A stretch of DNA of 64,000 bases from an uncultured Chloroflexia bacterium (GCA_963700285.1 CAVOXA010000010.1:1792001-1856000), one strand, 5' to 3'; shown: positions 1-64,000, numbered from the stretch's first letter. Program-made: numbers and translations. Notes: generated from the letters alone by a model not told the origin.

Positions 1-186
1 GGCGGGATTGCGGGCTATGGCGCGAGCGCCGTCGAACACCCCCGCTACTTCTACATACTCGCCTTTGCAGCCATCACTGTGTTTACGCTGTACGTCATTC
101 TCGACGTGGAATACCTGCGCCATGGCTTTGTCCGTCTCGATCAAGTGAATCAATCGCTGGCCAATCTGGCAGACATGATGAAATGA
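1..186 (+). CDS. 3' end of a membrane protein, DUF4239/bestrophin-like (partial, runs off window)
   Basis: Frame 1 is open from base 1 to TGA at 184-186 and reads ...YILAFAAITVFTLYVILDVEYLRHGFVRLDQVNQSL...; a hydrophobic helix followed by ILD(L/V)EYxRxG resembles the DUF4239 C-terminus. Confidence 0.6.
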   Translation, partial: GGIAGYGASAVEHPRYFYILAFAAITVFTLYVILDVEYLRHGFVRLDQVNQSLANLADMMK

Positions 187-193
187 GGAACCG

Positions 194-2692
194 TCACAGG
201 TTGGGGACATGTCCCGCCTCCTGTGTCATTGCCCTCTCAAGGCTGTGTCCTCGGCAGAGCCAGTTCATGGGCATGTTGCCGAGATCGTACCCGGCTAACT
301 GTAGCGGGCTTTTGCCACGAACCCTGGGCTGAGCATCGTCAGAAAAGGGGGTGAAACGGTAGATCTTTTCGAACACGCCGAGGTACACCCTGGCCGTCTC
401 GATGGACTCAAAGCCACAGAAGTTCTGGTAGTGCTGGTCAAAGCGTCGGATCACCATCTCGGTGGCATTGTTCGTCGCTGGGATCAAGTCGTTCTCGACG
501 GAGTTCACCAGGAATGGCCAGTGTTGTTCCAAGAACTCGAACACCCACTCGAGGGCAGGCTCGGTGTGAGTCACCATTTCACGCCTAGCCAACAAGGCTT
601 GGTAGCGAGTCTCAGCCATTCGTTTCGTCTGCACCTGGAAGACCTTCACGATGTCGGTGCGCACGTTCTCCGCTTCTGGATGCTGTTGGGCATAGTCGCG
701 CCCCAACGTATCGCGCAGGTAGCGGCTGATCTCCTGTTCGGCGTGAAACAGGCACTCGTGGTGCTGGGCTTTGGGAAACACCTGCCCAATGACCGGGCCG
801 TAGTCGCGGCGCAGGTCGGTCACGATCACCTTTGGGCGGTAGCCTTTGGTGCGCAAAGCCAGCAAGAAAAGGTGGGCGCTCTCGCGCGTGTTGTGCGGAT
901 AGATGGCGATGTGCAACAAGTCGTAGGTGTGCACGTCCACGGCCAGGTAGACGTACATCCAGCGTCGCCTCTTGCCTTCCGGCTTGTCGTTTTTCGGCAC
1001 CAGAACGTACTTTTCGTCCACGCCGACGATGCCACTGGATCGGACCAGGCCGAAGATGGCGGCCATCGGCAGCAGTTCGTAGCCCCAGGCACTGACCCAA
1101 CGATAGACTGTCATCTCGCTCACTTGCAAGGCTTGACCGACACGGCGGTAGGTACTGTAGCTCCAGCTGTAGGCCTGGATGGCCATGAGATGCACATCCA
1201 ACCGGTGGCGGGAGTAGGGCACCAAGCTCGGTGGTAAGTGGGTAAAGGTCTGGTGCATGCACTCAGGATTGCGACAGTAGTAGCGGTAGACGGGCACCTC
1301 TTGTAAGTTCCCCTCGGCGTCGTGGTACTTTTTCATCCGCGGCGTGCGGCTCTTGCGCGCAATGTGGGTAGAATGGCAGGACGGACACCGGATCGTGTCA
1401 TCTTCCATCATCGCCCACTGCCTGAAGATCACCTGCTCCACTTTCAAGAGCCAGGGCAGGGGTTTCAGAGGCAGTGGGGCCTCGACCCCGAGCTCGTGAG
1501 CCAGTGCCTGCACATCGGCCAGTGCAACCTGCTCTTCGGGGGGCACAGATTGGCCTGTTTCCAGGCACATCTGTAGCTGCTGGACCAGGCGAAGCAGTTC
1601 TTGCACCACCCACTCCTCACGCAGGCGAAAGGACTCCTTGGTCCAGTGGAAATGCTTGTGCAACTCGGGGCGCAGGACGGACCAACCGTTCTGCTCGATG
1701 GCCTGACGGACTTGACGGTGACTGAGCGCCACGTGTTGGCGCTGCAAATGATCATACACTTGATCCTGGCTCCAATGTGGAAAGGTGGCACACACCGTAG
1801 CCACACGGCGGACCAACTCGGGTGTCAAAATCTCCGGAGTAAACTGGCTGAAAAGCTCAGGCCACGCGCCGCGATGCCAATAGCCCTCAATCCGGCTGAT
1901 GTTCGGATGCGGCACCCCAAACCATTCCGCAGCCTGGACCTGGCGCACGAAAGGCGTGCGCCCATCCCGTGTTCGCCGACTGCCACGTGGCTGGTCCGGC
2001 ACATCCAGCAGCCTCAAAAACAGCATCAACATCCGTGCTCGAAAAGGATGATCGCCTGATACCTGGATCGTGAAGTGGCCGCACAGGGTAGCCTGGTAGC
2101 TACCGTCGTCGTCGCGCTTCACCTCAACCCACGGTCCCTCTCGGCCATAGTACTGGCAGCCAACCCCAAACAGGATAGGTGTGCGGAGCACACAAGAGCT
2201 GTCTCCCCCTTGCCTGCCTTGTTTCAGCACCAACGCCACGGACAGCACGATCATCACCCGTTGTCCTTGCCACAATAGCCCATGCCCGGCTCGCCAGAGC
2301 GCCTGATGGTGTAGTTCCGGCCAGAACGTGGCCATGAGCTGCCACAACCACAATGCCCACGGCCAGCACATGATCCCAATCGGCCATCGCTTTCCGCCCA
2401 GGGTCCACAACGTAGCAAGCAGAAGGCTGCGCATGAAGGGCTGAGACCAGCTCTGGAGCCCATAGCGCCACACACGCCCCACGCGATCGCGGAGAGAACA
2501 ACAAGCGCGCCGCGCTCTTCGCCCCGAAGCTGCCGTGAACAGGCTCGGCATGACAGGTGGACAGGCAACCCAGCCAGCTTGGCTTTCCACAGGTCGGCCG
2601 ACCAAGGCCAGAATCAAGAAGCTGAGAAGTGCTAACGCGTGCCAGGATTGTTGCTTGAAGGGGCATTTCGTGGTATGCTGTCTGTGGGCCAT
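194..2692 (-). CDS. DDE transposase, 832 aa, with zinc ribbon and long N-terminal extension
   Basis: CPSCHS...CRNPEC zinc ribbon; HTH-like TYRRVGQALQVSEMTVYRWV; DDE motifs VGVDEKY, VIVTDL, TNNATE; CLFH motif; GAGG RBS upstream. Confidence 0.85.
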   Translation of the reverse strand: MAHRQHTTKCPFKQQSWHALALLSFLILALVGRPVESQAGWVACPPVMPSLFTAASGRRARRACCSLRDRVGRVWRYGLQSWSQPFMRSLLLATLWTLGGKRWPIGIMCWPWALWLWQLMATFWPELHHQALWRAGHGLLWQGQRVMIVLSVALVLKQGRQGGDSSCVLRTPILFGVGCQYYGREGPWVEVKRDDDGSYQATLCGHFTIQVSGDHPFRARMLMLFLRLLDVPDQPRGSRRTRDGRTPFVRQVQAAEWFGVPHPNISRIEGYWHRGAWPELFSQFTPEILTPELVRRVATVCATFPHWSQDQVYDHLQRQHVALSHRQVRQAIEQNGWSVLRPELHKHFHWTKESFRLREEWVVQELLRLVQQLQMCLETGQSVPPEEQVALADVQALAHELGVEAPLPLKPLPWLLKVEQVIFRQWAMMEDDTIRCPSCHSTHIARKSRTPRMKKYHDAEGNLQEVPVYRYYCRNPECMHQTFTHLPPSLVPYSRHRLDVHLMAIQAYSWSYSTYRRVGQALQVSEMTVYRWVSAWGYELLPMAAIFGLVRSSGIVGVDEKYVLVPKNDKPEGKRRRWMYVYLAVDVHTYDLLHIAIYPHNTRESAHLFLLALRTKGYRPKVIVTDLRRDYGPVIGQVFPKAQHHECLFHAEQEISRYLRDTLGRDYAQQHPEAENVRTDIVKVFQVQTKRMAETRYQALLARREMVTHTEPALEWVFEFLEQHWPFLVNSVENDLIPATNNATEMVIRRFDQHYQNFCGFESIETARVYLGVFEKIYRFTPFSDDAQPRVRGKSPLQLAGYDLGNMPMNWLCRGHSLERAMTQEAGHVPNL

Positions 2693-2728
2693 TTCGCGAA
2701 CCTCGGTGCTTTGTTCTCTAGCAAGTAC

Positions 2729-2739
2729 AGTGTACCATA
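2729..2739 (-). promoter_or_regulatory. Extended -10 promoter for the transposase, inside the IS left end
   Basis: Minus strand reads GGAACC-TATGGTACACT (TGn-TACACT), about 36 nt before the ATG. Confidence 0.5.
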
Positions 2740-2865
2740 GGTTCCGGTTTGGCCCACGTTCATTGTGGGCAAGGACAATGCCAGTTCAGCAACCCTAGCA
2801 CTAGCTAATCAGCACGTTTCATACAGTTTATACTCGGTTTCACATCCCCAGCCTGAGACGCTCAC

Positions 2866-2949
2866 ATGGGACACCATTTTGTCCCGATGGGACACGAAAT
2901 GGGACACCAATCTGCCAAGATGGGACACAAAGGGACACCAACGGACACC
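2866..2949 (+). repeat. Cluster of (T)GGGACAC direct repeats (six copies, plus one inverted GTCCC)
   Basis: atgggacacc..ttttgtccc..atgggacacg..atgggacacc..atgggacacaaagggacaccaacggacacc. Confidence 0.85.
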
Positions 2950-3083
2950 AAAATGATGTCCATTGGTGTTATGGTCAGAGGCCAGTAGAGGGGTCTCTAG
3001 ACGGTTTTTGGGCGCTGAGCGGCCGAAAAACCGGGTCAAGGTCGCAAAAACGGACCCGGAGCCATTTTGCGATTCTCGCTGGT

Positions 3084-3094
3084 TGTGGTATACT
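3084..3094 (+). promoter_or_regulatory. Extended -10 promoter upstream of the repeat/hicBA module
   Basis: TGTGGTATACT, matching the TGnTATAAT-type promoters seen repeatedly in this window. Confidence 0.55.
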
Positions 3095-3117
3095 CCTTCC
3101 TACAAGTTTTCAGTCCT

Positions 3118-3161
3118 GCAAGGGTGGCGACATGGTGTGCGTTCGAGGTCCCTTGGGGGCA
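3118..3161 (+). repeat. 44-bp direct repeat, copy 1 (hairpin-forming CAAGGG...CCCTTG)
   Basis: gcaagggtggcgacatggtgtgcgttcgaggtcccttgggggca; one mismatch to the copy at 3766-3809. Confidence 0.9.
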
Positions 3162-3284
3162 TACCTGTGATAAATAACAGGGTGAGAACCTGGGAGATCT
3201 GACAGGAGACAACCCTGCAAGAGGTCCCAGATAGGCCGACCCAGTTGATCGAGGACCGGCTTGCCGTCTGAAGGGTACGGAGGC

Positions 3285-3494
3285 ATGGCAAAGGAAGTAC
3301 TATTCTTGGTCGAAGATGCGGACGAAGGCGGATATACTGCTCGTGCCTTGGGCCACTCTATCTTCACCGAAGCTGATTCATGGGACGAACTGAAGGTAGC
3401 CGTTCGAGACGCCGTGCAGTGCCACTTCGATGAGGGGGAGCAGCCGGACCTGATCCGCCTGCATGCCGTCCGCGAAGAAGTTGTGCCGGCATGA
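3285..3494 (+). CDS. hicB: HicB-like antitoxin (short form)
   Basis: MAKEVLFLVEDADEGGYTARALGHSIFTEADSWDELKVAVRDAVQCHF is a HicB N-terminal fold pattern; GGAGG RBS; ATGA overlap with hicA. Confidence 0.75.
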   Translation: MAKEVLFLVEDADEGGYTARALGHSIFTEADSWDELKVAVRDAVQCHFDEGEQPDLIRLHAVREEVVPA

Positions 3495-3736
3495 GGCTGC
3501 CGCGAGATCTCAGCGGCGACCAACTGGCGGTCCTACTCAGGCGCTACGGCTACGAGGAAACGCGCCAGACAGGCAGTCACATGCGTCTGACCACAACGCA
3601 GGAGGGTGAGCATCACGTTACGATTCCGCGTCACAGTTCACTGCGGGTCGGCACATTGAGTGCCATCCTCAGCGATGTGGCTGAGCATCTGGGCATCCCG
3701 AAACCTACGCTGGTGGAGACGTTGTTCAGCAAGTAA
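3491..3736 (+). CDS. hicA: HicA family toxin
   Basis: LLRRYGYEETRQTGSHMRL...HHVTIPRHSSLRVGTLSAIL contains the GSH and VTIPxH HicA motifs. Confidence 0.9.
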   Translation: MRLPRDLSGDQLAVLLRRYGYEETRQTGSHMRLTTTQEGEHHVTIPRHSSLRVGTLSAILSDVAEHLGIPKPTLVETLFSK

Positions 3737-3765
3737 GTGCGTGCCTAGCGCCATAGTGTAGCCCA

Positions 3766-3809
3766 GCAAGGGTGGCGACATGGTGTGCGCTCGAGGTCCC
3801 TTGGGGGCA
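3766..3809 (+). repeat. 44-bp direct repeat, copy 2
   Basis: gcaagggtggcgacatggtgtgcgctcgaggtcccttgggggca. Confidence 0.9.
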
Positions 3810-3830
3810 CTAATCAAAAACCTATCGCGC

Positions 3831-3863
3831 GGGGGAACGTCCAAGTGAGCGTTCCCCCTTCTT
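3831..3863 (+). terminator. Intrinsic terminator-like hairpin, the group IIC intron target
   Basis: gggggaacg-tccaagtgag-cgttccccc followed by ttctt, immediately before the intron 5' end. Confidence 0.75.
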
Positions 3864-4452
3864 GTGTGCCAGGCATGTCGTGTATCTAGAAGGTGCAAGT
3901 CCTCTGCGGGCCGTGATGACCGGAACCGCTAGCCGAAGCAAGGGTGTCCGCCGCGAGGCGGAATCTGAAGGAAGCGGCCTGCCGGAAGGCAGGGAGGCAA
4001 AACTCGGACCCGACGAACAGAAACCGGATAGAAGGCCCGCACGGCGGGGTAACCCAGCAATGGATGGGGAGGCCCGATAGTCATCCGGAACGCTGCGGGG
4101 GTAAATCCGGCGGGGACCGAGGGAAAGAGACACGACTTACCCTGGGAGATCTCTGCATCTGTCTGGACGAACCAGACTACGGCGACGGCAACGGCGCAGG
4201 AGGGGTGCAGAGAAGTCAGCAGAGGCCATAGTAGTCCGCGAGAGCGGACGAAGGGCCGAATCTTCTACGGCAAGGAGCAGACGGAGAGACTCGATGGATG
4301 TGGAGCAACAGCAAGGCACGTGGAGCCAGCTAAGCCTCTTTGAGGTAGAGGAGGGCAGCGTGCGCCCCGGCGCGAGCGGCGAAGGCGGAACCGGAACTGC
4401 TGCGTTCGAGGAGTGGCAAGCATCCACGGCGTTGAACCGGGAGCGAGCCTTG
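3864..4452 (+). mobile_element. Group IIC intron, 5' part only (ribozyme DI-DIII and the first about 53 codons of the RT ORF)
   Basis: Starts GTGTGCCAGGCATG (GUGYG) right after a terminator hairpin; typical IIC segments (gaaggtgcaagtcct, ttaccctgggagatct, agaagtcagcagaggccatagtag, gaagggccgaa); ORF start 4294 MDVEQQQ...TALNRERAL breaks off with no RT domain or DV/DVI. Confidence 0.85.
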
Positions 4453-5148
4453 AACGTAAAGAAGAAATGGTACATTCCGACCGTGGGTGCCGAGTTCGTG
4501 TGGCGAATGGAAGATGTCCTTGACGTGTACGCAGCACCCATTGATCCGAAACGGCCACGGGTTTGCTTTGACGAACATCTGGTTCAACTGATTATTGAGA
4601 AACGACAGCCGCTGCCAGCAAAGCCTGGCCGCCCAGAACGGTACGATTACGAATACCAGCGCAATGGTACGCGCAATCTCTATGATTTTCATGCCTTGGC
4701 TTGGTCAGCGTCATGTCAGAGTTACAGAACAGCGAACCAAAGTTGACTTTGCTCATTGCATGAAATACTTGGCCGATGACCTTTTGCCTGAAGCTGAAAA
4801 GATCGTGGTCGTTCAGGATAACTTGAATACCCATAGCCCTGTCTCTCTCTACGAGACTTTCGAACTGGCAGAGGCGAAACGCATTCTTGATCGATTGCAG
4901 TTTCATTTCACACCCAAGCATGGTAGCTGGCTGAACATGGCCGAGATCGAGATCGGAGTCTTGTGTGAGCAGTGTTTGGACGACCGCATTCCTGATGATG
5001 AAACGTTGGGCCGTGAGATTGCAGCCTGGGAAAAAGCTCGCAATGAACAAGGCGCGACTGTCAATTGGCAATTTACATCCATCGATGCTCGCAACAAGCT
5101 CAGACGCCTCTACCCGATTATATCAGAATCACTTTGAAAAGATACTAG
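4453..5148 (+). pseudogene. IS630-family transposase remnant (DDE part, frameshift near 4680) with right end
   Basis: FVWRMEDVLDVY..VCFDE..YDYEYQRNG, then VQDNLNTH..FTPKHGSWLNMAEIE..LRRLYP; ends ...gatactag; N-terminal HTH part absent. Confidence 0.85.
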
Positions 5149-5228
5149 TGTCAGCCTGATCCCTGTCGGGGTTTGTGCATGGTGATCGCCTGAAGGTACT
5201 CGGTTCTCAAGCCAGAAGGAGACGTGTC

Positions 5229-6251
5229 ATGGTAAGCAATCCTGTCCATCCGGCAGACGAAAATGACGAGCAGGTACCTTCGGAGGACCTGGCTGCTCGC
5301 CGCCGTGGTCTGCTGGCCCGCCTGGCCATTGAGCGCGCTGGCTTGCTGGCGCAGATCCTGGGGCTGAACGACAAGGCCCTCACTGAGGCGCCAGCCCTTG
5401 GTAGCTGGACCATCAAGGACATCCTGACCCACATTGCCGCCTGGGATCGCTGGCAACACCAGGCCATGAGGGCTTTGGTGGAGGGCCAGCTCCCGGATCT
5501 GTCGGCTGCGGAAGACTATCATGCTGCCAATGATGCCTTTGTTGCTCAATGGCAGGATCAGTGCTTGGCCGATGTCCTGGCTGAACTAAAGGCCGCCCGG
5601 GAAGACTGGGTTGCCTGGCTGGCAGCTCTGCCTGAGGGCGAGTTCTTCCAGCGCCGTTCCCATGATGGCAACGACTGGTCCTTCGACGGCCCTCAGATCC
5701 AGGTGATGTGGCAGCACGACTCCGAGCACGCCGAGGAGATCTCGACCTGGAGCGTGGCCGGCGCGTGGAACGGGAGAACCGGCCCCAAAGCGGTCCTGCT
5801 GTCCGCGCTAGATGCCGCCCGCCAGGAACTATTGGCCTGTGCTGACCTGGTACCCATCGCTGAGCGGAATTCGCGTCCTGTGTGTGGTGTATGGACGCTC
5901 AAGGATGTACTTGGCCACATCGTTGACTGGGAGCAGGTCGGCGCACAGGGATTGCGCGACATGGCGGGCGGAACAGCACCTCAAGTCAAAGTGATCGACG
6001 ATATTGAAGCCTGGAATCAGATCCATGCTGGCCTACGCCGCGATCAACCGTGGGAGATGGTGTGGGCGGACCTGCATGCTGTCCGCCAGGCGCTTCTGGA
6101 GGTCCTGAGCCGCATGGATCAGGGCGCATTGGAGTGCTCATACCCTTTCCCGTGGGGACCTCGGGGTACTGCATACCAGTGGCTGACGGTCTTTGTAGGA
6201 CATGATCAAGAGCACGCGCAAGACCTGTGGCCCGGTGCGCCGGGGCAGTAG
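5229..6251 (+). CDS. Tandem DinB/ClbS-like four-helix domain protein
   Basis: Two repeats of W(T/S)xKD(I/V)LxHIxxW(D/E)...HxxEH; start chosen at ATG 5229 after GGAG (ORF is open from 5175). Confidence 0.8.
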   Translation: MVSNPVHPADENDEQVPSEDLAARRRGLLARLAIERAGLLAQILGLNDKALTEAPALGSWTIKDILTHIAAWDRWQHQAMRALVEGQLPDLSAAEDYHAANDAFVAQWQDQCLADVLAELKAAREDWVAWLAALPEGEFFQRRSHDGNDWSFDGPQIQVMWQHDSEHAEEISTWSVAGAWNGRTGPKAVLLSALDAARQELLACADLVPIAERNSRPVCGVWTLKDVLGHIVDWEQVGAQGLRDMAGGTAPQVKVIDDIEAWNQIHAGLRRDQPWEMVWADLHAVRQALLEVLSRMDQGALECSYPFPWGPRGTAYQWLTVFVGHDQEHAQDLWPGAPGQ

Positions 6252-6281
6252 TCTGGCAACAGGGCAAGCACGAGTGATCCC

Positions 6282-6315
6282 AAAGCCCCGATCGACTGTG
6301 GCCGATCGGGGCTTC
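6282..6315. terminator. Hairpin between convergent genes
   Basis: aaagccccgatcg-actgtggc-cgatcggggcttc. Confidence 0.65.
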
Positions 6316-6364
6316 TGAGTGTTCTCATCAGATTGCGCCACCCAAGCAGTGGAGCAGCACGGCT

Positions 6365-6556
6365 CTATCCCCCAGATACCACAGCGATGAGCTTGATGAT
6401 ATCGCCATTTTTGGTCAAGGTGGCATCGTTGATCAGTTTCCCATCTCTGAGAGCCAAGACGGACTCGGGGTTGATCCCCGCCTTCTCGACGATGTGCCGT
6501 ATCGTGCTGCCGGCAGTGGCCTGCCAGGTTTTGTCGCGATAGATGACCGTGACCAT
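6365..6556 (-). CDS. ThiS/MoaD-family sulfur carrier protein
   Basis: About 63 aa, beta-grasp-like, ending IAVVSGG (C-terminal Gly-Gly). Confidence 0.85.
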   Translation of the reverse strand: MVTVIYRDKTWQATAGSTIRHIVEKAGINPESVLALRDGKLINDATLTKNGDIIKLIAVVSGG

Positions 6557-6567
6557 GATCTGCCTAC

Positions 6568-8215
6568 CTATTTGCCGGGACACTGGCTGGCGATGCTAGG
6601 ATCGATGCCCTTGTTGCCGTAGGCCTTGTCAAAGTGGTTGCCAAAGTCGCACGGCCAGCTTCTGCGCCCGGAGGTCAAAGGCTTCCTTGTCCTCCCAGGT
6701 GTTGCGCGGGTTCAGGATCTCGCTGGGTACGCCGGGGCAGGTTCGCGGCACCAGGATGTGGAACAGCGGATCCTCGTCGTACTCGACGTCCTCCAGCTCT
6801 CCGCTGAGCGCGCAGTGGACGATGGCCCGGGTGATGTCGATGTCCATGCGCGCGCCGACGCCAAAGGGACCGCCGCTCCAGCCGGTGTTGACCAGGTAGA
6901 CCTGCGAGCCATGCTTCTTCATCCGCTCACCCAGCATCGAGGCGTAGACGTCGGGGTTGCGGGGCATAAACGGCTCGCCGAAGAAGCGGGAGAAGGTGCT
7001 GACCGGATCGACGATGCCGGTCTCGGTGCCGGCCAGCTTGCTGGTGTAGCCCATCAGGAACCAGAGCATGGCCTGTTCCGGCGTCAGCTTGGCCACCGGC
7101 GGCAGCACGCCGTTGGCGTCGGCAGTCAGGAACAGGATCGTCTTGGGATGGTCGCCCACGGGCGGGGTCTTGATGTTGCGACAGAAAGCTCAGGGGATAG
7201 GAGGCCCGCGAGTTGGGCGTGTAGCGCTCGTCGTCCACGTCAAAGTCGCCCCAGGGGTACATCATGCAGTTTTCGACGATGGCCCCATGTTCCAGGTAGG
7301 GTGCCTCGTGGAAGACGGCATGCCAGATCTCGGGCTCTTTGTCCTCGCGGAGGTTGATCAGCTTGGCGTAGCAGCCGTTCTCAAAGTTGGCGATGCCGTT
7401 GTCGCTCCAGCCGTGCTCGTCGTCGCCCAGCAGCGCCCGGCGCGGATCGGCCGACAGGGTCGTCTTGCCCGTGCCCGAAAGCCCCAGCAGCAGGGCAATG
7501 TCGCCGTCAGGCCCCTCGTTGGCCGAGCAGTGCAGGGGCAGGATGCCCTCGCCTGGCAGCACATAGTTCATCACGGTGAACATCAGCTTCTTGACGCTGC
7601 CGGCATAGGCCGAGCCAAAGACGACGCCCAGCCGCCGGTCAAAGTCCATGGCCACGGCCATGTCGGAGGTCCGGCCATCGGGCAGCTTGCGCAGCCGGCC
7701 CTCGTACCGGTCGCGATCCAGCTTGTCGTAGGGCACGACGACCAGGGTGAAGCCCCGGTCGGCAAAGACGCTTCGCTCGATGTCGGCGGGCACCGGCCGG
7801 AACATGTTGTCGGTGAACAGCGCCGTCAGCGCCCAATCGCTGACCATCTTGACCGGCAGGGCGTAGGACGGAATCGGCCACCAGCACCCGGTCGGTGACG
7901 TACAGCCGCTTCTTGGCGGAGAGCACCTGGAGCGCATCCTCCATGAGCATGTCAAAGGTCTCGGGCTCCATGGGGATGTTGTTGGGCGAGTCCCAGTCGA
8001 TGTTCGCCCTCGCTCTCCGGGCGGCGGACGATGTAGGTGTCTTTGGGGCTGCGTCCGGTGGACTCGGGCGGCGTCCAGGTGGCCAGCGCGCCATTGGCGC
8101 TGACGATGGCTTCCCGGTTCTTGACGGCTTCCTCGATCATGACACTCCTGGCGGATTGTCCAGGACATCGGGGTGCTTCTGCAACAAGCTGAGCTATTCT
8201 TCTCTTGAATTCCAC
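6568..8215 (-). CDS. pckA: Phosphoenolpyruvate carboxykinase (ATP), split by several frameshifts (likely sequencing errors)
   Basis: STGRSPKD, YAGSVKK, LHCSAN, GLSGTGKTTLS, GDDEHGW, NFENGCYAK, LTADANGVLPP, YLVNTGW across three frames; ends ...SQCPGK*. Confidence 0.9.
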
Positions 8216-8217
8216 GT

Positions 8218-9700
8218 CTAACCTCCATTGGTTTCAGTGAGCGACTTGGGTCTGGGTTGCTGCTCCCGCAGGCATGCTTCTACCAGGAAAAGAGTTCGTT
8301 GCCCGCCGGGTACGCCGCCGGGTACCACCTTGCCCGGATTCAGGATGTTCTTGGGATCCAGCGCCTGCTTTGATGCCGGCCATCACGTCGATGGACAGCG
8401 GCCCGATGTCCTGCTCCAGAAAGGCCAGCTTGAGATTGCCCACGCCATGCTCACCCGACAGGGTGCCGCCCAGCCGCACCGAGACGTCAAAGATGTCAGC
8501 CGCGGCCTTTTTCATCTTTTCCACCTGTGCCGGGTCGCGCTTGTCAAAGAGGATGTTGGGATGCAGGTTGCCATCGCCGGCGTGGCCAAAGATGGCGATG
8601 GGGATGTCGTGCTTGCGCGAGATCTCTTTGATGGCCGCCACCGCATCGGGGATGGCGCTGCGCGGCACCGAGATGTCCTCACCCAGCTTGTTGGGCGCCC
8701 GCCGGGCCAGCGAGGGGCTGATGGAGCGCCGCGCCGACCAGAGGGCGGCCCGCTCCTGCTTCGGTGCGGGCCACCTCCACGTCGCGGGCGCCGGTCGCCC
8801 GGCAGATGTCGGCAATGGCCTCGATCTCTTTGAGCACCGACTCCTCGTCCATGCCATCCGCTTCGATGATGAGCATGGCCTCCACGTCCAGCGGCAGGCC
8901 CAGGTGCATGGCCTCCTCGATGGTGGCGATGGTCGTTTCGTCCATCAGCTCGATGGTCGCCGGCATGATGCCGGCGCTGAGGATGTTGTTGACGCACCGG
9001 CTGGCATCGGCCAGCTTGGGAAAGATGGCCTTGGCGGTGCGGGCCACCTTGGGCAGGGGGATCAGCTTCAGGATCAGTTCGGTGATGACGCCCAGCGTCC
9101 CCTCCGAGCCGACAAAGAGCTGGGTCAGGTTGTAGCCGGTCACATTCTTGATGGCCTTGCCGCCGGTCTTGAGCACGCGCCCATCGGCCAGGACCACCGT
9201 CATGCCCATCACATAGTCGCTGGTGACGCCGTACTTGAGGCAGCGAGGCCCGCCGGCGTTGCAGGCCGCATTGCCGCCCAGCGTGCTCTGCTTGATGCTG
9301 CTGGGATCGGGCGGGTAGAACAGCCCCTTCTTGGCCACCGTGTCGGCCAGGTCCTGGGTAATCACGCCTGCCTGGGCCGTAGCGATAAAGTTCACCTCGT
9401 CGATCTCGAGGATGCGATTCAGGCGGCAGGTATCCAGGACCATGCCGCCGATCCAGGGGGATCGAGGCCGCCGCCAGGCCGGAGGCCATGCCCCGCGGCA
9501 CCACCGGGATCTCTTCGCGCCAGGCGACCTTCATCACCTCGCTGACCTGCTCCGTCGAATCGGGGCGGACCACGATATCGGGCCGCTGCTCGGCAAAGGT
9601 GCCATCGTAGGAATAGGCCACCAGATCTTCGGGCTCAGTCAGCACGTGCTTCTTGCCGACGATGGTTTGCAGTTCTTTTAGGATCTGTTTTGTCGATCAT
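8218..9700 (-). CDS. glcD: FAD-linked 2-hydroxyacid oxidase, GlcD/LctD family (frameshifted; 3' end approximate)
   Basis: YPPDPSS..STLGGNAACNAGG..KYGVT, GSEGTLG, FGHAGDGNLHPN, SGEHGVG, LDPKNILNPGK. Confidence 0.85.
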
Positions 9701-9709
9701 GAGTCCTCG

Positions 9710-11029
9710 TTAATCCTTCTTCGCATTCCGATACGCCTGGGCCAGCAACTGGCTGGGATGGACCACCTTGGCCTCCAGGCCCCGCCGCTTGACGCCCAGG
9801 GTCAACTGCATCTGGCAGCCGGGGCAGCCGCTGGCGACGATCTCGGCCTCGGTCGCGGCCACGTTGTCCATCTTGCGTCTCCAGCACGCCCACCGAGGTG
9901 TGATAGTGGGTGATGAGCTGCGTGCCGGCCGAGCCACAGCAGGTGTCGGCCCCCTCCATCTCGACCAGCTCGACGCCCGCGGCCCGGAGCATCTCGCGGG
10001 GCTGCTCGCGGACGCCCTGGGCCCGGCACAGGTGGCAGGGATCGTGGTAGGTCACGCGGGCATCCACCTTGCCCTCGGGCGGGCGGATGCCGATCTCGGC
10101 CAGGAACTCGCTGATGTCGCGCACCTTGGCGGCGAATTCCTTGGCCCGCTCGGCATAGTCGGGATCGTCGGCCAGCCAGTGGGGATACTCTTTCAGCGAC
10201 GAGCCGCAGGTGGCACAGTCGGTGACGATGGCATCCACATTGAGCCCCAGCAGCAGGTCGATGTTGTGCCGGGCCATCTCCCGCGCCTTCGTCCTTGAAG
10301 CCATAGCCGACCATGGGCATGCCACAGCACTTGACCTTGGCAGGGGATGACCACGTCGCAGCCGTTTTCGGCCAGCACCTCGACCGTGGCCTTGCAGCCC
10401 TCGGCCATCATCACCCCCTGGACGCAGCCCAGGAAAGTAGGCCACGTGCGCCCGCCGCTCTCCCTTGGCCAGAACCACGTCGGGCAGTTGGTGGCGCGTG
10501 CCGCGCAGCGGCAGATTGTTGGGCAGCATCCGCTCCATGTCGCGCAGTTGCGAGGGCAGGATGCTGGTCACGCCGACGGCATTCACCACCTTGCGCAGGC
10601 CGCTGCGCTCGTAGAGCGCCACCGGCTTGGTGAGCAGCTCCAGCAAGCCGGTGCGGGGAAAGATGCCGCGGAAGAGGATCGGCTTGAGCGGCGGCGTCGG
10701 CGTGGCCTGGTGGATGGCATAGCGGGCCTCCAGGCACAGGTCGGCCGGCTTGATGCCCACCGGGCAGATGTCGTTGCAGGCCAGGCAGTCCAGGCAGCGG
10801 TACATGTGGTCCTTAAAGTTCGGGTCAGGTCCAGCTCGCCTTCGATGGCCTTGGCCACCAGGGCCACCCGCCCCCGGGGCGACTCGGTCTCGCGCAGGCT
10901 GTCCTTGTAGGTGGGGCACACCGACAGGCACAGCCCGCAGCGGATGCAATAGTTTACGTCTTCTTGGGTTGGGCCTTCAAACCCATCCCAGGCGGATTTC
11001 GGTGTCTTCTTCCATATCTTCTGTCTCAT
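9710..11029 (-). CDS. glcF: GlcF-like Fe-S protein (2x[4Fe-4S] plus CCG domains; frameshifted)
   Basis: CIRCGLCLSVCPTY, CLDCLACNDICP, KCCG, TYHDPCHL, TCCGSAG, SGCPGCQMQL. Confidence 0.85.
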
Positions 11030-11033
11030 CTTT

Positions 11034-12367
11034 CTAGGCTGCAATGATCACTTGCGATCCCGGCCATCGTGACCCTATGTCCTGCACAATCGGCAGCGTC
11101 AGCAGGGCATGGGGCACGACCAGCACGTCCAGGTCGTCGCCCAGCTTCTCGCTCGGCCATGGCAAAGGCGGCCTCCATCGTCGGCGCGGCCAGGAACTTG
11201 GCCGAGCGGATCAGCGTCCGGGTCCTCGGCGCCGACGATGATCACATCGTTCTGCTCCAGGACCTTGGCCATGACAAAGGCCCGCTGCTGGCCCGGCGGG
11301 TAGCCGTTCTGCCGGGCGTCATCCAGGATGAACTGCACATCGGGGGCGTCCTGCATCGCCTTCAGGAAACGCTGCTCGCCCACGCCATCGCCTGCGCCCT
11401 CGTCGCACGGCGCCGGGACGATGAAAACGCCGCCCGGCTTGACCACCGGCGTCGGCCCAAAAAAGAGATAGCTGGCCGCCCGGCTGGCCTGGTAGAGGTT
11501 GGCATCCTTGGGATAGCCCACCCCGGCCACGGCCACGTCGTACTGCTGCGGCACCGGCACCTCGTAGAGCGTCTTGGCAAAGGCGACCAATTCCTTGAAG
11601 GTCGCCTCCGGCTCGCCGGCCCGGACGTAGACCACCCGCTTCTGGTCGTCCTGCACGACGTTGACGATGAAGCGCAGGCCGGCCCGCCGCGCCGCCTCGG
11701 TGACCGCCTCGTGGAAGGGGTTGCCCTCGATGCGGCCCAGGCGCGTGCCGGGATGGTCGATCATCTGCGGGCCGTGGGTGTAGGCGATCATCGCCTCGCC
11801 TGCCGCGCCGACGGCCAGCGTCTTGCGCCCGCCCGAGTAGCCGGCGTATTGGTGCGGCTCGACGATGCCGGTGGCGATGAGCAGGTCAGCCTCGTAGGCC
11901 ACCCTGTGGACCGACAGCGGGATGCCGCTCTCGGTCGTGCCCAGGTCCACCAGCGCGTCGGGGTTCAGCGGCTCGTTGTCGATGACCCGGTAGCGGTCGA
12001 CCACCGCCTGGCCCAGCTTGGCGACCTTTTCCTCGGGCGTGCTGGGCCGGTGCAGGCCGATGCCGCACAGCAGGGTGATGTCCTCGTCGCGGACGCCGGC
12101 GGCTTCCAGCTCGGCCAGGATGGGCGGCACCAGCAGATGGTCGGGGCTGGCGCGGGTGATGTCGGTAAAGACGATGCATACCGTGTCGCCCGGCCCGGCC
12201 AGCTCGCGCAGCGGCGGCGAGTTGGTGGGATTCGCCACCGCTTGCGCCACTGCCGCCGGCACATCCTCGATGGGCGGCGCGGTCTTGGATTCGATGACGG
12301 TGCCCCGCCAGCCAGGGGGCAGGTCGAAGGTCAGTTCTCCCTGTGTCAAATGGGACTGTATGTACAT
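11034..12367 (-). CDS. larA: LarA-family nickel-pincer 2-hydroxyacid racemase (frameshifts near 3' end)
   Basis: DITR, GLHR, EPHQYAGYSGGRK, GYPKDANLYQ, C-terminal VVPHA. Confidence 0.9.
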
Positions 12368-12476
12368 ACTCCACTTCTCTCTCACAAACACACAACGCCC
12401 TGGCTTGACAGGGCGTCACTAGCAACACCGTCACGCAAGCCGCCGTTGGCCTGGAAACTTTGTGCTATCGATTCAC

Positions 12477-12487
12477 ATTATACCACA
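12477..12487 (-). promoter_or_regulatory. Extended -10 promoter of the larA operon
   Basis: Minus strand TGTGGTATAAT about 110 nt upstream of larA. Confidence 0.6.
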
Positions 12488-12543
12488 GCCTCAAACTGCT
12501 CACAAGAACCACGGGCTCCAAGGCTTGAGAACCTTCAAGGTCG

Positions 12544-12985
12544 TCATTCTCCCGCTTGAACCCTGCCCCGCGCCCTGCTTGTTCTCACTCTCGCTTCCGT
12601 TTTTCCTGCAGTCGCTTTTCCCGCGAGGCTGCCGTGGGGCGTGTTGGCTTTGCGGCGTTTGCGCCGCTTCAGCGCCTGTTGCATCAGGGCCTGGAAGCGC
12701 TCGACGACCTCTTCGCGGTTGCGCCACTGGCTCCGCTCCGACTGGGAGATCAGGTGCAGCACGCCGGCCGAGTCCACGTAGCCAGCCAGCCGCTTCAGCA
12801 CCCGCGCCCGCTGCTCGATCGCTCAGGCTGGGCGAGTTGGCAACGTCAAAAAGCAGTTCCACCCGCGTGGACGACTTTCTGGACGTGCTGACCGCCCGGC
12901 CCGCTGCTCCGCGAGAAGCGAAAGCGCAGCTCGTCCTGGGGGATGCTCACCTCGTCGTTGATCTGCAGGACTCGTCGTTCATCAT
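12544..12985 (-). CDS. arfB: Alternative ribosome rescue factor ArfB/YaeJ (frameshifted)
   Basis: ELRFRFSRSSGPGGQHV (GGQ motif), VELLFDV, SERSQWRNRE, basic C-terminal tail. Confidence 0.85.
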
Positions 12986-13093
12986 GCCGACGAGGCCGCC
13001 AAGCGCATCAGGACCGGCAAGATCGATCTGGCAGTCAACTCATATGCCTCGCGTGCTTCGGCGGTCCCGCGCCCATACCTGCCTCTGGCAGCG

Positions 13094-13986
13094 CTACCCG
13101 CTAGACCAGCTGGCCGGGCTCCTGGCGCGTGGCTTCCACTCGGTCGGGTTGCCCCAGTCGGCGGCTTTCCAGGGCATGTTCTCCGGCTGGACCAGCGGCA
13201 GCATCTCGCGGAAGAAGGCCAGCCGCTCCGGGCCGGTCATGGGCGTAAAGCTCTCGGCCACGGCCAGGTCGGCCTCCAGTTCGGCCATCGTCGAGCAGCC
13301 GGCAATGACCGTCGTCAGCGGCAGGGCCAGGGCGTAGCGCAGGGCGCGGTCGGCCACGTGGGCCAGCTTCTTGTAGCCAAAGATCTTCATGCCGATCACG
13401 CCCACGCCCTTCTGCGCCGCCACCGGCAGAAACTCTTCGGCAAAGCTGTAGATAAAGTGATCCAGCACCGAGACCGCCACCAGCGCCGTGTCAAAGGGAA
13501 AGCGGCGCAGGGCTTCGATCTGCACCTGGGGATCGGTGTGGCCGCTGATGCTGATGAAGCGCACCAAGCCCTCCTCGCGGGCCTGGATCATCGCTTCCAG
13601 GGCGCCGCCCTTGCCCGTCATCTGGTCCAGCCGGTCAAAGCCCCAGACGTTGTGCAGCCGCCACTCGTTCACGTGGTCGGTCTGCAGCCGCGTCAGGCTC
13701 TCTTCGAGCTGGCGGCGGGCGCCGTCGCGGGTGGTGTCCCACGTCTTGGTGGCGATCCACATCTCATCGCGGCGGTGCTTGGCCACCATGCCCACCCGCT
13801 CCTCCGATTGGCCCTGGGAGTAGACCCAGGCCGTGTCAAAATAGCGGATGCCCCGGTCCAGCGCCGTGTTGAGGATTTCGATCGGCCTGGTCCTCGGTGC
13901 AGCCCTCTTCGTCCACGACGCGCTGGGCGCCAAAGCTCAGGATGGGGAACGACTCGCCGGTTTTGCCCAAAGGGTCGTGTTTCCAT
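13094..13986 (-). CDS. Aldo/keto reductase (frameshift near 5' end)
   Basis: METRPFG..., GIRYFDTAWVY..SEE..IATK..SLTRLQTDH..GMK. Confidence 0.85.
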
Positions 13987-14142
13987 GCCATCACCCTCCC
14001 TCATAGAATGATCATCAATGCACTATCCACATGTCCAGATCGCTCGGCTTCTCCCGAGACCTGACTTCCGTCGTTGAGTATAACACAGCCAGCAGAGTGC
14101 GTCAAAACCAGGTCCCGCGCTTAGGTTGGTTCCAAGAACTCG

Positions 14143-15542
14143 CTACTGAAATTGAGGGAGGTAATCCGCATACTCGGCCAGATACGCGTCGAGGATCGCC
14201 CGGGCAGTGTCCACGTCGTTGATGCAGGGATCCAGCAGAAGCGCCTGGAGTGCCGTCTGCCGGTCGCCGGTGGCGGCAGCGTCCACGGCCAGGCCGGCCA
14301 CGGCGATCTCGCGACGGCACAGTTCGGCGACGGCTTCGGGCAGGGGGCCGATGTTCAGACCACGAATGCCCCAGCCGCCCACCAGCGCCGGTACTTCGAC
14401 AATGGCCCCATCGGGCAGGTTGGCGATGTGCCCCTGGTTGGGAATGTTGACAGCCGATCGGTAGATCTCATTCCCTCCCGTCAGCCCCTCGATGATCTCT
14501 ACCGCCCCTTCGCTCTCCACATTCTTCAGAGCGTCTACAGGCGCTTCGCCTGCAGCCATGGCGGCAATGGATAGCCACTGCTCATCGCGCTCATCGCTTG
14601 GCCCGCTCCCAGTCGTAGAGGTGAAGGTGATACTTTTCCCAGGGCCGGGTCTGTGGATCGTGGCACCAGGGCAGGTACTCGGCCAGGTGGCTGTCGCCGG
14701 GCACGGGACACAGGCCGGTGGCCTGGAAAACAGCGCGGGTGAGCGGCTCAAAACCGGCGGGCAGTGCCATCAATGCCTGGCGGAAGGCAGGGTACAGGTC
14801 CTCTCCACTGCGCCGGTCCGCAAGATCCAAGATCCAGGTAAAGTGGTTGAGTCCGGCCGCCTTGATGTCGACCAGTGGTTTCACCTGGTCGGCCACATAG
14901 CCCGCCTTGGGCCAGATGTCGGGGTGGGCGTTGCTGCTTGACGCCGGGCGGCACGTCAATGCCCAGGCGATCGGCCAGCGCCACGCCGACCATCATGTAG
15001 GCGATGTTGATCTGGTGGCACAGGCCCACGGTCTTGATGCCGGCTGTAGCGACTCACGGCCAGGCACAGGCGCGGCAAAGGGTTGGTGAAAGTTGATGAG
15101 CCAGGCATCGGGGCACAGGCGCTCCATGTCGCGGGCGATGGCCAGCATCTCAGGCACCTGGCGCAGCGTGTGGGCCAGGCCGCCGGGGCCGCCGTTTTCG
15201 CCGTAGGGCTGGCGCACGCCAAACTGGAGCGGAATCTCCCAGTCGCGCTGCCAGAGGCCCTCGCGGGGGCCGGCCTCGATGGAGACGATGACAAAATCGG
15301 CGCCGGGCAGGACCTGTTCGCGCTGCTGTCGAGCTTTCGATGGTCAGGCCGGCGTCCCATTCGCGGTTCAGGCGACGGGCCAGCGCGTCGATCAGGGCCA
15401 GCCCCTCGGCGTTGAGGTCCACCAGGGCCAGGGTGCCGCCCCGCAGCCGGGGACTGCGCACCAGCGTGGCCAGCGTCCCCAGGCCAAAGATGGCGCTCCC
15501 CGCGCCGATGATGACAATGCGAGTTGGCTTGCTTGGTTCCAT
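14143..15542 (-). CDS. Glycoside hydrolase family 4 (alpha-galactosidase MelA-like; frameshifted)
   Basis: IVIIGAGSAIF, YGENGGPGG, CPDAWLINFTNP, GLCH, GLNHFTW, VNIPNQGHIANLPDGAIVEVP, QALLLDP. Confidence 0.85.
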
Positions 15543-15875
15543 AGACGATTCCTCTCCGCAAGCATGTTGTTACAGGCGCCCATTGTAGCCCCGAGCACCC
15601 AAGAAGTCAACCAACCCCAATGGCCTGTCGCAATGAAGAACACGGGAAGGTGGAACGTCGCCGAGGGGTGGCCGGGGGGTGACCAGCTGGCGAAACAGGC
15701 TGCCCTTCTCCATCAACTGGGCAATCTGTACTGGGGTATTCTTTATTGCTGGTGGGGGGCAGGCTACGACTGCGTGGGTCCTGACCGTCAGCAACAGGTG
15801 CCGTGAAGTGGCTTACCGAAAAGCGTGGCAGTGCACCGCGGTACACTGCCACGCTTGGGGTACGATCACCGATGT

Positions 15876-16412
15876 CTAGGCCTGGTCCAGCATCTTGCCA
15901 TAGGCGAACAGGTCGCCGGCCTGGTAGATGTCCATCTGAACTTTGGACAGAGGCTCGGCCTGGAGGACCTGCTGGCCCTTCAGCACCATCTCACCTGTCT
16001 CATAGTCGATCTCGACCTCGTCGCCGTTCTTGAACTGGCCATAGATCTGGCTCAGATCCGGCAGGACGACGATGGGAAAGCCGCTGTTGATGGCGTTGCG
16101 CTTGTAGATGGCGCCATAGCTCTCGGCGACGATGGCGCCAACGCCCAGCGCCCGGAAACAGTCGACCGCCTGCTGGCGACTGGAGCCGGCCCCAAAGTTC
16201 ACGCCGGCCATGACAATATCGCCCGGCCGCGCCTTCTGAGAAAAATCCTCCCAGCCCTTGAGGTTGTCCAGGGCGTACTGGCCCATCTCATCGACGTCGG
16301 TGATGTGCAGGTAGCGGTTGTGGAAGATCATGTCCGTGTCGACATCGTCGTACAGCTCGCCGGAAGGGGTGGTGAGCACCCAAAGACGGCCCTTGACTTC
16401 TGTATCTTTCAT
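15876..16412 (-). CDS. leuD: LeuD/HacB-type aconitase-family small subunit
   Basis: DVDTDMI, NFGAGSSRQQA, AESYGAIYKRNAINSG. Confidence 0.85.
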   Translation of the reverse strand: MKDTEVKGRLWVLTTPSGELYDDVDTDMIFHNRYLHITDVDEMGQYALDNLKGWEDFSQKARPGDIVMAGVNFGAGSSRQQAVDCFRALGVGAIVAESYGAIYKRNAINSGFPIVVLPDLSQIYGQFKNGDEVEIDYETGEMVLKGQQVLQAEPLSKVQMDIYQAGDLFAYGKMLDQA

Positions 16413-16421
16413 CTGCTCCTC

Positions 16422-17669
16422 CTACCCCTCCGGTACCGTGATCTCGCCGGTGAGGGCGGCCCAGGCCGCCACCGCCGGGCTGGCCAGGTAGTTGTCGCCC
16501 GGCCCCTGCTTGCCGGCAAAGTTGCGGTTGCTTGTCGAGACCTGCACCTGGCCCTGGCCCACCATGCCGATGTGGCCGGAGGCGCAGCCGCCACAGCCGG
16601 GATTGCTCACCACAAAGCCAGCATCAAAGAGGGTCTGCAGCACACCCTCTTGCAGCATCTGGCCATACACCTCGCGGGTTGCCGGCACGGCGGAAGCCAC
16701 CATGCCTGGCGCGATATGCTTGCCCCTGACAATCGCTGCGACGGCGGCAAAATCCTCGTAGCGGCCGTTGGTACACGAGCCGACAAAGATCGAATCGACC
16801 CTGGTTCCGGCCACCTCGCTCACGGGCTTGACGTTGTCTGGCTTGGGCGGGCAGGCGATGAGTGGCTCCAGGCCGGTGATGTCAATCTCGATCTCCTGGG
16901 TGTACTCGGCATCAGGGTCGGCATAGGTGGCCGCCACGTCGTCCCGGCCGGTCCGCTCCCGGCAGTATGCCAGCACCTCCTCGGAGGGCGGGATCAGGCC
17001 GATGATGCCGCCCATTTCAGTCATCATGCTGGCCAGGGTGATGCGGCCTGGCAGGTCCAATGCCTCGATCGCCGGACCACAAAACTCCACGGCCTGGCCC
17101 AGTGCCCCGCTGGCGCCCAACCGCCCCAGGCAAGCCAGGGTCAGCTCTTTGGCAGTGCAGGGCGCCTTGAGTTCGCCCTTGACCATCACCTTCATGCTGT
17201 ACGGCACCTCGAACCAGGTCTTGCCCGCCTTGTAGGCGAAGGCGATGTCCTGGTCGCCCATTCCCTGCCCAAAGGCGCCGATGGCCCCCAGGATGTTCAG
17301 ATGGCTGTCGGTGCCCACAAAGGTAGCCCCCGGCCAGGTCAGGCCGTACTCCAGCGCCACGTGGGAGCCGATGCCCATGTCCACGTCAAAGACACGCACA
17401 CCCTGTTCCTTGGCCCAGTCGCGGCAGATCTGCTGGTTCACGGCATAAGGGATGTTGTTGGCCGGCGTCACCAGGTCAAAGGTAAAAAAGGTCTTGCTCA
17501 CGTCATCTACCGGTGCGTCGCCATAGTTGGCCCGGTAGTTCTTGACCACGTTGGCCCCACCAAAATCCCGTGCGGTGCGCGCGTCCAGTCCCATCCAGAC
17601 GATCTTGCCTGCCTCGACCTCTTCATCCGAATGAGCTTGGATGATCTTTTCAATGATTGTTTTCCCCAT
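16422..17669 (-). CDS. leuC: LeuC/HacA-type aconitase-family large subunit
   Basis: GTDSH, GSCTNGR, PGCGGC, STSNRNFAGKQG, YLASP. Confidence 0.9.
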   Translation of the reverse strand: MGKTIIEKIIQAHSDEEVEAGKIVWMGLDARTARDFGGANVVKNYRANYGDAPVDDVSKTFFTFDLVTPANNIPYAVNQQICRDWAKEQGVRVFDVDMGIGSHVALEYGLTWPGATFVGTDSHLNILGAIGAFGQGMGDQDIAFAYKAGKTWFEVPYSMKVMVKGELKAPCTAKELTLACLGRLGASGALGQAVEFCGPAIEALDLPGRITLASMMTEMGGIIGLIPPSEEVLAYCRERTGRDDVAATYADPDAEYTQEIEIDITGLEPLIACPPKPDNVKPVSEVAGTRVDSIFVGSCTNGRYEDFAAVAAIVRGKHIAPGMVASAVPATREVYGQMLQEGVLQTLFDAGFVVSNPGCGGCASGHIGMVGQGQVQVSTSNRNFAGKQGPGDNYLASPAVAAWAALTGEITVPEG

Positions 17670-17684
17670 AGTTGAACCTCCGGA

Positions 17685-18474
17685 CTAGTCCCCAGTCTCC
17701 AACTCCCGATCCTCCGGCCCATCATATTCGTAGGCCGAGGGCTCGATGCGGCGCATGGGGCGTTCGCGTGTCTTCTCCTCGTAGACCTGGGCGGTGAGGC
17801 CCACCGTGCGGCTGATGGCGAAAAAGCCATTGCCCAACTCGGGCGGGAAGCCCAGCTCGCACATGACAGCGGCAATACCGCCATCCACGTTCATCGGCAG
17901 GTCGCGGCCCAGGCTCTCGTACATGGCCTGGCGCAGGGCGTGGGCCATCTCGATGTACTCACCGGCCACACCGGTCTCTTCAGCCAAAGCGAAAAGGCGC
18001 CTTGTGCGCGGGTCGTCGGTATGCACCCGGTGGCCGTATCCAGGCACGCGGATCTTTTTGGCGCGGAATTCGACCATCTTTTCCCGGGCAGCGGTCAGGG
18101 CATCCAGATCTTGCTCCTGCTTGTAGGCCACCAGCTCATTCAGCACCTTCATGCAGCCCTCGATGGCGCCGCCATGGTGCTGGTTGATGGTCATGATGCC
18201 GCCGGCAATGGCCGTGGTCAGGGGCGCGCCGCCAGATGCAATCGTCCGCGCGGCCAGGGCGCTGGGCGGCGTGACCCCGTGATCCACGGACGAGACCATG
18301 ATGGCATCCATCAGCTTGCCAACCTCAGGGCTGGGCAGCTCGCCCTTGAGGATCAGGTAGACCATCTCGCCAAACGAGATGCGGCCCATCAAGCTCGTCG
18401 ATGCGGTAGCCGCGGACGACTACCTTGTTCGGTTCGATCTTGGTGATTGCGGTTTTCCAGGTTTGTTCGGCCAT
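17685..18474 (-). CDS. Citryl-CoA lyase / short citrate-synthase-family protein (frameshift near 18390)
   Basis: MAEQTWKTAITKIEPNKVVVRGY, DHGVTPPS, HHGGA, PGYGHRVH, MNVDG; about 260 aa. Confidence 0.85.
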
Positions 18475-18584
18475 TGTGCCTCCAGTGTGAAAGGTCAAGC
18501 GTGCTGCATGATTCGTATTGCGTGATGCGAGCTGCAAACTGCAGCCCGCGTCCAAAGCTGCAGTTGGCATGCGGCGCCTGGGCC

Positions 18585-19490
18585 CTACAGTCCCAGTCTG
18601 GCCAGGACCTCTTTTGTCGCTGCCGGCAGGTCGCCAAAGGCGTCCACGACCGTGGCGCCGACGGAGCGCAGGCGGTCGACCTTGCCCTCGTGGGTGCCGC
18701 GCCCGCCCTCGATGATCGCCCCGGCGTGGCTAAAGCGGGTACCGCTCTTGGCTGCCTTGCCGCCGATGTAGGCCACGACCGGCTTGGTCACCTCGCCCGA
18801 TTCGATGAGATCGGCCACCCGTTCCTCCTGGCTGCCGCCGATCTCGCCGAACATGACGATGGCCTTGGTCTCAGGATCTTGCTGGAAGAGCTTGATCACC
18901 TCCGGGTGGGGCAGGCCCACGACGGCGTCGCCGCCCACGTGGACCAGCGTCGTGGCGCCGATGCCCGCCTGGGCCAGGTAGTAGGCCGTGCTGGAGGTCA
19001 TGCCGCCGCTGCGCGAGGTGACGCCCACCGGACCCGGGAAGAACCAGGATCGGGCCGAGGCCGCCCGCCCGCCGATCATGCCCAACACGGCCTTGTCCGG
19101 GCTCAGCACCCCCAGGCTGTTGGGGCCGACGAAGTGGGCGCCCGCCTCTTTGGCTGCATTGGCAATGGCCAGCACATCCCAGATGGGAACCCTGTCGGGG
19201 ATGATGACCAGCAGTTTGACCCCGGCAGCGATGGACTCCAGCGCCGCCGATTTGACGATGGGCGCCGGGATAAAGAGGACCGAGACGTCCAGCGGCCCAG
19301 CCTGTTCCCATGCTTCCTGGACGGTATCGAATACCTGTACCCCTTCGACCTCCTGCCCGCCCTTGCCCGGGGTGACGCCGGCCACGACCTGGGTGCCGTA
19401 TTCGCGCATGAGTTTGGTGCGCTCCATTCCTTCGCGCCCGGTGATGCCTTGAACGAGAACTCGTTTGCTTTGATCGATCAATATGGACAT
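18585..19490 (-). CDS. sucD: Succinyl-CoA-synthetase-like CoA ligase alpha subunit
   Basis: [42 protein letters not shown] (phospho-His). Confidence 0.85.
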
Positions 19491-19560
19491 GCTCTATTCC
19501 TCGCTTGTGATTGCTGCCTGTCATACTGCACGGCAGGTCGGGACAAATGGCCAACTTGTC

Positions 19561-20133
19561 CTACTGGGAGCCTGGTTTACACTCTCCACGGAAAAAGGCC
19601 CACTCCTCACATTCCGAGCCGTCAGGAAAGATACAGTAGCCTGCCTGGCCTGCCGCTTCGTCCCGGATCTCCAGCTCGTAGCCCTCGTCCGTACAGAATA
19701 CGGAGGCCGGATTGGGCATGCCGATAGGCGATTCGAAGGTGGTGTCTTTGGAGCCGCTCTCTGGCGCACACTCGCCATGGAAGAAGGCCCACTCCTCACA
19801 TTCGGAACCGTCAGGAAAGATGCAGTAGCCCACCTGGCCGGCGGCTTCGTCCCGTATCTCCAACTTGAAGCCCTGGTCTGTACAGAACACCGAGGCCGGG
19901 TTGGCCATGTCGGGCGGCGAATCAAAGGTCGTATCCGCTGGCGCCTCGGTGGAGCTGGCTCCGTCAGAGTCGGCTGTGCTGGCGCCTCGGTGGCGGACGC
20001 CTCAGTAGGAGGCACCTGGTAGTTACCATCGTTGGTGGCACACTCGTCGGCTCGGGGACCGGCTCTGCGCCGCAGCGGCTACGAGCAGCAGAACCCCAAC
20101 CAGGACGATGAGTCCAATGCGCGTCATACTCAT
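19561..20133 (-). CDS. Exported protein, probably a lipoprotein, with two DUF333 repeats (frameshifted in the linker)
   Basis: Signal-like MSMTRIGLIVLVGVLLLVA; two copies of (A/P)NPASVFC...GYCIFPDGSECEEWAFF.GEC; ATG overlaps the upstream stop (ATGA). Confidence 0.8.
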
Positions 20134-21683
20134 GACACCGCCAGGTGTTCGTCCATGCCCGGGATGGGCAGCTCGATCTGGCCGCCGCCCGCCCCCTTGA
20201 ATCGGCAGTCCACCTCGCAGGCCAGGCACTCCACGCAACGGCCTTTCTTGGCCTCTTCACGGGTGATATTCAGCTCCGGCAGTCCCTCGTCGTTCAGCGA
20301 CAGGATCTGGCGGGCACATTCCTGGACGCAGACCTTGCTCTCGCAGGTCGCGCAGATGCTGTGGTCGTAGGTGATGGTTCCACCGGTGACCGTCTCAAAC
20401 TGGTAGAGACGCGGCTCGCCTATCCGCTCCGGGTACCGGCCGCTGCTTGGGCGTCACCAACTGGCCCTCGCGGATCAGCGCATCCAGGCGCTGGGCGCAG
20501 AAGTCGGGCGAGTCGTCCTTCCTGTAGCCCTCAACCGGCGCGGGCACCCAACCGTTGAGCCACTCCAGGATCTCGACAGCCTTGTCCTCGCTGTTGCCGC
20601 CCAGGCGGATCACCACCGGTACGTCGATCTGTTCTTCCAGAAAGGCCTTGACAAAGCCCCGCGCCGAGTGGAACTGTTCCTGGCTGGCCACGCCCGAGCC
20701 CGAACCAAAGTAACCGTCGACTGGGTCCGGAGGCCAGGACGATGCGGGCGGCGCGGTAGACTTTGCTGGCCGGTGGGTTGCCGCTGGTATCCACAAAGGT
20801 GGCCAGCTGGTAGCCCTGGCGCAGCACGGCATCCATGCTCATCATCGAGCCACCTCCGCCGGCGCCGTGAAAGCCGACATAGCCGTCGCCCTTCTCAAAG
20901 CCCTCGGCCATCTGGATAAAGTAGAAGGTGCCGCGATAGTCGTTGGCCTCGACGTCGTAGGCGATCTTTTCCAGAGCGGTGGGCGGGCGGTCGTATTCGC
21001 GGGCGATGCCGATGCCCAGGTCCTTGTGGCGGAAGACGCCATAGTCATCCACCGTGATGCGGCAGTCGGCGGCCATCAGGCTGCCGTCGGTCAGTTGCAC
21101 CAGGGGGTTGATCTCGGCCGCGCGGGCGTCGTACTCTTGTGCCACCTGGAAGAGGTTCATCAGCACGCCGCCCAGTCTGCAGTTGCAGCTTGCCGCCGAT
21201 GCCGGTCCGGCGCACCAGGTCCCGCGCCTGGAAATCCAGCAGCCCGGTGCCGACGTCGACGTGCATCCGCGCCACCCGGTCGGGGTGCTCCACGGCGATC
21301 TCTTCGATGCCGGTGCCCCCCACGCTGGAAAAGATGATCAGCGGCTGCTGGGCGGCGTCATCGATGATGACCCCGGCGTAGAACTCGCGGGCGATCTCGA
21401 CCCGCTGCTCGACCAGCACCTCCTGCACGACAAAGTTCTTGACCTTCATGCCCAGCATGTGCCGGGCTGCTTCCTCGGCCTGGGCCGGGTTGCTGGCCTT
21501 TTTGATGCCCCCCAGCCCGGCGCGGCCCGTGACCCAGGCCTGGGCCTTGACCATGACCTCGCCGCCGAGTTCCTCAGCGATCTGGCAGGCTTCCTCCGGG
21601 GTGCGGGCTACGCCCCCCTTGGGAATCGGGATCTTGAACTGCTTGAGCAGTTCCTTGCCTTGGTACTCGTGTAATCGTGCCAT
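20130..21683 (-). CDS. SucC-like CoA ligase beta subunit with C-terminal ferredoxin-like domain (frameshifted)
   Basis: MARLHEYQGKELL..VKAQ..GRAGLGGI, AEINPL, GAGGGGSMMSMD, DTSGNP, IRLGGN; C-terminus ICATCESKVCVQEC...CVECLACEVDC. Confidence 0.8.
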
Positions 21684-21816
21684 GTTTCCCTCCAACTTGC
21701 CGGATTGCTACGCAATTGGATACGAGGCTTGATTGTCAGGCATTCACTAGTCGTAGCTGTCATGACTGTTCGTCAAACGCAATGCGTCGGCCGTCAAACA
21801 TCAGTCGTCCGTGTCC

Positions 21817-22452
21817 TCATGCATCGTCCACTGCTGGCAATTCCCGCTGGACCTGGGCGAGAAAGCGTCCATGAAGGCGACGCGGTCCTGGGCCATCTGG
21901 CGGGCTGTGTCGGTGTTAAGACAGTCGAGCCAGCTTCTCTGGGCCGAGAATCTGGTCGGAGCAGGTTGCCAGCGACCAAGGGTCGCCGTTCACCTCAAAG
22001 GGTGCGGCGGGGTCGTAGGGCGGCAGGTGGCTCTTGCTCATAAAGGCGCGCATGATGCCGATGGCGCCCAGGCCGTCCAGCATGTCGGCGTCGCGCAGGA
22101 CGCGGAGCAGGGGCGTGTCGGCGCGCTGGCTGTTGTGCCAGCGGATGGCGTGCAGCACGGCCTCGCGCTCGTCGCCGGTCAGGGGCAGGCCGGCCAGCAG
22201 CGGTTCGGCCAGGATTGCTGACCTGGCCCCGTGCTCATCCTCCGGTCCGGGCTGGGTGCGGCCGACGTCGTGGAGCAGGGCTGCCAGCTCGGCCAGCAAG
22301 GGATCCACGCCCTCGGCCGGGGCCAGGATGCGGATGTGATGGCGGACGCGGTCCGTGTGGAGCCAGCCGTGGGCGATGCCACCGCCTGCCTCCAGTTTTT
22401 CGCGCACCCAGGTTTGGACCGCCGTCAAAACGGTCTCTTGCACTGTTGTCAT
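21817..22452 (-). CDS. HD-domain phosphohydrolase (frameshifted at 3' end)
   Basis: AHGWLHTDRV, ALLHDVG, AIRWH, LRDADMLDGLGAIGIMR. Confidence 0.8.
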
Positions 22453-22487
22453 TACTCCGGACCCTGCGCTGTGTGCTGAAACGGCAT

Positions 22488-22586
22488 AGACCTGACAGGT
22501 TTTCTCCAGATCTGGCAGCTGCCGCACCCGGGACAACTCTCTTGAGCCATCCTGTCTTGGGTGTTGGGCAAAAACCTGTCAGGTCT
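22488..22586. repeat. REP/REPIN-like inverted pair
   Basis: agacctgacaggtttt (22488-22503) and its exact reverse complement aaaacctgtcaggtct (22571-22586). Confidence 0.8.
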
Positions 22587-22588
22587 TG

Positions 22589-23694
22589 TCACGATAAACC
22601 ATACTCGACGTTCAGGTCGGCACTGATCTGCTTCAGGCTGGCCTCGACCTTGGCCTCCAGCGGGATGCCATGCTCGGCGCGGCGGTCGGCCTCTTCGAAT
22701 TCTTTCTCGCCGTGGACATAGATGCGTTCCGCGCCCTCGGCCAGGTTGCCGCCCTTCAGTTCGCGGATCATGGCGTCCATGTCGGCCTTGAAGTCATCCG
22801 CTGCCCGGAAGGCATCGATGCGCCAGGCGCCGAAAGAAGTGGCCCAGGTCGGCAGGCAGTGCTTTGCCAGCGCCGTCCTTGGGATAGACTGAGGTCAGGA
22901 AGGCGGCGCCGGGCAGAACCGCCGAGAGGATCTCGACCATAAGGCCCATGCCGTAGCCCTTGTAGCCGCTGAACTCCTCGCCGGCGCCGCCCAGGGGCAG
23001 CAGGCCGCCGCCGGCGCGCCGGACAAAGTTGTCCAGGACCTGGCCCGCGTCTGGCCGTCGGCACCCCACGCTCGTCGGTGGCCCAGCCCAGGGGCATGGC
23101 TTTCTCCTGCCGGTGATAGACCTCCAGCTTGCCCCGGGGGACCGTGCTGGTGGCCATGTCCATGACGAAGGGGCGTTCTTCGCCGGCCGGCACGGCCAGG
23201 GCGATGGGGTTGGTGCCGTACATGGCATCGCGGCCAAAGGTGGGCACCACCAGGACAGCGGCGTTGGTGGTCGAGATGCCGATCATGTCCTCTTCCAGGG
23301 CCATCATGGCATAGTAGCCGGCGATGCCATAGTGGTTGCTGTTGCGCACGGTGGCAAACCCGCAGCCATACTCCCGGGCCTTTTCGATGACCATGGTCAT
23401 GGCCCGGTGGCTGACCGGCTGTCCCAGTCCCGCGCCGGCATCCAGGGTGACGGTGGTCGGCGTTTCGACGACGACCTTTTCTTCGGGCTGGGCGACCATA
23501 ACGCCGTCGCGCAGGCCATTCACATAGCGGGCCAGCCGGGCCACACCGTGCGAGTCGATGCCCCGCAGGTTGGCCTGGATCAGGACGTCGGCGGTGATCC
23601 GGGCATCCTCCGGGGACACACCCATCTTTTCAAAGACCCGGACGCAGTATGCCTGCAGCGCCTCCGGATGAACGATGCTGCTTATGTCTGCCAT
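22589..23694 (-). CDS. Ldh_2-family (malate/L-lactate-type) NAD(P) oxidoreductase (frameshifted)
   Basis: GIDSHGVARL, VRNSNHYG, GTNPIA, DMATS, YKGYG, IYVHGEKE. Confidence 0.9.
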
Positions 23695-23760
23695 CGTGAC
23701 TCTTTGCCTCCCTTGCTAACCTACACGGAGCTTGCCGGACGGGTCAGGCGCCGGCAGCGG

Positions 23761-23812
23761 AAAAGCAAAAGGGGGTCGCCAGGGAGGCGGCTGTCGCTTC
23801 CCTGTTTCCCCC
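23761..23812 (-). terminator. Intrinsic terminator within the leader of the ldh2 operon
   Basis: Minus strand ggggg-aaa-cagggaagcg-acagc-cgcctccctg-gcga-ccccc followed by ttttgctttt. Confidence 0.65.
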
Positions 23813-23942
23813 GTTCGGTTCATGCGTCGCTCTTGGGCTTCGTTGCCATGGGCGTGCTCTCGCTGGGCGAGCAGTCTCCCGCCGGTTGAGGCCAGCTGGA
23901 ATGCTCCTCCATCTTTCTCCTGCTCGTGGCGTCGCGGGGGCT

Positions 23943-23972
23943 ATTATAGCATGGCCTGAGGCAGGTTGACAA
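23943..23972 (-). promoter_or_regulatory. Sigma70-type promoter for the leader/ldh2 operon
   Basis: Minus strand TTGTCA-18 nt-TATAAT with extended TG. Confidence 0.7.
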
Positions 23973-23997
23973 CTTTTGGCTGGGTAGTGGTAGGGGA

Positions 23998-24903
23998 TTA
24001 GTTTGATTCAGCAGGCAGCTCTCCGCCTTCGCCCTCCAGCACACGCTTGAGGGCGGCGATGGCTACCTCCAGCATGGAGCTGTCGGGCTCGCGGGTGGTC
24101 AGGCTCTGCAGGGCCAGGTTGGGCTTGGCGACGACCCGAATGACAGGGTTGGTGCGGTGGCGGTTGGTGAACTTTATCCATTCATAGGCGATGCCGGCCA
24201 CGACGGGGATAAGCACGATGCGCGATAGGATGCGCAGGGGCAAGGGCGGGCGACCCAGCAGGGAAAAGACAAGGATGGAGATGACCATGACCGACAGCAG
24301 GAAGGCGGTACCGCAGCGGTAGTGGGAGGTGGAGTATCGGGCCACGCTGTCAGGCGTCAGGTGGGCGCCGTCCTCGTAGGCGTTGATGGTCTTGTGCTCG
24401 GCGCCGTGATAGCCAAAGACGCGGCTGATATCGGCCACGCGGCCGATAAGCCAGATATAGACGATAAAGATGATCATGCGGATGGCGCCCTCGATGATGT
24501 TGCTGGCAAAGGAGGATGCAATAAAACGGTCGATGAGGCCCACCAGCAGGAGGGGGACCACGAAAAAGAGACCGATGCCCAAGGCAAAGGACACGGCCAC
24601 CGTGCCCCAGGCGACGGGGCCGCTGAATTCGACCTCTTCGTCTTCGCCCAGGGCCACTTCGGCCGAAAACATCAGGGTGCGAATGCCGAGGACCAGGACG
24701 TCCCACAGGCTGGTGAGGGCGCGCAGAAATGGAATCTTGCTGATGGAGCCGGTATAGATGTGGGGGTTCAGGTCCTCGGTGTGGATGATGACCTCGCCGT
24801 CGGGCTGGCGCACGGCCACAGCCATGGAACTGGCGCCGCGCATCATGACGCCTTCCATGACGGCCTGGCCGCCGTAGCTGAAATCACTCTTTTTTTCTGT
24901 CAA
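23998..24903 (-). CDS. DUF1385 membrane protein
   Basis: GGQAVMEGVMMRG, YHGAEHKTI, RCGTAF, LTTREP. Confidence 0.9.
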   Translation of the reverse strand: MTEKKSDFSYGGQAVMEGVMMRGASSMAVAVRQPDGEVIIHTEDLNPHIYTGSISKIPFLRALTSLWDVLVLGIRTLMFSAEVALGEDEEVEFSGPVAWGTVAVSFALGIGLFFVVPLLLVGLIDRFIASSFASNIIEGAIRMIIFIVYIWLIGRVADISRVFGYHGAEHKTINAYEDGAHLTPDSVARYSTSHYRCGTAFLLSVMVISILVFSLLGRPPLPLRILSRIVLIPVVAGIAYEWIKFTNRHRTNPVIRVVAKPNLALQSLTTREPDSSMLEVAIAALKRVLEGEGGELPAESN

Positions 24904-25294
24904 TGTGGCTGCTCATTTCTATTTTTGGTATCAACGACCCGTCAAACCGGTCTAGGCCATAGGGCCCCAGACACTGGACCTCGGCCAGGCAGCGGGCTGC
25001 TATGGCCAGCAGGTGGTCGACATCGACGCCCATGCAGGCCGGGGCAAAGGGCTCCAGGTAGCCGGCGCCCCGTACCAGCAGCGTGCAGACGGGGCGGTAG
25101 CGAGCTCTTTTGAGGTGGTGGAAGGCGACGCCGATCTGGAGGATGCCCTGGTAGAGGCGGCGGATGGGACGCGGTTCGGCCATCCACAGGTCTTCCAGCG
25201 TCTCGTGGCACTCGAAAAAGAGGCCCTGGTTGAATTGCTCGAAGGCGACGGCCAGCTCCGGTGGCGGCTGCTCGCGGCAAGCATCGGCTGACAT
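24884..25294 (-). CDS. DUF309 protein
   Basis: FNQGLFFECHETLEDLW...YQGILQIGVAFHH. Confidence 0.85.
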   Translation of the reverse strand: MSADACREQPPPELAVAFEQFNQGLFFECHETLEDLWMAEPRPIRRLYQGILQIGVAFHHLKRARYRPVCTLLVRGAGYLEPFAPACMGVDVDHLLAIAARCLAEVQCLGPYGLDRFDGSLIPKIEMSSHIDRKKE

Positions 25295-25587
25295 GCGGCA
25301 ATTATACTCGGAAATGGGAGGTTGGGCAAGCGGGGATAGGCTGAGGGGACAGTGGCAGGTGGGCGGTTGCGGCTCCCGGTGACTCATGCAGCAAATCGGG
25401 TCTCCCTCGTCGTTGGTTGTTGCTGGGCCACAGCCTGACACACCGGCCGTCGATGCGTGGACTGTAGTCCACGTAGCGTGGATGATGGGCAAAAAAGGCG
25501 CGCGAACGGCTTGATAAAAAAACCTGCCAGGCAAGCCTGACAGGTACACTTGTCACCAGACAGATAAGTGGTGGTGACCTCACTTTG

Positions 25588-25878
25588 TCATAGCGTGCCC
25601 TGGTCGACTTCCTCCAGCCAACTGACCTCCGGTTCTCCAATCACCCCGGCGGCTTCCATCGCGTGGCGCAGGTCTGGGCTGGCGAAATAGGCGTGGGCGT
25701 TGTCCAGGCTGTCCCACTCAAAGAGCATAGTCAAGTTGTTGGGGTCGCCGGCCGGATGAAAGATCTGCCACGTCTTTTCACCACCAGCTCGCCGTATGCT
25801 AATTGCGCTGTCGAACCCGTTTTTCCAGGCAGCATAGTCTTTGACTTTGTGACGGGCAAGTATGTATGCCATCGCCAA
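25588..25878 (-). CDS. Small ABM/cyclase-like dimeric alpha-beta barrel protein
   Basis: HKVKDYAAWK.GFD..DPNNL..FEWDS..AM..AGV..P pattern. Confidence 0.75.
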   Translation of the reverse strand: MAMAYILARHKVKDYAAWKNGFDSAISIRRAGGEKTWQIFHPAGDPNNLTMLFEWDSLDNAHAYFASPDLRHAMEAAGVIGEPEVSWLEEVDQGTL

Positions 25879-26051
25879 GTTCTCCCTTCGTGCTGATGTT
25901 TACGGGTATTAGGATACACCCATCCTTATCATTTGTCAAGTTAATGTTCCATAAAAATCATATAAATTAGAACTTGACTGCCTAGTGATGGTCGGAAGAG
26001 CGGCTGAGCATTGAATCTGGTCACGGGCGACTGACCCACGCGATGTAGGGC

Positions 26052-26163
26052 TCAGCCGGGTATGACTTGAGCCGGATGCCCATAACCTGGCTCTGTCAGG
26101 GGTATAGCCTCGAATGGCCCGGGAGGTCGGAGGCAGACGATGTCCCCAACCTGTGACGGTTCC
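26052..26163 (+). mobile_element. 3'-terminal remnant of the large-DDE IS (last 34 codons plus end)
   Basis: Translates SAGYDLSRMPITWLCQGYSLEWPGRSEADDVPNL* then CGGTTCC, versus LAGYDLGNMPMNWLCRGHSLERAMTQEAGHVPNL*CGGTTCC in the full element. Confidence 0.9.
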
Positions 26164-26192
26164 ACCTGGCAATTTCGTCATACATAAAATTC

Positions 26193-26203
26193 TGTGGTAT
26201 AAT
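26193..26203 (+). promoter_or_regulatory. Extended -10 promoter of the PKD protein gene
   Basis: TGTGGTATAAT. Confidence 0.6.
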
Positions 26204-26262
26204 CAAGGCAGGTTGCCGCAGCCAGGCGCACAGGCGGAGATTGACCCGGGAGGAGGGTAACC

Positions 26263-28155
26263 ATGTCTGGCAAGGTAGCATGGCTCGTCGTTCTGGCCGT
26301 GATTGCGTTGCTGCTGTCAGCCGCGGGTCATCCTGGGCACGCTGCTGTCCCGGTGCTGCCGGCAGACTCCGCGAGACCCAGCCCGGTTCGCCTATCGCCC
26401 GCCTGGACGCCAAAAATGAGCCCTCCCGAGCCGGTTACGGGCACCGGCCACGACGCCAGATGGCCCGACGTGGCCTACAACTCCACCTACAACCAGTACC
26501 TGGTCGTCTGGAAGGGGGGCAAGAGCATCTGGGGCCGGCGGGTGGACGGCCGCGGCAAGCCATGGGGAAACGTATTCGAAATCGCCAGCGGTCCTACCTC
26601 CGGCGACGGGCGCCCTCGGGTAGCCTTTGACACCCAGCGCAACCGCTACCTGGTAATCTGGGGCCGCGCCGATGGGCTGGCCTACCAGATGTACGGGCGT
26701 TTTGTTCCTTGGGACGGCCCCGACCCGGCGCTCGTCCCCTTTGCCATCGACCCTTCCAAGCCGGCGAGTACGCAGGTCTATGCCCTGGCCTATGGTTCCT
26801 CGCCAGACGAGTTCTTGGTCGTGTGGGTGAACAGAGATGCGGGCTCAACCCGGGATATGGTTGCCGGACGCCGGGTCAAAGCCGGCGGCGGCTTTCCCAT
26901 GGGCACTTTCGTGATCGCTGCCGGCAGCCTGGACAACCGGGGCAATCCCGACGTGGCCTACAACGCCCAGCGCAACCAATACCTGGTCGTCTACGACGAC
27001 TACCCCAAGGTAAACGAAAACATCTACGGCAAGCGGCTGTCGGCGACAGGTATCCCGATAGCCGGGGGCGAGTTTGCCATCGCTGACTGGCCTGGCGACG
27101 AAATCGACCCCGCCGTCGCCAGCTGCCCCGCCACGGACCAATACCTGGTCGCCTGGCACGGAATCCCAACGCCGGGGGATGGGGTCTGGGCTCGCTTCGT
27201 TTCCGGGCTTGGCGGGCTGGGCAGCATGGTAACCCTCGACGAATTCCCATGGTGGAGTTATCATTATCCCCTGGACCTGGCCTGCGGCGTGACAGAACTG
27301 GAAATGGAAGATCCACGCTACCTGGTCACCTGGAGCACAAGCTTCGACCTGGACGGGACCAGCTACGCCCGGGAGATACTGACCACCGGGTCGCAGAGCG
27401 ACGAGGTCCAGATTGACAGATGGACCGGGGCTATCGCCGTCGCAGGAGGCGCCATCAACCATCTGGTCGCTTGGGAAACCAGCGGGAGTGACTATGATGG
27501 CTATACAGATATCTACGCCCGCATCGTCGGCAATACCATACCCAAGGCATCCTTCACCGTCACCCCGGGAGACGCGCCTAGCACCACCGTCTTTGCCTTT
27601 GACGCTTCGGCCAGCAACGATGCCACCGACCCTCCGAGCCAACTCCAGGTACGCTGGGACTGGGGCGACGGCGACCACACCACCTGGAGCCGCGACCGGA
27701 CCGCCACCCACAAATTCCCCCTGGACCCTGGCTACATCCTGAACCTCTACAGGGTGGAGCTGGAGGTGACCGATGGGACCGGGCCCACTACGACAGACAC
27801 GACCTCCACAGTCGTACTGGTCCGCAATGCCCCGCCCACCGCCGCCTTCACCGTCCAACCCGCCACGGGCAACACGCTTACGACCTTCCACTTCGACGCC
27901 TCGGGCAGCGCCGACCCCGAGGGCGGCGCGCTGGAGGTACGCTGGGATTGGAACAACGACGGCGCCTACGACACTGCCTGGAGCGCGACCAAGATAGCAT
28001 CACATGCCTTTGGCCAGACCGGCATTCATATCATCCGTGCCCAGGTACGGGATCCCGTCCAACTGACCGGCGTAACGACCCGCAACGTGTACGTCAGCGA
28101 AGGGGGCGCCCCGTCGCGGGCCTACCTGCCCCTCATCTCCCGCAAACAACCCTAG
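26263..28155 (+). CDS. Secreted protein with beta-propeller-like repeats and two PKD domains
   Basis: Signal peptide; PDVAYN...YLVVW repeats; FDASAS..RWDWGDG and FDASGS..RWDWNNDG; C-terminal RAYLPLISR. Confidence 0.85.
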   Translation: MSGKVAWLVVLAVIALLLSAAGHPGHAAVPVLPADSARPSPVRLSPAWTPKMSPPEPVTGTGHDARWPDVAYNSTYNQYLVVWKGGKSIWGRRVDGRGKPWGNVFEIASGPTSGDGRPRVAFDTQRNRYLVIWGRADGLAYQMYGRFVPWDGPDPALVPFAIDPSKPASTQVYALAYGSSPDEFLVVWVNRDAGSTRDMVAGRRVKAGGGFPMGTFVIAAGSLDNRGNPDVAYNAQRNQYLVVYDDYPKVNENIYGKRLSATGIPIAGGEFAIADWPGDEIDPAVASCPATDQYLVAWHGIPTPGDGVWARFVSGLGGLGSMVTLDEFPWWSYHYPLDLACGVTELEMEDPRYLVTWSTSFDLDGTSYAREILTTGSQSDEVQIDRWTGAIAVAGGAINHLVAWETSGSDYDGYTDIYARIVGNTIPKASFTVTPGDAPSTTVFAFDASASNDATDPPSQLQVRWDWGDGDHTTWSRDRTATHKFPLDPGYILNLYRVELEVTDGTGPTTTDTTSTVVLVRNAPPTAAFTVQPATGNTLTTFHFDASGSADPEGGALEVRWDWNNDGAYDTAWSATKIASHAFGQTGIHIIRAQVRDPVQLTGVTTRNVYVSEGGAPSRAYLPLISRKQP

Positions 28156-28407
28156 CTGCCAGCCCAACCAAGGCATGACACCCTACTTTTGTGCAAGAAT
28201 CGGGTGTCAGGTCTGGACGTACACAGCATCGAATTAGGAATCAAACCAATCTTGCCGGCCCCTTGGTCACAGCCATTCGTTCCTTTCTCAATTCGTTGTA
28301 GTCTCCAAAGACCTGTGATATAATCCGGACACAGAGCCAGTAGAACCTACCGGGATCACAAACCCCAATGCCGTCGATCGTCATCATAGCTGTCTAAAAG
28401 AGGACCC

Positions 28408-29208
28408 ATGGCCCCAACAGAACCGATTCGCGATCCAGAAAATGCCGAACATAGATCCCTACAACCCTACTTCCCCCAAGCGCAAGACCGTGTCCTCGAC
28501 ATCGGCTGCGGCGACGGCAGGCTGACCTGGCTCCTTGCCCGCACCGCCGCCCTCGCAGCCGGCATCGACATCGACCTGGACGAACTCCGAAAAGCGCCAG
28601 GCGCGCGCCTCGATGCAGTCTCCGCCGCAGTCTGCTTTCCAGCGGCATCCAGCGAAGCCATGCCCTTTGCCAGCCGCTCCTTCGACCTGGCCACCTTCAC
28701 TTGGTCCCTCTGATGAGTTCCCCCTGAGGGCATGGTCCATGCCCTGGCAGAGACCTGGCGTGTGCTCAAACCCGGAGGCAGGTTGATCGACCTCCGCCCC
28801 TATTCCTCAGGCTGGCCCCTCGAGGTCTTCACCCTGGACACACAGATCCTCGCCGGCCCCCTCGACGATTCTATCGGTATAGCCTTGGACATCGCCTCTA
28901 ACAACGCCATCCTGGAGGCCCTCCAAAACGGCTGGTTCCAGGCAGAAACCAAGACTACCTTCGAATACACCTACTACTGGCACACAGTCGACGACATGCA
29001 CGACTACCTACAAGAAAACTGGCAAAAGTCAGCGACCGTCCCCGAGCCCATCCTCTCCAAAGCCCGTCGCCTCGTCCAGTCTACCACCGAACCCACCCAG
29101 ATCCGCATCCGCAGGAGCATGACCCTAGCCAGCTACAGAAGCCCAGCGACCGCCACTAGCCGCCCGTATCCAGCCCCCGACCACATCCCCAGAAAGTCCT
29201 TCAGCTGA
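28408..29208 (+). CDS. Class I SAM-dependent methyltransferase with in-frame TGA-TGA (probable Sec-Sec selenoprotein), 266 aa on readthrough
   Basis: VLDIGCGDG motif I and MPFASRSFDL; TWSL-TGA-TGA-VPPEGMVHALAETWRVLKPGG continues in the same frame; SECIS-like hairpin follows. Confidence 0.8.
28727..28745 (+). promoter_or_regulatory. Candidate bacterial SECIS hairpin
   Basis: AGGGCATG-GTC-CATGCCCT perfect 8-bp stem; GGUC apex 18-21 nt after the UGA codons. Confidence 0.7.
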
Positions 29209-29351
29209 GATGTCGGTGGGGGGTTGTGGGCGGCCCAATTATATGATCCATAGAGGTCTCTTTGGGGACAGATTGAGTGATCCCCTGCCGGTAGGCCAGA
29301 GTCTTCTGGCCTGAAGAGGCTCTATCCTGATCATTTAATGTGGCCGGTAGC

Positions 29352-29517
29352 AACCCCTTCTCCCGCGATGCCAGGCCGGAGATTCGAGGCAAGTGCCCTC
29401 TACAACTGGCTGGGTACGACCTAAGCTGCATGCCGATGACCTGGTTGTGTCGGGGATTCAGCCTGGAACGGCCGATGAAACTGGACGGCGCAGATGTCCC
29501 CAGCCTGTGACGGTTCC
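29352..29517 (+). mobile_element. Second 3'-terminal remnant of the large-DDE IS (last 52 codons plus end)
   Basis: Translates NPFSRDARPEIRGKCPLQLAGYDLSCMPMTWLCRGFSLERPMKLDGADVPSL* then CGGTTCC, matching TPFSDDAQPRVRGKSPLQLAGYDL... of the full transposase. Confidence 0.9.
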
Positions 29518-29545
29518 TCCTGTACATTATCATTTTTGCGCAACC

Positions 29546-29556
29546 TATGGTATAAT
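29546..29556 (+). promoter_or_regulatory. Extended -10 promoter of the Yip1 gene pair
   Basis: TATGGTATAAT. Confidence 0.6.
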
Positions 29557-29698
29557 GAGGTTGCGGCTTGCAGTATCAGTGGAGATGGCTGCCATCCTAG
29601 GTGGCTGCATGTGATGGAAAAGGGGGTGATCCATACAGAACGAAGCGGGATAGCTGGCATAGGAACTGGCGGAAGACTCTATTTGAGAAAGGAGGCGC

Positions 29699-30427
29699 TT
29701 GATGGATGGAATTGTCGGTTCCCTTCGGCTGGGATGGAATGCATTGCTCTTCAAAGAAGACGCCTATGAAGAGATGGCTGCATCCACCAGCCCGGTCGTC
29801 AAGGGACTCATCTTTATCGTCGTCGTAGGCGTGATAATCGCCATATGTGGCCTTGTCGGTACTGGCCTCGAGTGGGCCAGTATTCCGGATATGGGCGAGA
29901 TCCAGGACACGGTCTTTTTCTACATGAAACAAATGCCCTGGTGGGACATGCTTGCCCAGGAAGATCCCATGGCCCTGGCGCGATTCGAGGAGTGGTACCA
30001 ACGTGGCTGGGATATCTTTCCCCAGCTGTTCGGTGCCCCGAACATGGGTTCCGCGGCGCTTGGGATCATCACCGTCCCACTGGCTTTGCTCTTCCGCTGG
30101 TTGATCTATGGCCTGCTAGCCTATCTGTTCGCCCGCTGGCTGGGTGGATCCGGCAGCCTGAGCAAGACGTTGGGTGTACTGGCCCTGGCGGTCGCGCCCC
30201 AGGTGCTAAACGTGTTGACGATCATACCATTTTTGCAGGTGGGTAGTATTGTCGCTGTGTGGGGCGTCCTGTGCGCCTATTACGGCCTAAAGACTGCCCA
30301 CAACCTATCGTGGACGCGGGCCGCATGGGCTACGCTGCTGCCCTTCCTCCTGGTCGTGGTCGTATTGATCCTGATGGGATGCTTCGGTTCGGCCATTCTA
30401 GGTATGGCGCTAGGAGGTCAGTCATGA
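29699..30427 (+). CDS. Yip1-family membrane protein
   Basis: Several transmembrane segments; ARWLGGSG..TLGVLALAVAP..WTRAAWATLLP. Confidence 0.75.
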   Translation: MMDGIVGSLRLGWNALLFKEDAYEEMAASTSPVVKGLIFIVVVGVIIAICGLVGTGLEWASIPDMGEIQDTVFFYMKQMPWWDMLAQEDPMALARFEEWYQRGWDIFPQLFGAPNMGSAALGIITVPLALLFRWLIYGLLAYLFARWLGGSGSLSKTLGVLALAVAPQVLNVLTIIPFLQVGSIVAVWGVLCAYYGLKTAHNLSWTRAAWATLLPFLLVVVVLILMGCFGSAILGMALGGQS

Positions 30428-31161
30428 GTGCGATGCTGAATACCCTGCTCCGGACGGTCATTTTGGACGACTCGGCCTACCAAGAGTGGCGCGAGCGTCC
30501 TAATCTCTTTCTGAGGGGCATTGTCCTGATCTCCATCGTCATACTCGTGGCCGGGCTCATCGTGTTTGCCGTGAACCTGGTGAATCTGGTTAGGGCACCA
30601 GATCTGGACCGGATAGAGGGGCAGATCCGGCAAGGATTCGAGATGTCGTCCCGGTTCAACCCTGCCATGCAGAATCTTCCGCCCGAAGTGCAGCAGATGA
30701 TGGACAGCATGATCGAAGTGATTGTCCCCATGGTCTCTGACCTCAGTCAGATCGAAGCCCCCTTGCCTCGAGGTATCAGTGGCCTATTCCAGGCGACAGG
30801 CGCGTATCTGAGCCGGGTCCTGGCCGCGCTGGGGGGGTGGTTGTTCTACGGCGTCCTGGTCCTGATCGCAGCCAACCTGCTAGGCGGATCGGCCAAGCTA
30901 CCGCACTTTCTGGGGATGGTGTCGTTGTATATCATCCCCGGGTTGCTGGCTGTGTTGCGCCCCGTCCCCTGTCTGGGTGGACTGCTGGCGCTGGTAGGTA
31001 CCATCTGGAGCATCGTGGTCTATATCAAGGCCGTGTCGGTTGCCACCGATCTGGACGCCGGCAGATCCATCCTGGCAGTGTTGGCGCCCTTCATCGTCAT
31101 GTTCCTGCTGGGCATTCTGCTGTCCGTCATGGGAGTCGCCTGGTTGGCAATCGTTCTCTAG
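30424..31161 (+). CDS. Yip1-family membrane protein (paralog)
   Basis: ATGA overlap with the upstream gene; ANLLGGSA..FLGMV..IWSIVVYIKAV..GRSILAVL. Confidence 0.75.
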   Translation: MSAMLNTLLRTVILDDSAYQEWRERPNLFLRGIVLISIVILVAGLIVFAVNLVNLVRAPDLDRIEGQIRQGFEMSSRFNPAMQNLPPEVQQMMDSMIEVIVPMVSDLSQIEAPLPRGISGLFQATGAYLSRVLAALGGWLFYGVLVLIAANLLGGSAKLPHFLGMVSLYIIPGLLAVLRPVPCLGGLLALVGTIWSIVVYIKAVSVATDLDAGRSILAVLAPFIVMFLLGILLSVMGVAWLAIVL

Positions 31162-31193
31162 GACCCTCCATTGGTCCAGCGGAAACCTTCTGG

Positions 31194-31243
31194 CGAGTCC
31201 GTGCCCTACCCGAAAGCGGTAAGGCGCGGACTCGTTTCTTTTC
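31194..31243 (+). terminator. Intrinsic terminator
   Basis: cgagtccgtgcc...ggcgcggactcg followed by tttctttt. Confidence 0.75.
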
Positions 31244-31281
31244 CCGAACCTGTGGTGTTTCTGCTCCAGCCTGTACTAGAT

Positions 31282-31310
31282 TTGACAAATAAGAACATTT
31301 GTGCTAAACT
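31282..31310 (+). promoter_or_regulatory. recA promoter with LexA (SOS) box in the spacer
   Basis: TTGACA-17 nt-TAAACT; AGAACATTTGTGCT (31292-31305) is one mismatch from GAAC-N4-GTTC. Confidence 0.8.
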
Positions 31311-31346
31311 GGATGACAGAGAACAGGATCAGAGGAGGTAGGCACA

Positions 31347-32447
31347 GTGGTTGAGGACAGAAGACTTAAGGCCTTGGAGACGACATTGACCAGCATCCAG
31401 AAGCGATATGGCGAAGGCGCGATCATGCGGCTGGGGCAAGCCACACACCTGCAAATAGAGACCATCCCCACCGGATCCCTGGCACTGGACCTGGCCTTGG
31501 GTGTGGGTGGCGTCCCGCGGGGCCGCGTCACCGAGATCTATGGTCCTGAAGGTTCGGGCAAGACTACGGTCTGCCAGCACATTGTGGCGGAAGCGCAGCG
31601 TATGGGGGGCGTGGCGGCATTCATCGACATGGAACATGCGCTGGACCCACTGTATGCGGCCAAGTGCGGTGTGGATGTGGATGAGCTGTACATCTCGCAG
31701 CCAGACACAGGCGAGCAAGCCCTGGAGATAGCGGAAGCTCTGGTACGAAGCGGGGCCGTGGACGTCATAATCGTGGACTCGGTTGCAGCCCTGGTACCTC
31801 GAGCCGAGATCGAAGGGGACATGGGGGACAGCCACCCCGGGTTGCAAGCACGGTTGATGAGCCAGGCGCTGCGAAAGCTGAGTGGGGCGATCAAGGCCAG
31901 CAATACGGCAATGGTGTTCACCAACCAGCTTCGGCACAAGATTGGCGTGATGTTTGGCAGTCCGGAGACGACGTCGGGCGGGATGGCGCTCAAGTTCTAT
32001 GCATCGGTACGGTTGGACATCCGTCGGGTCCAGGCCATCAAGGAAGGTGGAGAGGTGACGGGCAATCGGACGCGGGTGCGCGTCAAGAAGAACAAGGTAG
32101 CGCCGCCATTCCGAGAGTGCGAGTTTGACATCATGTACGCTGAGGGGATCAGCAAAGAAGGGGATGTGCTAGACCTGGGGGTGGAACTGGATCTGATAGA
32201 GAAACGGGGTTCGTTCTACTCGTACAAAGAGGAGAGGCTGGCGCAGGGGCGAGAGAATGCCAAGCAGGTACTGCGGGAGAATCCGCGCCAGTGCATTGAG
32301 ATTGAGAATGCCATCCGCCGGGAGACAGGTCTGCCTGAATTGGATCTGTCGCCAGCCTTCGGCTTTGAGGTGGAGGCAGAAACGACCCAGGTCGAACTCT
32401 TGGAGGTCCAGGAAGCACCAGTGGCTGAGGAGACGCTCATCGACTGA
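31347..32447 (+). CDS. recA: Recombinase A
   Basis: [54 protein letters not shown]. Confidence 0.99.
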
Positions 32448-32720
32448 AAATCTCCGGAAAACCCTGAGGTTTCATGTGCCTTCCTGACTTCCAGGTACCC
32501 AGGCCGGCAATGACCGTTCAGGACCACGCCTAGTTCCGGTAGGGCTGAGCGTGGTCCTGTGTATGCATGGTCTTTGTAGGGCCCATAGGCTCCTCCTGTT
32601 CCCATCCTCTTTTTGCGCCGCTCACCGATGTCAGGTATAATGGCGCCAAGTGCCATGGTATGCATGGTTCGCCATGGCCCAATCGCTTTTCCATGGTATC
32701 TGAGGTAACTGGGGAGTTCT

Positions 32721-33758
32721 ATGCGGATCGAGGTTCACTTTGAGAGTGATGGTTTCTGGGCGCTCAAACCGGAATGGAATGATCTACTACAGCGGAGTTG
32801 CTGCAATACGCTGTTCCTGACGTGGGAGTGGCAATCCACCTGGTGGAAGCACTTGGGTGAGGGTAACTTGTTGCTCTTGGGCTTCCGCTCAGAAGATGAT
32901 GGCCGATTGGTGGGTATTGCCCCACTTTTTCGTACACTCGGCGATAGTGGTCGCCCGGTTTTCTATTTGATCGGCTGTCGTGACGTATCGGATTATCTAG
33001 ACCTGATCATTGAACAGGGACAGGAAGATGCTGTCTACCTGTCTTTATTGGAATACCTGAGGCACGAGGCGCAAGATTGGGATCTGATTGATTTCTGCAA
33101 TATCCCCCAGGATTCGCTGACCTATGTTCGTCTGCGGGAATTGGCCGAGGCACAGGGCTACCAGTCCCTCGTAGAGATAGAGGATGTGTGCCCGATCATT
33201 GACCTGCCTGGCACTTGGGACGAGTATCTGATGATGCTCAACAAGAAGCAGCGCCACGAAGTGCGTCGCAAGCTACGCAAGTCTGACGCTGAGGCCGATA
33301 CGCGCTTTGTCGTTGTCGGCCTGGATCATGACTTGCAGGCTGAGATGCAGGATTTCATCGATCTTCATCAGAAGAGCACCCCAGAGAAGGACCAGTTCAT
33401 GGACCCAAAGATGCAAGCCTTCTTCTTTGACATGGCACAGGTCCTGCAAGAGCAGGGGTGGTTACAGTTGGTATTTGTCGACATGGATGGTGAGAAGGCG
33501 GCTGCCCTGCTGAATTTCGATTATGGCGGCAGTATCCTCGTCTACAATTCGGGCTACGATCCCGCCCGTTTCCGGCACTTGAGCCCGGGCATCATCATCA
33601 CCGCGCGGAGCATCGAACATGCGATTTCTCTGGGCCGTACCCACTATGATTTTCTACGAGGCGACGAAGTATACAAGTATCGCTTTGGCGCCCAAGATAC
33701 TCAGGTTCGGCGTTTGCTCATGGCAAAGCCGGGTGTGACGTTGCAGACTGCTTGCTAG
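32721..33758 (+). CDS. GNAT acetyltransferase, CelD/BcsL-like
   Basis: FLTWEWQSTWW, LVGIAPL, SDYLD, YNSGYDP..SPG, DFLRGDEVYKYRFG. Confidence 0.85.
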   Translation: MRIEVHFESDGFWALKPEWNDLLQRSCCNTLFLTWEWQSTWWKHLGEGNLLLLGFRSEDDGRLVGIAPLFRTLGDSGRPVFYLIGCRDVSDYLDLIIEQGQEDAVYLSLLEYLRHEAQDWDLIDFCNIPQDSLTYVRLRELAEAQGYQSLVEIEDVCPIIDLPGTWDEYLMMLNKKQRHEVRRKLRKSDAEADTRFVVVGLDHDLQAEMQDFIDLHQKSTPEKDQFMDPKMQAFFFDMAQVLQEQGWLQLVFVDMDGEKAAALLNFDYGGSILVYNSGYDPARFRHLSPGIIITARSIEHAISLGRTHYDFLRGDEVYKYRFGAQDTQVRRLLMAKPGVTLQTAC

Positions 33759-33806
33759 TGTACCAAATTTGGCATGCTGCTGAGGGATTGAGAAAGGGGA
33801 GCCAAG

Positions 33807-34208
33807 GTGGGCTCGATCCAGTGTGACAATTGTGGAGCCATGCTCTCTGAAGCAGATTTGTTCTGCGGTGAATGTGGTGTGCCGCGTCCTCTGTCTGATG
33901 GAGAGGATAGCCCGTCGCCAGACACTTCCCCAGCGCCAGCTGCTGCCCCCCCACTGGCGCCGCCGCCAGGTGGACATGGAACCGGTTGGCGTGTAGCAGC
34001 CCGCATCTTGGTTGTGTTGGGAGTTCTCACCTGTCTGGCATCGGTCCTGGTCTTTCTGTTCGCTGGCCTCCTCGAGTACGAATCCATGACCGGTCTGGAA
34101 AATTGGCTATTCTCCGCTTTCTGCTGTCTTTTGCCCATCGGCGGCGTGGGCGCTGTCCTGATCGCCGTGGGTACTGCAGTCTGGTACAGACGCCTTAGGG
34201 ATGTCTGA
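33807..34208 (+). CDS. Zinc-ribbon membrane protein
   Basis: CDNCG...FCGECG, Pro-rich linker, two transmembrane helices. Confidence 0.7.
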   Translation: MGSIQCDNCGAMLSEADLFCGECGVPRPLSDGEDSPSPDTSPAPAAAPPLAPPPGGHGTGWRVAARILVVLGVLTCLASVLVFLFAGLLEYESMTGLENWLFSAFCCLLPIGGVGAVLIAVGTAVWYRRLRDV

Positions 34209-35496
34209 ACGACCGATGATTGAACGTGTAGCTATGTTGAGTGTCCATACCTGTCCACTTGCCACCCTGGGTGGCAAGGAGACAGGGGGTATGAACGTCT
34301 ATGTCCGTGACCTGAGTCGCGAGCTTGGGCAGCGTGGAATTGCCGTGGATTGCTTCACCCGCTCCCAAAATCCCAATATCCCACGTATTAGCACCAGGTT
34401 GGGGCCCAACTGCCGCGTTATCCACTTGCCGGCCGGCCCCGAGATCCCCTACGACAAGAACAGCGTCGTCGACCATCTGCCCCAGTTTGTGCGCGGAGCG
34501 CTGGATCTCGCCAGGCGTGAGGGCCTGCGTTATGATGTGATCCACAGCCATTACTGGCTCTCGGGCTTGGCCGCCCGCGAGCTTCGTCGCGTTTGGGGCG
34601 CCCCCATCATTCAGATGTTCCATACCCTTGGGCACATGAAGAACAGTGTGGCCTCCGGCCCCCATGAGTGGGAGGCAGCGCGGCGCATCGAGGGGGAAGC
34701 TGAGGTCATGGCACTCGCAGATCGTCTGGTAGCAGCTACGCCTTTGGAAAGGGCGCAGATGGTCTGGCTCTATGGAGCCAACGCCAGCAAAATGGATGTT
34801 GTCCCCCCCGGTGTGGATCTCGATCTCTTCCAACCCATTCCGCCAAAAGAGGCCAAGCACATCCTGGGGTTGCCTCCTGAGCGCCGTATCGTCCTCTTTG
34901 TGGGCCGGATCGAACCATTGAAGGGCATAGACACACTGTTACGAGCCATGGCCCTTGTTGTGCCCGAGATTCCTTGCTGGCAGGATGATCTGTCGGTTGT
35001 CATAATTGGCGGAGCGCCAGGAGTGGGTATCGAAAAGGTAAATGACGAGCTTGCCCGCCTGGAAAACCTCCGGGCTGAATTGGGTATCCAGGACCTGGTT
35101 ACCTTCCAGGGCGCCCAAGACCAGGATACACTCGTCTATTACTATTCCGCCGCGGACATGGTGGTCATGCCCTCCCACTACGAATCCTTTGGCATGGTGG
35201 CCCTGGAGGCCATGGCCTGTGGGACCCCGGTGGTGGCTTCCAAGGTTGGCGGGCTGACTTATAGCGTGCAAGATGGCCAGACAGGATTCCTGGTTCCCGA
35301 GCGCGATGCTGAAGCGCTGGCTGCCAAGATCCGTTTGTTGCTTTGTGATGATGTTCTTCGCCAGGCATTGAGCCTGCAGGCAGCTCAATGGTCGCGCAAC
35401 TATGGCTGGCCTGCCATTTCCGATCAAATCCTAGAACTCTACCAGCGGGTTCAATTGGCTCTCATGCCAGCAGCAGCTGCAGTTGGTTCCGGCTAA
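34201..35496 (+). CDS. GT4 glycosyltransferase, MshA-like
   Basis: HTCPLATLGGKETGGMNVYV, HSHYWLSG, FVGRIEPLKG, PSHYESFGMVALEAMACG. Confidence 0.85.
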   Translation: MSERPMIERVAMLSVHTCPLATLGGKETGGMNVYVRDLSRELGQRGIAVDCFTRSQNPNIPRISTRLGPNCRVIHLPAGPEIPYDKNSVVDHLPQFVRGALDLARREGLRYDVIHSHYWLSGLAARELRRVWGAPIIQMFHTLGHMKNSVASGPHEWEAARRIEGEAEVMALADRLVAATPLERAQMVWLYGANASKMDVVPPGVDLDLFQPIPPKEAKHILGLPPERRIVLFVGRIEPLKGIDTLLRAMALVVPEIPCWQDDLSVVIIGGAPGVGIEKVNDELARLENLRAELGIQDLVTFQGAQDQDTLVYYYSAADMVVMPSHYESFGMVALEAMACGTPVVASKVGGLTYSVQDGQTGFLVPERDAEALAAKIRLLLCDDVLRQALSLQAAQWSRNYGWPAISDQILELYQRVQLALMPAAAAVGSG

Positions 35497-35505
35497 ATCC
35501 CCCCT

Positions 35506-36168
35506 GTGCAGCTGCACGAAATTGCCGGATTCATCCAAAGACATTGGAGCATACAGTCGGCAGTAGCCGAAACTGCCGCCAGCTACGATCAAGACGCTGC
35601 CCAATATGCAGCTATGTGGGCCAATTTGCGTCTGGAAAGGGCACTGGCTGCTTTTGCCAGTCGGGTCGTTGCCCCCCGGCGCGTGTTGGACCTGGGCTGC
35701 GGTCCGGGCCGCGACATCGACTATCTGGCGCAACTTGGCTGTTGGGGCGTGGGTTTGGATCTGTCGCCTGGAATGTTGGTTGAGGCTCGGCGCCGGTTCC
35801 CAGCGGCACCCCTTGTCCAGGCGGATTTGCGTTCTGTACCCCTTGCGGATGGTACCTTTGATGGCGTCTGGGCCTGTGCCTCGCTGCTACACCTGCCCCG
35901 GTGCCAGTTGCCCATCGCCCTGGCACAGATCGCCCGCCTACTGAAACGGCCCGGGGGCGTGCTCTATCTGGCACTGAAAGATGGTCAAGGGGAACAATGG
36001 CTCGCTGACCACAAAGGCCATCGCCGTTTGTTCTCGTTCTACCAATTCTCCGAGGTGGCAACGTCACTACATCAGGCCAAGTTTCAGATCGTCGAAGGCT
36101 GGGTAGATCCTGACCAGGCAGGGCGTGACAGATCCTGGATCAACGTTGTTGCTCAAATGCAGAGATAG
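35506..36168 (+). CDS. Class I SAM-dependent methyltransferase
   Basis: VLDLGCGPGRD, FDGVWACASLLH. Confidence 0.85.
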   Translation: MQLHEIAGFIQRHWSIQSAVAETAASYDQDAAQYAAMWANLRLERALAAFASRVVAPRRVLDLGCGPGRDIDYLAQLGCWGVGLDLSPGMLVEARRRFPAAPLVQADLRSVPLADGTFDGVWACASLLHLPRCQLPIALAQIARLLKRPGGVLYLALKDGQGEQWLADHKGHRRLFSFYQFSEVATSLHQAKFQIVEGWVDPDQAGRDRSWINVVAQMQR

Positions 36169-36342
36169 CCTTGCTTGCGCATTGTTCTATCGACCTTCGC
36201 GTGGTCAAGACGGTTTGGATCCCGCTCCAGACTATGGTATACTCCCCGCGCGGTGAATTGCACCGCTCTTGGGAGCCCCCAAGCAGGGCATCGGTGAGGC
36301 CGCGCCAGGGCTCTAGGATAGAGATCTAGAAAGCAGCGGAGT

Positions 36343-37713
36343 ATGGCAGACGAAAGACCGGCCGCTCAGCAGACCGCCAGGCAATTGGAGATGGCTGCAG
36401 CAGACTTGTTTGCAGTCGACGATGTGACCCTGGGTGTGCCCGAACAGCCTGAGACGATCCGTTTTCGTGGCAGTTTGCTGGAGCCTTCAGATAAGGCCTT
36501 CCCCCAGATTGCCGCTCGTTTTCGGGATATGGGCCATACAGCCATGTTGCGCGACGACCTGGACCATGACCGGCAAGTATTGTTGGCTGTGCCCGGGGTG
36601 GAACCGCAACAGACCCAATCCCGGCTCTGGTTGAACGCATTGTTGTATATCTTGACCATCCTCTCCACCCTCTTTGTCGGAGCTACCTGGTCCGACCAGG
36701 TGCCGCCAAATGCGGATATGGGCTGGATTGTGGCCCACTTGTGGATCGGTTGGCCCTTTGCCCTGAGCTTGATGACCATCCTAACCGGCCACGAGCTAGG
36801 ACACTATTTCGCCGGCCGGTACTACAAAGTGCCGGTGTCCCTGCCCTTTTTCATCCCCATACCGGTGCCGCCTCTGGGTACCATGGGGGCCTTTATCGTC
36901 ATGAAGGGAAGGACTGTCAACCGCCGGCAGATGCTGACCGTTGGCGCTGCTGGCCCGTTGGTTGGCTTTGTGCTGGCTGTACCGATCCTTATCCTGGGCC
37001 TAACTTTGTCCACCGTCGAGCCCATGGTTGCCCCCGAGCCAGGCTCGATGATCTTTCTTGAGGGGAACTCGCTCCTCTATATGTTCCTCAAATTTGGCGT
37101 TTTTGGGCAGGTGCTGCCTGGTACGGGCTCCTTACTAACCCTCCAGGCAGTTCTGAGGGATGGTGTGGCAGCGCTGCTCGGTACCTTTCCCATTGACAGC
37201 GGCTACGACGTCTTTGTCAGTCCTGTTGCCCTGGCGGGCTGGGCCGGGCTCCTGGTCACAGCGCTGAACTTGATACCGGTGGGGCAGTTGGACGGCGGCC
37301 ACGTGCTCTACAGTCTCGTTGGCCAGAGAGCCAAGATCCTCACCTGGCCCATCATCGTCATTCTCTTGGTACTGGGGATCGTGTTCTGGCAGGGGTGGTT
37401 GCTGTGGGCCTTTCTTATCTTCTTCTTTGGCCAATCGCACCCCGATCCCCTTGATGATGTTACCCGCCTCGATACGCCTCGCAAGCTCGTAGCCGTGGCC
37501 GTACTGCTCATTTTTGTACTCACTTTTGCGCCTCTACCGATGCGGGTGTTCAGCGCTGACCTGCCTGTTCCGGATCCAAGCCAATCTGTGTCTTGCTTGG
37601 CCGCGCCAGGTCTTGTTTTTGTAGGGGCTCTGTGGCTAGCCACCCGAAAGAGGGTTAAACAAGGGGGCAATACACGAGTTACTGATTCGGTTCCACCAGG
37701 ACATCAGTCTTGA
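36343..37713 (+). CDS. Site-2 protease (peptidase M50)
   Basis: HELGH, AAGPLVG, NLIPVGQLDGGH. Confidence 0.9.
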   Translation: MADERPAAQQTARQLEMAAADLFAVDDVTLGVPEQPETIRFRGSLLEPSDKAFPQIAARFRDMGHTAMLRDDLDHDRQVLLAVPGVEPQQTQSRLWLNALLYILTILSTLFVGATWSDQVPPNADMGWIVAHLWIGWPFALSLMTILTGHELGHYFAGRYYKVPVSLPFFIPIPVPPLGTMGAFIVMKGRTVNRRQMLTVGAAGPLVGFVLAVPILILGLTLSTVEPMVAPEPGSMIFLEGNSLLYMFLKFGVFGQVLPGTGSLLTLQAVLRDGVAALLGTFPIDSGYDVFVSPVALAGWAGLLVTALNLIPVGQLDGGHVLYSLVGQRAKILTWPIIVILLVLGIVFWQGWLLWAFLIFFFGQSHPDPLDDVTRLDTPRKLVAVAVLLIFVLTFAPLPMRVFSADLPVPDPSQSVSCLAAPGLVFVGALWLATRKRVKQGGNTRVTDSVPPGHQS

Positions 37714-37862
37714 CGACCGCCCGACTGTCGGGCCTGTTGGCCAATGCCTCTCGCGAGGGGAATGTCACGAATCTCTGGCAGACCGGGCTGTCATAGAACG
37801 GGCGGTTGCTTTGCCGGCAATGGCGCCCCAACTGCCTCCTGCCGGAAAAACCCGCATCGGGT

Positions 37863-39824
37863 TCATGGGCTGTTTTTCCACAGTAGGGGCAAGTATGCCC
37901 TTTGCCATGTCTGGCAATCGGTCTTTGTATCGCCGTCGCCTGTAGGCTCTGCTTCGGTGTTGCCCGCTTGATCTACGGCCCTCGTGCCAAAGTAGTAGGC
38001 TGCTGGGCCGGTTGGCTGGAAGAGGAAAACCCCTTGGCTTGCAGTCCCCGGTACAGCCGCGCCGCCAATTTGGTGTGCCTGGCCGCTATCCATCCACGTG
38101 CCTTCGTCGCCCTTTCTCACCCATAGCGCCACACTTTCCATCCCACTGAGCGTGTCGGTCGCTACCCACGTCACCCGGATGGGTGCGATTTTGGTGCTTG
38201 CTGGGGCATTGGTCAGCGACGCCGGCGGTATAGTGTCAAGGCGCAGCGTTGTACTGATGGCCGTCGCCGGATCAACGTTCCCCGCTGCATCGCCCAACCA
38301 CACGTAAGCGCGATGCTCGCCGCTATCTGGTACTGTCACATTCGAGAGCCCCTGAATATCCACGCCAGCCTGGCAGCCGGAGTGATCCTCCACCGAGAGG
38401 GGGGGCGCGTCCAAACTGTAGCAAGCCGTCAGCATTCCAGACACCTCCGTCGGATTGGTCCAGCTCAAGGCAAAGCGGTTGGCCGGCGACCAACTGCCCG
38501 GTTCAGCGATGAGGTCGATAGGGCTGCCGGGCGGATCGGGATCATAGTGCAGTGTGATGGATACAGCGCTGGTATAGTCAGCATTGCCTGCACCATCCTC
38601 CAGCCAAAGATAGGCCGTCTGAGCGCCAGGGTTGGCAACGGTGATGCCAGCAATCTGGGACATAGCTGCGCCAGCGTAAAAGGCTCCATCGGCGACCCCG
38701 ATCGGTGGTTCATCCATCTTCAGATAGGCCCCAGCAATACCCGACGTGTCAACAGGGTTCTGCCAACTAAGCGAAAATCGATTGGTAGCTGTCCAACTTG
38801 GCGGATCGGCGGCTGGTTGCTGAGGAGGGTCCGGAGGCACAAGGTCTGGAGCAACGACCTGTACGATCATGGTATGATCGGTGACATAGAGGTTGCCATT
38901 GCGATCTACGGCCACGCCCTCTGGACCGCGAAAGCCCGTACACAGGGCTTTGTGAGCCCCGCTCGCCTCAACAAGATTCAGGCGACCCATTCCATCACCT
39001 AGATCTTCCTCCGTTGCATACAGGGGAAAACGGCCACCCGGTGAAAAGTGCAGGCCTTCTACTGCTGTCAGGTCAGAGGCAAAAAGTGTTCGCTGGCCCG
39101 TGGCCGGATCCACCTGGAATATGCTGTCCGTGGTGGCCACGTTCGATGCCTCGTTGGCCACGTATAGCAGGCCATCGGGGTCCAAGGTAATGGCCGAATA
39201 GCTCCATAGCAGGGTATCGGAAAAAACCTCCGTCACTTCCAGCCCCTGTGAAACGCGGGTGACGCCCGAGATCACATCCCAGGGCAGATTTTCTACGAAC
39301 TGAACGTTGGATTCGGTAACGAACAAGTCGCTGTCGGGTGCCCAAACTACTCCTTCAGGCGCGTCAAGGCCGGTAGCCAGGACAGTCTGCTGGCCCTGGG
39401 GATCTATGCGGAGCAAGCGGCCATTCTTGACATCCTCGACGACATACAGATTGCCCGCTGGGTCAAAGGCGATTCCCTCTGGATAGTCCAGCCTGGCCAC
39501 CACCGTTGTGACGGTCCCGTCGGAATCGATGCGCGACACACGCCCGGCGTTCTCTTCAGCCACATGGAGCACGCCGCCGGGGTCAAAGGCCAGTCCGCCA
39601 GGTGACTCGAGGTCGACAGCATACACAAAAGCCTCAAATCCCTCAGGACAGACAATGCGGGATATCGGTTTGCCTACGGTTAGCGGCTCCAGTGTCGGCA
39701 GGTCGGTGTCCCTCCACAACTCTCCGGTATGCGGATGTCCAGCGAGCGCCCGGCCCGGCGCCACAATCAGCAAGCCAGCCAACAGAAGGGTAATGATCCA
39801 ACGCCGCGTGTATCCAGGATACAC
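37863..39824 (-). CDS. Secreted NHL/SMP-30-like beta-propeller protein with Ig-like repeats
   Basis: Signal peptide; PEGIAFDPAGNLYV repeats; DxAGN Ig-like motifs; C-terminal RAYLPLLWK. Confidence 0.8.
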   Translation of the reverse strand: MYPGYTRRWIITLLLAGLLIVAPGRALAGHPHTGELWRDTDLPTLEPLTVGKPISRIVCPEGFEAFVYAVDLESPGGLAFDPGGVLHVAEENAGRVSRIDSDGTVTTVVARLDYPEGIAFDPAGNLYVVEDVKNGRLLRIDPQGQQTVLATGLDAPEGVVWAPDSDLFVTESNVQFVENLPWDVISGVTRVSQGLEVTEVFSDTLLWSYSAITLDPDGLLYVANEASNVATTDSIFQVDPATGQRTLFASDLTAVEGLHFSPGGRFPLYATEEDLGDGMGRLNLVEASGAHKALCTGFRGPEGVAVDRNGNLYVTDHTMIVQVVAPDLVPPDPPQQPAADPPSWTATNRFSLSWQNPVDTSGIAGAYLKMDEPPIGVADGAFYAGAAMSQIAGITVANPGAQTAYLWLEDGAGNADYTSAVSITLHYDPDPPGSPIDLIAEPGSWSPANRFALSWTNPTEVSGMLTACYSLDAPPLSVEDHSGCQAGVDIQGLSNVTVPDSGEHRAYVWLGDAAGNVDPATAISTTLRLDTIPPASLTNAPASTKIAPIRVTWVATDTLSGMESVALWVRKGDEGTWMDSGQAHQIGGAAVPGTASQGVFLFQPTGPAAYYFGTRAVDQAGNTEAEPTGDGDTKTDCQTWQRAYLPLLWKNSP

Positions 39825-40199
39825 CTATTCCTCCGTCCCTTCGCGAGATGGCCATCAGTCTAACCTATCCTCTGGCCTTTGTCAAAGCTCCGGCTGAATC
39901 CTGCTGGCATGGAGCGAGGCTTGTCTTCCCCTGGCATTGTCGTTTCGCATTCGGTAGGGCGCAGGAACGCCTTCCTGGCGCGTATTTGTCCTTTGGGCGC
40001 TCAAGTATCCACTACCAAGTCCAGTTGTGATCTATGGACACTGCCGCGGTGTGGCCCGAGACATCGATCTTGTCGCAAGCTTTACCGCCCTTTTGACCTG
40101 TAACCCTGAAACCTTTTGCCGGTAGGGGCGTATTATAATTGACCGCAGTTGGTGCGGGCTGACACGGGAACGCAGCATCATTCAAAGGAGAGGATTGTT

Positions 40200-40544
40200 A
40201 TGACTGAGGAAGGGAATGTTGTCACAGAGCCAGTAGACGGGGTGATTGAGGATCAGGCCGAGGAGACGGTTCAGGCTGAGCGGACCACAACCCAAGAGAT
40301 CAAAGTCCAAGCAGAGGATCTGTTCCAGACGCTAAACGACATCATCCGTGAGGGCACAGCCAGGCGCATCACCGTCATGCGCAATGACCGTGTCCTGGTG
40401 GATATCCCCATGGTTATGGGAATTGGCGCCAGCTTGATACTGGCCTTCTACATGCCTGTCATAACCGCCGTGGTCGGTGTGGGGGCGCTGCTTACCGGCT
40501 GCACGGTGCGCGTCGAGCGTGAGGACCCACCCGCCAAAGAATAG
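40200..40544 (+). CDS. DUF4342-like protein
   Basis: IIREGTARRITV..LVDIP..GALLTGCTVRVER; GAGGA RBS. Confidence 0.75.
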   Translation: MTEEGNVVTEPVDGVIEDQAEETVQAERTTTQEIKVQAEDLFQTLNDIIREGTARRITVMRNDRVLVDIPMVMGIGASLILAFYMPVITAVVGVGALLTGCTVRVEREDPPAKE

Positions 40545-40563
40545 TCGAATACCACAAACCAGA

Positions 40564-40598
40564 AGCACCCCCGAGTCCCTTGGCGAACCGGGGGTGCT
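40564..40598. terminator. Hairpin between convergent genes
   Basis: agcacccccg...cgggggtgct. Confidence 0.6.
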
Positions 40599-40702
40599 CT
40601 CAACAGGTGTTCGTCTTCCCAGGCCGAGTTGAGTCTACTTTCCCGGCGGCCGTGGTCTGGCCGGAGCGACTTAGGCTGCTGCCTCTACGTGGTGGCGCCC
40701 AT

Positions 40703-42010
40703 CTACCCAATGAGATGCAATGCAGTCTGCCTGCTCGGAAGCCACTGCAGCCTCCCATGGCTGAACGCCGCATCCTCTTCCAGAGCCATCACGACCTGCT
40801 GTCCATCCCACTCTGCGACCTCTTTGGCGACGTTCAGTTCGATGGCATAGACGGTGTCGTCAAACAGTTCATAGTCTCCCCTGCCCGGCACGCCTTCCTG
40901 ACGATCCCAGAGGCCGATTGTCGGACCGGCGCCGTGACCGTGATAGCCCAGGGGATGGGTATAGATGCTGGGGTGAAGGCCCTCGGCCTTGGCTTGCTCA
41001 AGGGCTGTACCCAGGATCTCGTTTCCCGTTTTGCCCGCAACCATCGCGTCCGCCAGAATGTCTTGGAGCCGGTTCCCTTCCGCCAGAGCCAGCCGGAGTC
41101 CATCGGGGGCATTCGTTTCGCCGGGTCTGAGGACGTAGGCGTTTTGTTGCTGATCGGTTGCCAGACCCAGGTAGTGAAACCCCACGTCGCAGTGCAGCAG
41201 GTCGCCGGGTAGAATGAGGCTTCTTGGGGCAGCCGCATGGCTTGCGCCTGGCAGATGGAAGCCCTGGCCGGCCGCCTGGATGTCCACCGTGGGCGGGAAC
41301 CAGGCGCGCAGACCCAGATCGAGGATCTTTTGACGTATCCACCACTCGACATCAGCAGTGGTCGTAATGCCCGGTTGGATAACACGGCTGGAAAATGCCT
41401 CCGCGATGATGGCATGGCCGAGCTCCGTGATACCGGGGTAGACGATCAGTTCGGCCTCACTCCGGCGTTCAAGCCAGCCAATGGCCAGACGCGTCGCGCT
41501 CCGGGTCCGGCTCATATAGGTCTCTCCCAGGGCCTCCGACAGGCGCTCATATTCACTGTGTGTGAGCCCATCGCCAAAGGCAGAGTCGCGAGCTATGTTG
41601 ACTCCAATCACGTTGGGATCTCGTCCTCTCACGATCTTGCTCAGGCATTCGTGTTGTTCCTGCTGGCCGGGATCCCAGGCGGCGCTGTAATACTCGCCGA
41701 GTCCATAGCGATCCAGTGTCAGACGCTCAACGCTCCCGTCCTCTCTTAGGAAAAAGACCAGAATCGTCCGCCGCCGCGCCGACATCGCTGGCTGGGGCAG
41801 CATGCTCATGATCACCGGATCCTCGTTGTACTCTCTGGCAACCACGATCCACATGTCAAAGCCCTCACGCTTCATGATCTCGGGCAGGATCTCGTCCAGC
41901 CTCTGTTTTAGCCACTCATTCCTCACCTCAGCCCTGGCTCGCAGGCGCAAGATCTTGTCTCGGTAGGCATCCGAACAGCCGATTTGTCCGCATGGTAGGT
42001 TCAAATTCAT
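40703..42010 (-). CDS. M24-family (Xaa-Pro) metallopeptidase
   Basis: REYNEDP, LLHCDVG..TDQQ, YTHPLGYHGHGAG, IELN, LEED. Confidence 0.85.
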   Translation of the reverse strand: MNLNLPCGQIGCSDAYRDKILRLRARAEVRNEWLKQRLDEILPEIMKREGFDMWIVVAREYNEDPVIMSMLPQPAMSARRRTILVFFLREDGSVERLTLDRYGLGEYYSAAWDPGQQEQHECLSKIVRGRDPNVIGVNIARDSAFGDGLTHSEYERLSEALGETYMSRTRSATRLAIGWLERRSEAELIVYPGITELGHAIIAEAFSSRVIQPGITTTADVEWWIRQKILDLGLRAWFPPTVDIQAAGQGFHLPGASHAAAPRSLILPGDLLHCDVGFHYLGLATDQQQNAYVLRPGETNAPDGLRLALAEGNRLQDILADAMVAGKTGNEILGTALEQAKAEGLHPSIYTHPLGYHGHGAGPTIGLWDRQEGVPGRGDYELFDDTVYAIELNVAKEVAEWDGQQVVMALEEDAAFSHGRLQWLPSRQTALHLIG

Positions 42011-42048
42011 CTCACTTTCTCCACTGGCAGGTTGTAGGATTGAGTTGT

Positions 42049-43062
42049 CTAGTCTTGCGGTACGGTGGCTTTCATCCAGCCGCTTGTATTGTGAAAATGG
42101 GACACAGCCATGCCCGGTGGGTTGAGGTCGTCAAACGCCGCACACAGTTCGGGGCCGGCTTGCATCGAGGCCACCTCCAGCATTTCTTGCAGTTGCTCCA
42201 GGTTGCGGGGGCCGATGATGGGGGATGTCACCCCCGGTTGATCTTTTACCCATAGCAGAGAGACCTGCGCCGGTGTCAGTCCGTAACGGGCCGCTATCTC
42301 GGGCACGTGAGCCGCGGTCTGCAACCCCCTGCGATTGATCCGCTGGGCATAGATACCCTGCGGGTTGGCCGCCGCCCTCGAGCCTTCGGGGAAAGGCTGG
42401 TCCACGGGATAGCGTCCGGCCAGCATGCCCATGGCGATAGGCGACCAGGGCACCATCGCCAGACCGTACCGCTGGCATAGGGGCACACGCTCATTTTCCA
42501 CGCGCCGGTCCAGGAGGTTGTAGGGCGATGATTCGACTACGTATCGAGCATAGCCCTTCGACTCGCTGACCATCAGCGCCTCCATGATCTCCCATGCCGG
42601 ATGTGTGGAGCAGCCGATGTAGCGGACTTTGCCCTGGCGGACCAGATCGGTCAGGGCGCCCAGCGTCTCGTCTACCGGTATGGCAGAGCTGGCCGAACGA
42701 TGGGTCACATAGATGTCAATATGGTCGGTCTTGAGCCGACGCAAAGAGTCCTCGCAGGCGCGCATGATGTGGTGGCGGCTGAGCCCATGGTCGTTTGGGC
42801 CATCCCCGACAGGATAGTAGACTTTGGTGAGTAGAATCACCCGATCTCGCTGGCCGGTATCATTCAAAAAACGCCCAATGATCCGCTCGCTTTCGCAGTC
42901 GTTGTAATAGTTGGCCGTATCGAAGAAATTGATGCCCGCATCCAGTGCAGTCTGCATGACCTGGCGCGATGTCTCCTCCGAGGACGGGCTGCCAAAGTTG
43001 CCCGAGCCCAGGCACAAGGCTGACACCTGCACGCCGGTTCTGCCCAACGTCCTGTATTCCAT
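42049..43062 (-). CDS. Aldo/keto reductase
   Basis: MEYRTLGRTG..FFDTANYY..SLRRLKTDHID..GKVRYIGCS..WSP. Confidence 0.9.
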   Translation of the reverse strand: MEYRTLGRTGVQVSALCLGSGNFGSPSSEETSRQVMQTALDAGINFFDTANYYNDCESERIIGRFLNDTGQRDRVILLTKVYYPVGDGPNDHGLSRHHIMRACEDSLRRLKTDHIDIYVTHRSASSAIPVDETLGALTDLVRQGKVRYIGCSTHPAWEIMEALMVSESKGYARYVVESSPYNLLDRRVENERVPLCQRYGLAMVPWSPIAMGMLAGRYPVDQPFPEGSRAAANPQGIYAQRINRRGLQTAAHVPEIAARYGLTPAQVSLLWVKDQPGVTSPIIGPRNLEQLQEMLEVASMQAGPELCAAFDDLNPPGMAVSHFHNTSGWMKATVPQD

Positions 43063-43191
43063 ATCGTCCTCCTCCTATCCGCGGGGGTTTCCTTGCGAAT
43101 GTCTGAACGGGATTGGTCGCTGCGCTCATCTTGGCCGAGCTCTGACAGCTTGCTCAAACGTTCAAGGCATCAACCTTGGCAAGGATCGTAT

Positions 43192-43596
43192 CTACTGGTG
43201 AAAGACCTCGGCCGACTCCGGTTTCAGAAACTGCTCGACCTCGTAGGTATAGCCCCCAGGGTCCTCAAAAAAGAAACAGGTCACCTGGATCTCTTCCGAG
43301 TGCTTGATCTCAGTCAGCAGTTTTACTCCCTGGCCCTTGAGATAGTCGTACCAACCGGGCACGTCGGCCACGGCCAGCGTGATCAGCACGGCATTCTTTT
43401 CCTGGGGTTTGTGAAACCCCTTGTCCCCGGCCACGAGCCCCAGGAAAGCGCTTCCACTGGTACGATAGATCTTGGCCCATCCCTGGTCCTCCACCAACTC
43501 AAAGCCAAGTACCTTCTCATAGAAGGAGGAGATGGGCTCGATGTTCGGATAATAGAGAAATGTTATCTGCGATTGGATCTTGCCTGGTCTTTGCAT
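43192..43596 (-). CDS. VOC/glyoxalase-family protein
   Basis: FYEKVLGF...FFFEDPGGYTYE. Confidence 0.8.
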   Translation of the reverse strand: MQRPGKIQSQITFLYYPNIEPISSFYEKVLGFELVEDQGWAKIYRTSGSAFLGLVAGDKGFHKPQEKNAVLITLAVADVPGWYDYLKGQGVKLLTEIKHSEEIQVTCFFFEDPGGYTYEVEQFLKPESAEVFHQ

Positions 43597-43619
43597 CCTA
43601 GGCCTCCTGTGTGGAGTAG

Positions 43620-44666
43620 TCATTCACGCTGGCGCGCCGATTCCGCCATCAATTCGGCTAGGTATGGCTTCCAGATCTCGGGCAGCGAGTGCGTCCCGTG
43701 GCCCCGTGTCTTTTCACTGGTGGGAATCAACACGTATCTTCCTCGTTTGACCCGCCTTAGCTCTCGTTCCAGGATCCCAAGTTCTGGTGGATTGACCTGG
43801 TCATCGGCCGAGTTGATTGCCAACAGGAGGGCGGTGATCGTTTCCAGCGCTGGAGCTGGGTCATAGTCGCGCGAGGCATCGACCTGATACAACAAGTCGT
43901 TGGCATCAAGATCAGTCGAAAAATCCTTGACCAACTTGTCAAAGAGGTGGTCCGCTTCTGTGAGTGTGGGTGCTTGTTTTTGCCATTGCAGCGGGCTGCT
44001 GACCATGAACAGCAAGGTATGGACTGCTGAGCTAAGGCCCTGTGGTTGGTTTTTGTATTCTCCATCCTGCCATGTAGGATCATTGCGGATGGCGTCCATG
44101 ATCATGCGCCTCGTCATCCGATTCCGTCCCGCAATCTGCACGGGCAGGCAGGCCAGAGGCATAAGCGCGTCCATGAAATCTGGGTAGCGTTCGCCCCAGA
44201 GCCAGGTATGCATGCCGCCCATGGAGGTGCCCATTACCAATCGCAGATGGTTCACGCCTAGCTCTTCTGTGAGGAGCTGAAATTGGGCGCGGACCATATC
44301 GTGGTAGGCATAGCGCGGGAAACGCGCTCGCAGGCCATCGCTTGGCTTGCTCGATTGGCCGTGCCCGATGCCGTCAGGGAGAATGATATAGTATTTGTTC
44401 GCGTCCAGCAACTGTCCTGGTCCGAACAGCTCTCCGGAAAACTGCTCTCTCAGAAATGCTTTGCCGCTCCCGCCGGTGCCGTGCAAGATCAATACGGCGT
44501 TGCGTACCTCACCGGTCTTGTCTCGAGAAGGGGCTCCAAGCGCAGTGTAATGGATTCTCAGTTCTGGGAGTAGATCGCCGCTTTCGAAGGCAAAGTCCCG
44601 AATCGTGAAATCACCCCGAGTTGGACTGGAAAATCCCCATCGGGAATCTTGGGATGACTGCTTCAT
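43620..44666 (-). CDS. Alpha/beta hydrolase, homoserine O-acetyltransferase-like
   Basis: LHGTGG, GTSMGG nucleophile elbow, DANDL, GHGTH. Confidence 0.85.
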   Translation of the reverse strand: MKQSSQDSRWGFSSPTRGDFTIRDFAFESGDLLPELRIHYTALGAPSRDKTGEVRNAVLILHGTGGSGKAFLREQFSGELFGPGQLLDANKYYIILPDGIGHGQSSKPSDGLRARFPRYAYHDMVRAQFQLLTEELGVNHLRLVMGTSMGGMHTWLWGERYPDFMDALMPLACLPVQIAGRNRMTRRMIMDAIRNDPTWQDGEYKNQPQGLSSAVHTLLFMVSSPLQWQKQAPTLTEADHLFDKLVKDFSTDLDANDLLYQVDASRDYDPAPALETITALLLAINSADDQVNPPELGILERELRRVKRGRYVLIPTSEKTRGHGTHSLPEIWKPYLAELMAESARQRE

Positions 44667-44735
44667 GTCTTACTCTCCCACAAGTATTGGTACTGCGACG
44701 CAAGATCTGCAAGTTCGACGGCAGGATCTGCGCAT

Positions 44736-45713
44736 CTAGGATAGGGCGTAACCCAACCGTCGAAGGTCCTGTTCATTTCTGCGCCATTTCTGCCTGACCT
44801 TGACCCAGAGCTCCAGATAAACGCGCGTACCCAGTAGTTTTTCGATCTCGCGCCGGGCATCCTGGCCGATGCGCTTGATCATGTCCCCCTGACGGCCCAG
44901 GATGATGGCTTTTTGGGTGTCGCGCTCCACAAAGATGTTGGCGCTGATATAGGTCATGTTCTCACTGCGCTCCTTGAACTCCTGAACGATGACTGCCACC
45001 GAGTAGGGTATCTCCTGTCGCAGGTGACGGATCACTTGTTCGCGAACCAGTTCGGCGGCCATGAAGCGCAACTGCTGGTCGGTAACCTGTTCCTCTGGAT
45101 AGTAGCGGGGGCCGAGGGGTAGCTGCTTGATGGTCTCTCCAAGCAATTCGTCCAGTTTGTCGCCCTGAAGTGCCGAGATCAGAAACGAGTCATCGAACTC
45201 GCCCAAGGCCTGGTAGGCTTCTACGTGCTCGGTCGCTGCCTCCGGTGGCAGTAGATCTCCCTTGTTCAGAACCAGGATGACCGGCGTCCGGCATTGCTGG
45301 CGAAGGATCTCTGCGATCTGGAGGTCTTCGTCGCCGGGTAGCCGCGAGACGTCCACCAGGAAAAGTACGACTTCGGCATCGGGGATAGCGCGGACGGCCG
45401 TCTCGACCATATACGCGCCCAGGTCGTGCAGGGGTTGGTGGATACCCGGTGTGTCCACAAAGATGATCTGGGCATCAGCGATATCCCCTCGTTCCCGTTC
45501 CATCGTCAGGATACCGAGAAGCCGGTTGCGCGTCGTCTGCGGTTTTGGGGAAACGATGGCGATCTTTTGACCCAGGTAGGCGTTCATCAACGTCGACTTG
45601 CCCGCATTGGGCTTGCCCACCACGGCCACAAAGCCAGACCTGTGATCCGGCGGCAGGTCCTCAGGCATCAAGAGTTCTGCCAAGTCTTGTTCTATCATCG
45701 GGCCTGTACTCAT
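44736..45713 (-). CDS. era: GTPase Era
   Basis: GKPNAGKSTL, PQTTR, DTPG, NKGD, EIPYS, KH domain with VYLELWVKV. Confidence 0.97.
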   Translation of the reverse strand: MSTGPMIEQDLAELLMPEDLPPDHRSGFVAVVGKPNAGKSTLMNAYLGQKIAIVSPKPQTTRNRLLGILTMERERGDIADAQIIFVDTPGIHQPLHDLGAYMVETAVRAIPDAEVVLFLVDVSRLPGDEDLQIAEILRQQCRTPVILVLNKGDLLPPEAATEHVEAYQALGEFDDSFLISALQGDKLDELLGETIKQLPLGPRYYPEEQVTDQQLRFMAAELVREQVIRHLRQEIPYSVAVIVQEFKERSENMTYISANIFVERDTQKAIILGRQGDMIKRIGQDARREIEKLLGTRVYLELWVKVRQKWRRNEQDLRRLGYALS

Positions 45714-45728
45714 CCTACGCCTCCCGTA

Positions 45729-46418
45729 TCACGCCTCACGAACCTTGAATGGATTAAAGTCCGTATCAATATCATACACATCTTCGTTCTCCTCGCGCTT
45801 CAAAAACTCAGTGGCCCGGTAGGTGATGGGCGTCATGACCGCCTCCAGGCCGCACTTGAAGATATAGTTGGAGATGATGATGCTCCAGAACAGAGACCAG
45901 GGCAGCGCCCCGGCAAAAGCGATGGTCACAAAGAGAACAGTATCCACGCCTTGGCCCACCAGCGTGCTGCCGATAGTCCTGGTCCAGAGCCAGCGGCCCT
46001 GGGTCAGAACCTTCATCCTGGCCAGCGTGTAAGAGTTGCTAAACTCGCCGGCAAAGTAGGCGATGAGAGAGGCGAGGACGATGCGCGGCGTTGTCCCCAG
46101 GATGGCTTCATAGGCATCCTGGAACTCCCATCCCTCGGCCGGGGGTAGGGCCCCCACGACTGTGAGGACCACCGCCATCAACGCGGCGCACCCAAATCCA
46201 ACCCAAATGACCCGTCGGCTGCGTTGGTAGCCATAGACCTCTGTCAGGATGTCGCCGAAAATATAACTGATGGGAAAGAGCAATGTCCCGCCGTCAAAAG
46301 TGAAAGGGCCCATCTTCAGGATCTTGGTCGAGGCGATGTTGCTGATCAAAAGCACGGCCACAAAGAGGGCCATGATCAGGTCAAAGTACTTGTACCCTCG
46401 CTGTTCCGAATGCGTCAT
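45729..46418 (-). CDS. Queuosine precursor transporter (YhhQ/VUT family)
   Basis: SNIASTK, FPISYIFGDILTEVYG, RTIGSTLVGQGVDT; start MTHSEQ after GAAGG. Confidence 0.88.
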   Translation of the reverse strand: MTHSEQRGYKYFDLIMALFVAVLLISNIASTKILKMGPFTFDGGTLLFPISYIFGDILTEVYGYQRSRRVIWVGFGCAALMAVVLTVVGALPPAEGWEFQDAYEAILGTTPRIVLASLIAYFAGEFSNSYTLARMKVLTQGRWLWTRTIGSTLVGQGVDTVLFVTIAFAGALPWSLFWSIIISNYIFKCGLEAVMTPITYRATEFLKREENEDVYDIDTDFNPFKVREA

Positions 46419-46425
46419 CGCCCTT

Positions 46426-47517
46426 CTACGCTTCCGCTGTTGCTTCCCGGCCTTGCTGGCGCCTTTGCATCCAGCCCACATAACGGGGCAGAATGCGGGT
46501 ATACAACCGGTACGCGGTCCGGCTGCCGGGGAAATCCCAGGCTCCGACCCCTTGGGCCACCCGCCCTCCCAGTCCGAGCTTGAAGCGCACCACACCCCAC
46601 ATCGGGTCCGACTCGTCCAGTTGATTGGGGGCGCCCCACAAGTCATAAAGGCTGCAGCCGGCGGCTTTGGCCCTGCGGATGGCCTCCCACTGCAACAGAT
46701 TGTTGGGCATGGTTTTCCGGTGACGGGTTGACGAGGCTCCGTACATGTACCAGGCTGTTGGACCAAAGGTAAAGAGGATGAGCCCGGCCAGGGCTTCGCC
46801 ATCGACCTCAGCTAGGAGGAGATGGGCCAACCCGGCCTCCAGGAAGGTACCCCATGCGTCATGGTAATAGTCCCGAGTACGGATGAGGAAGCCATCTCTT
46901 TGGGATGTTTCGGCATAGAGTTGGTAAAACAGATCCAGATCTGTGGTCGTACCCTGGCGAACGGTCACCCCACGCCGTACGGCCAGCCGCACGTTGTAGC
47001 GGGTTTTCTGCTTCATCGCCGCCATCAAGTCCTCTTCAGAGCGATTCAGATCCAATAGAACCGTGTTGCAGAACTGGATCTGTTCATCTGAATAGCGCCA
47101 GCCACGCTGTTCCAGCCGGTGGGCTGTGTCCAGAGCACATGCCGGTCTTGGCGAAAAGTCCGGCGTGCGATCAGGATAGTACACGTCAGGGTCGATTTTG
47201 ATACAGATCGCTCGTCGCTGCCGGGCCAGAGCCTCCAGATCGGCCAGAACATGCTCAACCAACGGGCGGTCGGTCCAGTCAAGGAGCGGCCCTTTGGGTA
47301 CGTACAGGAGAGATAAGGGAAAATGTTGCATTTTGCGCTGCAGCACCGACGCGGCGGCCAGGGCTTGCCCATTCTCTTGCCAGAGCAGGCGCGTGGCGTA
47401 CCAGCCGTGCCTGGCCTTGAACTCGCCCCACTCCCAGCTCTGAAGGATCTGGGGATTGGGTAGAGCTAGCAGTGCATGATCCCAAGCGTGAGCCTCGCTG
47501 ATTTGGATGGTGTGCAT
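46426..47517 (-). CDS. FemAB/FemX-family peptidoglycan bridge aminoacyltransferase
   Basis: LQSWEWGEFK, YVPKGP, KQKTRYNVRLA, YMYGAS, YDLWG, FKLGLGG. Confidence 0.9.
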   Translation of the reverse strand: MHTIQISEAHAWDHALLALPNPQILQSWEWGEFKARHGWYATRLLWQENGQALAAASVLQRKMQHFPLSLLYVPKGPLLDWTDRPLVEHVLADLEALARQRRAICIKIDPDVYYPDRTPDFSPRPACALDTAHRLEQRGWRYSDEQIQFCNTVLLDLNRSEEDLMAAMKQKTRYNVRLAVRRGVTVRQGTTTDLDLFYQLYAETSQRDGFLIRTRDYYHDAWGTFLEAGLAHLLLAEVDGEALAGLILFTFGPTAWYMYGASSTRHRKTMPNNLLQWEAIRRAKAAGCSLYDLWGAPNQLDESDPMWGVVRFKLGLGGRVAQGVGAWDFPGSRTAYRLYTRILPRYVGWMQRRQQGREATAEA

Positions 47518-48572
47518 CAGTCAGCCTGTCTGCGGTTGAGCCAGCCCAGCGCGCCTTTGTAAAGCTGGTATCGCAGGGGCGAGTAGACCAGGTCCCAGGC
47601 CCCGATGGTTCGCACCAAACGCCCGCCAAAGCCCCGCTTGAATCGATAGACTCCCCACAAGCCATCGCTCCTCTTGGTAAAGTCAGATTCTAGCGTGGAT
47701 TCCTCCTCATCGGGCACGCCCCACAGGTCATAGATTCGACAGCCCTGTTCTCTGGCCCAGAGCATCGCCTGCCACTGGAGCAGATAGGCGGGCATCAGAC
47801 CGCGGCTCTCGCCAGACGAGGCACCGTACATGTAGCAGGCCGTGTCGCCTGTAGCCATTACCACCAGCCCTGCTAGCAGCTTCTCCTCGTGCTCGGCCAA
47901 CAACAGGCAGCCTCGTCCCGGCTGAACGAATAGCCGGTACGCGGTATCATAGTAGGCTTGGTTGTGGATGCCAAACCCGTCCCGTTCTGCGGTGGTTTCC
48001 ATGAGGTCGTAAAAGTCCTGGAGATCGCCCTCGTTCCCAGCTCGAATTGTGACGCCTTTCCGTCCTGCCAGACGGATGTTGTAGCGCGTTTTCTGTTTCA
48101 TCCGTTGCAGCAACGCATCCGGCTCGCCTTGAAGATCTACTACGATGGTGCGGCGGGGTTGGATCGGCTGAGGGCTAGCTTCAAAGCCCATGGACATCAA
48201 TCGCGTGGCAAGTGCAGGATCGTCTTCCTCATCGGGCTCGATCTTTAGGCAGATGGCCCGCATTCGCCTGGCGCTGGGTTGAATGGCCTCCAGCAGGTCC
48301 TGCAAGGCAACGTGGCCGCCCGGCGACAGGGCAGGATCCACAACGGGTCCTTTGGGAATGTAGGCGATGGTACCCAACCCACCTGGCAGGTTGCGGTATA
48401 GTATCTGGGCGCGGGCAGGGCCTAGCTCCAGTCTCTGAACATGCCAACCGAAGCCAGATTTCAGTTCGCCCCAAGCCCAACTCTGCAGGACGTGTCCGCC
48501 GGAGGAAACGACCAAGCTGTCCCAGGAACTCGCATCGTCTGGCTGGTCAAAAAACCGCGCGCTTGACGTCAT
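47517..48572 (-). CDS. FemAB/FemX-family aminoacyltransferase (paralog)
   Basis: LQSWAWGELK, YIPKGP, KQKTRYNIRLA, YMYGAS, YDLWG, FKRGFGG; start at MTSSARF. Confidence 0.9.
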   Translation of the reverse strand: MTSSARFFDQPDDASSWDSLVVSSGGHVLQSWAWGELKSGFGWHVQRLELGPARAQILYRNLPGGLGTIAYIPKGPVVDPALSPGGHVALQDLLEAIQPSARRMRAICLKIEPDEEDDPALATRLMSMGFEASPQPIQPRRTIVVDLQGEPDALLQRMKQKTRYNIRLAGRKGVTIRAGNEGDLQDFYDLMETTAERDGFGIHNQAYYDTAYRLFVQPGRGCLLLAEHEEKLLAGLVVMATGDTACYMYGASSGESRGLMPAYLLQWQAMLWAREQGCRIYDLWGVPDEEESTLESDFTKRSDGLWGVYRFKRGFGGRLVRTIGAWDLVYSPLRYQLYKGALGWLNRRQAD

Positions 48573-48619
48573 GTCGTGATTATAGCATGGATCGGTGGAA
48601 AGGGGCAAAGGACCAGCGC

Positions 48620-49429
48620 TTATGGCCGGGGGTCGATGAGATCCAACCCTGCGCCCAGGCCAAAGCGCGCATACAGGACTGCCGCAAAGACCACCAGGAC
48701 AACGCTCAAGTAGACATAGTCCACGAGCCGGAAGGCGATATCGTGGTAGTAAGTCCGGCGGGCTCCGGAATATCCCAGTGCCCGGGACTCTAGCGCCTGG
48801 CCCAGTTTGTCCGCCGTGCGAAGGGCGCTGATGATCATGGCCACCAGGATCGGCAGATACTGGCGCAGACGCTGGACAAGAGATCCCTTGCCCAGATCCA
48901 GGGCGCGTGCCTGCTGGGCTTCTGATACCGTACCATAGAGCCCGTAGAAGGTGGGGATGTAGCGCAGGCTGAGGGCGAGTACCAGCCCGCCGTTGTACGG
49001 CAGCCCCAATTTGACAAAGCTGCGCACGATTTTGGTTTGGTCGGTGGTAAACATCCAGGAGAATACGAGGAAGGCGATGGCATCCAGCCGCAGTACCAGA
49101 GCCAAGCCTCGAACTGCGGCCAGGGGAGTGATCTCTAGGAACAGAAACTGGAACAGTACGGGGCCTTCTGGGTAAAAGATGACAAAGAGGACAGGGATAA
49201 GGATATTGATGGGGAGCATGCGCTTCCATACCCACCCAATGTTTTCCTTTGGGATTTTGGCAGACAGGATCAGGAGGTGGCTGAGAACCAAGGCCAGCAG
49301 AACGGCAAAGACATTTTTGAACAACAGAATGCTGACGATCCCCAGGACAACAGAGAGGACCTTGATTCGCGGGTCCATCCTATGGAGCCACGAACCCCTT
49401 TCGACGTAGAGATCGGCATTGAAGGACAC
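48620..49429 (-). CDS. ecfT: ECF transporter transmembrane T component
   Basis: LHRMDPRIK, LRYIP, AQQARA, ALESRA. Confidence 0.9.
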   Translation of the reverse strand: MSFNADLYVERGSWLHRMDPRIKVLSVVLGIVSILLFKNVFAVLLALVLSHLLILSAKIPKENIGWVWKRMLPINILIPVLFVIFYPEGPVLFQFLFLEITPLAAVRGLALVLRLDAIAFLVFSWMFTTDQTKIVRSFVKLGLPYNGGLVLALSLRYIPTFYGLYGTVSEAQQARALDLGKGSLVQRLRQYLPILVAMIISALRTADKLGQALESRALGYSGARRTYYHDIAFRLVDYVYLSVVLVVFAAVLYARFGLGAGLDLIDPRP

Positions 49430-49442
49430 GGCGCGGCACCCC

Positions 49443-50279
49443 TCAGTCTTGGGCTCTCAGCCGGGCGTAAGCATCAAAACACTCTTGCACGGTCAGAATA
49501 CCTTCAGGCATACCCAGCGGGCGCAGCCGGTTGGCCAGTTTCATGATCTGGGGCGGCTCGATCTGCGTCTGGCGGAGGGTTTCTGTCTGGCAAAAGACTG
49601 AGCGCGTATCGTCATAGAGCAGCACCTGTCCGTCCCGCAGCACCAGGGTTTGCTCGGTGAATGCGGCCGCAACTTTCATGTCATGCGTTACCATCAGGAT
49701 GGTATGCCCCTGCCGGTGCAGCTCCTGGAGCAGGAAGATCAGGTCGAGGGTGCTCTGCCAATCAAGCCCTGCTGTCGGTTCATCGAGAACCAGGATCTCC
49801 GGGCGCATGGCATATACGGCTGCGATGGTGATCTTGCGCCTCAGACCAAACCCCAACAGGGCTGGCGGCTCCTCAGCATGCGCTGCCAGCCCAAAGAGTT
49901 CCAGCGTTTCGTTGGTACGTTGTTCCACTACTTCAGGCGGCAGGCCCAGGTTTTTCGGTCCAAAGGCCAGTTCTTCGCGCGTCGACGCGCAAAAGATCTG
50001 GTGATCGGGATTCTGGAACACATAGCCCACCAATCTTGCCAACTGCCCTATGGAACGCTGGCTGGTATCCTGGCCGTCAACCAGGACGCGCCCCCGTGCT
50101 GGCCGGAGCAACCCGTTTAGGTGCTTGACCAACGTCGTTTTTCCCGAGCCATTCTGGCCCAGTATGGCCAGGAAGGTACCCCGCGGTATCTCGAGGCTGA
50201 TCCCCCGCAGGGCAACGATCTCGTCGCTGTATTGGTACCACAAGTCCTCAGTGGTGATGCACGGGCCGTTCTCATCCAC
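49443..50279 (-). CDS. ECF transporter ATPase
   Basis: GQNGSGKTT, VFQNPDHQI, LDEPTAGLD. Confidence 0.9.
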   Translation of the reverse strand: MDENGPCITTEDLWYQYSDEIVALRGISLEIPRGTFLAILGQNGSGKTTLVKHLNGLLRPARGRVLVDGQDTSQRSIGQLARLVGYVFQNPDHQIFCASTREELAFGPKNLGLPPEVVEQRTNETLELFGLAAHAEEPPALLGFGLRRKITIAAVYAMRPEILVLDEPTAGLDWQSTLDLIFLLQELHRQGHTILMVTHDMKVAAAFTEQTLVLRDGQVLLYDDTRSVFCQTETLRQTQIEPPQIMKLANRLRPLGMPEGILTVQECFDAYARLRAQD

Positions 50280-51153
50280 GTCGGACCGCTTTCTGCTCAG
50301 ATGCCTCCAGTTGCCCGGCTAGCGCAGTGTATGCGTCATCCAGACGGACGAATCCATAGTCGGTGCCCAACCGGCGGTTGTGCAGATCCCCAAACTGGCT
50401 TACCTGGGGGACTGACAAACCGATCCTTTCCATGGCCCCCACCTGGCCAAAGACTTCACTGGGAGTGCCTTCCATCGCGACCACGCCATCTTCCAAGACC
50501 ACCACCCAATCCGAGAACTCGGCGATGGTTTCTGCATCCTGTTCAACCATGATGATGGTCATGCCCTCTTGGCGTTTCAGCTCCTGTACTACTTGGAATA
50601 CCTCTGTGGTGCCGACAGGATCCAGTCCCGATGTCGGCTCGTCCAGCACCATGATTTTGGGCTGCATGGCCAAGATGGAGGCGATGGCGACGCGCTGTTT
50701 CTGTCCTCCTGAAAGATGAAAGGGCGACCGCCGGCGGAAAGCCTGCATGCCAACGATGCCCAACGCCCAATCGATCCGCTCGGCGATGATAGCTGGCTCA
50801 ACACCGAGGCTTTCAGGGCCAAAGGCTACCTCGTCCTCGACCGTCATATTGAAAAACTGGCTCTCAGGGTCTTGAAATACGATCCCTACCATGGAGGCCA
50901 GGGTAGCCACATCAGCTTCCCTGGTATTCAACCCTTGTATCCACACGTCACCGCCAAAGACACCACCGGTTGAGTGGGGAACGATACCGTTGAGTGCCAG
51001 GCAGAGCGTGGTTTTGCCCACGCCGGTGGGGCCCATGATGGACACAAACCTGCCGCTCTCAACGAGCAGATCCAGACCCTTGAAGACAGAAACTGGCTGC
51101 CCTTTGGCGACCAGCGAAGGGTAGGAGAAATGCAGGTTTGAGATCTGAATCAT
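50272..51153 (-). CDS. ECF transporter ATPase
   Basis: GPTGVGKTT, FQDPESQ, LSGGQKQR, LDEPTSGLD. Confidence 0.9.
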   Translation of the reverse strand: MIQISNLHFSYPSLVAKGQPVSVFKGLDLLVESGRFVSIMGPTGVGKTTLCLALNGIVPHSTGGVFGGDVWIQGLNTREADVATLASMVGIVFQDPESQFFNMTVEDEVAFGPESLGVEPAIIAERIDWALGIVGMQAFRRRSPFHLSGGQKQRVAIASILAMQPKIMVLDEPTSGLDPVGTTEVFQVVQELKRQEGMTIIMVEQDAETIAEFSDWVVVLEDGVVAMEGTPSEVFGQVGAMERIGLSVPQVSQFGDLHNRRLGTDYGFVRLDDAYTALAGQLEASEQKAVRRG

Positions 51154-51170
51154 TGCCACACAGTACGAGC

Positions 51171-51728
51171 TTAGGCCTCGGTCCAGGTTCTGCCCATTCC
51201 CATGCGGTCGATGGGTGGGTAAGCCTTGCGAATGGCCAGGACGAGGGGGATGCCGATCAACCCGCCAACCACCATCTGGATCAAGTTGGGTCCCACCTCG
51301 GCCAGTGCTCCGGCAAAGCCCAGGCCATAGATGAACCACTCGCCGAAAAAGTAAACCAGAATGAGTGCGATGGAGCCGATGGCCCAGCCCGCGATCATGC
51401 CCACAACGCCCTTCTTGTAGCCAAAATAGCCGGCCAGAAAGCCCTGCAAGCCGTGGGCGATGAGCGTTATCGGCGCCCAGGCCGCATAGCCACTCAGGAT
51501 ATCTGCGATGGCGCAACCTACGCCTCCGGCGATGCTACCGACGATGGGGCCAAAAGCAAAGGCTGCAAAGTACACACCGACATCGCCAAAGTGGATGTAG
51601 CCCCCTGTGGCCGGAATGGGGATCTGAACGGCGAAGGTTAGGACTGCGACGACTGCTACCATCACGGCAATGACCGCCAATGTGGTCACAGTAATTTTGC
51701 CCATGATCGCTCCTCTTTTCTCCTCCAA
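51171..51728 (-). CDS. ECF transporter substrate-specific S component
   Basis: IPIPATGGYIHFGD..GP..AIADILSGY..WAPITLIAHG; substrate not determinable. Confidence 0.85.
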   Translation of the reverse strand: MEEKRGAIMGKITVTTLAVIAVMVAVVAVLTFAVQIPIPATGGYIHFGDVGVYFAAFAFGPIVGSIAGGVGCAIADILSGYAAWAPITLIAHGLQGFLAGYFGYKKGVVGMIAGWAIGSIALILVYFFGEWFIYGLGFAGALAEVGPNLIQMVVGGLIGIPLVLAIRKAYPPIDRMGMGRTWTEA

Positions 51729-51808
51729 TGAGAATGCACGTCTGTGCCAATGAACGCCAGGTAAAAAGTTGTCGCTGCTATGTTGCGGTGTCCCTGCCTG
51801 CTTGTATC

Positions 51809-51837
51809 CTTATACCAGAAAGAACTGTCCTTGTCAA
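51809..51837 (-). promoter_or_regulatory. Promoter of the ECF operon
   Basis: Minus strand TTGACA-17 nt-TATAAG with extended TG. Confidence 0.7.
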
Positions 51838-52005
51838 ACCCAGAGCACGCCATCCGGCAATCGTGAGGACCTGGGAATGTGAAGGTTGGAACTTGCCTTT
51901 TCCCTGGACCTGTGGCATAATGGCTCGGCCTTGAGATGCTGGGATCGAGTGGGCTCGATCCCAGAAAGGTTGAATCCACTCGCTCTAACCTGAAAAAGGG
52001 GGAGG

Positions 52006-52368
52006 ATGACATTGCTGTCAGACTATAACTTTATCGGGATCTTTGTGGTCGTTGTGCTGATCTTTCCCTTTATCGCTTTGGGGTTGGCATGGCTGTTGCG
52101 CCCAAAGAAGCCCAATCCCGTCAAGACCGACACCTTTGAGTGCGGCCTCCAGACTTTCGGCGACACTTGGGTCCAGTTTCGCGCCCAATACTTTGTCTAT
52201 GCCCTGGTCTTTGTCGTTTTCGACATTGAGGCCGTTTTTCTTTTCCCCTGGGCGGTGGCCTATGACAAAGTTGGGATCTGGGCGTTTGTCGAAGCTCTTT
52301 TGTTCCTCGCCATTCTTACCGTTGGCTTGGTCTATGCTTGGCGCAAGGATGCCCTGCAGCTGCAATAG
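52006..52368 (+). CDS. nuoA: NADH-quinone oxidoreductase subunit A
   Basis: FECG, FVVFDIEAVFLFPWAV, YAWRK. Confidence 0.95.
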   Translation: MTLLSDYNFIGIFVVVVLIFPFIALGLAWLLRPKKPNPVKTDTFECGLQTFGDTWVQFRAQYFVYALVFVVFDIEAVFLFPWAVAYDKVGIWAFVEALLFLAILTVGLVYAWRKDALQLQ

Positions 52369-52463
52369 CTAATTTCCAGTGTCCGATATCCCCTGCCACG
52401 GATTTGCCAATAGGCATCGGATATTCGGTTTGGATACTGGGAACTGGATGTTAGGAGAGGCCT

Positions 52464-53696
52464 ATGGATTTCATTCTGAACTTCTGGGTTGAATTCGGTA
52501 GCTGGGTGGCGGGCCTGATGGCTGGTTGGGGGATGCCGCCTTGGGCCGTAAACTTGGTCGCTGATATCGTGGGCGTTGTGATCCTGCTGCTCTTTGGCAT
52601 TGCAGGCGTGCTCATCTTTACGCCCATGGAGCGCAAGGTCATTGCCCGTATGCAGGACCGGCCTGGACCTAATAGGGTGTGGCCCTATGGCCTCCTGCAG
52701 GCCCTCGCCGACGCCATCAAGATGTTGACCAAAGAAGACATCGTTCCGACCAATTCTGATCGACGGCTCCACATGCTGGCCCCTCTCGTCGTCGCGGCGC
52801 CGGCCCTGTTGGTTTTCGCCGTGCTGCCCTGGGGGCCGGGACTCATCGGCCAAAACCTGAATGTGGGCATCCTTTTTATCGTGGCCGTAGGCACCATCCA
52901 CGTCCTGGCCATCATCATCGCCGGTTGGGGGGCGAACAACAAGTTCTCGCTGATCAGCACCTATCGTGTGGTGAACCAGTTGCTGGCCTACGAGATCCCC
53001 ATGGTACTCTGCATCCTGGCCGTGGTCCTGTTTGCCAAGACCATGTCTACCCAGGGGATCGTGGTGGCCCAAACGATCCCCTACTTTATTGTCATGCCGG
53101 TTGCGGCCTTGATCTTTTTGATCTGTGCGATGGCTGAGGCGAACCGCTCCCCGGTTGACCTCTTGGAGGCCGACTCGGAAATCGTAGCTGGCTATATGGT
53201 CGAGTACAGCGGCATGAAGTTCGCCATGTTCTTCATCGCCGAGTACGTCAGCCTGTTCGCGACCGCGGTCTTGGTCTCTACCCTCTTTCTGGGTGGCTGG
53301 AAGTTCTTCGGACTGGAAAAAGTGGCTCCGGTGCTTACACCCATCATCGTCTTTGGCAAGGCCGTGTTCGTAGTCTTTTGCATACTCTGGTTCCGTGCCA
53401 CTTTTCCCCGCCTGCGCTTTGACCACCTCATGGGCTTTGCCTGGAAGTTCCTGGTGCCCCTCAGCATGGTCAACCTCTTGCTGGCCGCCCTGATCCTCAA
53501 GCTGACGGACAATATCTGGGGGCAAGGAATTCTGATGCTCGTGGGCAACATCATCCTGGTCGCCGCAACATTTCTCATCCTCAAGTTCACTGCGCCCAAA
53601 CTAGATAAGGCCCCGGCTCTCAAGCGTATCCTAGCGGTGGAGTCGGTCCCTGAAGCGCCCCCGAGCAGCGCGGCGGGCTTGGTCGAAGGAAGGTAG
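52464..53696 (+). CDS. nuoH: NADH-quinone oxidoreductase subunit H
   Basis: ERKVIARMQDRPGP, GLLQALADAIK, AEANRSP.DL.EA, EYSG, RLRFD. Confidence 0.95.
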   Translation: MDFILNFWVEFGSWVAGLMAGWGMPPWAVNLVADIVGVVILLLFGIAGVLIFTPMERKVIARMQDRPGPNRVWPYGLLQALADAIKMLTKEDIVPTNSDRRLHMLAPLVVAAPALLVFAVLPWGPGLIGQNLNVGILFIVAVGTIHVLAIIIAGWGANNKFSLISTYRVVNQLLAYEIPMVLCILAVVLFAKTMSTQGIVVAQTIPYFIVMPVAALIFLICAMAEANRSPVDLLEADSEIVAGYMVEYSGMKFAMFFIAEYVSLFATAVLVSTLFLGGWKFFGLEKVAPVLTPIIVFGKAVFVVFCILWFRATFPRLRFDHLMGFAWKFLVPLSMVNLLLAALILKLTDNIWGQGILMLVGNIILVAATFLILKFTAPKLDKAPALKRILAVESVPEAPPSSAAGLVEGR

Positions 53697-53697
53697 G

Positions 53698-54201
53698 ATG
53701 GCTATGACTGTATCGCACGTGGTCTTTATCATCCTGAGCGCGGTGGCCCTGATAGGCGCCTTGGGTGTCGTCCTCTCCCATAGTCTGTTCCGGGCTGCAC
53801 TCTTTTTGGTCCTCTCTTTCGTGGGTGTAGCTGGCTTCTATATTCTCCTGGAAGCGGAGTTTCTGGCCATGGTTCAGCTCCTGGTCTACGTGGGGGCCAT
53901 TTCCATTCTGATCATCTTTGCCATCATGCTTTCCCGGCGGCTGATGTCGCCAGACTTCAAGGCGCGCAACGAACAGTGGCTTGTGGCTCTCGTCTCGGCC
54001 GCGGCACTGTTTATTCTCCTGGTCTTTATCCTGCTGCAAGTGAACTGGCCGGCCGAGCTATCCATTGTACCGCCAAATACGATCGAACAGTTGGGTATTG
54101 CCCTGGTCAGCCCGGATCATTTTGTCTTGGTCTTTGAGGCGGCCTCTGTGCTTTTGCTAGTGGCTTTGGTCGGGGCAGTCATTGTCGCGCGTGATAGGTA
54201 A
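53698..54201 (+). CDS. nuoJ: NADH-quinone oxidoreductase subunit J
   Basis: AEFLAMVQLLVYVGAI, FEAASVLLL. Confidence 0.95.
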   Translation: MAMTVSHVVFIILSAVALIGALGVVLSHSLFRAALFLVLSFVGVAGFYILLEAEFLAMVQLLVYVGAISILIIFAIMLSRRLMSPDFKARNEQWLVALVSAAALFILLVFILLQVNWPAELSIVPPNTIEQLGIALVSPDHFVLVFEAASVLLLVALVGAVIVARDR

Positions 54202-54264
54202 AGACCTCGAAGGTTCTCCTGAACCTGAGGTCTGGTAACGCTTCCTAACGAGGGAGAAACGCTT

Positions 54265-54582
54265 ATGCAAGTTCCATTGTCCTGGTACCTGGTCGTCGCT
54301 GCTGCCCTGTTCTGCATTGGCCTGTATGGCGCCCTTTCGCGGCGCAACGCCATTGCCGTGCTCATGGGCGTGGAGCTGATGCTCAACTCGGTGAACATTA
54401 ACCTCCTCGCCTTCTGGCGATATGTGGAGGCGGCGAGGGGCTCGCTGTCGGGCCAGGTCTTTGCCATCGTCGTCATCACCGTGGCTGCTGCTGAGGCGGC
54501 AGTGGGTCTGGCGCTGATCATCGCCGTCTATCGCAACCGCCATACGGTGGACATCGAAGACGTAGATCTGATGAAACTGTAA
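54265..54582 (+). CDS. nuoK: NADH-quinone oxidoreductase subunit K
   Basis: [20 protein letters not shown]. Confidence 0.95.
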
Positions 54583-54597
54583 GGAGCGAGATAGTCG

Positions 54598-56733
54598 ATG
54601 AGAGAATTCTTTTTTAACCTGGTCTGGCTGCTCCCGCTCTTTCCTTTGCTGGCCTTTGCCCTCATTGTGCTGTGGACCAACCGCAACCGGGTGCTCAGTA
54701 CCTGGATCGCCTGGATAGGCATCGGCCTATCCTGGATCCTGGGCTGGACCATCCTGGGCCTGACCCGGCAGGACATCCACGGGCTGGTGCCACCGGAGGG
54801 TGGCTACCAGGTATGGATGTATGCGATGCCTACCGGCTCCACCGTCCTCAAGCTGGGCTTCCAGGTGGATACGCTCACGAGCATCATGCTCCTTATGGTA
54901 CCATTTGTCTGTTTGATGATCTTTATCTATGCCAAGGGCTACATGAACTTTGGCACCGACGAGGTAGATTCCCGCTACTCCCGGTTCTTTGCCTACATCT
55001 CGCTCTTTGCCACCGGCATGCTGGGGCTGGTTATCGCCAATAACTTTGTCTCGCTCCTGATTTTCTGGGAGATCATGGGCCTTTGTTCTTACCTGCTCAT
55101 TGGATTTTGGTTCGACAAATCGTATCCCGATCCCAAGCGCATCACGCCCAAAGAGGCCGGCCTAAAAGCCTTTCTGACCACGCGTATCGGCGACGTGATC
55201 ATGCTGGCCGGCATGCTCCTGCTCTATTCCCAGACCGGCACGATGACCTTCCAGGAGATCTTTTCCGAGGAGACGCTGCACCACCTGGCAAATACCTATG
55301 CTTTCCCCGGCATGTCCTGGGCCACACTCTGCGCCCTTCTGATCTTTGGTGGGGCGGTGGGCAAGAGCGCCCAATTCCCCCTCCACGTCTGGCTGCCCGA
55401 TGCCATGGAGGGTCCCACCCCCGTCAGCGCCCTGATTCACGCCGCGACGATGGTTTCGGCCGGCGTCTACCTGGTGGCCCGCTCCTTCCCCCTCTTTGTG
55501 GCCGGAGGCAGCGAGGCGATGACCGTGGTGGCCCTGATCGGCGCCTTCACCGCCATCTTTGCGAGTACCATCGCCATCGCCCAGAACGACATCAAACGGG
55601 TGCTGGCTTTTTCGACCATTAGCCAGCTCGGCTACATGTTTGCCGCGCTGGGTATTGGCGCCTATGCGGCGGCTGTTTTCCACCTCATCATGCACGCCTT
55701 TTTCAAGGCGCTCCTGTTCATGGGCTCCGGCTCGGTGATCCACGGTGTGGAGCACGGCCACCATCACGTCCATCATGGGGATCACGGGCATGAGGAAGAA
55801 GCGTTCGACGCCAATGACATGATGAACATGGGTGGGCTGCTGAAGCGGATGCCGCGCACCGGCTGGACCTTTATCGTCGGAGCCCTGGCGCTGACCGGTA
55901 TCTTTCCCTTTGCCGGTTTCTGGAGCAAGGACGAGATCCTGGCCGAGGCCTGGAACGAGTTCATCCACGGCAGCGCCGCCGCCATCGCCCCCTCCCTGGA
56001 CTTTGTGGTCTGGTTACTTCTGGCCGTCGCCGCCTTGCTGACCGCTTTCTATACCGGACGCCAGGTCTTTTTGACCTTCTTTGGCAAGCCCCGGACCGAG
56101 GCTGCCGAGCACGCGCCCGAAAGTACGGGAAGCATGACCTGGCCCCTGATCATCCTGGCCGTCTTTGCCGCTTTCCTAGGCCTGACCGGTACCCCCTGGG
56201 CCAACCAGTTCTTCTTCATGATTGGCGAGGAAGCCCACTTTATGGACTTTCACCTCCACCACGCAGAGTTTAACATTGTGGTGGCGGTGATCTCCCTGGC
56301 CATCGCCGGCCTGGGCTGGCTTGGTGCTTGGTTTATCTATGGCCGCAAGCCGCTGACGGAACCGGTAGATCCGATTCGCAAACCCCTGGGGCCGGTCTAC
56401 ACCCTGCTGGAAAACAAATACTATGTGGATGAGTTTTACCACCTCATCATCATCCGGCCCGCTCTCTGGCTGGGCAATGCGTGTGCCAAGTTTGACCGGA
56501 CGGTCATTGACGCCATCGTCAACGCGGTGGGGCGCTTTGGCCGCTGGGCGGCAAGTTGGCTCGGCAAGGCCATCGAACCGATCATTGATGCCGTGGTCAA
56601 TGGCGTGGGCAAGGTGACGACCGCTTTTGGCGAGTTCATGCGCGCTACCCAGACCGGCAATGTGCAGAACTACTTGCTGGTGGCAGCAGTCACTGTCTTG
56701 TTGCTGCTGGCCCTGTTCGTGATACGGGGCTGA
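54598..56733 (+). CDS. nuoL: NADH-quinone oxidoreductase subunit L
   Basis: GKSAQFPLHVWLPDAMEGPTPVSALIHAATMV, HAFFKALLF, FWSKDEI. Confidence 0.97.
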   Translation: MREFFFNLVWLLPLFPLLAFALIVLWTNRNRVLSTWIAWIGIGLSWILGWTILGLTRQDIHGLVPPEGGYQVWMYAMPTGSTVLKLGFQVDTLTSIMLLMVPFVCLMIFIYAKGYMNFGTDEVDSRYSRFFAYISLFATGMLGLVIANNFVSLLIFWEIMGLCSYLLIGFWFDKSYPDPKRITPKEAGLKAFLTTRIGDVIMLAGMLLLYSQTGTMTFQEIFSEETLHHLANTYAFPGMSWATLCALLIFGGAVGKSAQFPLHVWLPDAMEGPTPVSALIHAATMVSAGVYLVARSFPLFVAGGSEAMTVVALIGAFTAIFASTIAIAQNDIKRVLAFSTISQLGYMFAALGIGAYAAAVFHLIMHAFFKALLFMGSGSVIHGVEHGHHHVHHGDHGHEEEAFDANDMMNMGGLLKRMPRTGWTFIVGALALTGIFPFAGFWSKDEILAEAWNEFIHGSAAAIAPSLDFVVWLLLAVAALLTAFYTGRQVFLTFFGKPRTEAAEHAPESTGSMTWPLIILAVFAAFLGLTGTPWANQFFFMIGEEAHFMDFHLHHAEFNIVVAVISLAIAGLGWLGAWFIYGRKPLTEPVDPIRKPLGPVYTLLENKYYVDEFYHLIIIRPALWLGNACAKFDRTVIDAIVNAVGRFGRWAASWLGKAIEPIIDAVVNGVGKVTTAFGEFMRATQTGNVQNYLLVAAVTVLLLLALFVIRG

Positions 56734-56821
56734 TCAGGTGGATATCAAACTGAGCGTGTTAAAGGGTGCTGCCGTGCCGAGATACGAGTTCCCAAACGGA
56801 CTGTACCGAGGAGGACGATAG

Positions 56822-58411
56822 ATGGATAATCTGCTCGTTTTTATCACTTTTACCCCGTTGTTGGGAGCGCTGCTGATCCTGCTCATCCCCAAGGATCAGG
56901 AGCGGACCATCAAGAACCTGGCCGTGGGCATCAGCTTTGTCCCGCTGCTGCTGGCCATCTACCTGTGGTTGGCCTACGACAAGGGGCTGGCCGGCTTCCA
57001 GTTTGAGGTCCTTGCCGAATGGATCCCGGCTATCGACGTCTTTTTCCACGTTGGCGCCGATGGGTTGAGCATCCCGTTGATCTTTTTGACGGCATTGCTC
57101 ACGACCCTCTGCATGATCTATTCGTCCTTCACCATCACCACGCGGGTTAAAGAGTTCTTCTTGCTCTTCTTCCTGCTGCAGATGGGGATGTTCGGCGTCT
57201 TTATCGCCCTGGACCTGGTACTGTTCTACGTCTTTTGGGAGATTGGACTGGTGCCGATGTACCTTCTCATTGGCATCTGGGGCCAGTCCAAGGATCGGCC
57301 CCAATACTCGGCCATCAAGTTCTTTCTCTATACGTTGAGCGGCAGTGTGCTCATGCTGCTTGCCATCCTGGCCCTCTACTTCTACCACGGCACCTTTGAC
57401 ATTGTTGCCCTGTCGCAGGTAGACAAGATCTTTGGCGGTGTCCCGTATCTGGCTATCCCGGCCTTTTGGGCTTTCTTCATCGCCTTTGCCATCAAGGTGC
57501 CCCTCTGGCCCTTCCACACCTGGTTGCCCGATGCTCACACGGCGGCGCCCACGGCCGGCAGCGTCATCCTGGCCGGCGTCCTGCTAAAGCTGGGTGGGTT
57601 TGGCATGCTGCGCATCGCTCTGCCCATCTTTCCCGAGCAGTTCCGCTTCTATAGCTGGAATGTACCCATTATCCCCATCCTGGCCCTTTTCAGTATCATC
57701 TACGGAGCCTTTGTCTGTATGGCCCAGTGGGACCTCAAGCGGCTGATTGCCTACTCCTCGGTGAGCCACATGGGGTACTTTATGCTGGGTGCTGCGGCAG
57801 CGGCGGCAGCCTGGGGCCGGACAGGGTTGGAGGATGCGGCGGCCATGGCCACCAACGGCGCTGCGATGCAGATGTTCAACCACGGCATCATCACCGGCGG
57901 CCTCTTTTTCCTGGTGGGCGTCATCTATGAACGGGCCCACGTCCGCGACCTGGGTCTCAAGGATAGCGACGGACAATTGGTTCGCGACCCGGACAACAAG
58001 GTGATTCCCACTTTTGGCGGCCTGGGCAAGATGACACCCTACTACTATGGCATCTTTTTGCTGACCGCCTTTGCCAGCCTGGGGCTGCCCGGCCTGGCTG
58101 GGTTCTGGGCCGAGTTCTTTGTCTTCCGGGGCGCCTTCCAGATCATGCCCCTGTTCGCCGCCATCGGCATCATTGGCATCGTGGTCACGGCGGCCTACAT
58201 CCTGTGGAAGATCGTCCAGTACCTCTTCTTGGGCGACTTTAGCTGGGACCGCTGGAAAGCAGTGACCCATGGCGCCAAGCTGACCGATATGGTAACTTTC
58301 GAAAAGGTTACCTTGTGGCCGCTGGTCCTGTTCATGATTGCCTTTGGCGTTTTTCCCACGCCACTGGTGGCCTTCTTTAATACCTTTTCCCAGTGGCTGT
58401 TTGGTGGATGA
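56822..58411 (+). CDS. nuoM: NADH-quinone oxidoreductase subunit M
   Basis: FYVFWE, KVPLWPFHTWLPDAH, LIAYSSVSHMG, GLPGLAGFWAEF. Confidence 0.97.
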   Translation: MDNLLVFITFTPLLGALLILLIPKDQERTIKNLAVGISFVPLLLAIYLWLAYDKGLAGFQFEVLAEWIPAIDVFFHVGADGLSIPLIFLTALLTTLCMIYSSFTITTRVKEFFLLFFLLQMGMFGVFIALDLVLFYVFWEIGLVPMYLLIGIWGQSKDRPQYSAIKFFLYTLSGSVLMLLAILALYFYHGTFDIVALSQVDKIFGGVPYLAIPAFWAFFIAFAIKVPLWPFHTWLPDAHTAAPTAGSVILAGVLLKLGGFGMLRIALPIFPEQFRFYSWNVPIIPILALFSIIYGAFVCMAQWDLKRLIAYSSVSHMGYFMLGAAAAAAAWGRTGLEDAAAMATNGAAMQMFNHGIITGGLFFLVGVIYERAHVRDLGLKDSDGQLVRDPDNKVIPTFGGLGKMTPYYYGIFLLTAFASLGLPGLAGFWAEFFVFRGAFQIMPLFAAIGIIGIVVTAAYILWKIVQYLFLGDFSWDRWKAVTHGAKLTDMVTFEKVTLWPLVLFMIAFGVFPTPLVAFFNTFSQWLFGG

Positions 58412-58420
58412 TGATTGCAC

Positions 58421-58517
58421 AACCTCCCGCAGGTTTGGACGTCTCAGAGGATTCGGCATACGCGCCGGGTTGTGGGTCCAAGCTTGTACATGCGGTCGAG
58501 GGAGCCTGCGGGAGGTT
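58421..58517. repeat. REP/REPIN-like inverted pair in the nuoM-nuoN spacer
   Basis: aacctcccgcaggtt ... agcctgcgggaggtt (14 of 15 complementary). Confidence 0.7.
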
Positions 58518-58544
58518 TCTGCAGGCTATTACCGGAGGTGAGTC

Positions 58545-60071
58545 TTGAGTCTAGGTGAAACACTGAAACTGCTCTCACCCGAACTGATCCTGCTGCTCAC
58601 CGGGCTGGTAGTCCTGGTGGTGGACTTTATCTGGCGGGACGCGGCGTCGGGGGAAGCCGCCGGTGAGGCCTCATCCGGCGGAGACAAGACTGTTGTCGTG
58701 CCGGCGCTGGCCCTCATCGGCCTGGGCGCGGCGTTGGTGGCTACGGTTCTGCTGTGGGATACGCCACCGACGCGGGTCCTGTCTATGATGACCGTGGATC
58801 CCTTTGCCCTGTTCTTCAAGGTCGTGGCCATTACCTGCGTGATGCTGGTCATCCTGGCAGCCGTTCCCTACCTCCGGGGCCGCACCCGCTTCCGGGGCGA
58901 GTTCTATGCGCTGCTCGTCTTTGCCTGTCTGGCCATTTCCCTGGCTTCGTCGGGCATCGATCTGATCGCCATTTACCTGGGCATGGAGTTTCTGAGCATC
59001 ACGTCCTACGTGCTGGCCGGCTACCTGCGCGACGACAAGAAATCCAACGAGGCGGGCATCAAGTACTTTTTGTATGGCGCGGTGACCTCGGCGGTCATGC
59101 TCTATGGCATGTCGCTGCTCTTTGGCGCGACGGGAACCACCGATCTGGCCGGGATCGCGCAGTTCCTGGCGGCCGGCAACCAGAGCCTGCAGTGGCTGGC
59201 CGTGGCCGCCATCGTCTTTCTGCTGGCTGGCTTTAGCTTCAAGATCGTGCTGGCGCCCTACCACCAGTGGGCGCCCGACACCTACGAAGGCGCGCCCACG
59301 CCGGTCACCGCCTTCCTGTCGGTGGCCTCCAAGGCGGCGGGTTTTGCCATCCTGATGCGCGTGTTCCTGACGGCTCTGCCAGCCTTCCGCTGGCAGATCG
59401 GCTGGATGGCCTTCCTCATCGCCCTCTCTATCATCTCCATGGGCCTGGGCAACCTCATCGCCCTGCGCCAGACCAACATCAAGCGCATGCTGGCCTACTC
59501 CAGCATCGGCCAGGCTGGCTTTATCATCATCGGCTTTATCTGCCTGACCCTGGACTCGGAGAGCGCCTTCCTGGGCATGAACGGCACCCTGTTCTACCTC
59601 TTTGCCTACCTGTTCACCAACATGGCAGCCTTCACGGCGGTCATTGCCGTCGAGAGCGCTACGGGTTCCGCCGAGATTTCCGAATACCGCGGCCTCATCA
59701 AGCGGGCGCCCATCGCTGCCGGTGTCCTGCTCGTCGCGCTGATCTCCCTGGCCGGCATCCCCGGTACGGGGGGCTTTCTGGGCAAGTTCTTTGTCTTTGG
59801 CTCGGCCATCCAGTTCAACACGCCGCAGACCATCACCCTGGCCGTCGTCGGCATCCTCTTTAGCGTCGTGGCCGCTTTCTACTATTTGAACGTGGTGCGC
59901 CAGATGTTCTTTGAGGAGGCGGAAGAAGGCGCCAAGCCCATCGCCCTGGGCGCGGGGCTAAAGGCCGGCCTGATCGTAGCTGCCGCGGGTATCCTGGTCG
60001 TGGGCCTCTATCCCCAGCCCTTCCTCGAGTTTGCCACCAGGTCGATGCAGATGCTGGCTGTAATCCCCTAG
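58545..60071 (+). CDS. nuoN: NADH-quinone oxidoreductase subunit N
   Basis: EAGIKYF, FKIVLAPYHQWAPDTYEGAP, KRMLAYSSI, GIPGTGGFLGK. Confidence 0.97.
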   Translation: MSLGETLKLLSPELILLLTGLVVLVVDFIWRDAASGEAAGEASSGGDKTVVVPALALIGLGAALVATVLLWDTPPTRVLSMMTVDPFALFFKVVAITCVMLVILAAVPYLRGRTRFRGEFYALLVFACLAISLASSGIDLIAIYLGMEFLSITSYVLAGYLRDDKKSNEAGIKYFLYGAVTSAVMLYGMSLLFGATGTTDLAGIAQFLAAGNQSLQWLAVAAIVFLLAGFSFKIVLAPYHQWAPDTYEGAPTPVTAFLSVASKAAGFAILMRVFLTALPAFRWQIGWMAFLIALSIISMGLGNLIALRQTNIKRMLAYSSIGQAGFIIIGFICLTLDSESAFLGMNGTLFYLFAYLFTNMAAFTAVIAVESATGSAEISEYRGLIKRAPIAAGVLLVALISLAGIPGTGGFLGKFFVFGSAIQFNTPQTITLAVVGILFSVVAAFYYLNVVRQMFFEEAEEGAKPIALGAGLKAGLIVAAAGILVVGLYPQPFLEFATRSMQMLAVIP

Positions 60072-60094
60072 CTCCAAGGGTAAGCGTCAACCTC

Positions 60095-60135
60095 AAACGT
60101 CAAGGGAAGCAAGACTTCCCTTGACGTTTTTCTTT
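60095..60135 (+). terminator. nuo operon terminator whose 3' arm contains the -35 of the next promoter
   Basis: aaacgtcaagggaag-caaga-cttcccttgacgttt followed by ttcttt. Confidence 0.8.
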
Positions 60136-60149
60136 GCCTCAAGTATAAT
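60121..60149 (+). promoter_or_regulatory. Promoter of comM/yifB
   Basis: TTGACG-17 nt-TATAAT. Confidence 0.75.
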
Positions 60150-60181
60150 GTGTAGGTCGGTATCCCAGACGGAGCCATCCC

Positions 60182-61699
60182 ATGCTTGCCAAAGTCGCCA
60201 GCTTTGCCCTGATCGGCCTGGAAAGTACCCTCGTTGACGTGGAGGTCGACATCAGCCGCGGCCTGCCCTCTCAGATCATCGTCGGCCTGCCCGATGCCGC
60301 CGTCCGAGAATCCAGCGAGCGCGTACGAGCGGCCATCGTCAACTCCGGCCTCATCCATCCCCGCGCCCGCCTGACGGTCAACCTGGCCCCCGCCGATCTA
60401 CGCAAGGCGGGCCCGGCCTACGACCTGCCCATCGCCGTCTGCATTCTCCTGGCCACAGAGCAGGTCAGTGCCGACCTGGCGTCGGCCGGCCTGGTTGGGG
60501 AGCTGTCACTGGATGGCCAGGTCCGGGGCGTAACCGGCATGTTGCCCATGGCCGTCGCGGCCCTGGAGCGGGGGCTGACTACTCTCATCGTGCCCGAGTC
60601 CAACGCCGCGGAAGCGGCCCTGGTCCAGGGGCTGGAGGTGATCCCGGTACGCAGCTTGAGCAGCCTGGTCGGCCACCTCCACGGCTATACTCCCATCCCG
60701 CCCTACGAGGGTTCACTGACAGAAGGCGATGGGCTTCCTGTCTATCCGGTCGATTTTCGCGATGTGAAAGGGCAGGAACATGTCAAACGGGCGCTGGAGG
60801 TTGCCTCCGCAGGCTCGCACAATGTGCTTCTCAGCGGCCCGCCGGGCGCAGGCAAGACCCTTTTGGCCCGCGCCGTGCCCTCCATCCTGCCGCGGATGAC
60901 CTTCGAGGAATCGCTGACCGTAACCAAGATCTATAGCGTTGCCGGCCAGTTGCCGCCCGGCATCCCGCTCATCCGCCACCGGCCCTTCCGGGCGCCCCAC
61001 CATACCATCAGCTACGCGGGTCTCGTCGGCGGCGGCAAGGTGCCTCATCCGGGCGAGATCTCTTTGGCGCATCGCGGCGTCCTCTTCTTGGACGAGCTGC
61101 CCGAGTTTGGAACAAGGCTGCTGGAAATGCTGCGCCAGCCACTGGAGGACAAACAACTGACTATCGCCCGCAGTTCGGGTTCTCTGACCTTTCCGACCAA
61201 TTTCATGCTGATCGCGGCACAAAACCCATGTCCCTGTGGTTACTACGGCGATCCGGTCAAAGAGTGCACCTGCTCCAACAGCATGGTCAGCCGCTACCAG
61301 AAGCGCATCTCTGGGCCGTTGTTAGACCGCTTTGACATCCACATCGAGGTCCCCCGTGTGGACTATGAAAAGCTCTCCGGCGACCGGTTGGGGGAGCCCT
61401 CGGCCGCCATCCGGGAGCGGGTGGAGGCGGCGCGGGAGCGCCAGCGCCAGCGATTTGAGGGTACGAGCCTGCTGTCCAACGCCGATATGGGCGCGGCCGA
61501 GGTGCGCAATTTTTGCCAGGTCGATGAAGCCGGCCGGAACCTGCTGCGGGCGGCCATGCAGCAGCTCCACATGAGCGCCCGGGCCTACCATCGCATCCTC
61601 AAGCTGTCCCGGACGATTGCTGACCTGGCCGGCAGCGATGCCATCGAGACGGCGCACCTGGCGGAGGCGATCCAGTACCGGCCTCGGAGGCAGAGCTAG
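60182..61699 (+). CDS. comM: YifB/ComM Mg-chelatase-like AAA+ ATPase
   Basis: VGLPDAAVRES, NLAPADLRK, GPPGAGKT, RPFRAPHH, LFLDELPEF, NPCPCGY, SGPLLDRFD, SARAYHRILK. Confidence 0.92.
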   Translation: MLAKVASFALIGLESTLVDVEVDISRGLPSQIIVGLPDAAVRESSERVRAAIVNSGLIHPRARLTVNLAPADLRKAGPAYDLPIAVCILLATEQVSADLASAGLVGELSLDGQVRGVTGMLPMAVAALERGLTTLIVPESNAAEAALVQGLEVIPVRSLSSLVGHLHGYTPIPPYEGSLTEGDGLPVYPVDFRDVKGQEHVKRALEVASAGSHNVLLSGPPGAGKTLLARAVPSILPRMTFEESLTVTKIYSVAGQLPPGIPLIRHRPFRAPHHTISYAGLVGGGKVPHPGEISLAHRGVLFLDELPEFGTRLLEMLRQPLEDKQLTIARSSGSLTFPTNFMLIAAQNPCPCGYYGDPVKECTCSNSMVSRYQKRISGPLLDRFDIHIEVPRVDYEKLSGDRLGEPSAAIRERVEAARERQRQRFEGTSLLSNADMGAAEVRNFCQVDEAGRNLLRAAMQQLHMSARAYHRILKLSRTIADLAGSDAIETAHLAEAIQYRPRRQS

Positions 61700-61846
61700 G
61701 TATCTCGCCGAATCGCGGTATCAGATTAGGCAGGACCGGAGGTCAAGCAGGCTGAGGCAACGTGGGAGAAGGGGACTGCAGATACCCTGCCTCATCGGTC
61801 ACAGGCCGCAGAAGGCTTGGCCTAGGCGTCTTTTGCGGGGTTGCTT

Positions 61847-62173
61847 TCAGAGTATACTACCACCATCCCCGTCGAACTCCTGCGGATCGCAGCCGACAAC
61901 CCGGAATCAACAGAAGGCTATCTCGCCGCAGTCGAGGTCCGGTGGCGCCGGCGGTATGCACACGTCTGGGTAGCAGGGGCTGCAGATTGGGTCAGGTGTG
62001 GGTGGAGGCGATAGAGGGCTACCTCTGCTGACGTACGGCAAGTAAGCACCCGCAGCGGGTAGGCGAGAAGCAAAGACGGAAACTTGTGCGCCAGGCATCC
62101 TACTCTCCACTACGAGTAGCAGAGCGGCCACGATGACTATCAAGCCTGCGACTGCCACGGTCTTTCGCAGCAC
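61847..62173 (-). pseudogene. Degraded small secreted protein with Excalibur-like Cys/Ca-binding motif (5' boundary approximate)
   Basis: Signal-like LRKTVAVAGLIVIVAALLL; AYLPYVSR; CSPCYPDVCIPPAPPDLDCGEIAFC*FRVVGCDPQEFDGDGGSIL* with an internal stop. Confidence 0.55.
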
Positions 62174-62274
62174 GGATTCGGTTCTCCTTGCGAGCTGGTG
62201 GGTGGCTCCTGTGTCCCTATTGTATGCCAAATTACACAGGAGGGCAAGTCGGGCTCTCAAATCTTGGCCAGCGG

Positions 62275-62494
62275 GCCAACGCATTCGAATGGCGTGCTTT
62301 TGATGGCAGCCTGTTGTCTTGACGAAAGCGCCCAGGAGATGACCTTTCTCTTTTCTACTCGCCTGACCGTAGCGGGCCTGAAGCAGCCTGAGGAGGGTGC
62401 CGTCGACTTGACTCACGGGAAGGCTCCTTTCTTGGGTAGCATCTTCTCATGAATCATCGAACCAGCTACGGTAACGTTTATTCGCGAGTCGACA
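62275..62494 (-). mobile_element. 5' remnant of an IS (ISNCY/IS481-like integrase-domain transposase N-terminus plus left end)
   Basis: ARYGQASRKEKGHLLGAFVKTTGCHQKHAIR resembles the RY..A.K.EK..ILDEF...TGYHRK.AIR N-terminus; minus strand begins TGTCGACTC...GTTACCG. Confidence 0.6.
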
Positions 62495-62536
62495 AACGCT
62501 CTTCAGCAATCTTCTTAGTGAGTCAAGTCGAAGTAT

Positions 62537-62565
62537 TGACTCCTGCACGCTGTTTTGGTACAATT
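62537..62565 (+). promoter_or_regulatory. Promoter upstream of the serpin gene
   Basis: TTGACT-17 nt-TACAAT with extended TG. Confidence 0.6.
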
Positions 62566-62820
62566 GATTCAGTCATCCCTGAACAACACTGCTCACAGTT
62601 CCTTGCAGCCTCATCGAGGATTGAACCGGTGACCAAGGTACTTGGTGCGCCACGGTCGCAGTCATCAAAGTATAGCACCCGTTCGCCGTCAAGGTGTGGT
62701 GGGTCTTATGCTTTGCCGAGATCCTAGCGTCAAGGTGAGCAGGGCTTCCGCCTGACAGGTCTCGTCCGCTCGTGCCATCCCACGCGCAGGTTCGCTGAAC
62801 CAGCAGGAGGAGGATCTGAG

Positions 62821-64000
62821 ATGAGACTCCGGAGACTTTTACAGTACGCCATCAGTATGGCAGGGATCCTGTCGCTCTTGGTTGGGTGCAGCGCCCCCGC
62901 AGTTGCCCCTGGGGCTGTTGCAGCGTCCTCAAAGGAGCGTATCTTCTCACCAGACACATCGAGCGCGGACCTGAGGGAATTGGCAGCCGGCAATAACGCT
63001 TTCGCCTTCGACCTATACCAGGCTTTGCGTGGCGGAGAGGAAAACCTCCTCTATTCGCCCTATAGCATATCCGTCGCAATGGCCATGGTCTATGCCGGCG
63101 CGCGCGGACAGACGGAACAGCAAATGGCCGATACGCTGCACTTCGAGCTGCCTCAGGAACGGCTGCATCCGGCCTTTAATTCCCTGGACCTCGAATTGGA
63201 CAGCCGCAGCCTCGCAAACACCCGGCTAGACATCGCCAACGCGCTCTGGGGACAGGCAGGGTACACCTTCCTGCGCGAGTACCTGGACCTGCTGGCGCTG
63301 AACTATGGTGCAGGCGTCAGGGTTGTCGACTTTCAGGCTGGCGCCCCTGCGGCGGCCGATGCCATCAACCAATGGGTCAGCCGGGAGACCGAAGGCCGCA
63401 TCCGAGACATTCTGGGACCAGACAGCCTTGGGTCGGACACAGTGCTCGTGCTGGTCGACGCCATCTACTTCGATGCCGACTGGAATTTGCCCTTTGACGA
63501 GGCACGCACCAGAGACGAGCCCTTCCACTTGCTGGACGGCGGTGAGGAGTGGGTGCCCTTGATGTACCAACAGAGCTATTTCTCCTATACAGAGGGCGAT
63601 GGCTATCAGGCGATCCAGTTGCTCTACGAGAACCGCAACCTTGCCATGGTCATCCTGCTACCCAGGAGGGCCAGTTCGGCGAGATCGAGGAGCGGCTGAC
63701 GGCCGACTGGGTGACGGCTGTGCTGAACAGTTTCGACTTGCATGACGTGAGACTAACCATGCCCAAGTTCGGCTTTGAGACACCTGTGCTGAACCTCGGG
63801 CAGATACTCGGAGCCATGGGCATGCCCGACGCGTTTTCAAAGCGCGATGCTGATTTTTCTGCGGTGGCCCGACTACAACCCGGCGAGGCCATCTACCTCA
63901 GCAAAGTATTGCACAAGGCCTTTATTGACGTCGCTGAGGAAGGGACAGAGGCTGCTGCAGCGGTGGTGGTCGTAGAGGAAGTCGAAATAGAGATAGAAGT
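62821..64000 (+). CDS. Serpin-family lipoprotein (partial; frameshift near 63665; runs off window)
   Basis: Lipobox LLVGC; NNAFAFDLY, SPYSIS, IANALW, INQWVSRETEGRI, AIYFDADW, MVILLP; second frame MPKF..HKAFIDVAEEGTEAAA (hinge). Confidence 0.9.

Follow-up and report, generated by a model that had tools for sequence, protein, structure and literature searches.

Tandem UGA codons before a single conserved hairpin in a predicted Sec-Sec methyltransferase family of Chloroflexota and other phyla

Introduction

Bacteria insert selenocysteine (Sec) by a scheme in which one UGA codon is served by one hairpin at a set distance. The consensus for this hairpin, the bacterial SECIS element (bSECIS), comprises a loop of 3–9 nt with a G within the first two loop positions, a stem of 4–16 bp, a spacing of 16–37 nt, and a minimum free energy (MFE) of at most -7.5 kcal/mol (PMC13188914, section 5). 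The motifs listed for ArsM-type selenoproteins are UxxG or CxxU in the available part of Table 1 of PMC13188914. That table covers 119 prokaryotic families (2026) and, in the same part, holds no UU motif; the closest are CU, UC, UxxU, and UxxxxU, and some rows read '-' and may conceal a UU. Consecutive Sec residues have been described in an algal PDI_e with a GUGUU motif, which the available text of PMC7539508 presents as the first selenoprotein of this kind.

Here, we describe a gene in which two adjacent in-frame UGA codons are followed by a single hairpin. The gene lies in a 64,000-nucleotide stretch of DNA from an uncultured Chloroflexia bacterium (GCA_963700285.1 CAVOXA010000010.1:1792001-1856000), referred to below as the window. 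The first-pass annotation of this stretch had proposed that two adjacent Sec residues are decoded from one SECIS, and the proposal is supported by the interchange of UGA and Cys codons at the site, by a covarying hairpin, and by the Sec genes of the genome. Judging by sequence comparison, the tandem UGA is real, conserved, and almost certainly recoded. We have considerable confidence in the reading as a whole, that of a predicted Sec-Sec methyltransferase with the pair at its acceptor site, likely for a soft acceptor.

The gene and its reading frame

The features of the gene are collected in Table 1. In translation, both TGA triplets are in frame with the ATG at 28408, and readthrough of both results in a single frame of 266 aa that ends with the TGA at 29206–29208. 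The peptide around the pair is ...FTWSL-U-U-VPPEGMVHALAETWRVLKPGG, and the final ~20 residues are outside the conserved family region. Translation with table 11 gives two ORFs instead, 28408–28713 and 28732–29208.

Table 1. Coordinates of the gene, its tandem UGA codons, and its hairpin in the window
Feature	Position	Strand	Basis
Full gene, 266-aa class I SAM-dependent methyltransferase if both UGA codons are Sec	28408..29208	+	Pfam, AlphaFold2 model
SAM-binding motif I VLDIGCGDG, residues 29–37	28492..28518	+	Translation, alignment of 151 listed loci
First in-frame UGA, residue 102, predicted Sec	28711..28713	+	UGA in 122/151, Cys in 28/151 listed loci
Second in-frame UGA, residue 103, predicted Sec	28714..28716	+	UGA in 114/151, Cys in 35/151 listed loci
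Predicted bacterial SECIS, 8-bp stem and GUC loop	28727..28745	+	Folding, conservation, covariation
ATG within the hairpin stem, gene callers' start for the C-terminal fragment (MVHAL...)	28732..28734	+	Database fragments

The gene stands by itself. It sits between a gene for a PKD-domain protein and two Yip1-like genes, beyond which lies a gene that we take, from its translation, to be recA. A consensus scan at the gene found neither a sigma-70 promoter upstream nor a terminator. A 272-nt contig of the public run X3 covers 28597–28868 with three differences, none of them listed at the TGA pair; this support comes from contigs, not raw reads, and no single run spanned the whole gene. The coverage of one RNA run is restricted to 29150–29300, i.e., it does not include the UGA site. 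For this gene, PADLOC returns only a generic methyltransferase-domain match and the ESM Atlas only generic class I methyltransferase clusters. Elsewhere in the window, at 34201–36168, an MshA-like glycosyltransferase gene (399 bits, under the cut-off of 462.5) is followed by a second class I methyltransferase gene, which has ASLLHL where the 266-aa protein has WSLUU.

Relatives and their codon pairs

A comparison of 61 related genomes found, besides the source, two whose match extends along most of the protein, one at 76–82% identity and the other at 30%. In each, the corresponding codons are again TGA TGA and the hairpin is the same. A DNA pattern scan of 401 genomes of the class required TGM-TGM and GGNATG, which biased it to the hairpin, and it was set aside; of its 23 matches, one recovered the gene described here and 8 fell in frames unrelated to it. 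Profile-pattern searches of genome and metagenome collections gave the best 80 of 140 and the best 80 of 194 relatives, with one of the two profile patterns being motif I and thus blind to the UGA site. A 150-bit threshold removed 25 of the 80 loci in the first set, which were methyltransferases unrelated to this one. Duplicates, defined by an identical 150-nt window, were also dropped (5 in the first set and 18 in the second). Together with the class scan, this leaves a sample of 151 distinct loci, which are the listed loci of the counts below.

The codon pair in the 151 listed loci is UGA-UGA in 93, UGA-Cys in 28, Cys-UGA in 21, Cys-Cys in 7, TGA-TAA in 1, and Gly-Trp in 1. At least one UGA is present at the site in 143, a chalcogen residue or UGA occupies both positions in 149, and any other stop near the site is absent in 147, with identity to the source protein going down to 22%. 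A Trp codon at just one of the two positions is found in 0/151, the sole TGG being that of the Gly-Trp outlier. A profile scan of the 401 genomes that used no UGA-site pattern, with seven candidates scored per genome, gave 25 loci in 23 genomes; 22 have two TGA codons, 3 have one, and 0 have none. The check for homologues proposed in the first-pass annotation thus came out in its favour, all four combinations of UGA and Cys occurring at precisely this site. Three genomes (G185, G388, and G423) have two paralogues each, in the combinations UU+UU, UC+UC, and UU+UC, where U denotes UGA and C denotes Cys.

The named hosts of the listed loci are mostly Anaerolineae and other Chloroflexota. The others belong to Acidobacteriota, Actinomycetota, Gemmatimonadota, Armatimonadota, and Dormibacterota, and one is a thaumarchaeote (Cys-Cys). 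Eight full-length database proteins can be placed in the family, and all are Cys-Cys with a relaxed GMVHAL peptide. A search with the C-terminal profile against a library of representatives at 50% identity gave 712 proteins with E <= 1e-10. Of the 150 best, 145 are fragments (102 of them starting with MVHAL), and the remaining 5, which are full-length, all carry Cys-Cys. Because so many representatives match and nearly all of the best ones are truncated, a family of considerable size is going unrecorded.

A few loci have pairs or neighbours of other kinds. The TGA-TAA pair (L089:4286–4291, genome G452) is followed by an open frame and keeps all 8 bp of the hairpin, and the tRNA-Sec of the genome has the ordinary anticodon UCA; the TAA may be a recent nonsense change, a base error, or a case of SECIS-aided UAA reading. 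A Cys-UGA locus without the hairpin (L236) resembles the Cys-Cys clade and is possibly a pseudogene. The Gly-Trp locus (L220) has no hairpin. A gene next to the L197 locus (about 800–1480, + strand) encodes a different methyltransferase with DRVLCC, i.e., with Cys-Cys at the position aligned to UU, a broader parallel for the Cys-Cys state.

Predicted fold and position of the pair

Pfam methyltransferase domains (PF13649/PF08241, Methyltransf_25/11) match residues 29–127 over the cut-off, with E about 1e-15. The class I signatures are present, namely the acidic-x-GxGxG of motif I and an acidic residue after strand beta-2; D31/G33/G35/G37 and the next residue, R38, are conserved at 99–100% and D54 at 89% in the 151 listed loci. 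The AlphaFold2 model of residues 7–245 has a pLDDT of 92.9 and a pTM of 0.88, and the 50 best VIA-align rows (Z 14.9–18.0) are methyltransferases or methyltransferase-fold proteins, nearly all of which span the whole model. On this model, the product is predicted to be a class I SAM-dependent methyltransferase. No single fold match stands out (Z 18.0 to 14.9); many small-molecule methyltransferases score about equally.

The UU pair aligns without gaps to His140-His141 in the SLHH of RebM (3bus; the numbering is counted from the alignment) and to the Cys-His in the SLCH of TleD. It also lies 3–4 residues past the G/C of the ArsM ISN(C/G)V segment. The initial guess that the pair belongs to the post-motif LHH/LCx segment thus agrees with the alignment. 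We take the positions aligned to UU to face the methyl acceptor, and RebM His140/His141 to be catalytic. Since the pair occupies the post-beta-4 segment of the RebM histidines, 3–4 residues past the position of the ArsM SNCV cysteine, a role in the acceptor pocket is suggested, and by this analogy the Sec pair is probably functional there.

Possible chemistry and gene context

Two selenolates could chelate or deprotonate a soft acceptor beside the SAM methyl. The pair may also cycle through a vicinal diselenide, for which the cysteine-pair chemistry of ArsM is the model. That a bis-selenolate acts on a soft acceptor, perhaps with such a cycle, is a tentative proposal that we would put somewhat short of an even chance. 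The same holds for the predicted class of substrate, a soft acceptor in the form of a trivalent metalloid, a thiol, or a selenol. The full combination, in which a Sec-Sec site made from one SECIS engaged twice methylates trivalent metalloids or Se/S species by a route separate from ArsM, is possible but less likely than not.

Both residues could be Sec and nevertheless serve as a redox switch (a vicinal diselenide) or as a metal site controlling the binding of SAM or substrate, the methyl group being passed to an ordinary O, N, or C acceptor. Such a role would fit the closest solved folds, which are natural-product and uncharacterised small-molecule methyltransferases, as well as the lack of a metalloid-resistance operon around most listed loci and the free substitution of Cys at either position. 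However, the RebM His-His position and the chalcogen residue or UGA at both positions in all but two of the 151 listed loci fit chemistry as well as a switch. We regard the switch or metal site as unlikely, yet as a serious contender.

Class I small-molecule methyltransferases transfer the methyl group directly as a rule. This speaks against a further possibility, that one of two Sec selenolates takes the SAM methyl and forms a covalent methyl-Sec intermediate or a one-shot methyl sink, and makes it rather improbable. In its favour, selenolate is a strong nucleophile and the pair adjoins the predicted SAM site. A Sec form of methylated-DNA-protein-cysteine methyltransferase also appears among the selenoproteins in the available part of PMC13188914.

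Gene context offers weak hints in support of the soft acceptor. There is no family-wide operon, the largest neighbour cluster being clade-bound and found at 20/151 listed loci (flanks of 1.5–4 kb, often shorter). Genes for DUF1801, alcohol dehydrogenase, upp, and amidase are found near Anaerolineales loci. In the flanks of 5/151 listed loci (L114, L171, L226, L238, and L250), three of which are probably one clade, lies an ArsM-like gene that itself contains an in-frame UGA. In one clade (L051–L056 and L090), yqeB, a selenium-dependent molybdenum cofactor gene, is beside the gene in 7 loci, on the opposite strand, and the gene comes after xdhC in 5 loci, on the same strand.

The ArsM-like neighbours (L114:6534–7346, L250:412–1191, L238:1390–2190, and those of L226 and L171) carry their UGA in W-x-G/A-U-[IV]-[AS]-GA, and where ArsM has the SNCV cysteine they have Gly. 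Two that were tested fall under all NCBIfam cut-offs, and the group may be an unmodelled stand-alone Sec-ArsM subfamily. In the neighbour of L250, the UGA is ~50 residues after the segment aligned to UU. The source genome itself has no match to ArsM.

The hairpin

The hairpin is formed by AGGGCATG (28727–28734), a GTC loop (28735–28737), and CATGCCCT (28738–28745), and it also codes for the conserved GMVHAL peptide. Its loop starts 21 nt past the first UGA and 18 nt past the second. A perfect hairpin with its apex 18–21 nt after the UGA codons had been noted at the outset, and the hairpin is present in both the MFE fold (-16.6 kcal/mol) and the centroid fold (-12.7 kcal/mol). With the rules applied by hand, the 3-nt GUC loop, the 8 bp, and the spacings of 21 and 18 fall within the bSECIS consensus for either UGA. 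The folding energy of a 55-nt window is not unusual for GC-rich sequence (z = 0.14; 109/200 shuffles fold as well) and is not counted as support. By criteria chosen after the site was seen, hairpins with 7 or more Watson-Crick pairs and a triloop that starts with G occur in the genome at spacing 18 in 5/196,041 TGA triplets, and at spacing 13–34 in 5/4,634 TGATGA sites.

Among the listed loci, at least 6 of the 8 pairs form at the fixed offset in 141/142 scorable UGA loci. The exception is L236 (2/8), and one UGA locus, cut by a contig end, could not be scored. The 7 listed Cys-Cys loci have 4, 4, 4, 2, 2, 3, and 6 pairs, and the one with 6 pairs has a CCG loop; the hairpin is thus lost or without its G loop in all of them. 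In 42 aligned loci, which were chosen for spread from the first 64 and are all UGA-bearing, 94.9% of cells pair, compared with 21–57% in slid controls. Two-sided changes occur in these loci at 5/8 pairs, for example G-C to A-U in 7 and A-U to G-C in 4, as counted in related sequences and not as independent events. The hairpin is therefore kept at a fixed offset and covaries in UGA relatives, in keeping with the early suggestion that it would be conserved.

Changes in the stem alter the protein (GMVHAL becomes SMVHAL, GVVHAL, or GAVGAL), yet pairing is kept. Synonymous codons are fixed in the stem and variable in the loop and outside. Within the stem, Gly is GGC in 47/49 cases, His is CAT in 53/56, and Ala is GCC or GCT only. 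To judge from these alignments, the hairpin is under selection as RNA.

Selenocysteine genes of the source genome and its relatives

In the source genome, which is 89% complete with 6.5% contamination, selA (579 bits), selB, and selD all score over the cut-off, and there is a tRNA-Sec (selC) with anticodon UCA. All four genes that the first-pass annotation had named for the decoding are present, with selB and selD frameshifted in the assembly. Long frames in the genome end in TGA more often than in either other stop codon (1107/2340), so TGA does not serve as a sense codon throughout the genome. At two UGA sites in what are presumably formate dehydrogenase genes (U-HSATV), the stem has 8 pairs, the loop is GTC, and the spacing is 19; at those of two presumed GrdB/PrdB-like genes, the loop is GTT and the spacing 18. 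The names are taken from sequence motifs, and the spacing at these Sec sites is 17–19 overall. The like loops and spacings at the other Sec sites make the methyltransferase hairpin one of the local type.

Six more UGA sites with SECIS-like hairpins lie in protein-like frames of the genome (G000), at C1:551583 (+), C1:566142 (+), C14:582079 (-), C15:122711 (+), C5:248560 (+), and C22:134598 (+). Their contexts are EGEG-U-GG (twice), EPCG-U-GK, APGG-U-G, VPV-U-PVC, and VPA-U-PLC, suggesting a rich selenoproteome.

A selA match is present in 54/58 genomes with a UGA locus versus 0/3 with a Cys-Cys locus, tallies that come from incomplete metagenome assemblies of related genomes and do not amount to a statistical test. 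Of the 4 UGA-locus genomes without a selA match, 2 have selB and 2 have no match to either gene. The Cys-Cys genomes have no selB over the cut-off. Within Actinomycetota, selA is found in 7/7 UGA-locus genomes versus 0/2 Cys-Cys genomes, and outside Chloroflexota it is found in 14/16 UGA-locus genomes. Co-occurrence with selA carries little weight within the class, where the background is 349/401 genomes (a tally that includes the unpublished G357).

Proposed decoding of two codons with one hairpin

From the sequence evidence, both UGA codons are predicted with high confidence to be Sec. SelB would bind the one hairpin twice, initially when the A site holds the first UGA and the loop is at 21 nt, and then again when it holds the next codon and the loop is at 18 nt. 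Such successive use of one hairpin is, in our estimate, highly likely. In the UC loci, the hairpin is retained at a distance of 21 nt from the UGA, and in the CU loci at 18 nt. Since both forms keep it at the same place, each codon appears to be decodable alone, and the simplest reading of UU would be that the hairpin is used twice. In a tree of 72 proteins, which has a midpoint root and does not polarise ancestry, UU occurs throughout; there are 11 changes for UC (10 of them forced by starred branches), 3 for CU, and 4 for CC. In this tree, the two Cys-Cys proteins of Actinomycetota group as sisters of Cys-UGA proteins.

A single UGA is recoded at 30–40% in E. coli, according to the available part of PMC4513850. 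Two in a row would be costly: if the events are independent, the UU yield would be about 9–16%, which may explain why one of the codons has gone back to Cys again and again. This cost and the many returns in the tree could also be taken to mean that SelB serves only one UGA, and that the other is read by a near-cognate tRNA (Trp/Cys) or acts as a stop, so that little or no Sec-Sec protein is made. However, UU is the commonest state (93/151 listed loci) and extends across deep branches, both single-UGA classes share the same hairpin, and no listed locus has a Trp codon at one position only. Decoding of one UGA alone is therefore very unlikely.

Still less probable, to the point of being barely credible, is that the UGA codons are true stops between two genes, one for an N-terminal SAM piece and one for a C-terminal MVHAL piece, with the hairpin controlling their coupling. 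The C-terminal piece is indeed stored as a separate protein in 145 of the best 150 library matches, and its ATG is conserved in 89% of listed loci. However, the cut would fall inside the Rossmann fold, just after strand beta-4, which makes two separate proteins unlikely. In addition, the stem ATG is swapped for GTG, GTC, or GCC in some loci with pairing kept, Cys codons replace either UGA, and full-length Cys-Cys homologues occur in which the hairpin is lost.

Assembly quality

The first-pass annotation considered the region free of frameshift noise. This is true of the neighbourhood of the gene, which looks intact, but not of the assembly as a whole, which is frameshifted at window ~20.4–23.7 kb, in selB, and in selD. 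In the window, a gene that is presumably succinyl-CoA synthetase beta-like (20395–21695, - strand) is spread over three frames, and one that is presumably dehydrogenase-like (22768–23694, - strand) has a frame shift; both names come from translations. The selB gene (L003, G000:C10:2126900–2128950) is split by frameshifts, and so is selD (L011, G000:C9:56600–57750), which has its own in-frame TGA in AAG-U-ASK. The frameshifts in these two genes are probably assembly indels. Genome G001, from the same genus, has a copy of the methyltransferase gene whose frame shifts near residues 70–79, probably through an assembly error.

As the assembly is frameshifted elsewhere, the case for recoding rests on conservation across genomes and not on assembly quality. 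A pseudogene or a sequencing error, which the frameshifts in other genes might bring to mind, is refuted by that conservation, the same two codons being TGA-TGA in 92 other distinct listed loci and the X3 contig spanning the site with no difference listed there.

Significance

The natural UU, UC, CU, and CC alleles on one fixed hairpin make the reloading of SelB on the same SECIS, and the width of the permitted spacing, testable, and they have a bearing on the production of multi-Sec proteins in bacteria. A vicinal Sec-Sec at a methyltransferase acceptor site is absent from the lists covered. The Cys-Cys homologues (P0221 and P0008) are a means of finding the activity without Sec expression. 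If the reading is true, there are widespread bacterial enzymes with a Se-based methylation route separate from that of ArsM, which protein databases fail to show because gene callers split the gene at the UGA pair.

Comparison with known systems

No bacterial Sec-Sec protein or Sec-Sec methyltransferase family appears in the available parts of the selenoprotein literature covered (the 2022 Haft preprint, BSepDB, and deep-Sep), nor in those of PMC9201040, PMC7948815, and PMC3834832. The word 'methyltransferase' is absent from the text of the BSepDB supplement (~4.0 million characters), which may not list families, and this absence is given no weight. In NCBIfam (release June 2026), no model reaches its cut-off with the 266-aa protein. 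By the lists checked, this is a new selenoprotein family, with Haft and Tolstoy 2025 or supplements being sources that could bear on priority.

The best matches in sequence and fold are of the RebM/AtmM/TleD/YcgJ type (E 2e-16 to 4e-12, Z 16–18, rmsd 3.2–5.7 over 185–213 residues). These proteins differ in having about 20% identity, no selenium, and a different C-terminal lid. The His-His of the RebM-type SLHH is absent here, UGA or Cys replacing both His residues. The substrates of the RebM group are not transferable.

The ArsM selenoproteins (NF008823; NF041536, ArsM_DUF2284_UU; NF041537, ArsM_AhpD_UU; NF047649, MTase_UXPK_star) are alike in combining the class I fold with Sec. Their models match only the Rossmann part of the 266-aa protein, with scores of 25.3, 32.3, 34.5, and 40.2 bits against cut-offs of 263, 575, 510, and 460, respectively. 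The ArsM-type Sec is in UxxG after strand beta-5, whereas UU aligns with the DL/NL of ISNGVxxL, ~50 residues before the UGA of the ArsM-like neighbours. MduS (NF045649, methyltransferase-domain double selenoprotein) likewise has a methyltransferase domain and two Sec residues; however, the score is 33.6 against a cut-off of 380, its listed motif is CxxU (338 positions), and there is no CxxU at the UU site.

The algal PDI_e shares consecutive Sec residues with the present family, but it is eukaryotic and thioredoxin-like, in contrast to the methyltransferase fold and WSLUU motif described here. Its SECIS is of the eukaryotic type in the 3' UTR, so that no re-engagement at a near-fixed distance within the coding region is needed. 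The closest likeness in decoding is to the fdhF-type selenoproteins with an intragenic SECIS, which have a UGA aligned with Cys, a G-U loop 16–37 nt downstream, and SelA/B/C/D. Unlike these one-UGA systems, the family described here has two adjacent UGA codons that share one hairpin.
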